This document shows, in pieces, positions 1 through 20,406 of a DNA stretch of 20,406 bases. The stretch comes from Candidatus Hodarchaeaceae archaeon (GTDB taxonomy: Archaea; Hadarchaeota; Hadarchaeia; Hadarchaeales; Hadarchaeaceae), in the NCBI GenBank assembly GCA_030018135.1, contig JASEGJ010000019.1, forward strand, positions 1 through 20,406, given 5' to 3'. Position numbers and translations under genes: made by a program. Below the pieces are notes generated by a model. The model had not been told where the DNA came from, did no database searches, and was given only the letters and a program-made list of their open reading frames with translations. The number at the start of each line of letters is the position of its first letter. Position 1 is the stretch's first letter.

Positions 1-390
1 CTCCCCTAGGCGCTGCACGAGCATGTTGAAGTTGTCCTCCAGGACCCAGGGCAGCACGCCTTTCCCCAACAAGGTCCAATTGCTGGGAAGGCCGCCTCGG
101 TAGTATTCGTTCTCACCCTCTGGTTCGTCGACGTGGTACCAGTGCCTGCAATTGGCCTCATACGGGTCGCTGCTCTTCCACTCGTCCGGCTTGGTGGAGT
201 ATGTCCTTATCGTCGCGATGTTGGTGGAGAAGAACGAGCCGCTCGAGAAGACGTAGCTGGCGTTTTCGACGATGGATCTATGGGTGGCCCCACCCCATGC
301 ACGCACCTCTAAAACTGGTGCCGAGCAGGCGGCAAGGATAGCGACGACAGGGATCAGCGTTCGAAGGGCGACCATCGCGCGTCTTGTCAT
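1..390 (-). CDS. Secreted zinc-dependent phospholipase C / S1-P1 nuclease family protein (5' part; runs off window)
   Basis: Not in the ORF track; translated by hand from ATG 390 with GAGGAGG SD upstream. MTRRAMVALRTLIPVVAILAACSAPVLEVRA (signal peptide) is followed by WGGATH...STKPDEWK...RHWYHVD...GVLPW. A mature N-terminal W-G-x3-H plus PD and RH motifs are typical of this Zn fold. Confidence 0.75.
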   Translation of the reverse strand, partial: MTRRAMVALRTLIPVVAILAACSAPVLEVRAWGGATHRSIVENASYVFSSGSFFSTNIATIRTYSTKPDEWKSSDPYEANCRHWYHVDEPEGENEYYRGGLPSNWTLLGKGVLPWVLEDNFNMLVQRLGE

Positions 391-496
391 TCCGGCCTCA
401 GCCTCCTCGAGTTTTTATGGCGTTTTGGCGTAAAAGGGTGGGGGGCGTCAATTTTGACAACTTTTTCGATAAATCGGGGGCCAATAAAAGCACCAC

Positions 497-3451
497 CTAG
501 GCTGGCGCGAACGGCCACCTGCCCTTTATGGCCAATATCTCAGACCACAGGTCGGCCCTCTCCTCAAGCGATGCGAAGGGCCACCTCGACTTGATCTCCA
601 GTATTCTACCCCAGAGCGCGCTCCTGGTGACGACGAAGCTAGCCAGAGTCGAAATCACGTTCTCGGTGTTGTCGTAGGTCAGGTCCAGCCTAACTTTCTC
701 GATCGCTTTGTTCTCGGGGTGCGGCACGATCGTCGAGAAGCTCACGTTATCCGGCGTCGGGCCGCTCCACACGACGTTTTCGCCCTGGTAGCTCCCGCCG
801 TAGGTGTAGAACTTGACCACGAGCTTGGAGCCATCGGTGAGCCTGGCGCTGACGCTCAAGCCGACTTCGTGGAGGGTTACGAGGTCGAACTCGACCGACG
901 CGTTTTCCGCCCTCGCGATGCAGCTCGCGGCGGCGCTCACCGCATTATCGCTGAGCGAGGTGGCGACGATGGTTATGCTATCCTCGACGCCCGATGCCGC
1001 GTTTTCTGGGACGGCTATGGTCAGTGCGACGCTCACGTTTTCGCCGGCCGGGATCGTCAGGTAATTGTCCGAGAGCGTCGGGCCCCAGCCGAGGTCGTCG
1101 GTCGCCTCGAGCGAGAAGTTGTCCTCGGCGTTGCCTAGGTTCGTCACCAGAACGGCGTACTCCAACGTCGTCCCCGGCAGGGTGCCTTGGTTTTCCGGCG
1201 ATACCGAGAGCATCACGCCCCTGACGATCGCCGCTCGGGCTATGCAGTTCGCGGACCTCGAGACGCCCGTGCCAGCAGCTACGAGGGTGATGTTGTCCTC
1301 GGCCGAGCCCGGTGTGCCAAGCGGCACGACGACGGTGAGCGTGGCGGTTCCATTTTCGCCGGGCGGCACCTCGAGCGAAGGCGGCGAGATGCTAGGGCCC
1401 CACCCCGCGTTGTCCGCGGCGGTCAGGGAGTAGTTATCCACCACGTTCCCCACATTCTTGACCGTGACGGTGTAGGTGAGCGTCCCCCCGGGCGGGGCGC
1501 TCGCGTTTTCAGGGGCGATCGAAACCTCGACCCCGTATACGGGCGCCGCGCGGGCCACGCAGCTTGTCGAGTCGGAAACCCCAGTCCCGCTCGCCACGAC
1601 GGTTATGTTGTCCTCGGCATATGGTGCTGAATTTTCCGGCACGACGACGCTCAACGTCGCGACCCCATTCTCGCCGGCCAGCACGCTCAGCGAGGTCGGC
1701 TGAACGCTCGGGCCCCAGCCCGAATTATCGCTGACCGTCAGGATGTAATTGTCCGAGACGTTGCCGGTGTTGACGACGGTTACGATATAGTCGAGTACCT
1801 CGCCGGGCGGGCCGCTCTTCTCGCTCGGCGAGATCGATGCCTCGACCCCGTACCTAGGCACCGCGTGGGCGACCTCGACGTAGACCTGGGTTACCCGATG
1901 GCTTTTGGAGGAGGCGCTCCTGACGCCTGCCTGCAGGGCGTCGACCTCGGAGGCGGTCCAGCTCTTGCCGGTAGGGGGGTTCGCCGCCCAATCCCTGTAG
2001 TAGTTTGCGTACGAGGTGGTCAGCGCCATATCCTCGCTCACGTAATCGTTGTCGTGGGTCCTGATCATCAGGTTGATCTTCGTCGCTGCCGCCGTGGTCT
2101 TCCTCGCCCTCGCGTAAACGCGCACGTTGCTTATGGGGACATCCGGGAGCCCGCCGTCGTCTAGGTTGAAAACGTCCCTATGCCCGAGCGTCGCGGTCGC
2201 CGCGTAAGTGCTGTCCTCGTCTGGGGCCACATCGTCGACCGCATCCCAGTGCTCCGTTGCCCCCACGACCGTACTGTACTCCGCGTATTGGCCGCTCGCG
2301 TTTGGCCTCAGCACAGTTATCGTCGTCTCGATGGCTTTGTCGGCCCTCACCAGGCCGTAGCCGTACAGATTGTCCCTTCCCGCCGGCCCCAGGTCCTGAG
2401 CCGTCTGCTGTAAAATCGACCTAACCTGGGCGTTCGTCAGGCCCGGGCTCCTCGCCAAGACCAGTGCCGCCGCGCCAGCGACGTGGGGCGCCGCCATCGA
2501 GGTGCCGCTGGCCCACGCATAGGTGGAGCCCCTGTAGGTGGAGTACACGCCTACGCCCGGCGCGGCGAGCTCGATCTCGGCCCCCTTCGAACTCCACGTG
2601 GGCACTTCGTCGTGCCCGTCGGTGGCCGCCGCCGCGACCACGCTCTCGTACCTCGCGGGGTAGGACACGCCGTTTTCGCCCTCGTTTCCTGCAGCCGCAA
2701 CTAGGAGAATCCCGCGAGCGTACGCTTCATCGCACGCATCCTTGAGGGCGGGGACATCGCTCGTCGTGCCGAGGCTCATGTTTATCACCTGCATGCCGTT
2801 CTGCACGCTCCAGTCTATGCCCTCGACGACATCGCTGACGTAGCCCTTGCCGTTGTCCGCGAGCACCTTCACCGCGTACAGCCACGCCGCCGGGGCGACG
2901 CCGACCACGCCCACGTCGTCGTTGACCGCCGCCGCGATGCCCGCGACGTGGGTGCCGTGGCCGTTCCCGTCGTTCCACCTCGCCGGGTCCGCGCTGTTCT
3001 CATCGCCGACGAGCGAGATACCCCCCTTCACGTTGGCGGCGAGGTCGGGGTGGTCGGGTTGGATGCCGGTGTCGAGGATCGCCACCTTGACGCCTGCGCC
3101 GGTCGAAATGGGCCACGCGCTGGGCGCGCCTATCCTGTCCACCCCCCACGGCACCTGCTGCTCCAGCGCGCGGACGACTTTATCGAGCTCGACGTACGCG
3201 ACGGCCGGGTTCCCCCTGAGCCCCTCGAGGGCTTCGGCCGGCACCCTCGCCGCCAGTCCTGGGATGATGCTGTAGGTCGCGATCACCTCGCCGCCCACCC
3301 CCGCGATCAGGGCGGCGTCCGGTCTTCCCCTGAAGACGATTATCACCCGAACTTCTTCCGAGGGGGCGCTCGCGGGTGCGGGCACGAAAGCTAAAAAAAT
3401 GGTCGCAATGACGATCCAGGCGATGAACTTCCTCGGGCCTTTCTTCCCCAC
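497..3451 (-). CDS. Secreted subtilisin-like S8 serine protease with I9 propeptide, a beta-rich domain, three NEW3/COG1470-like Ig repeats and a repeated C-terminal tail
   Basis: Catalytic triad motifs ILDTG, HGTHVAG and GTSMAAPHVAG; hydrophobic signal FIAWIVIATIFLAFVPA; repeats of the form YGVExSIxP...GxxLxYxVTVxNxGNVxDNY. True start is probably GTG 3451 (or 3460), not 3781. Confidence 0.92.
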   Translation of the reverse strand: MGKKGPRKFIAWIVIATIFLAFVPAPASAPSEEVRVIIVFRGRPDAALIAGVGGEVIATYSIIPGLAARVPAEALEGLRGNPAVAYVELDKVVRALEQQVPWGVDRIGAPSAWPISTGAGVKVAILDTGIQPDHPDLAANVKGGISLVGDENSADPARWNDGNGHGTHVAGIAAAVNDDVGVVGVAPAAWLYAVKVLADNGKGYVSDVVEGIDWSVQNGMQVINMSLGTTSDVPALKDACDEAYARGILLVAAAGNEGENGVSYPARYESVVAAAATDGHDEVPTWSSKGAEIELAAPGVGVYSTYRGSTYAWASGTSMAAPHVAGAAALVLARSPGLTNAQVRSILQQTAQDLGPAGRDNLYGYGLVRADKAIETTITVLRPNASGQYAEYSTVVGATEHWDAVDDVAPDEDSTYAATATLGHRDVFNLDDGGLPDVPISNVRVYARARKTTAAATKINLMIRTHDNDYVSEDMALTTSYANYYRDWAANPPTGKSWTASEVDALQAGVRSASSKSHRVTQVYVEVAHAVPRYGVEASISPSEKSGPPGEVLDYIVTVVNTGNVSDNYILTVSDNSGWGPSVQPTSLSVLAGENGVATLSVVVPENSAPYAEDNITVVASGTGVSDSTSCVARAAPVYGVEVSIAPENASAPPGGTLTYTVTVKNVGNVVDNYSLTAADNAGWGPSISPPSLEVPPGENGTATLTVVVPLGTPGSAEDNITLVAAGTGVSRSANCIARAAIVRGVMLSVSPENQGTLPGTTLEYAVLVTNLGNAEDNFSLEATDDLGWGPTLSDNYLTIPAGENVSVALTIAVPENAASGVEDSITIVATSLSDNAVSAAASCIARAENASVEFDLVTLHEVGLSVSARLTDGSKLVVKFYTYGGSYQGENVVWSGPTPDNVSFSTIVPHPENKAIEKVRLDLTYDNTENVISTLASFVVTRSALWGRILEIKSRWPFASLEERADLWSEILAIKGRWPFAPA

Positions 3452-3576
3452 TTCGCGCACCGGCGGCTGACGCTGGGGTCGAAACGGCGAGTTCGATGGA
3501 GCACGGTTTAATCGCTCGGCCCTCAACCATTGCCTCCTGGGTGCTGCCTCCTTTAGATTGTTTGGGCGTCGGACGA

Positions 3577-3603
3577 TATATAGCTTGTCGATTTGCCATA
3601 AAA
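3577..3603 (-). promoter_or_regulatory. TATA promoter plus upstream element of the subtilase transcript
   Basis: Minus strand reads TTTTATGGCAAATCGACAAGCTATATA, nearly identical to the element at 12184-12211. Confidence 0.65.
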
Positions 3604-3664
3604 ATGACTTAAAACTTGAATTTTTACTAAAAACGCGTGCAGCCCTTCGAAGACGCTCCATTTG

Positions 3665-3772
3665 GACGTATATACGTCGCCTCGACCCTCGCCGGCATGG
3701 ACGTATATGCGTCGCGAGGGCGTCTCCGGCGTACGACGCTCCTCGGCCCCTGAGATGACGTATATGCGTCGC
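3665..3772. repeat. Three 14-bp palindromes GACGTATAT(A/G)CGTC
   Basis: Copies at 3665-3678 (perfect palindrome), 3700-3713 and 3757-3770, each followed by GC. Confidence 0.9.
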
Positions 3773-3851
3773 GGGAAACATCCTGATGCCTCACGGGCGC
3801 GAAAATTGTTCGGCCATGTCCCCGCCCTGCAGCCTCCCCGAAAACGCATAG

Positions 3852-5161
3852 GCGCTCAAGGGCAAGCCCCACATTTACCTCCTGTGCGATAGGAGGAGCG
3901 ACTCCGACATGCTCAAGGAATTTTCGATGGAGGTGGGCAGGTTTTTCGGCGACATCGGAGTTTCTTTGGCCGGGCTGCCGGACTGGGTCATGCTCTTCAA
4001 GTATCTGAGGGAAAAAGTGGGCGGTAAAAGGGTCCCAGTGGTGGTGGATGAATTCCCATTTTTGGCCGGTGCAAATAGGGCGATGCCCTCCCTCTTCCAA
4101 AGGGGTTGGGACGAGCACCTCCGACATACGAACGTCTTCCTCATCCTCTGCGGCTCGAGCATCTCGATGATGGAGAAGGGCGTCCCGAGCTACAGGAGCC
4201 CCCTTTACGGGAGGAGGACTGGACAATTGTTCTTTCAACCCTTAAAATTCAACGACGCTAGGAAGTTCTTCCCGAGGAAGGGTCTGGGCGAGCAAATGGA
4301 ATTTTACGCCGTCCTGGGCGGGACGCCGGCGTACCTGCTTCAATTTTCCGAGGAAAAGGACCTCATCGAGAACATAAGGGAGAGGGTGCTGAGGAGGGAT
4401 GCCTTCCTATACAACGAGGTGGAATTCGTGCTGAGGGGGGAGCTCAAGGAGCCCAGGAAGTACTTCACCATTTTGAAGGAGATCGCCTTCGGCAGGACGA
4501 AGCTCAACGACATCAGCCGGGCGACGGGGGTCGAGAGGGGCATCCTCTCGAGGTATCTCTCCATCCTCGAGGACCTGAGGGTGATAAGGAGGAGCGTCCC
4601 GGTGACCGAAAAGCACCCCCATAAATCGAGGAAGGGGGTGTACGAGATCGAGGACAATTTTTTCAAATTTTGGTTCGAGTTCGTCTTTCCCAACCGAAGC
4701 TACATCGAGGGGGGCGAGCCAGAGCTGGTCATAAAAAAGATCATCGAGGGGCTCGATGCGTACCTCGGCCGCGTGTTCGAGGAGGTTTGCTCGGAGGCGC
4801 TTTGGTGGATGCTCAAGCTGGGGAGGGCGCCCTTCACCTTCACCGAGCTCGGAAAATGGTGGTCGAGGGAGGATGAGGTGGACATCGTCGCGCTAAACGA
4901 GCGGACCAAGGAGGTCCTTTCGCGGAGTGCAAGTGGCAGAAAAAGCCCGTCGGCGTGGATGTGGTCGAGGACCTGCTCAAGAAGCGGGATGCGGTGGACT
5001 GGCAGGGGGAAAGGAGGAAGGAGTACTTCGCCATTTTCTCGAGGTCGGGCTTTAAAAGATCCTGCTCGAGGCGTTGCGAGGAAAATGGGGTTTTGGCGCT
5101 GGACCTGAATGACCTCAAGGGGTTGCTTGAGGAAGTTCAAACACCAGCTGCGGGTAGGTGA
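3852..5161 (+). pseudogene. Archaeal ATPase (COG1672 type) with wHTH, DUF234 and C-terminal PD-(D/E)xK-like region; N-truncated and frameshifted
   Basis: Walker B VVVDEFP, GSSISMM, SPLYGRRTG, GGTPAYL, DNFFKFWF. No Walker A: homology starts after the TAG at 3849 (ALKGKPHIYLLCD). One T is missing at about 4918-4920, which breaks EVDIVALN...EVL(F)AECKW; the tail continues in ORF 4955-5161. Confidence 0.8.
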
Positions 5162-5407
5162 TGGGACGAGGTTCAAGTAAGTCGAATGGGTCGCCTCCGC
5201 CTCCTTCTTACCTTGGCATCCTCCCTTCAGCGCAGCCCACATCGGGAAATGCTCACTGAACCTAGCGATAATTAAGATGGGTCGTAAGGGGTCCTGGAAT
5301 CGAGCTGGATGTGGTCGGCTGGTTTTGATTTGACGAAAGCTCCCGTCGACGTAAATCGGCGCCAAGTATTTATAGTTTATAGCCTATGGTAAAATAGGTG
5401 AGGAAAA

Positions 5408-5602
5408 ATGGTAACCACCATTCAGGTGCATGAGGACGTCCTCGAACGTTTGAATGCCCTAAAAAAGGAGATGGGGGCTAGGTCCACCGAGGAGGTTATA
5501 AAAGTGCTTCTAAAAAGCGCAAAGAGCCTTAAAAAATCCCACTTCGGCTCGCTTCCTGGGCTTAGGGCATTCGAGAGGGAGGAGATTGACCGTCTTAGTT
5601 GA
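5408..5602 (+). CDS. vapB: VapB-type ribbon-helix-helix antitoxin
   Basis: MVTTIQVHEDVLERLNALKK..STEEVIKVLL; overlaps the downstream PIN gene; TTTATA boxes and GGTGAGG SD upstream. Confidence 0.8.
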   Translation: MVTTIQVHEDVLERLNALKKEMGARSTEEVIKVLLKSAKSLKKSHFGSLPGLRAFEREEIDRLS

Positions 5603-5963
5603 CTCGTGGGCTTGGGTCGAATATTTCAGGGGGAGCGAGGCCGGGAGGAGGGCGAGGGAAGTCATAGAAGGTTCGGAGGAGGTCGCGATCGTGAGCGCGA
5701 TCAACGTAGCCGAGGTATTTCATTGGGTCCTCCGGTTCTACGACGAGAGGACGGCTGAGGAGAAGAGGGAGGCGATGAAGCAAAGGGCGTTTGTGTGCGA
5801 TGTCGGCGAGGAGGTGGCGGTGGATGCCGCCAAGTTGAGGCTGAGGAAAGGGTTGGGGCTGGGGGGCGCGATCGTCTACGCCACGGCAAAGAGGGAGAAG
5901 GCCGAAATTTTGACCGGCGATCCCGATTTTAATGGTTTGGATGGGGTCATCTTCATGGGCTAG
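5586..5963 (+). CDS. vapC: VapC PIN-domain toxin
   Basis: VLVDSWAWVEY, NVAEV and ILTGDPDF motifs; 125 aa; TTG start. Confidence 0.9.
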   Translation: MTVLVDSWAWVEYFRGSEAGRRAREVIEGSEEVAIVSAINVAEVFHWVLRFYDERTAEEKREAMKQRAFVCDVGEEVAVDAAKLRLRKGLGLGGAIVYATAKREKAEILTGDPDFNGLDGVIFMG

Positions 5964-5969
5964 GTCGTT

Positions 5970-6581
5970 TCAGGGGAGCAGAAGCCGCAGCAGCGCCGGC
6001 CTCTTCACCGCCCTCCGACGCCTAGCCAGCGAGCCGAGCGAGAACGCGACAACAGCCACCCCGGCCATGGCGATCGCAACCACGAGCAGGGGCAGGCGCG
6101 ACGGCGGCGGGGGGAGCTCGCTCGCGGTCTCTATCCTGGCTATAACGATGTACTCGATATCGAAGACCTCCCCAACTTCGGCCAGCCTCCTGACCGAGAT
6201 CCAAACCTCCCACCGCTGGCTAGTCAGGTTCTCCTGGCGCGGGATGTTCAGGTATATGTCGACGGTGCCGCTCGAGTTTTCGTCGATCTCGAGGACGGCT
6301 GGCGTCGGGATCACCCAGCTCGGGTCGGGAATGGCCTCGTAGCCCTCCCTTAGGTTCTCCCGTGGCGGTGCCAGCACGGAGAGGGCGAAGGTCCGCTTGA
6401 TGTTGTCGCCGTTACGTACGACGAGCTTCCTCTCGAGCATGTAGGGCTCGCCCATGGGTGGGGCGTCCTCGACCAGGAACTCGGCGGGCGACACGCTGAA
6501 GAGCTGCGGCCGGGCGAGCGTCATGGTCGCGGATATCACGCCCAGCGACAGGAGGGCTAGAGCTGAGATTTTGGCCCGCAT
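5970..6581 (-). CDS. Secreted Ig-like (DUF916/PapD-like) protein with C-terminal transmembrane anchor, paralog A
   Basis: Signal peptide MRAKISALALLSLG; FSVSPAEF...LVVRNGD; Pro linker, TM helix and basic tail RRRR. The fold assignment is inference. Confidence 0.7.
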   Translation of the reverse strand: MRAKISALALLSLGVISATMTLARPQLFSVSPAEFLVEDAPPMGEPYMLERKLVVRNGDNIKRTFALSVLAPPRENLREGYEAIPDPSWVIPTPAVLEIDENSSGTVDIYLNIPRQENLTSQRWEVWISVRRLAEVGEVFDIEYIVIARIETASELPPPPSRLPLLVVAIAMAGVAVVAFSLGSLARRRRAVKRPALLRLLLP

Positions 6582-6901
6582 CCCGCCAGCCTCAGGGGAA
6601 TACCCGTCCCCTGGCCCTCCCCCTCGCCCTACCCCTATACCTCGTCCAAGCGCCAAACGCCAGCGCCGCCACGGCGATTCCGATCACCAAGGCGACGATC
6701 GCGGGGACCGGCAGCAGGGGCGGCGGGGGCGGCAACTCCGCGGTGGTCTCTATCTTCGCCCTGCAGATCAGCTCCGGCTCGAGAACTTCGCCGATCTCGG
6801 CCAGCCTCCTGACCGAGATCCAAACCTCCCACCGCTGGCTAGTCAGGTTCTCCTGGCGCGGGATGTTCAGGTATATGTCGACGGTGCCGCTCGAGTTTTC
6901 G
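6178..6901. repeat. Identical blocks shared by the tandem paralogs
   Basis: 105 bp are identical at 6178-6282 and 6797-6901; a further 48 bp or so are identical at 6421-6468 and about 7040-7087. Confidence 0.85.
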
Positions 6902-7224
6902 CCGACCTCTATGACCTGGGGGATGAGGACGACCCAGTTTTCGTTGGGGATCGGCCCATAGCCCTCCCTGAGGTTCTCGGTGGGGGGCGGGAGCGCGGAG
7001 ATGATGAAGGTGCGCTTTATGCTGTCGCCGTTGCGCACCACGAGCTTCCTCTCGAGCATGTAGGGCTCGCCCATGGGTGGGGCGTCCCTGACCGTGAACT
7101 CCGCCGGCGATATGCCGAAGCCGACGGGCTCCTCCTGGGCGCGCGTCGGGGAGACCGTCGAGACGATCATGAGCAGGGTTGCGACGGCGGCCGCGAACCC
7201 CACCCAATTTTCGATATCCCCCAT
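6592..7224 (-). CDS. Secreted Ig-like protein with C-terminal transmembrane anchor, paralog B
   Basis: ATG 7224 with GGAGG SD; highly similar to paralog A (APPMGEPYMLERKLVVRNGD, ENSSGTVDIYLNIPRQENLTSQRWEVWISVRRLAE). Confidence 0.75.
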   Translation of the reverse strand: MGDIENWVGFAAAVATLLMIVSTVSPTRAQEEPVGFGISPAEFTVRDAPPMGEPYMLERKLVVRNGDSIKRTFIISALPPPTENLREGYGPIPNENWVVLIPQVIEVGENSSGTVDIYLNIPRQENLTSQRWEVWISVRRLAEIGEVLEPELICRAKIETTAELPPPPPLLPVPAIVALVIGIAVAALAFGAWTRYRGRARGRARGRVFP

Positions 7225-7329
7225 TATTTCCTCCAATACTCTATCGCATCGATGGGATAAAAACACTGGGGAGGCGCTCGCCGTGCCCTCGCTTCAAAGG
7301 GACTATCTCATCATTTATACAGGTGAAAA

Positions 7330-7490
7330 ATGGCCAAGCTTAAGCGGGCGATGCAGCTCCCGCGCGAACGAAAGGTCTCCATCGGGAGGGCTTGCGGGGG
7401 TTACCATCTCGAGATGATAGAGGCGATGCCCGGACGCGGGGTCCACCTCGGTTACACGGTGGACGAACTGCGGGGGGACGTAAAGCCCGC
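7330..7490 (+). pseudogene. Degenerate UPF0175-family antitoxin
   Basis: KLKRAMQLPRERKVSIGRA...EMIEAMPGRGVHLGYTVDELRGD resembles the UPF0175 pattern (ALxLYxxGKISLGKAA...RGVxLxYxxEELxED); AGGTGA SD and TTTATA upstream. Confidence 0.5.
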
Positions 7491-7540
7491 CTCCAAGCAG
7501 CCCCGATGGGGAGTTCGATTTGGTGCCGAGCCCCTTGGGC

Positions 7541-7606
7541 TACGGGGCGGCTTTAACCAAGATTTTTTTAGGGGAACTCAAGAAGCTCCCGGAAGACCTA
7601 AGGAGT
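7541..7606 (+). pseudogene. Possible RelE/ParE toxin N-terminal fragment
   Basis: YGAALTKIFLGELKKLPEDLRS resembles RelE YxVxLTxxFxKELKKL; the match is short. Confidence 0.35.
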
Positions 7607-7678
7607 TTGGAAGTTCTTTCCCAGTTGAGACCGAGGCTCATAGCCGGCGTGCTTCCGAACATCGCCAACGTCCGGTTG

Positions 7679-8752
7679 TTAGAATTTGGTCGCCATGTAC
7701 CTAATTACCGGATCGGGGATGACAAAGGAACCATTTTGCAGCCTTTCGAGATAACCGTATCGCACAAGCTTGTCCAACAAGTAAGTGAGATCGGATTTGG
7801 AGATGGGGCCCAACTTAACGCTGGCCCTCTCGCGAATCTCAGACCATTTGAGGGCGCCGCCCGCAACTGCCCTTAACACCGTTTGATAGCGATCGCTCCA
7901 CCGCAGAATTTTTTTGCTCTCCTCAGCCGCTAATTTTGCCGCCATCTTCAGGAACCTGTCAAGTTCAGCCTTTCCCTCCGAGACGTAGGTGTAGCCATAG
8001 AGGGTCAACCATCCAATTAACCCATCAAGGGCATCAACCACTTCCCCCAAATCAGGGTGCTTCACTCCCGCCTCTTTGAATCCCTCTTTCAAGAAATCCA
8101 TCGCCTGTTCGTGGCTAAGCCTTCCAAGCTCGATGATTCTCGCGTGCCTGCCGTAAAGGGGTGCGCGGGGGTCCTCCGTCCCCAAAAAATCCTGCAGCAC
8201 CCCGACCTGGGATCCCGTCAAGGCGAATACAAGGTTGCCCAAGTTATCGATGGCCCATGCCAACAATCCATCGTACCTCGTCCTGCCAGCCAGCCTCAGG
8301 TACTGTGCTTCATCTATGGCTATGACGACCTTTTCCCCACGCGCTGAAGCCCACCCATCCATAGCCCTGAAGATATCCGTGAGCGATGCCCCTTTTTCCC
8401 TCCAGTCGAGCTGGATCTCGAATCCGGCAATTTTGACCCCCCTCACCTTCTCCAACCATGAAGTGAAGCGATGGATCCTGCTCAACTTTGAGAGTTCCTG
8501 GGAAAGCGCGCGGTAAAGGTGAAACTTCGAAACGGACCCATAGGTGAAGTAAACCTCTCGTAAGTCCAGCCTCACGAATGGGTGCTTAGATTCAGCCAAC
8601 GCGACATTCAGCAGGGAAGATTTGCCGAGCCTCCTTATCCCCTGGATCACCACGAATTTTTCCCTTTTGATTGATTCAAGCAGCTCCTGCAGCTCAGCCT
8701 CCCTGTTGTAGAAATCTTTCTTATCCTTTTTCGGCTCGGGATCAAACAACAT
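7679..8752 (-). CDS. Archaeal ATPase (ATPase_2/COG1672) with C-terminal winged helix
   Basis: MLFDPEPK..DFYNREAEL, Walker A GIRRLGKSS, Walker B IAIDEAQYL, TGSQVG, PLYGR, DG.IGWL, C-terminal L..YGYL...PDP. Start ATG 8752. Confidence 0.9.
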   Translation of the reverse strand: MLFDPEPKKDKKDFYNREAELQELLESIKREKFVVIQGIRRLGKSSLLNVALAESKHPFVRLDLREVYFTYGSVSKFHLYRALSQELSKLSRIHRFTSWLEKVRGVKIAGFEIQLDWREKGASLTDIFRAMDGWASARGEKVVIAIDEAQYLRLAGRTRYDGLLAWAIDNLGNLVFALTGSQVGVLQDFLGTEDPRAPLYGRHARIIELGRLSHEQAMDFLKEGFKEAGVKHPDLGEVVDALDGLIGWLTLYGYTYVSEGKAELDRFLKMAAKLAAEESKKILRWSDRYQTVLRAVAGGALKWSEIRERASVKLGPISKSDLTYLLDKLVRYGYLERLQNGSFVIPDPVIRYMATKF

Positions 8753-8753
8753 G

Positions 8754-8794
8754 GTTCTACCCCTTGAACTAGTTCTACCCCTTGAACTATTTAA
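8754..8794 (-). promoter_or_regulatory. Tandem 18-bp operator-like repeat between the TATA box and the ATPase start
   Basis: GTTCTACCCCTTGAACTA occurs twice (8754-8771 and 8772-8789), each copy a GTTC-N8-GAAC dyad; TTAAATA on the minus strand at about 8787-8793. Confidence 0.75.
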
Positions 8795-8932
8795 GGGTTT
8801 GAGCCCCTGCTTGCCGCGGGCTGAAAGGGCAGCGATATTCCGAACTGGATAGTCGGCGGGTGAACGTTGCAAAATCGAGAAAAAATAAAAGCCATGAGGA
8901 GGCGCTCGCGGCGCCCCCTCCCGAACTCATGC

Positions 8933-11900
8933 TCAGTATGCCCTCAGCGTGACTATCGTCCACATCCTGCTCGGCACGGTTATGACGCCAGGCGCTTGCA
9001 GCGTGAGTACGAAGGTGTATTCTTGGGATGGCGCCAGCGTTGCCAGCGTTGAAGGTGTCTTCAATAGCGGGCTGTTGTCGAACTTCATCGCGTAGGTGTC
9101 GACACCTATCGCCTGGGCAAGCGTCCAGCTCGTCACCGGCTCGCCGGGCGCGCTCTTGGCGTCGGAGCCGATTATGTCCACCCTCACGTCCACGTTACCG
9201 ACGTTCCTGACGGTGAAGTTATCGGACTTTGCAATTTCCGTTTCGTCGAGGACGCCGATGTCCCATGTGGTCGGCCAAAGCTCGATCGCCTTGACCTCGG
9301 CCTCGACGGTCACCTTCGCCCAAGCCTGGGGTATCCTAGGCCCTGGAACCAGCACGAACGCCGTGACGTCGTCGTTGTCGGTGATCGCTGAGTAGTTTTC
9401 GGAGGTAGCCGTGACCACGATGTCGTTCCTGACGCCCGTCCTCAGGCCGCTGGGTATCGTGAGCTTTAGCCTGGCCTGCCCGATCGAGCATGCCGGCACT
9501 TCCAAGCGGTTATCCTCGATCTCGCCATACCAGTTGTCGTAATCTCGGTTGTTGTCCCAGACACGTTGGTAGAGGCTCAAGTTGTAGTTATCGTCGACGT
9601 TGCCGAGGTTCTTGACCCTTATGATCCACACCAGCGTGCTCTCGGGCGTGCCGGTCTGGTCCTGGGTCAGTATGTCCACCCTGACGCCTCGGGCCTCCTG
9701 CACCTGGACCGTCGCTTCGTCGCTGTCGCTCACGTTATCTGGGTCCCAATCGGTGCCCGAAGCGAGCTGCCCTTCAGCCCTGACCACTATGGTGTAGGTG
9801 GTGCTGCCCTTCGCGTTGTCCGGTACCGTGACGCTCAGCTCCGCTATGTCGCTCTCCCCCGCGGCGATGAACAGCTCCGGCGGCATTATCTCGAGCCCGA
9901 GCTCCTTGCCAGTCGCCTCCCGAACGCTCAGCACGTACTTGTCGTCTAGGGAGCCAGTGTTGGTGATTCTTACCTTGAAGGAGAGCGGGTCGTACCTCTT
10001 GCCCGACCACTCCTTGTTGATGACCAATATTGCATTCTCGGAACGGGGCTCCTCGATGACCACATCGACGCTCCTGAGCAGCGCGACCTGCGCTCGGCAA
10101 ACCTCGCTGTCGCTCTTCGTGCTGTCTCCCTCCGAGGTCACCATCACGGTTATATTGTCGATGGTGCCGGGTATTGCGTCGCCGGGTATGGTCACCTCCA
10201 GCGCAGCGGTCCTCTCACCGCCGACCTCCACGCCGTCGAAGCGGCCTGGCGCGAGCACCAAGGTCCAGCCCTGGGTGTCGCTCGCGCTCAGGAGCAGGTT
10301 GTCCTCTATGCCGCCAATGTTCTTGACCACCACGTCGTAGCTGAGCGTCTCCCCGGGCCTGCCGCTCTGGTGGCTCGGCGATATCGAGACCAAGTCGACA
10401 TCGTAGGGGAAGCCGGAGTGGGCTATCGCGTTGTCGCTGGCGCTCACGGGATCCCAGAAGGACTCCGTGCCGGTCGCGGTGACGGTCACCAGATCTTCGG
10501 TGCACGGGGGCGCGGTGCCCTCGTCGGGTATCTCGACCCTCAGGGTCGCGGTCCCGCTCCCGCCCGCGAGCACTAGGAGCTTGGTTGGGGAGATCCCAAG
10601 GCTCCAGCCGCGGTTGTCGCTCGCGCTCAAGGTGTAGTTGTCCCAGCCGGTGCCGGTGTTGTTGACCGTCACGGTGAAGTACACGTTCTCCCCCGTCGTC
10701 CCCGGGTACCTCGAGATGCGGTCCGGCGAGATGAGCACGCTGACGCCGAAGGTCGGCCACTCGACCAGCGAGGTTATAGAGTAGACGCCTAGGTCGCTCG
10801 TGCCCGCGAGCGCTAGGTAGTCGGAGCCTATGCCCGTAGTCGTGTCGACTGCCAGTATCGGGTAGTAGGCGGCCCCGGCGTAGTTGTCGACCGGGTCGAG
10901 TATCTGGTCGCTCTGGAAGCACCAGCCGAAGCCCAGAGCTCGAAGGATCTTGTTTTGCACCCTGTAGAAGTTGTACCCGAAGTAGTCGGAGTTGTTGAAT
11001 ATCAGCAAAACGCCTCCCGCCGACACCCAGCTGCTTATGTTATCGACGTACCCGCTGGGCAACAATGTCGGGTCGCCGCCCGACCACCTAGCGCCCAGCT
11101 GGTAGCCGGCCACTAGTAAGACATCGTTTTCTCCGATTATTCCAGTTCCCTTCAGCTGGGTGTTGTCCTCAGTTACGGTGTAGCCGAGGGCTGTGAGGGC
11201 ATCTCGAAGATCTTTCACCCTGGCTCCTCTATTGTATGTCCCATAGCCGGTATCCCACAATATCTTGGTGGCACCGGGCTTAGCCCACTGGATCGCCGCG
11301 TGCAGGAACCTGTCGAAGTATGGGCACGGGCTGCCCACCTTGTTCCACCTACCATTGTCGAGGGTGGAGGTCAAGCCCGAAGCGATCACAACGCCGCTGC
11401 CGACCCTCTGCGCTGCGACGATCGGCGGGTACTCTCCGGCCACGTAAAGTTTGTAGGCGGGCGGCGTCGCGTCGCGGCTCGTGCCGTAGGCGTTGGCCTT
11501 GCCCCTGGCGATCACCCCCGGCCCGGGCCAGGGGGAGACGATGTTAACTGCGATCCAGTCCGCAGCCGTGGAATAGCTGAACAGCGGCCCCTCGGCGATG
11601 TCCACGCTAAGGCCCATCGTGGAGAGCATGTGGGTGCCTATGATGTGGGGCACGCCCCCGGCGCCGGCAGCGCGGAGCACGATTTCGACGTTGAAGTCGC
11701 CGTTGCGGGGGTCGGGCGTCGTGCTGTACACCGAGACCGAATGTCGCCAGAGGGCTGGGTCCTCCGGGTGAGCGCCCTCCGCGTAGTCCCAGAGGGCCTC
11801 CACATTTTCGCCGACATTATCTCCGCTGATGAAGTACGCCCTGGCGCTGACGAAAGTTAGGTTGTTGTCCGGCGTTCCCGCGTCGTTGGTCCTCGGGGAG

Positions 11901-12127
11901 TCCCACACGATGGGAGGTAAGCTGTACACTCCGTTCTCCGGCCTGTCCCACCTTAGGGTGAACCTGACCACGAAGAAGCCGCCTTGGCCGACGGTGATCG
12001 TCGTCCCCGTCGGGTCTCCAACCAACGCGGGCGCGAGCACCGGGGTGGCGATGAACACCATGGACAGCAGCAGAGCTGAGACGAGCAGGATGGAAGTAAA
12101 GCCACGCTTGTACTTCTCGGTCCTCAC
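8933..12127 (-). CDS. Large secreted surface protein: N-terminal beta domain, class I GATase-like (DUF4350-like) domain, four NEW3/COG1470-like Ig repeats, C-terminal beta-sandwich
   Basis: GTG start with AGGAGG SD; signal peptide; ILWDTGYG..LRDALTALGYTV..DVLLVAG..WVSAGGVLLI..NKIL; repeats VxVxNxGxxxDxY; no C-terminal TM. Confidence 0.85.
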   Translation of the reverse strand: MRTEKYKRGFTSILLVSALLLSMVFIATPVLAPALVGDPTGTTITVGQGGFFVVRFTLRWDRPENGVYSLPPIVWDSPRTNDAGTPDNNLTFVSARAYFISGDNVGENVEALWDYAEGAHPEDPALWRHSVSVYSTTPDPRNGDFNVEIVLRAAGAGGVPHIIGTHMLSTMGLSVDIAEGPLFSYSTAADWIAVNIVSPWPGPGVIARGKANAYGTSRDATPPAYKLYVAGEYPPIVAAQRVGSGVVIASGLTSTLDNGRWNKVGSPCPYFDRFLHAAIQWAKPGATKILWDTGYGTYNRGARVKDLRDALTALGYTVTEDNTQLKGTGIIGENDVLLVAGYQLGARWSGGDPTLLPSGYVDNISSWVSAGGVLLIFNNSDYFGYNFYRVQNKILRALGFGWCFQSDQILDPVDNYAGAAYYPILAVDTTTGIGSDYLALAGTSDLGVYSITSLVEWPTFGVSVLISPDRISRYPGTTGENVYFTVTVNNTGTGWDNYTLSASDNRGWSLGISPTKLLVLAGGSGTATLRVEIPDEGTAPPCTEDLVTVTATGTESFWDPVSASDNAIAHSGFPYDVDLVSISPSHQSGRPGETLSYDVVVKNIGGIEDNLLLSASDTQGWTLVLAPGRFDGVEVGGERTAALEVTIPGDAIPGTIDNITVMVTSEGDSTKSDSEVCRAQVALLRSVDVVIEEPRSENAILVINKEWSGKRYDPLSFKVRITNTGSLDDKYVLSVREATGKELGLEIMPPELFIAAGESDIAELSVTVPDNAKGSTTYTIVVRAEGQLASGTDWDPDNVSDSDEATVQVQEARGVRVDILTQDQTGTPESTLVWIIRVKNLGNVDDNYNLSLYQRVWDNNRDYDNWYGEIEDNRLEVPACSIGQARLKLTIPSGLRTGVRNDIVVTATSENYSAITDNDDVTAFVLVPGPRIPQAWAKVTVEAEVKAIELWPTTWDIGVLDETEIAKSDNFTVRNVGNVDVRVDIIGSDAKSAPGEPVTSWTLAQAIGVDTYAMKFDNSPLLKTPSTLATLAPSQEYTFVLTLQAPGVITVPSRMWTIVTLRAY

Positions 12128-12183
12128 TTATTGCCTCCTTTTTTTGAGGTCCTAAACCTCAGATAAAAAATGATAGCTTTGGC

Positions 12184-12211
12184 TATATAAGCCTATCGAT
12201 TTACCATAAAA
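12184..12211 (-). promoter_or_regulatory. TATA promoter plus upstream element of the large surface protein
   Basis: Minus strand reads TTTTATGGTAAATCGATAGGCTTATATA, matching 3577-3603. Confidence 0.7.
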
Positions 12212-12317
12212 CCAGCCCCGCCCATGACAAAATAACCTTATAAGCGGGCGTTGACAAACTGTCATACGAAAGGGATTAAAGCTGGAGGAAATACTATAGG
12301 CTTCGGAAGTTGGGAGG

Positions 12318-12761
12318 ATGGCCGATCTGGACGAGTTTGACCAGAGGATACTGAAGGCCATGAGCAAGGGGAAGGGCGTGGGCGCGAGGCTCACCGAGCT
12401 CGCGAGGGAGATAGGCGAGCCGAGGAGCACCGTAAACCTGCGCGTCGAGGTGCTCGAGGACGAGGGGGTAATAACCGGCTACAGGCCTCGAATAGACTGG
12501 GAGAGGCTGAACTACCCCATATGCGGCTACATGGGCGTCGTCTGCTCGGACGAGGTAGTCGAGCGTTTGCTCAGGGTTTTGAAGAAGGAGGAGGCGGCAT
12601 TCGAGATATGGGAGATCACCACGGGCTCCTTCGACCTGCTGATCAAGTGCAGGTTCAGGGGGTACGAGGGGATAAAAGCGCTTCGGGATAAAATACTTCG
12701 CATAGAGGGCGTCAGGGACATGGACATCTGGCTGCTCGGCCCGTGCCACAAGGAGGAGTAG
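12318..12761 (+). CDS. Lrp/AsnC family transcriptional regulator
   Basis: LDEFDQRIL...LTELAREIGEPRSTVNLRVEVLEDEGVITGY HTH; RAM domain with ITTGSFDLL; GGAGG SD. Confidence 0.92.
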   Translation: MADLDEFDQRILKAMSKGKGVGARLTELAREIGEPRSTVNLRVEVLEDEGVITGYRPRIDWERLNYPICGYMGVVCSDEVVERLLRVLKKEEAAFEIWEITTGSFDLLIKCRFRGYEGIKALRDKILRIEGVRDMDIWLLGPCHKEE

Positions 12762-13084
12762 CCGGCCCCTCGCCGGCCAACGGCCCGCCGGTGGGGCGGC
12801 GGCTGCCGAGTGCGCGGACTACCTTCGTGTCGAAACGGGAGGGGATTTAAGCCCCGATTTACTTATGTCAAGGCGGGCGGGCAAGCTCCACGAAGCTCGA
12901 GCACCACAAATCCAACAAGAGCTTCGTTCATCCGTTCGTCCACAGGGCTGTTCGATAAATCTATAGATCTCGGACAGGCCATGCGCCCGCAAAAGCACCT
13001 CATCGTCGACTTCCGGAGGAACCGAAGACCTGCTGGGGACTTACACCTCCGGATTGTGCTCGCCCCTCTGCTATCGGGGCCCGC

Positions 13085-13186
13085 CTACTTCACGAACTCG
13101 ACATTTTCTAGCCCTTTAAATGCAACATCGCCGGTGAGAAATTTTACCCCTTCGTGCTTGGCGGTCACATACCCGATGCAATCTGC
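13085..13186 (-). pseudogene. vapC: vapC (PIN) C-terminal fragment
   Basis: Hand translation: ADCIGYVTAKHEGVKFLTGDVAFKGLENVEFVK*. Confidence 0.75.
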
Positions 13187-13207
13187 GGATTTTCTGGGTC
13201 AGTTGCA

Positions 13208-13372
13208 TCAGTGCTCACCCTGCGACTCCACGTATTTCTTCGGCACGTCCAAGCTCACCTGCCCCGTGGTGAGCAGGCAGTAGCTCTGGCTCCACAGGTG
13301 TCCGCCCCAGAGCTTTTCCTTGAGCTCTGGAAACTCGTGGAAGAGGCGGTTCGCGCTCGCGCCCTGCATCAG
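13208..13372 (-). pseudogene. tnpA: IS200 Y1 transposase C-terminal fragment
   Basis: Hand translation: LMQGASANRLFHEFPELKEKLWGGHLWSQSYCLLTTGQVSLDVPKKYVESQGEH*. It retains the catalytic-Tyr helix but lacks the HUH motif. Confidence 0.88.
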
Positions 13373-13520
13373 CTATCATTTTTCAGCCCCGAAACAGCTC
13401 GCCGAAACGCTTTTTTAAATCGCTTTTCCAGAGAGGGGTCACCGAAAGTAATGGCTGCTCTCATCCCCCCTGAAGGAAGGGGTCTTCCCGCCGCAAGAGT
13501 TAAAAGCTGCTGGGGAGGGG

Positions 13521-14729
13521 CTATATCACGGCCAAAAATAATGGCAGGGTATCCTCATCCCACACCTCAACGCTTTTGGGGTACTTCCTGTGAGGTTTCC
13601 CTGCTTTCACCTCTATTTTCAAACCATCCGCCACGCAATCTATTTCGTACGAATTTCTGCAGTAGAAAACTTCCCCAAATTTTCCGAGCAAATGCGCCTG
13701 AACCACCCACTCGTATAAAGCACTCCTCAGAAAATCTTGCCCGCTCCAAGAAGACAAGACCCAGGCTATGAAAGGATCGGTAAAAAATATTTTCTTCTCT
13801 TTTCTGTGGAAAATTTTCTTCCCTTCCTTGAAAATTGCCAAATCTAAAACGAGTAGATTTTTTAGTAACTCAAGATATTCCGCCACGGTTTTATAAGAAT
13901 ACCCGGAGGTGTCCTCAGATATCGTGGTGTAGCTGAGGGGAGAAGGGGCTTTTTTGAATATGGAAGAAAATATTTCCCTCGTCAAGGAGACACTCCTCCC
14001 TGCCCTCAGAATCTCCCCCTCAAACGCCCTTATGAAATCCTCTGCCGCCCTTGGATCATCGTTTATGGAGAGCGGGAATCCGCCTTTTTCCAAATACCTT
14101 TCAAACACTGGTTTTATCTCTTCTTCGTGGAGAGCAGCTTTTTTCATATCCCTGTGCATATCTCCAGTGATTTTTACCTTCATGCCGTGGACTTCCAAAA
14201 ATTCCCGAAAACTCAGGGGACGAACCGTTATCTCCCTTCCCATGCCCCTCCGTCCGGGAAAGAGCTCCACGTCCCCTCTCAGTTTTAAAGAGGAGGAGCC
14301 CGTCACGGTCAACACATCATCTTTGAATGTTCCCAAGTCTACGTATCCTTTTACCACCCTCCACCAGCCCTTCACCCCAGTAACTTCGTCCAAAAAGATG
14401 AAGCTGGAGCCATGCCCGAAAGATTTTCTAAATTCTAAATAGCCGTCCACAACTTTTCTCAACGAGTACGCATCTGGAGAAAAATCGCAATTGAAGTAGA
14501 ATATTCTCTCCGCATCCACTTTCTCCAGCAGCTTGTTGATCAAGAGTTTCAATCCTGTGGTTTTACCCACTTGCCTTGCCCCTATTATGAAGTTCAGCGA
14601 GAAGGGCTCCAACGGGATACTTTCTATCCACTTCGGCACCCACCTGAGTTTCATTCCCTTCCATTTCGCTAGGTGGTAGTCTTCTTCCCCTTTCCACCAA
14701 GCGTTGTGTCCAACAATCAGGTTTTTCAT
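13521..14729 (-). CDS. AAA_14/DUF4143 (COG1373) ATPase
   Basis: Walker A GARQVGKTT, Walker B IFLDEVT, TGSSS, PLSFREF, GGFP, KIFFTDP, EID...IEVK. Visibly AT-richer than its neighbours; TTTATAA about 25-30 nt upstream suggests a leaderless transcript. Confidence 0.9.
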   Translation of the reverse strand: MKNLIVGHNAWWKGEEDYHLAKWKGMKLRWVPKWIESIPLEPFSLNFIIGARQVGKTTGLKLLINKLLEKVDAERIFYFNCDFSPDAYSLRKVVDGYLEFRKSFGHGSSFIFLDEVTGVKGWWRVVKGYVDLGTFKDDVLTVTGSSSLKLRGDVELFPGRRGMGREITVRPLSFREFLEVHGMKVKITGDMHRDMKKAALHEEEIKPVFERYLEKGGFPLSINDDPRAAEDFIRAFEGEILRAGRSVSLTREIFSSIFKKAPSPLSYTTISEDTSGYSYKTVAEYLELLKNLLVLDLAIFKEGKKIFHRKEKKIFFTDPFIAWVLSSWSGQDFLRSALYEWVVQAHLLGKFGEVFYCRNSYEIDCVADGLKIEVKAGKPHRKYPKSVEVWDEDTLPLFLAVI

Positions 14730-14828
14730 AGCAAAAGTTTTATTTCTAATGCCTTATAAATATTTAGAAGTTTGAGTTCTATTATTGGAGGGGGGAGCGC
14801 CTCGATTTGGATGCATCTACCTATTTGA

Positions 14829-15045
14829 TTAAGCCGGATCTAACTTTTTCAGCCTGTGGCGCCGCTTCCCTCGGGCAACCACCCAAAATCCCTTCAGGTT
14901 GTCGGTCACCAACTTGGCCCCGCTGGCGAGGGCTGTAGCGCCGATCGCGTAGTCCCGCACCCTCTCCTTGAAGTCCCACCTCCCCACGCTGCCTTAGCGG
15001 TCGCCCTAGCCACCCGAGCATAGAGGGGTGCGACCTCAACGAGGT
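14829..15045 (-). pseudogene. vapC: vapC (PIN) C-terminal fragment, frameshifted
   Basis: NLVEVAPLYARVARATAKA / VGRWDFKERVRDYAIGATALASGAKLVTDNLKGF matches the PIN D-x2-I-x-ATA...LVTxN pattern. Confidence 0.6.
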
Positions 15046-15161
15046 TCCTGCGGGTTTGGATGGGACTTTGGACCGGTGGAAAAATCGGCGATAGCCTTTT
15101 GCGCTCGCCCAATTTCCATATTTTACGGAAAGACTTAGATATCGGACGCTATTTCCATGCA

Positions 15162-15430
15162 GTGACCCCTCCCCTCGCTTTCGCAAGGGGCTTCCACCCT
15201 TCGCTCGTGCCACGCCCCTTCGCAGGAAGCGCAGGTTTGCCCTCGCTACCGGAAGGTCGCGAGGTTGCGCATTCTCAACGCCAGCACCTTTCACTCAGCT
15301 TTCTCCACAGGAGCCCGCTGGAGGTGCGAACGCCCCACGTGCGCTCAAGGGCTCGGCCACTGCTGACTGGTCGGTTCCAGTCGAGCCCCTACTCCGGACG
15401 TGTAGCCCGGGGCCCGTTTGGCTTTCGCCG
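15162..15430 (-). mobile_element. IS605/IS1341 right end with tnpB 3' tip; putative omegaRNA (reRNA) region
   Basis: Ends in GAAGCCCCTTGCGAAAGCGAGGGGAGGGG-TCAC (subterminal hairpin plus TCAC). Begins with AKRAPGYTSGVGA, resembling archaeal TnpB C-termini; several internal hairpins. Confidence 0.65.
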
Positions 15431-15475
15431 TGAAGAAGTCGGTTTCGGTTGTTATATCGCTTTCGGGGAGAGAGG

Positions 15476-15790
15476 TCACCCCGCCGAGAACGCGATGCGG
15501 GCGCCGGCCAGTGCGAGCACGATCGCGAGGGCCATCGAGGCCAGCGTCTCCGCCTGCCTGTGCCCGTAGGGGTGCCCCCTGTCCGCCCTGCGCTTGGATA
15601 CCGTCAATCCCGCGAAAACGCCCGCGGATGTCGCGGTGTCCGAGAGCGCATCCACGCCGGCCGCGATGAAAGCGATGCTGCCGAACAGCACGCCCGCCAG
15701 AATCTCCGCGGCCCCCATGACCGTGGTCGTCATCGCGGAGAGGACGGTAACCCGCTCCGCCGAATTCCCTCAACGGCACGGCTCACCCCA
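15476..15790 (-). pseudogene. Cation diffusion facilitator (FieF-like) N-terminal fragment
   Basis: GVLFGSIAFIAAGVDALSD...SKRRADRGHPYGHRQAETL; only about three TM segments before the stop; the 5' end is out of frame. Confidence 0.8.
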
Positions 15791-15873
15791 ATAAAAATTG
15801 TCCGCGATTCCCTAAAGGGCTATCCGCTGCGCGACGATTTTCGCCCGAGGGGCCAGCGGAACATCGTTCGGCT

Positions 15874-16272
15874 GTCACAGCTGTGACGTCGGGGCAGCGC
15901 CGCGGATGTCACACCTGTGACACGACGCGCGCGATTTTGCCCGCTTATAAACGACCTCCACCCAAAGCCCTCGCGGGCTATGCCGAACTCGTATCTGATC
16001 GTCTACGACATAAGGGAGCTCGACTGCGGGACGAGACAGCGGGTGAGCCGGCGCCTCAGAAAAATCCGCGCGGTGAGGCTTCGGCAATCGGTGTGGGAGT
16101 CGAGCAGACTGGCGGAGCTGAAGAACCTGGCCGACTCGATCGGTCTGGCCGGCGGGAAGGCGTTGGTGTTGGAGAAGCGAACAGTCCACTTGTCACACCT
16201 GTGACATCGGATGCCCGCGCTGGCGTCACACCTGTGACAGTGGCGATGGTGCAGCGCCGTCACACCTGTGAC
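15874..16272. repeat. Five 14-bp palindromic repeats GTCACA(G/C)CTGTGAC flanking a small gene
   Basis: Copies at 15874-15887, 15908-15921, 16192-16205, 16225-16238 and 16259-16272; unique spacers of 20, 19 and 20 nt. Confidence 0.95.
15980..16204 (+). CDS. Solo Cas2-like (ferredoxin-fold) protein, 74 aa
   Basis: MPNSYLIVYDI...RQRVSRRLRKIRAVRLRQSVWE matches the Cas2/VapD/PaaX-central signature (YDI; R-x-Q-x-S-V-F/W-E). TTATAAA at 15945-15951; the stop lies inside a repeat. Confidence 0.75.
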   Translation: MPNSYLIVYDIRELDCGTRQRVSRRLRKIRAVRLRQSVWESSRLAELKNLADSIGLAGGKALVLEKRTVHLSHL

Positions 16273-16419
16273 ATCGCGCGAGCCGAGTGTGCCCAAAAAC
16301 AAAATTCCCGTGTGCGAGGGACCGAATTTTGTGCCGGAAACTTAAATTCGCGCGAAGGACAGCGCGGGGCAGCACAACAATCGAGGCATCCCGCGCAGGC
16401 GCCGCCGATCCGCGCGCGC

Positions 16420-16825
16420 CCGCCGACGAGCGAGATCGCCCCCGCGAGCGCGATTCGACGGGCGCCCTCGAGCTTGGGCGAGAACTCGAGCGCGAGCCTC
16501 CGGGGGTCGAAGCGCAGCAGGCCGACCACCTGACCGCCCACCACGACCTCGTCCGCCCTGTCCAGCGCGGGCAGGCGGTTGAGCACCACGAGCTTGTCGG
16601 GCGGGAAGAGCGGCCCTGCCGCCCCAAGGCCGAACTGTTTCGCGACGGTCGAGAGCAGGAGTTCGAGGTCGCCATCAAAGGCCGAAAATCGCCCGGCGGG
16701 GTCAGCGCCACCTCCCCCGCCCCGGAGCCGCATTTGTCGCACGCCTTACCCAAGGGCGGCGGGTTGCAGCTGGGGCACCAACCTAGGCCAAACCTGCCGA
16801 GTATGACCGGCCCTCCGCGGCGCAT
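16420..16825 (-). pseudogene. N-terminal fragment of archaeal PAPS-reductase/PUA-family protein; frameshifted and truncated
   Basis: LG...WCPSCNPP.LGKACDKCG...VALTPPGDFRP, then a frameshift at about 16680, then FDGDLELL..V.KQFG..LVVLNRLPALDRADEVVVGG...PKLEGARRI. No catalytic domain follows. Confidence 0.7.
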
Positions 16826-16835
16826 CCACGAAACC

Positions 16836-17093
16836 TCATAGGAGTCGCCTTACGTCCATCACTTGGACGTTGCCGACGCCGGGTATGCCCGCAAGCGCCC
16901 GCTCGAGCGGGTCCGTGCCCCCCGCGGCGTCCGGGACCACCGCGACCACGCGCAACGCCTTCAGCCCGAAGGCTATCGGCTCCTGCTCGACCGAGTGGGC
17001 CCTGACGCGCGCCCTGACCTCAGCCTCGATGCGCCTCAGGTCCACATCGGCGCTCTCCGGCATGAGCCGGACCACGACGGCCACCTCGCCCAT
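16836..17093 (-). CDS. ef1b: Translation elongation factor 1-beta
   Basis: MGEVAVVVRLMPES.DVDL...EPIAFGLKAL...GGTDPLE; lies downstream of the Zn-ribbon gene in the conserved archaeal order. Confidence 0.95.
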   Translation of the reverse strand: MGEVAVVVRLMPESADVDLRRIEAEVRARVRAHSVEQEPIAFGLKALRVVAVVPDAAGGTDPLERALAGIPGVGNVQVMDVRRLL

Positions 17094-17101
17094 TCGAACA
17101 C

Positions 17102-17266
17102 CTAGGGCCCCGTGAAGCCGCAGCTCGGGCAGCGATACGGGTTGCTGAGCCTCTTGCACTTGGCGCACCGCCATATCTCGACGGCGCCGCAGCTCGGGCA
17201 GGGAAACTTCACCGCCCGGTCGTCCGAGGCTATCGCGCGGTTGCACGAGTTGCAGACGCTTGCCAT
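17102..17266 (-). CDS. Zn-ribbon RNA-binding protein (DUF1610 / HVO_2753 family)
   Basis: CNSC...FPCPSCG..IWRCAKCK....YRCPSCGFTGP; four CxxC motifs. Confidence 0.93.
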   Translation of the reverse strand: MASVCNSCNRAIASDDRAVKFPCPSCGAVEIWRCAKCKRLSNPYRCPSCGFTGP

Positions 17267-17492
17267 GTTGACCCCACCTATCTTCGTCGAACTTGCTTTA
17301 ACGCTTTTGCTGGTGCTCCCGGCCACAAAAAATTTTGCTTTCCCTCGGAGGGGTCGTTTCGCTTTGCGTCGGGGGTCCCCTTCCCTCGGAGGAGGTGCGC
17401 GAATCCCCATCGAAGATGCTGGAAGATTTTCGATTGAGGCCCCCACGAGAGTTCGACGAATTTGATTTAAGGGCAGAAAACGAGGTTTAAGC

Positions 17493-17596
17493 GGGCCCGT
17501 AGTCTAGCCTGGACAATGTTCAACATCCGGATAGGACACCAGCCTGCGGTCGTTGGCAGCGAGCTGGCGACCCGGGTTCGAATCCCGGCGGGCCCG
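17493..17596 (+). tRNA. tRNA-Arg(GCG) with two introns (17515-17532 in the D-loop, 20a/21; 17550-17561 at 37/38)
   Basis: Spliced product: GGGCCCG TA GTCT AGCCTGGACA GGAC A CCAGC CTGCGGA GCTGG CGAC CCGGG TTCGAAT CCCGG CGGGCCC G. BHB central helices CUGG/CCGG and CUGC/GCAG with 3-nt bulges. Confidence 0.9.
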
Positions 17597-17599
17597 TCA

Positions 17600-18361
17600 T
17601 CAAACCTTCAGCATTTTCGCCAACTGTGGTGCGTTATCGTACATGAAGTAATTATTGAACATGATGTAGATCTCCCGATGTTTTTCTGCCAACGCTTTGG
17701 CCTTCGTCGCCAGTTGTTTTAGCTCGGTGACCGAATACCTGTAGTTGTAATCGTATTCGCGAGGGTTTAGCCCGTGTAGCCGGATGTAAGCAATCGAATG
17801 TTTGGAGACGGGTTCGCGGCGCATCAAATCAACGACATGCACGAGCTCGAGTTCCCCGCACAGCCTCTCGATCTCATCCGGATGCTCCCTCCAGTCGCCT
17901 CGAGGTTCCCAAGCCAGCGCCAGCTTGCCTCTGTCGATCTTCGAGAAGAACTTGCGCATATTCACGATGTTCTCGGAACTGCACTTGAAGTTCGGTGGGC
18001 ATTGGATCACACAGACTTTGGCTTCAAGGGCATCGCAGATTTCCTTCGTGCGGCGCCAGGCCTCGAAGTTTTCGCGCGTCGGGCGAAGCCAGCCATATTT
18101 GTCCCTCTGCGCCTCGGTCACCTGCAGCCCCGAGCGGCGCCAGGTCGGGCTGGTCGGCAGGTGCGTGATTGCCTGCCATGCCTTGAGGGTGAACTCGAAG
18201 TCCTTCGGCACCTCCGCACGCCATCGCTGGGCGGTCTTGAGCATCGGCAGCTTGTAGAAGGTCTGCTGGACCTCGACCAGCGCGAACTTCCGCGCGTAGG
18301 CCCTGAGGCCGCCTGAGAAGAAGCCCCAGCCGCAACAGCCCACCTTGATAGGCATAGCCAT
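17600..18361 (-). CDS. DUF72 family protein
   Basis: IKVGCCGW, VEVQQTFYKLP, FTLKAWQAITH, QCPP, WEPRG, YIRLHG, MFNN. Confidence 0.93.
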   Translation of the reverse strand: MAMPIKVGCCGWGFFSGGLRAYARKFALVEVQQTFYKLPMLKTAQRWRAEVPKDFEFTLKAWQAITHLPTSPTWRRSGLQVTEAQRDKYGWLRPTRENFEAWRRTKEICDALEAKVCVIQCPPNFKCSSENIVNMRKFFSKIDRGKLALAWEPRGDWREHPDEIERLCGELELVHVVDLMRREPVSKHSIAYIRLHGLNPREYDYNYRYSVTELKQLATKAKALAEKHREIYIMFNNYFMYDNAPQLAKMLKV

Positions 18362-19321
18362 CTATCGCCCGAGCTTGGATTTGGCCAACCGCTCCCTGAC
18401 GGCCGCCACCACGAGCGGGAATATCAAGCTCGCGTCGCCTATGACCTGAACGGCCCTCGCGCGGCCGCCCACCTTGCCCCACGATTTAGCCTCCTCGAGC
18501 GTGGCCCCGCTGAGGCCCCCTGGCTCGGGGCGGTCCATGGTTATCTGCACCGCGTAGTCGTAGCCCCCGCGTTTGACGACGATCATCGCCTGCAGGATGA
18601 AGTTCTTCGGCACGCCCCCGCCGAGCAGGATGGCGCCGTTGCGTTTGGCCTTGCGAACGATCTCCATGAAGTCGTTCAAATCAGCGAACGCGTCGACGCA
18701 GAGGTCCGGGTTGTGCTTCGTTTTAAACCGCCAAACATCCAAGCCTATCGCCGAGTCCGCAATCGCCGGGCAGAATATGGGCAGCTTGCGATCGGCCGCC
18801 GCGCGGAGGATCGAGTTGGGGTCATCGATTCGCTTCCCCATTTCATAAAGGAACTCCCGAATCGACATCCGCTTGGACGGCAGCCCTTCGAGAAGTTTTA
18901 TGAAGCGATCGTCGTACATGCAGAAGTCCTTTTCATGGAGGAAGACGTCATAGATGCGGTCTATCTGCAGCTTGTGGAGTTCCGCGTCGTCCACCATCGC
19001 GTTGCCCTTGTAGTGCGATGCCCCGAACGCCTCGATCATGTCATGGACCATGTTCGCGCCGGTCGTCACGAGCACGTCGATGAGGCGGTCGCGTATGAGG
19101 TCCGTGATTATCCGCCGCATGCCCCCCGGCACCAGCGCGCCCGCTAGGCCCAAATAGGTGGTGACGTCCCTTCGCGAGACCATTTCATAAACGATGTCCG
19201 TCGCCTCGGCTATTCGACCTGCGCAGAAGACGCCGGACTTGCCGAACTCTTGCACAAGCTCGTCGACGGTCATGTTGCCTCCGACTTCTATGTGCTTTAT
19301 GCGCTTCGTCCGTTTTTTCAC
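18362..19321 (-). CDS. dhs: Deoxyhypusine synthase
   Basis: LVTTGANMVHD, PAIADS, LGGGVPKN, GGLSGATLEEAKSWGK, GDASLIFP. Confidence 0.95.
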   Translation of the reverse strand: MKKRTKRIKHIEVGGNMTVDELVQEFGKSGVFCAGRIAEATDIVYEMVSRRDVTTYLGLAGALVPGGMRRIITDLIRDRLIDVLVTTGANMVHDMIEAFGASHYKGNAMVDDAELHKLQIDRIYDVFLHEKDFCMYDDRFIKLLEGLPSKRMSIREFLYEMGKRIDDPNSILRAAADRKLPIFCPAIADSAIGLDVWRFKTKHNPDLCVDAFADLNDFMEIVRKAKRNGAILLGGGVPKNFILQAMIVVKRGGYDYAVQITMDRPEPGGLSGATLEEAKSWGKVGGRARAVQVIGDASLIFPLVVAAVRERLAKSKLGR

Positions 19322-19633
19322 GATGGTACCCAGCCACCATTGAGTTCATGTTAAATAAAATTTTTGATTACTTTCGTTGGGCCCAAGTTACGGCTGAAAA
19401 GATGATGTGCACACAGCGCATGCGCAATGAAAGGCTTTGCAATGGATTTTCCAATTCAAAAGCAGCGGGAATTGGAGGGTCCCGAGTTGGGTCAGGGATG
19501 AGCCACATCCGTTAAAAGAATTCATCGGGACGTTAGCTGATGGCGAGGGAACCCATACCCTACGCACGTAGGCTTCTCGCACCCAAAGAAAACAAAAAGA
19601 CTTAAACGATTCTTTACCCTTTGTCGTAATGGT

Positions 19634-19817
19634 GCGGAGGTAACTCAGCCATTTGGCTCGGCGAAAAGGCCTCCAAACTGAAATGGGAGTTCGGGGTGAA
19701 CCCGACCCAAAAGTGTCGGACCTCGTCGAGAAAAATCGCGAGGGACAAAACTGAAGTTCCCAGCAATGGGACGCGGGCATCCGAATGTCACGGGTTCAAA
19801 TCCCGTCCTCCGCACCA
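19634..19817 (+). tRNA. tRNA-Phe(GAA) with four introns (19651-19683, 19690-19711, 19720-19749, 19757-19778), CCA encoded
   Basis: The spliced 77-nt product is a perfect cloverleaf: GCGGAGG TA ACTC AGCCTGGGA GAGT G TCGGA CTGAAGA TCCGA ATGTC ACGGG TTCAAAT CCCGT CCTCCGC ACCA. Three junctions form BHB motifs and one is relaxed. Confidence 0.88.
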
Positions 19818-19846
19818 TAGTCATCACGAAGCAGATTAGCTATATA

Positions 19847-20406
19847 GGGGTGTGCAAAATTCCTTTGTTTTTGCCGTTGATGACTATTCATGCAAGCGGT
19901 TGAGCTAGCAAGGCTAGTTGTCAACAAGACCATCGTTGAAGAGCGCAGAGGAAGGGGCAGGAAAGGCTACGGCCGCCTTCCGGCGGCGAGGCTTTTAGTC
20001 TACGCGCAGCTGAAGGGCATCCACAAGGACGAGCCGCTCGAGAAGCACTTGAGGAAAAACCGAGGCGTTGCGAAAGCCCTCGGCCTGAAAGGCATTCCCG
20101 ATCGGACGACGATAGGTAGGTGGAGAAGGAGGCTGGAGCCCGTCGTCCGGGAGGCCGTAGAGAAGCTGGCGGGTCTCATCGCGACGCTCGCGCCGACGGA
20201 GCTCCTGGTCGTCGACTCGACGCCGCTCGAGGACCGGAGAGACCCTGAGGCGAGGGTTGGCTTCTACTCGCGAGGACCGTTCAAGGGCTTTAAGGTGCAC
20301 GTTTCGGTGGATCAGCTCGGATTGCCCCGAAAAGCGCTGGTAACGCCCGGAAACAGGCACGATTCGCCCCTTCTGCCAGAGTTGATCTGCGAACAGGAGG
20401 CAAAGG
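19847..20406 (+). mobile_element. DDE insertion sequence (IS5/IS4-like), left part
   Basis: Putative terminal repeat GGGGTGTGCAAAA at about 19847, 43 bp upstream of the transposase; the right end is outside the window. Confidence 0.6.
19890..20406 (+). CDS. DDE transposase (DDE_Tnp_1 type), 3' truncated by the window
   Basis: Not in the ORF track; hand translation MQAVELARL...RGRKGY...LGLKGIPDRTTIGRW...LVVDSTPL..DPEARVG...GFKVHVSVD...VTPGNRHDSPLL. Confidence 0.88.
   Translation, partial: MQAVELARLVVNKTIVEERRGRGRKGYGRLPAARLLVYAQLKGIHKDEPLEKHLRKNRGVAKALGLKGIPDRTTIGRWRRRLEPVVREAVEKLAGLIATLAPTELLVVDSTPLEDRRDPEARVGFYSRGPFKGFKVHVSVDQLGLPRKALVTPGNRHDSPLLPELICEQEAK

Follow-up and report, generated by a model that had tools for sequence, protein, structure and literature searches.

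Cas2 is known as a structural partner that assists the Cas1 integrase and is blind to sequence, binding prespacer DNA nonspecifically; its relatives are known as RNase toxins. We analyzed a 20,406-nucleotide stretch of DNA from a Candidatus Hodarchaeaceae archaeon (contig JASEGJ010000019.1; the whole stretch is called the window below), in which a gene for a 74-aa Cas2-like protein lies among five short palindromes. The protein resembles Cas2 and the Cas2 relatives VapD, PaaX (middle domain) and ChrB (N-domain). Its alignment with Cas2 covers β1-α1-β2, including the YD pair of strand 1 and the aromatic residue of strands 2/3; it is of similar size, and its weak Pfam matches are confined to three families of this Cas2-like group. 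It differs from Cas2 in falling below every curated cut-off, in lacking the C-terminal segment of most Cas2 proteins, in having neither cas1 nor a CRISPR array at its module, and in its partner DNA, a short palindrome that co-varies with the protein, a pairing for which we know of no example in Cas2. The locus also differs from a CRISPR array, in which repeats of about 23 to 55 bp separate unique, uniform foreign spacers, as its repeats span 14 to 16 bp and spacer 1 exists in four copies.

Small mobile elements offer a second set of comparisons. MIC231 of Bacillus cereus is reportedly a non-autonomous element that combines insertion-sequence ends with a non-transposase passenger gene. As in MITEs and mobile insertion cassettes, active relatives of the window locus have no transposase gene, carry inverted ends identical to those of a resident insertion sequence together with the 8-bp duplication typical of that family, and occur in many near-identical copies with gene-less and decayed derivatives. 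They differ in their passenger, a tiny putative nucleic-acid-binding protein with its own sites near both element ends; a second small-gene family has the same layout, which suggests that the gene is functionally linked to the element and is not random cargo. Within the IS66 family, the comparison is with the single-ORF, ISH10/ISBst12-like group: the GTAYGTATTTAGCT termini and 8-bp duplications are shared with elements that encode a DDE_Tnp_IS66 transposase. Unlike those elements, the relatives of the window locus have no transposase, and no sequence match was found between the Cas2-like genes and TnpB (PF05717), the accessory protein of canonical IS66.

Papillomavirus E2 and EBNA1 use dimeric ferredoxin-like DNA-binding domains on palindromes of 12 to 18 bp, which are often arrayed. 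The window protein has the same order of secondary-structure elements, and by analogy its basic first helix could be a recognition helix; no E2 or EBNA1 structure was among the Foldseek matches listed. REP sequences reach hundreds of copies, and the palindromes described here occur in tens. As in REP/RAYT systems (REPtrons), short palindromes of a family particular to the gene lie on both sides of it, paralogues differ in palindrome, and window-type palindromes are scattered elsewhere in the genome as single copies, doublets and clusters. In contrast to RAYTs, which are HUH/Y1 transposases, the window protein has a Cas2 fold without a transposase domain, and active units are marked by target duplications and by ends of the DDE type; REPs are also longer than the 16-bp palindromes here, at 20 to 40 bp in PMC3733652. 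Type III toxin-antitoxin systems and CreTA differ from the locus in that here only the 16-bp palindrome recurs, the intervening units differ, and two window repeats lie upstream of the promoter. We found no description of the arrangement in the main text of the literature searched, and the accessible part of a 2026 survey of archaeal insertion sequences contained nothing similar; the view of the original prediction that this is not a described system thus appears to hold for the sources as available.

Palindromes, promoter and gene in the window

The locus and its flanks contained the following features.

15476 to 15733, minus strand: left-flank fragment of a cation-efflux (CDF) gene, matching positions 9-89 of 198 only of the Cation_efflux profile
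15856 to 15872, plus strand: left-arm remnant of the element (ggaacatcgtt...), by homology
15873 to 15888, no strand: palindrome R1, TGTCACAGCTGTGACG, with a 14-bp core at 15874-15887, by motif search
15888 to 15907, plus strand: spacer 1, the 20 nt that separate the R1 core from the R2 core (14 bp each)
15907 to 15922, no strand: palindrome R2, TGTCACACCTGTGACA, with 22 bp between its end and the TATA box downstream
15945 to 15979, plus strand: archaeal-type promoter and leader (TTATAAA, CCTCCACCCAAAGCC, GCGGG, then ATG)
15980 to 16204, plus strand: 74-aa ORF for a minimal protein with a predicted Cas2 fold, its TGA (16202-16204) inside repeat 3
16191 to 16206, no strand: palindrome R3, TGTCACACCTGTGACA, coding for the final residues and the stop codon
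16224 to 16273, no strand: palindrome R4 (16224-16239), a 20-nt spacer and palindrome R5 (16258-16273)
16226 to 16825, minus strand: right-flank, frameshifted N-terminal fragment of a PRK13795-like gene, about the first 121 of about 635 residues
16274 to 16295, plus strand: right-arm remnant of the element (atcgcgcgagcc...)

The motif GTCACA(G/C)CTGTGAC occurs five times in the window (15874, 15908, 16192, 16225 and 16259), with centre-to-centre distances of 34, 284, 33 and 34 bp and spacers of 20, 19 and 20 nt. A search of both strands with GTCACASCTGTGAC, allowing up to two mismatches, gave five sites that were matched on both strands, with all plus-strand matches exact; the chance expectation was 0.17 matches, and 10 matches were reached in none of 100 shuffles. 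The full palindromes have a 16-bp, 7-2-7 geometry (TGTCACA-SS-TGTGACA) and flank the gene on both sides. The original prediction of five palindromic repeats around a 74-aa ORF is borne out by these matches, as are its readings that the third repeat supplies the TGA of the gene and that a TATA box lies upstream (TTATAAA at 15945-15951). Its description of the flanking genes as truncated was likewise correct, the profile matches coming from 15479-15733 and 16229-16825 on the minus strand. The right-flank fragment matches PRK13795, a family labelled "hypothetical protein" in the library and which we take to be PAPS-reductase-like, in two reading frames (positions 4-48 and 46-121), and this homology ends near 16445. 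Promoter and leader nucleotides are kept among family members, and within the same genome the strict promoter motif was found only in the window and at C44:37685.

The spacers, which had been described as unique, proved not to be. Spacer 1 belongs to the conserved element: it is identical in a second copy on contig C44 and recurs in gene-less copies on contigs C22 and C6, which are 91% and 83% identical to the window over the common 75 to 77 bp that include it. Moreover, GCAGCGCC is common to spacers 1 and 3. From its sequence, the segment from R4 to R5 looks like a second, gene-less doublet of two palindromes and a spacer; its identity with the C22 doublet is 74%, and "cccgcgctggc" of a left arm survives in the spacer ahead of it.

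These observations bear on the reading of the locus as a CRISPR array, degenerate or miniature, that has Cas2 alone and whose 19- to 20-nt segments are acquired spacers. While regularly spaced palindromic repeats do adjoin a gene with a Cas2 fold, the reading is effectively refuted by the shortness of the repeats, the conservation of spacer 1 between copies, the difference in spacer length between the window (19 to 20 nt) and relatives (43 to 46 nt, with an overall range of 19 to 46 nt), and the position of two repeats upstream of the promoter of the gene. The proposed comparison of spacers with viral contigs gave no exact match for the three window spacers in a viral contig collection that was searched by exact matching only. 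In addition, the cas content of the whole genome was a 111-aa Cas1 C-terminal fragment on contig C40, with no Cas2 match above the cut-off. As a warning for annotation, "solo Cas2" calls in Hadarchaeota, made in one public source, are not CRISPR remnants.

Fold and distribution of the 74-aa protein

The AF2 model of the 74-aa protein had a pLDDT of 92.5 and comprised β1 (residues 5-10), α1 (16-28), β2 (32-35), β3 (38-41), α2 (44-56) and β4 (60-65). Foldseek ranks 1 to 12 in the PDB were Cas2 throughout (TM, 0.46 to 0.69), and the top four matches of a profile search of PDB sequences were also Cas2 (E, 0.002 to 0.017). We are confident, on the strength of the model, that the protein has the Cas2 (ferredoxin) fold; the original prediction of a Cas2-like protein was therefore right at the level of fold, with sequence scores below the curated cut-offs (PF09827, 17.2 bits against 23.8; TIGR01573, 12.7 bits against 24.5). 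PADLOC Cas2 models matched at E values from 5e-4 to 0.03. The protein has a pI of 10.9, with 9 Lys or Arg in residues 16-35. A two-copy complex prediction with alignment scored 0.27 against a mark of 0.42.

In the family alignment, D10 is invariant and Y9 and W39 are nearly so, and the three correspond to Y9, D10 and F37 of SSO1404, a Cas2 nuclease whose D10 is described in PMC3351183 as the catalytic metal ligand. To judge from the alignment, this triad would fit a nuclease as well as a binder.

A profile search of 1.84 billion representatives gave only 80 hits at E ≤ 1e-3, all but one of them 37 to 109 aa long. The family is nearly confined to Hadarchaeota, where its members (66 to 96 aa) were found in 26 of 66 genomes, often in multiple copies and often degraded (for instance at C23, G027:C29 and G038:C17). 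No family member was found in IMG/VR, where none of 104 candidate stretches was confirmed, and the ESM Atlas gave weak leads (0.79) to 70- to 74-aa archaeal proteins, some with ChrB_N hits. An upstream neighbor of about 107 aa ("HYQT") was conserved at 15 of 33 loci. It had no Pfam or PADLOC family, and its AF2 model (pLDDT, 82) showed a generic α/β fold with a best PDB match at E 0.028. This neighbor does not account for the system, and the window module lacks it.

Related elements with IS66-type ends

A metagenome scan identified 32 loci, at least 10 of which were cut by a contig end, and about two-thirds were near-identical copies of one element in unrelated contexts. The complete elements, 11 in number and drawn from two metagenomes, were 495 to 555 bp long and 96 to 99% identical. 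Their sole gene is a 73- to 74-aa ORF, which was intact in 7 of the 11 copies. The element ends in 14-bp inverted repeats of the GTAYGTATTTAGCT type; these inverted ends read GTACGTATTTAGCT / GTATGTATTTAGCT in the 11 complete copies and in G027:C39. Perfect 8-bp target duplications flanked 8 of the 11 complete copies, and in one more the duplication matched at 7 of 8 positions. Long and short forms of the element differed by one spacer-plus-palindrome unit. Differences from the consensus among active copies (6 synonymous and 15 non-synonymous) were uninformative as to selection, as expected for young transposon copies.

The same ends flank an IS66-family transposase gene in another genome (G031; DDE_Tnp_IS66, E 5.9e-35), and the closest named relatives of this transposase are ISH10-family transposases of haloarchaea, at 41% identity. 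Duplications associated with elements that share GTAYGTATTTAGCT were 8 bp long, possibly 9 bp in one case. The genome of the window itself carries an IS66-family transposase gene, in three frames (C29), and 119-bp MITEs with 8-bp duplications. Overall, an IS66 transposase was found in only 12 of the 66 genomes. G027 gave none despite its complete element, and of the 14 genomes that carry the second small-gene family, 11 gave none; the bins are incomplete, and insertion sequences assemble poorly. We also considered the 74-aa protein as an accessory TnpB of IS66 and rejected this, as PF05717 was absent from its Pfam hits. In the same genome PF05717 gave only an unrelated 11.9-bit match, and the Vibrio match examined for tnpB was a single-ORF IS66.

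The window copy is assigned to this transposon family because it is 77% identical to the active element over 358 bp. Its left-arm remnant is homologous to the left arms of the gene-less C22 and C6 copies and to the active metagenome element from about position 66 onward; the IS66-type terminal inverted repeat expected about 60 nt further left is no longer recognizable. The right-arm remnant corresponds to ...CACGCGAGC, which in active copies adjoins the right terminal inverted repeat on its inner side; in the window that repeat has degenerated. Near the window element, IS66-type terminal repeats gave zero matches at up to three mismatches, and no target-site duplication was recognizable at this copy. 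The region from 15856 to 16295 is best explained, from these sequence comparisons, as an old, immobilized copy of a non-autonomous Hadarchaeota transposable element of about 0.5 kb.

The original prediction had offered as one alternative a gene cassette bounded by recombination sites. The part of this that stood is that the module is mobile DNA; the active ends are IS66-type repeats with 8-bp duplications and not the palindromes. Two recent, 99%-identical duplications within the genome do end exactly at palindromes. The window segment C10:15871-16206 corresponds to C44:37611-37946 with 3 differences in 336 bp, R3 being the right end of the duplicated unit, and C41:13824-13927 corresponds to C44:8536-8640 at 99% identity over 105 bp. 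In both cases the ends are the outer palindrome edges, and the two cases involve two different palindrome families.

Such end points would be expected if the Cas2-fold protein were a site-specific nuclease or recombination factor, with the palindromes as cleavage or crossover sites and with cassettes copied or moved from one palindrome-bearing locus to another in a homing- or integron-like manner, independently of the IS66-type ends. The one-unit difference between long and short elements points the same way, as do the gene-less C22 and C6 copies, which have the form expected from recombination between R2 and R5, and the conservation of the triad shared with the nuclease SSO1404. We nevertheless consider this reading quite unlikely. 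The duplications number two, and ordinary recombination or replication slippage at identical 16-bp direct repeats suffices to produce them. No hybrid sites or excised circles were seen, and complete palindromes persist beside the gene, whereas homing sites are destroyed by insertion. Cas2 proteins that can do without nuclease activity keep the catalytic residues as well.

A second 74-aa gene family (MANVRHY...) occurs within the same kind of ends and in the same layout: its palindrome, TGGCGAACGTTCGCCA, covers the ATG and recurs behind the stop codon. A weak Cas2 Pfam match was found in one of the three members checked; homology to the window family was not established (hhalign E, 0.043; probability, 1.2%). 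Other clades of the window family had no IS66-type ends, and one large clade showed conserved synteny behind the ~107-aa gene across several genera. These two observations indicate that protein and palindromes form a module that predates the transposon and can be separated from it.

Palindromes matched to protein clades

Among 32 homologue loci, a strict script found at least two related 16-bp palindromes around the gene at 20, and several further loci had degenerate palindromes by eye; the proposed check that repeats and gene co-occur among homologues thus came out positive. At four loci (L014, L021, L028 and L037) neither the script nor inspection by eye found palindromes. The half-sites (TGTCACA, TGACATA, TGAYACA, TGTCAAA, TGTCTCA, TGTCTTA and TGTCCTA) map onto clades of the protein tree. 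Residues of the basic helix α1 change with the half-site, and RQR.S accompanies TGTCA[CA]A in two separate subfamilies; this is the one phylogenetically independent convergence, and the co-divergence of protein and site could otherwise reflect shared descent alone. A paralogue in the same genome (C11:21111) is 39% identical to the window protein and has its own palindrome, TGTCTTAGGTAAGACA, eight times around the gene. The genome-wide count proposed originally gave 17 window palindromes in the genome of the window and 9 in G027, the two genomes that carry the window-clade gene, and 0 to 5 elsewhere among the 66 genomes; a reversed-pattern control gave 0 in 65 of the 66.

The spacing of palindromes in relatives ranged from 16 to about 100 bp. 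An earlier suggestion of a phased operator array fared accordingly: palindromes that co-vary with the protein agree with operators, and the phasing fell away, as no constant spacing was seen. On comparison of these sequences, sites that adjoin the promoter of the gene and whose type co-varies with the protein have the arrangement that would be expected of operators and their regulator.

We also weighed whether the palindromes might instead act in RNA, as transcript hairpins bound or cut by the Cas2-like protein, giving translational autoregulation, mRNA processing or a toxin-antitoxin system like type III or CreTA. In several clades and in the second family, one palindrome lies over the ATG and another directly after the stop codon, and R3 covers the stop codon in the window; some Cas2 and VapD proteins are also described as RNases in PMC3351183. 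Against this, R1 and R2 of the window clade lie upstream of the TATA box and outside the predicted mRNA, a hairpin with 7 bp in the stem and 2 nt in the loop is sterically unfavorable, and Rfam and tRNA scans of the window gave no RNA genes. Half-site mismatches recur without compensation (for example, TGTCTGAGGTAAGACA and TGATACACGTGTTTCA, which would give G-A or U-U mismatches in a stem), and because of this a required hairpin is unlikely. Nor do the palindromes separate copies of a single antitoxin repeat. We judge an RNA system to be very unlikely, and the more specific original suggestion of a toxin with repeat-derived RNA antitoxins found no support in these data.

An ordinary autoregulated transcription factor with a host regulon, hitch-hiking on a MITE in one lineage and leaving downstream arrays and gene-less copies as by-products, would account for other features. 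Several clades have a palindrome where a repressor classically sits, either over the ATG or between it and the TATA box. Each palindrome type also occurs far from the gene, in intergenic DNA, singly or in clusters, and the clades without IS66-type ends and the subfamily that is stably syntenic across several genera fit a resident regulator. However, genes near the dispersed sites showed no common function in the open reading frames inspected, and the patchy, multicopy and often degraded occurrence of the family is typical of selfish DNA and unusual for a regulator. Moreover, two dissimilar small-gene families share one layout inside IS66-type ends, which makes random cargo improbable. We regard this explanation as unlikely.

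Our preferred reading, which we think somewhat better than even in likelihood, is that the window holds the decayed copy of a non-autonomous element of IS66 type, which carries as cargo a Cas2-fold protein that binds DNA sequence-specifically, together with the operators of this protein. By its structure, the element would count as a MITE, or "mobile insertion cassette", that belongs to an ISH10-like insertion sequence of the IS66 family. The 16-bp palindromes, from their sequence, are most likely the cognate double-stranded DNA sites of the protein, which would bind as a dimer through its very basic helix α1, one half-site per subunit. We infer DNA rather than RNA binding because R1 and R2 precede the TATA box and the mismatches are uncompensated, and we likewise infer dimerization, autoregulation and any role in transposition. 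Binding beside its own promoter would give autoregulation; sites near both element ends may aid or control mobilization by a transposase in trans, or may instead promote recombination between palindromes.

The family consists of 66- to 96-aa Cas2-fold proteins, each tied to its own short palindrome, and in at least one lineage, as in the second look-alike family, an actively transposing element of half a kilobase carries such a small gene as its only cargo. Should the protein read the palindrome directly, the Cas2 fold joins the sequence-specific DNA-binding folds, and the pairs would be among the smallest self-contained combinations of a protein with its site, in which natural variants of specificity are available for study. 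They would also offer a testable combination of a Cas2-like protein with mobile-element machinery, which bears on the recruitment of Cas2 to CRISPR adaptation. A bolder version, which we hold doubtful, is that a Cas2-fold protein evolved into a programmable, sequence-specific recognition factor for 16-bp palindromes in the service of a transposon, either marking or synapsing subterminal sites for a DDE transposase in trans or cutting or recombining the palindromes itself. If true, this would be a second, independent partnership of a Cas2-like protein with transposase-type integration machinery, alongside Cas1-Cas2, and a new minimal DNA-binding scaffold with a readable code from helix α1 to half-site.

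Palindromes were also observed within coding sequence. We set these aside as coding coincidence, which is not safe because a perfect 16-mer is improbable by chance. They encode "VTPVT" in two purple-acid-phosphatase paralogues (C1 and C27) and "VTAVT" in a conserved gene, MoaA-like by eye, of three genomes (G018, G023 and G027).

The window locus and its palindromes

The window lies on contig C10 of a Hadarchaeota genome (G000; 1.11 Mb in 45 contigs, 93% complete, GC content 55%). A pattern search found five exact palindromes where 0.17 were expected by chance, a count reached by none of 100 shuffles, and confirmed the original observation that five such sites bracket a small open reading frame (ORF) with its stop codon inside the third. 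Both flanking genes proved to be truncated, as had been claimed, and the finding of palindromes around a Cas2-fold gene is real and unusual.

Features of the window locus
13521-14729, minus strand: AAA_14/DUF4143 ATPase gene
left flank: cation-efflux (CDF) gene fragment, profile positions 9-89 of 198
15874, 15908, 16192, 16225, and 16259, plus strand: GTCACA(G/C)CTGTGAC (R1 to R5)
15945: TTATAAA box, upstream of the Cas2-fold ORF
15980-16204: small Cas2-fold ORF, 74 aa, TGA within the third palindrome
right flank: frameshifted PRK13795-like fragment, about the first 121 of ~635 residues

The 16-bp form of the sites, (T/C)GTCACA-SS-TGTGAC(A/G), consists of two 7-bp arms and two central bases, and the centers of successive sites are 34, 284, 33, and 34 bp apart. 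The promoter and leader (15945-15979) read TTTATAAA, 3 to 4 nt, CCTCCACCCAAAGCC, 4 nt, and GGCGGG; these nucleotides are conserved among genes whose proteins are just 40 to 80% identical and also occur 5' of family members and of a ~107-aa gene in relatives, while the strict form was found only twice in G000. Rfam and tRNA scans of the window returned no matches. From the ATPase gene to the CDF fragment, ~0.7 kb (14800-15475) held only ORFs without a Pfam family and may be further gene debris.

The spacers had been described as unique, which was not borne out: spacer 1 is identical in a copy on contig C44 and recurs on C22 and C6, where the copies are 91% and 83% identical to the window over a shared 75 to 77 bp including that spacer. 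R1-spacer-R2 recurs in diverged form as R4-spacer-R5, and spacers in relatives are 19, 43 to 46, or 57 nt long. When the three window spacers were compared with a viral contig collection, as had been proposed, none had an exact match, and no family members encoded in that collection were found. A CRISPR-like array was rejected on the shared spacer 1, the varying lengths among relatives, and the lack of an exact viral match. The proposed repeat-derived RNA antitoxin fails as well, given that two of the sites fall outside the transcript predicted for the window and that variants seen repeatedly in the sites show no compensating change. Because of these same two properties, double-stranded DNA would be the likelier target of the protein, judging from the sites themselves.

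The Cas2-fold protein and its family

The description of the 74-aa protein as Cas2-like holds for its fold: the best 12 Foldseek matches of the predicted model in the PDB were all Cas2 (TM-scores, 0.46 to 0.69), and the top four PDB sequence matches of the family profile were Cas2 structures (E, 0.002 to 0.017). It does not extend to the curated Cas2 families, whose cut-offs were missed (PF09827 [CRISPR_Cas2], 17.2 versus 23.8 bits; TIGR01573, 12.7 versus 24.5 bits). Matches to PaaX_M (E, 0.038) and ChrB_N (E, 0.11) were also below cut-off, and PADLOC Cas2 models, which gave no cut-off, matched at E values of 5e-4 to 0.03. In the family alignment, D10 is invariant and Y9 and W39 are nearly so; in the comparison of the profile with PDB sequences, these align with Y9, D10, and F37 of SSO1404, described as key residues, D10 being the metal-binding catalytic one (PMC3351183). 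With a pI of 10.9 and nine Lys/Arg among residues 16 to 35, the protein is strongly basic. No Cas2 match above cut-off and no intact cas1 were found in G000. The protein has a Cas2 fold without being a CRISPR Cas2. The sole Cas1 match in G000, a 111-aa C-terminal fragment encoded by a lone ORF on contig C40 (L059, C40:15831-16019; ORF 1507-1842) and covering only Cas1 positions 217-282 of 283, appears to be what is left of a former CRISPR-Cas locus.

A word-indexed search yielded 25 close relatives, several labeled "Cas2" by one source, and the named ones came from Hadesarchaea or Hadarchaeum. Among 1.84 billion representative proteins, a profile search gave only 80 matches at E ≤ 1e-3, all but one 37 to 109 aa long. 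The family was matched in 26 of the 66 phylum genomes, 24 of them in the window genome's own family, where it occurs in 23 of 45 genomes, G000 aside. Copy number is two to four in several genomes, and several genes are broken (degraded genes in G027:C29 and G038:C17). G000 itself has another copy on C44, 99% identical, and on C11 a paralogue at 39% identity. One divergent member (L014/L021, G044:C13:9846-10049) lacks any start codon (ATG, GTG, or TTG) from the upstream stop to the conserved N-terminus. In an AT-rich record labeled as an uncultured Pseudomonadales bacterium (L015), a longer protein matched residues 5 to 39 of the family at 49% identity in what looks like a PaaX-like architecture; this match shows that Cas2-like domains of regulators have the N-terminal motif too.

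The module as transposon cargo

The palindrome/Cas2-fold module is cargo of a small transposon. About two-thirds of the 32 loci from one metagenome scan carry the same element, nearly identical in sequence but set in unrelated surroundings. At least 10 of the 32 end at a contig edge; repeated DNA is usually broken by contig ends. The element reads GTACGTATTTAGCT, ~62 nt, R1, 19 nt, R2, TATA and leader, a 73-aa gene, R3 over the stop, 43 nt, R4, 13 nt, and AGCTAAATACATAC, with one additional spacer-palindrome unit after R4 in a long form. The 11 complete copies (495 to 555 bp, 96 to 99% identical) include eight with perfect 8-bp target-site duplications and one with 7 of 8 bases matching; the ORF is intact in seven and broken in four. 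The original idea of a cassette bounded by recombination sites holds in part, insofar as the module is cargo, but the active ends (GTACGTATTTAGCT/AGCTAAATACATAC) and the 8-bp duplications lie outside the palindromes.

The same termini, with at most one mismatch, were matched in 35 of 66 phylum genomes. They delimit a 1.4-kb element of G031, and its only ORF encodes an IS66-family DDE transposase (E, 5.9e-35), 41% identical to ISH10-family transposases of haloarchaea. The IS66 family makes 8-base duplications and has GTA-type ends. A transposase of this family turned up in just 12 of the 66 genomes, and G027 is not one of them.

IS66-related features of G000
C29:1191-2488, minus strand: IS66-family (ISH10-like) transposase gene, split over three frames
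C22:31129-31247 and C43:30410-30528: two 119-bp MITEs with ends GTAYGTATTAAGCT and perfect 8-bp duplications GAAAATTC and CAGTTTTC

The window copy is 77% identical to the active element where the two align (element positions 66-417) and keeps arm remnants at 15856-15872 and 16274-16295, with no recognizable terminal repeat or target duplication. It is probably the wreck of an element of the active type, and it appears fused to a gene-less R4-R5 doublet; it lies between the two truncated genes. Two gene-less copies of 114 bp, C22:4193-4303 and C6:1041-1151, run from the left arm through R1, spacer, and R2 to the right arm and are 84% identical to each other; a deletion derivative is present on C23.

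Two palindrome-bounded duplications do not fit simple transposition. C44 and the window share exactly R1 through R3 (336 bp, three differences) and nothing beyond, and C41 and C44 share a 105-bp unit of the other palindrome family of G000, that of the C11 paralogue, 99% identical, that ends exactly at palindromes. Therefore, recombination at palindromes, enzymatic or by short homology, also moves segments. The exact ends of both duplications would also suit a Cas2-fold protein that is itself a nuclease or recombination factor acting at palindromes, a role we consider rather unlikely.

Beyond carriage by the transposon, the protein-palindrome pair is an older, portable module picked up by one transposon lineage, because other clades of the family have no IS66-type ends and one large clade sits in conserved synteny behind the ~107-aa gene, often near a LigD-type primase-polymerase gene. 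The ~107-aa protein (M.LIHYQTLE...) is encoded by the gene directly preceding that for the Cas2-fold protein in 15 of 33 loci (L022, L029-L038, L041, L044, and L045; G000:C11:23253-23579), and a palindrome separates its stop codon from the ATG that follows. Neither Pfam nor PADLOC has a family for it, and no PDB fold matched it convincingly; the LigD-type gene and Ldh_2 are frequent neighbors.

In the same layout, elements of 416 to 475 bp in G012 and G019 that share the transposon's ends encode another 74-aa protein, MANVRHY(V/M)IYDF... (MANVRHYVIYDF...), behind the same promoter and leader.

Second-family elements
L097: G012:C87:6058-6532
L098: G019:C74:8704-9119
also loci L108-L117

Their palindrome, TGGCGAACGTTCGCCA, spans the ATG and is repeated downstream of the stop codon, and a variant, TTGCGAACGTTCGCAA, accompanies the N-termini VANVRN or IANVRN. 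This second family occurs in 14 of 66 genomes and keeps at least one IS66-type end at 7 of 12 loci examined; its kinship with the window family is at best tentative (hhalign E, 0.043; a weak Cas2 match in one of three members tested). The literature, supplementary files aside, and passages of a 2026 archaeal insertion-sequence survey yielded no account of such a system, in line with the original statement that none was recognized.

Palindromes matched to protein clades

There is good indirect evidence, from sequence comparisons, that the Cas2-fold protein reads its own palindrome. Co-occurrence of repeats with homologues had been proposed as a check, and a strict script found at least two related palindromes around the gene in 20 of 32 homologue loci (three of the 32 probably duplicate another record). 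Looser inspection added degenerate palindromes in several more and none in L014, L021, L028, and L037. The half-site depends on the clade (TGTCACA, TGACATA, TGAYACA, TGTCAAA, TGTCTCA, TGTCTTA, or TGTCCTA) and maps cleanly on the maximum-likelihood protein tree, where the split of two subfamilies has 100/100 support. Half-sites also pair with motifs in helix a1, the only phylogenetically independent correlation being that of RQR.S with TGTCA[CA]A.

Helix a1 motifs and half-sites
RQR.S: TGTCA[CA]A (window clade; in the other subfamily, L022/L044)
RL[RK]V[SC]: TGACATAG
RLR.N: TGAYACAC
RRRVN: TGTCT[TC]A
RRK[IM]N: TGTCCTA

The C11 paralogue (L007, G000:C11:21055-21650; 95 aa, 39% identical to the window protein) has eight copies of its own 16-bp palindrome, TGTCT(T/G)AGGTAAGACA (also given as TGTCTTAGGTAAGACA), which differs from that of the window: the first precedes the ATG, the second falls within the gene's 3' end, and the other six are downstream. 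Gene-less clusters of it lie at C11:31525-31590, C11:97709-97778, C41:13693-13927, and C44:8443-8640.

Among the genomes of the phylum, G000 (17) and G027 (9), the same two in which the window-clade gene occurs, have the most copies of the window palindrome, and the others have 0 to 5; the reversed pattern, used as a control, was absent from 65 of 66 genomes. G023 and G024 (78% and 75% complete) have five and four window palindromes without a detected window-clade gene. Sites lie upstream of the TATA box in the window clade and between TATA box and ATG, or over the ATG, in several clades; all clades with sites also have one after or over the stop codon. The suggested operator array is supported by the match of palindromes to protein clades and by sites near the promoter, but it captures only part of the truth.

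A third over-represented palindrome, TGATACAnnTGTATCA, occurs seven times in G000, mostly at gene boundaries (C9:2981, C9:14881, C11:31449, C16:879, C16:4000, C24:2503, and C43:49287). It resembles sites of another family clade, and no cognate family gene was found in G000. A perfect TGTCACACCTGTGACA, a 16-mer improbable by chance in 1.1 Mb, lies within the coding sequence (VTPVT) of two purple-acid-phosphatase paralogues (C1:11355-11370 and C27:293-308), and the C44 module copy adjoins a third (C44:38034-39422).

Follow-up and report, generated by a model that had tools for sequence, protein, structure and literature searches.

We describe a tRNA-Phe(GAA) gene of a Hadarchaeota archaeon that is interrupted by four short BHB introns. 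With a probability of roughly nine in ten, we regard it as a functional, single-copy gene with an inferred splicing pathway. The gene is located at positions 19634-19817 on the forward (+) strand of the window (the whole stretch of DNA that was analysed, 20,406 nucleotides) and places five collinear exons in 184 nucleotides. The original prediction of a four-intron, BHB-processed tRNA-Phe(GAA) is upheld by the gaps in orthologous genes, the conservation of the motifs and covariation. Splicing itself is inferred: RNA data are lacking, and this applies to transcription, the cleavage sites, the splicing order and ligation alike.

Results

Organization of the tRNA-Phe gene

Scripted removal of the four introns yielded a 77-nucleotide RNA, which ARAGORN identified as tRNA-Phe(GAA), with all pairs formed in the acceptor (7/7), D (4/4), anticodon (5/5) and T (5/5) stems and with an encoded CCA. 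The coordinates, the four introns of 33, 22, 30 and 22 nucleotides, the 77-nucleotide product and the three internal exons that had been claimed were all found in the sequence (Table 1). Sequence alone leaves a single choice of boundaries for introns 1, 2 and 4; a repeated AC would allow the boundary of intron 3 to slide by +1 or +2, and here the BHB motif sets the position at 30/31.

Table 1. Features of the tRNA-Phe(GAA) gene (positions in the window; tRNA numbering in the last column)
Feature	Position	Strand	Description
A/T-rich box CTTAAA	19601-19606	+	candidate archaeal TATA element, 28-33 nt upstream of the mature 5' end
Exon 1	19634-19650	+	positions 1-17: acceptor 5' strand, 8-9, D-stem 5' strand, start of D-loop
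Intron 1	19651-19683	+	33 nt, at 17/17a
Exon 2	19684-19689	+	6 nt, TGGGAG; positions 17a-22 including G18 G19
Intron 2	19690-19711	+	22 nt, at 22/23
Exon 3	19712-19719	+	8 nt, AGTGTCGG; positions 23-30
Intron 3	19720-19749	+	30 nt, at 30/31, inside the anticodon stem
Exon 4	19750-19756	+	7 nt, ACTGAAG; positions 31-37 including the anticodon GAA
Intron 4	19757-19778	+	22 nt, at the canonical 37/38 site
Exon 5	19779-19817	+	positions 38-73 and encoded CCA: anticodon-stem 3' strand, variable loop, T-arm, acceptor 3' strand, discriminator A

Most of the 30 orthologues have a box similar to TTTAAA/CTTAAA at a comparable distance upstream, and from this conservation we infer that the A/T box is probably the promoter of the gene. 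A split or permuted tRNA gene can be ruled out, since the five exons follow each other in order within 184 nucleotides. Group I or group II introns do not fit either: the introns are 22-33 nucleotides long, against the hundreds of nucleotides in a self-splicing ribozyme core, and a scan with Rfam at gathering thresholds gave no match in the window.

Copy number, annotation and genomic context

Spliced scans of the 1,108,398-base assembly single out this locus. With the predicted mature sequence it scored 114.8 and the next locus 42; with the intron-less Phe gene of a relative from the same family (G008) it scored 96.8, and the next hit (68.4) was a tRNA-Thr gene. A check for another tRNA-Phe(GAA) in the genome had been suggested, and none was detected by these scans in the 1.11-Mb draft assembly, which is 93% complete; a copy in the missing part is not excluded. 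Two other candidates were rejected. The "tRNA-Phe(aaa)" reported by ARAGORN at G000:C11:108329-108451 (G000 being the genome studied here) is a tRNA-Pro(TGG) gene with two introns, each with 4/4 central pairs; G008 has matching Pro genes. The second, a supposed "tRNA-Phe" at C14:2062-2387 with 10 "introns" (score 53.5), is an over-fit of the guided aligner with an unsuitable query.

The gene is easily overlooked. ARAGORN, run on the unspliced window with or without its intron option, reported nothing, and the Rfam tRNA model RF00005, searched over the genome, gave a partial match at 19738-19814 with 16.2 bits against a cut-off of 29 bits. The expectation that standard annotators would miss the gene was therefore correct for ARAGORN and the Rfam tRNA model; tRNAscan-SE was outside the comparison.

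The assembly is a metagenome-type draft of 45 contigs, the gene lies 590 nucleotides from a contig end, and an IS-type transposase ORF starts 73 nucleotides downstream of it. In such a setting, with several intron variants present in natural populations, the locus might be an artefact of assembly or binning, namely a chimera put together from reads of more than one strain or organism. We consider this the least probable of all explanations, since five independent assemblies (G010, G011, G012, G018 and G024) carry the same four introns with sequence differences of their own, and Logan contigs from two runs of one study extend over the gene from exon 1 up to the beginning of intron 3, with roughly 90-95% identity. 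Furthermore, among named sequences the neighbouring deoxyhypusine synthase gene is closest to relatives in Hadarchaeales/Hadesarchaea metagenome genomes, and two of these relatives (86% and 84% identical) keep a tRNA-Phe gene in the same divergent position.

Introns 1 and 2 also occur in DNA contigs of about 90% similarity from hot-spring metagenomes. The hot-spring contigs (three runs, small shares) represent variants of relatives and are not a sign of expression.

Introns in orthologous genes

A DNA search of 40 relatives and of further stretches, followed by spliced alignment, located the Phe gene in 30 genomes of the order, including the one studied here. The remaining 11 of the 41 searched genomes are outside this count: G009, G026, G027, G029, G030, G033, G035, G036, G038 and G040 were excluded for having only short T-arm matches or matches at a contig end, and no Phe gene was found in the stretch examined from G021. 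G014 has two Phe copies at contig ends and was counted once.

All four introns are present in 6 genomes from four genera (G000, G010, G011, G012, G018 and G024), introns 3 and 4 alone in 12 genomes, introns 1 and 2 alone in two (G002 and G037) and introns 1, 2 and 3 in one (G022); the gene is without introns in nine genomes (G008, G015, G016, G017, G019, G023, G025, G032 and G039). Aligned with plain MAFFT, the sequences show clean gaps in place of the introns, exactly at the predicted junctions. Intron 1 is lacking in 21 of the 30 orthologues, in which exons 1 and 2 are contiguous, and intron 4 is missing with an exact junction in G022, G002, G037 and the nine intron-less genes. The intron-less G016 gene agrees with the predicted spliced product at each of its first 46 nucleotides.

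The introns come in pairs. Introns 1 and 2 occur together in all nine genomes that have either of them, introns 3 and 4 in 18 of the 19 carriers of intron 3, and the spacing within each pair is 6-7 nucleotides. Close relatives differ: one genus (g2) comprises two genomes with introns 3 and 4 and one with all four, a second (g8) has genes with introns 3 and 4, with none and with introns 1, 2 and 3, and a third (g12) has genes with all four and with none. Intron sequences are recognisably homologous across three families. As judged from the alignment, the introns are old, homologous and spread over the whole order, and they are present or absent among close relatives as the blocks 1+2 and 3+4. 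Old introns that were lost repeatedly, block by block, would fit this pattern, as would an exchange through recombination; without a species tree no direction of change can be given.

BHB motifs, covariation and folding

The helices and bulges that had been described for introns 1-3, and the relaxed motif of intron 4, are all present as described. Intron 1 has the central helix UCAG/CUGA with the bulges CC|A and AA|U and an inner helix of 5 bp, intron 2 has UGGG/CCCA with AG|U and AA|A and likewise an inner helix of 5 bp, and intron 3 has UGUC/GACA with GG|A and AA|A and an inner helix of 6 bp. The motif of intron 4 is CUGA/GCGG, in which 3/4 pairs form, with the bulges AG|U and GC|A and an inner hairpin that is displaced by one C.

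The motifs are conserved in the orthologues. All nine carriers of intron 1 have 4/4 central pairs, as UCAG/CUGA in five and as UCAA/UUGA in four; this is an exchange of a G-C for an A-U pair between exon and intron, in which a base of the D-loop exon co-varies with an intron base. The central helix of intron 2 has 4/4 pairs in seven of its nine carriers and 3/4 in the other two, and its inner helix varies on both strands (UCGGG/CCCGA, UCAGG/CCUGA and CCAGG/CCUGG). For intron 3, 4/4 pairs were found in 19 of 19 carriers (UGUC/GACA, UGUC/GGCA or UGCC/GGCA). Intron 4 is the weakest: among its 18 carriers, 4/4 central pairs are present in five, 3/4 in 11 and 2/4 in two.

In the 30-sequence alignment, 93.8% of the cells expected to pair are paired, compared with 85.7% in shuffles, and 17 pairs are changed on both sides, compared with 10.8; in neither case did any of 500 shuffles reach the observed value. 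Sliding the partners by 1-3 columns reduces pairing to 44-57%. The structure used was written from the sequence of this genome itself and is hence favoured over the slid versions, and part of the signal is due to the acceptor and T stems. The values for single helices are 100% and 97.8% paired for the two helices of intron 1 (helices 2 and 3), 94.4% and 100% for those of intron 2 (helices 4 and 5), and 100% and 81.7% for those of intron 3 (helices 6 and 7), with five of the six pairs of helix 7 changing on both sides. The pairing of the intron helices stands on its own despite the contribution of the acceptor and T stems.

The precursor has a predicted folding energy of -75.5 kcal/mol, compared with -57.6 ± 4.2 kcal/mol for shuffled sequences (z = -4.33), and none of 200 shuffles was as stable. 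In its minimum-energy structure the acceptor stem and the T-arm are formed, together with the complete BHB motifs of introns 1 and 2. U17a is used twice, as the third nucleotide of the 3' bulge of intron 1 and in the first pair of the central helix of intron 2. Thus, the two motifs cannot be complete at the same time and compete with each other. The outer exon-exon helix h of introns 1-3 has 1, 0 and 2 bp in the unspliced RNA, which places these introns in the HBh' class; in the strict hBHBh' form, h and h' each have 2 bp or more. For intron 4, h' was scored 0; its outer helix, the anticodon stem, is gained only after removal of intron 3.

We also searched for the introns with a method of our own, in which BHB-like segments are listed, combinations of them removed and the remainder scored as a cloverleaf. 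Without a guide this search returned the same four introns as the best solution at the locus, and a guided search using only the intron-less G008 orthologue and BHB geometry arrived at the same four. The BHB-plus-cloverleaf scores were dropped as evidence, since relaxed anchors give about 25 spurious "tRNAs" of similar score. With such a false-positive background, motif and cloverleaf alone are weak evidence when several segments can be removed. The exact gaps in the orthologues, the covariation and the stability of the fold settle that the introns are not a product of chance.

The same evidence bears on the possibility that the locus is a pseudogene in decay, the remnant of a tRNA-Phe gene in which insertions have built up and which is out of use. 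Failure of ARAGORN and the Rfam tRNA model to recognise the gene, the imperfect motif of intron 4, the nearby transposase ORF and the absence of expression data would all be compatible with decay. The locus is however the sole one for tRNA-Phe in the assembly, its five intact exons give a perfect cloverleaf and the A/T box upstream is conserved. Moreover, the four-intron layout is kept in 6 genomes of four genera with compensatory changes in the helices, which is unlike insertions under no selection. We therefore judge a pseudogene to be very improbable and retain the reading as a functional gene.

Splicing machinery and proposed pathway

EndA and RtcB, as required for BHB introns in tRNAs, are both encoded in the genome. 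RtcB was identified by PF01139 (520.8 bits). There is one EndA gene, a 179-amino-acid ORF on contig C33 with N-terminal and catalytic domains (PF01974, 122 bits; PF02778 is matched as well), and no second match to PF01974 was found in the genome even at E values up to 10. The protein aligns with residues 6-169 of the homotetrameric (alpha4) enzyme of M. jannaschii (PDB 1a79). There are no gaps in the alignment of the catalytic domain, and no equivalent of the 5-residue ARMAN-2 loop is present beside the catalytic histidine. An (alpha-beta)2 enzyme of the Thermoproteales type with the Crenarchaea-specific loop was not detected; a single alpha subunit was found in the assembly. EndA matches were found in 38 of the 41 genomes, and in 36 of the 38, including all 23 of high quality, there is exactly one, of equal size, making it unlikely that a second subunit has been missed.

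Transcription from the gene's own A/T-box promoter would give a precursor of about 184 nucleotides, in which the acceptor stem and the T-arm could form and the strands of the D-arm and the anticodon arm would be held in four back-to-back intron hairpins. Since the central helices of introns 1 and 3 take up strands of the D-stem and of the anticodon stem, neither arm would form before splicing. The single EndA would cut after the second nucleotide of each 3-nucleotide bulge, and RtcB would join the exons, with the encoded CCA as the 3' end. Introns 1-3 should be recognisable singly, each with a full 4-bp central helix and an inner helix of 5-6 bp. The outer helix of intron 4 exists only once intron 3 is gone, and thus intron 3 is expected to leave first. 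Exons 2-4 (6-8 nucleotides) pair only with the introns downstream of them and would be released if all sites were cut simultaneously; cleavage and ligation would consequently have to be ordered or coupled.

Apart from the lack of RNA data, the double use of U17a and the draft state of the assembly, two observations speak against this reading. Intron 4 has only 3/4 central pairs and a displaced inner helix. Introns 1-3 belong to the HBh' class, yet the EndA is without the ARMAN-2 loop and gapless in comparison with the alpha4 enzyme; the literature states that HBh'-class introns need an EndA of broad specificity (PMC5829648).

It might also be possible that the gene is real and processed differently, with introns 1-3 as EndA substrates and with intron 4, or the joining of the micro-exons, depending on a second endonuclease subunit outside the assembly, on another RNase or on a fixed order enforced by a chaperone or a modification enzyme. 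The weakness of the intron 4 motif, which has no adjacent inner helix and gains its outer helix only after intron 3, points in this direction, as does the single EndA without a specificity-loop insertion relative to the M. jannaschii enzyme; by inference, simultaneous cutting at every site would also cost the 6-8-nucleotide exons. A hidden second subunit is however difficult to reconcile with the single EndA-sized match in 36 of the 38 relatives with a match, including all 23 high-quality genomes, and relaxed motifs at 37/38 are reported by Marck and Grosjean (2003) to be common in archaea. Such a deviation remains conceivable, if unlikely, and we prefer processing of all four introns by EndA and RtcB.

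Introns in other tRNA genes of the genome

Rfam tRNA matches number 28 in this genome and 47 in the same-family genome G008, where nearly all are 72-88 nucleotides long. With the compact G008 genes as guides, 41 tRNA genes were placed here, together containing about 54 introns in an ad hoc and partly hand-curated count. Ten genes have no intron, 17 have one, nine have two and three have three (Gln-CTG, Gln-TTG and Tyr); Phe is the one gene with four and the initiator Met gene the one with six. We are least sure of the third Tyr intron and of the parse of the Asn gene. Genes for tRNA-His, Val-TAC, Ala-TGC, Pro-CGG and Leu-CAA were not found. A parse of tRNA-Cys with five introns was dropped for one with two, and a tRNA-Gln(TTG) at C1:19028-19198, beside an integrase gene and tRNA-like in its 3' part only, was rejected in favour of the real gene at C1:16573-16703.

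The only initiator tRNA gene found is located on another contig (G000:C41:5367-5599) and apparently contains six introns of 18, 27, 20, 36, 30 and 26 nucleotides at 4/5, 15/16, 30/31, 37/38, 45/46 and 59/60, respectively, four of which have 4/4 central pairs. ARAGORN identified the spliced product as tRNA-Met(CAT). Two features that we take as marks of initiator tRNAs are present in it: A1-U72, and a run of three G-C pairs at the anticodon-stem base. By our own reading of an unguided alignment, the gene has three to five introns in 16 relatives, and each of the six positions is occupied in some genomes and empty in others. The position of the D-arm intron differs among relatives, and the G008 copy has none. 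This parse has been checked less fully than that of the Phe gene: covariation was not counted, and the first intron allows two possible 5' exons, both giving the same product.

Discussion

Taken together, the data raise the possibility of a Hadarchaeota family whose tRNA genes are more fragmented than any in the literature searched (four introns in Phe, six in the initiator, exons down to 4-8 nucleotides), and in which they are processed by a single EndA of the homotetramer type without the specificity loops that non-canonical introns are thought to require. We see this as a proposal that could equally well hold or fail. If it is true, a broad intron repertoire would need neither loop insertions nor a heteromeric EndA, and micro-exons would be kept from loss by a pathway in which cutting and joining are coupled or follow a strict order. 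Reviews tie heavy disruption of tRNA genes to EndA enzymes with special loops or with two subunits; the only EndA of this lineage resembles the strict homotetramer type, which by current views would not be expected to cope with such a gene. An essential single-copy tRNA with four introns, in a phylum for which heavy disruption was only hinted at, raises the questions of what EndA needs in its substrates, how 6-nucleotide exons are retained and in which order neighbouring introns are removed. The presence and absence of the blocks 1+2 and 3+4 within genera provide a natural data set on gain and loss of tRNA introns. Annotation based on ARAGORN or Rfam, tRNAscan-SE aside, misses the tRNA-Phe and the initiator tRNA here, which might be misread as incompleteness of the genome or as an odd decoding system.

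BHB introns, non-canonical intron positions and tRNA genes with several introns are already well known. The statement in the original prediction that multi-intron genes have up to three introns agrees with a 2014 review, which gives "a maximum of three introns" (PMC4033280), and with the tRNAscan-SE 2.0 paper, which gives "up to three" (PMC8450103). Its suggestion that four may exceed the known maximum holds only in part: four exceeds the printed three, but a preprint of October 2026 claims up to five intervening sequences per Asgard tRNA gene (10.64898/2026.10.13.758758). Apart from this preprint, our literature search, which did not extend to supplementary tables, returned no archaeal tRNA gene with at least four introns. 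Four introns are thus above the textbook limit, but we do not claim a record, and four is not the maximum in this genome itself.

A close likeness is to the Thermoproteales (Thermofilum, Pyrobaculum and Caldivirga), whose tRNA genes can also contain several short BHB introns, at canonical as well as non-canonical sites, with related introns recurring at preferred positions. The genome-wide intron burden, by a rough count about 54 introns in 41 genes here, is similar to the 71 in 46 genes given for P. calidifontis (PMC8450103). The Thermoproteales belong to the phylum Thermoproteota and not to the Hadarchaeota. The printed maximum for them is three (PMC4033280, PMC8450103), in contrast to four (Phe) and, by our parse, six (initiator) here. 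Their EndA is described as an (alpha-beta)2 enzyme with a Crenarchaea-specific loop (PMC5829648), whereas a single alpha subunit was found in the Hadarchaeota genome.

A similar picture emerges for the Asgard archaea, in which, according to the preprint (10.64898/2026.10.13.758758), most tRNA genes are interrupted, many introns are located in the D-arm, introns are missed by standard annotators, and gain and loss of introns are patchy among close relatives. These archaea are from another phylum, and their genomes are several times larger. Two EndA paralogues, fitting an (alpha-beta)2 enzyme, are given there for 44 of 60 genomes, compared with one EndA here. The Hadarchaeota do not occur in the text of this preprint, supplementary tables not included.

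From the same phylum as the genome studied here, Hadesarchaea YNP_N21 was covered by Kaneta et al. in 2018, who linked an alpha4-type EndA of Hadesarchaea to increased tRNA disruption (PMC5829648). The text consulted contains neither an intron number per gene nor a gene with four introns for YNP_N21. It ascribes an "L3" loop to the EndA of this archaeon without stating a position; in the EndA described here we see no insertion relative to that of M. jannaschii.

Finally, the nuclear tRNA genes of Cyanidioschyzon merolae each contain up to three BHB-type introns, located in the D-arm, at 37/38 and in the T-loop (PMC3728597). This organism is a eukaryote, a red alga, with no more than three introns per gene and with some genes that are also permuted. 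RT-PCR in C. merolae (PMC3728597) showed that the outer introns are removed before the intron at 37/38, the same order as we infer here for intron 3 and intron 4.

Interrupted tRNA genes in the window and elsewhere in the genome

The tRNA-Phe gene is not the only interrupted tRNA gene in the window, since a tRNA-Arg(GCG) gene with two introns was parsed at 17493-17595 (plus strand). This locus was reported neither by ARAGORN on the window nor by the Rfam scan at gathering thresholds, and it scores 47.2 bits in the Rfam search of the whole genome. Downstream of the tRNA-Phe gene, a transposase ORF starts at a distance of 73 nt, and on the opposite strand the gene is overlapped by a 130-aa ORF, which has no Pfam matches and is probably not a gene.

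The highest number of introns was parsed in the initiator tRNA-Met gene of the window's genome (G000), located at C41:5367-5599 (plus strand; locus L160:168-400). As parsed, it contains six BHB introns, its shortest exons are 4, 7 and 8 nt long, and ARAGORN identifies the spliced product as tRNA-Met(CAT). This is the sole initiator gene of the genome. The initiator genes of 16 relatives contain three to five introns each, and every intron position is variable, being occupied in some of these relatives and empty in others. Our literature search found no report of a tRNA gene with six introns.

In the parsed tRNA genes of G000, the non-canonical introns are located preferentially at about 22-24, 30-32 and 59/60, and most of them carry AA (often CAA or CAAA) immediately 5' of the 3' splice site. 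The guided scan of the G000 assembly did not find genes for tRNA-His, Val(TAC), Ala(TGC), Pro(CGG) and Leu(CAA); these five may be located in the 7% of the genome that is absent, or they may be disrupted beyond what the scan can detect.

Features of the window and of interrupted tRNA genes in G000
Feature	Coordinates	Strand	Length	Position or remark
Transposase ORF (DUF772 + DDE_Tnp_1)	window 19890-20405	+		cut off by contig end
ORF overlapping tRNA-Phe gene	window 19388-19780	-	130 aa	opposite strand to tRNA-Phe gene
tRNA-Arg(GCG) intron	window 17515-17532	+	18 nt	about 22/23
tRNA-Arg(GCG) intron	window 17550-17561	+	12 nt	anticodon loop
tRNA-Trp	C42:21929-22091	-		introns: 60 nt (anticodon loop), 30 nt (T-arm)
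Initiator tRNA-Met intron 1			18 nt	4/5
Initiator tRNA-Met intron 2			27 nt	15/16
Initiator tRNA-Met intron 3			20 nt	30/31
Initiator tRNA-Met intron 4			36 nt	37/38
Initiator tRNA-Met intron 5			30 nt	45/46
Initiator tRNA-Met intron 6			26 nt	59/60

Intron load and splicing enzymes

Within a single family, the intron load of G000 contrasts sharply with that of genus g9 (genomes G008, G016 and G023). Rfam tRNA matches number 47 in G008, almost all of them 72-88 nt long, and 45 in G016, whereas only 28 were obtained for G000, and the Phe genes of all three g9 genomes are without introns. The EndA proteins of g9 are the most divergent of the family (57-65% identity, compared to 70-80% for the others). 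This coincidence in g9 may reflect shared ancestry or a causal link.

The match to the ligase RtcB in G000 (C11:68229-70859, minus strand) is split into two pieces, covering profile positions 23-50 and 49-426. Since they lie about 1.37 kb apart inside a single 874-aa open frame, an insertion of about 456 aa is suggested, which is possibly an intein.

Possible integration at a tRNA gene and comparison with other archaea

An intact tRNA-Gln(TTG) gene with three introns is located at C1:16573-16703 (locus L181, C1:16573-19222), and its 3' part is duplicated without intron about 2.5 kb downstream (C1, about 19150-19198). A tyrosine-integrase ORF of 296 aa (C1:18332-19222, minus strand) overlaps this partial copy with its start, and an ORF with a HEPN domain lies between gene and copy. 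The region looks like a small integrated element with an attachment copy that lacks the T-loop intron.

The anticodon-loop intron of the G000 tRNA-Trp gene contains TGATGA and CTGA boxes and is presumably similar to the box C/D guide RNA that other archaea carry in their tRNA-Trp introns.
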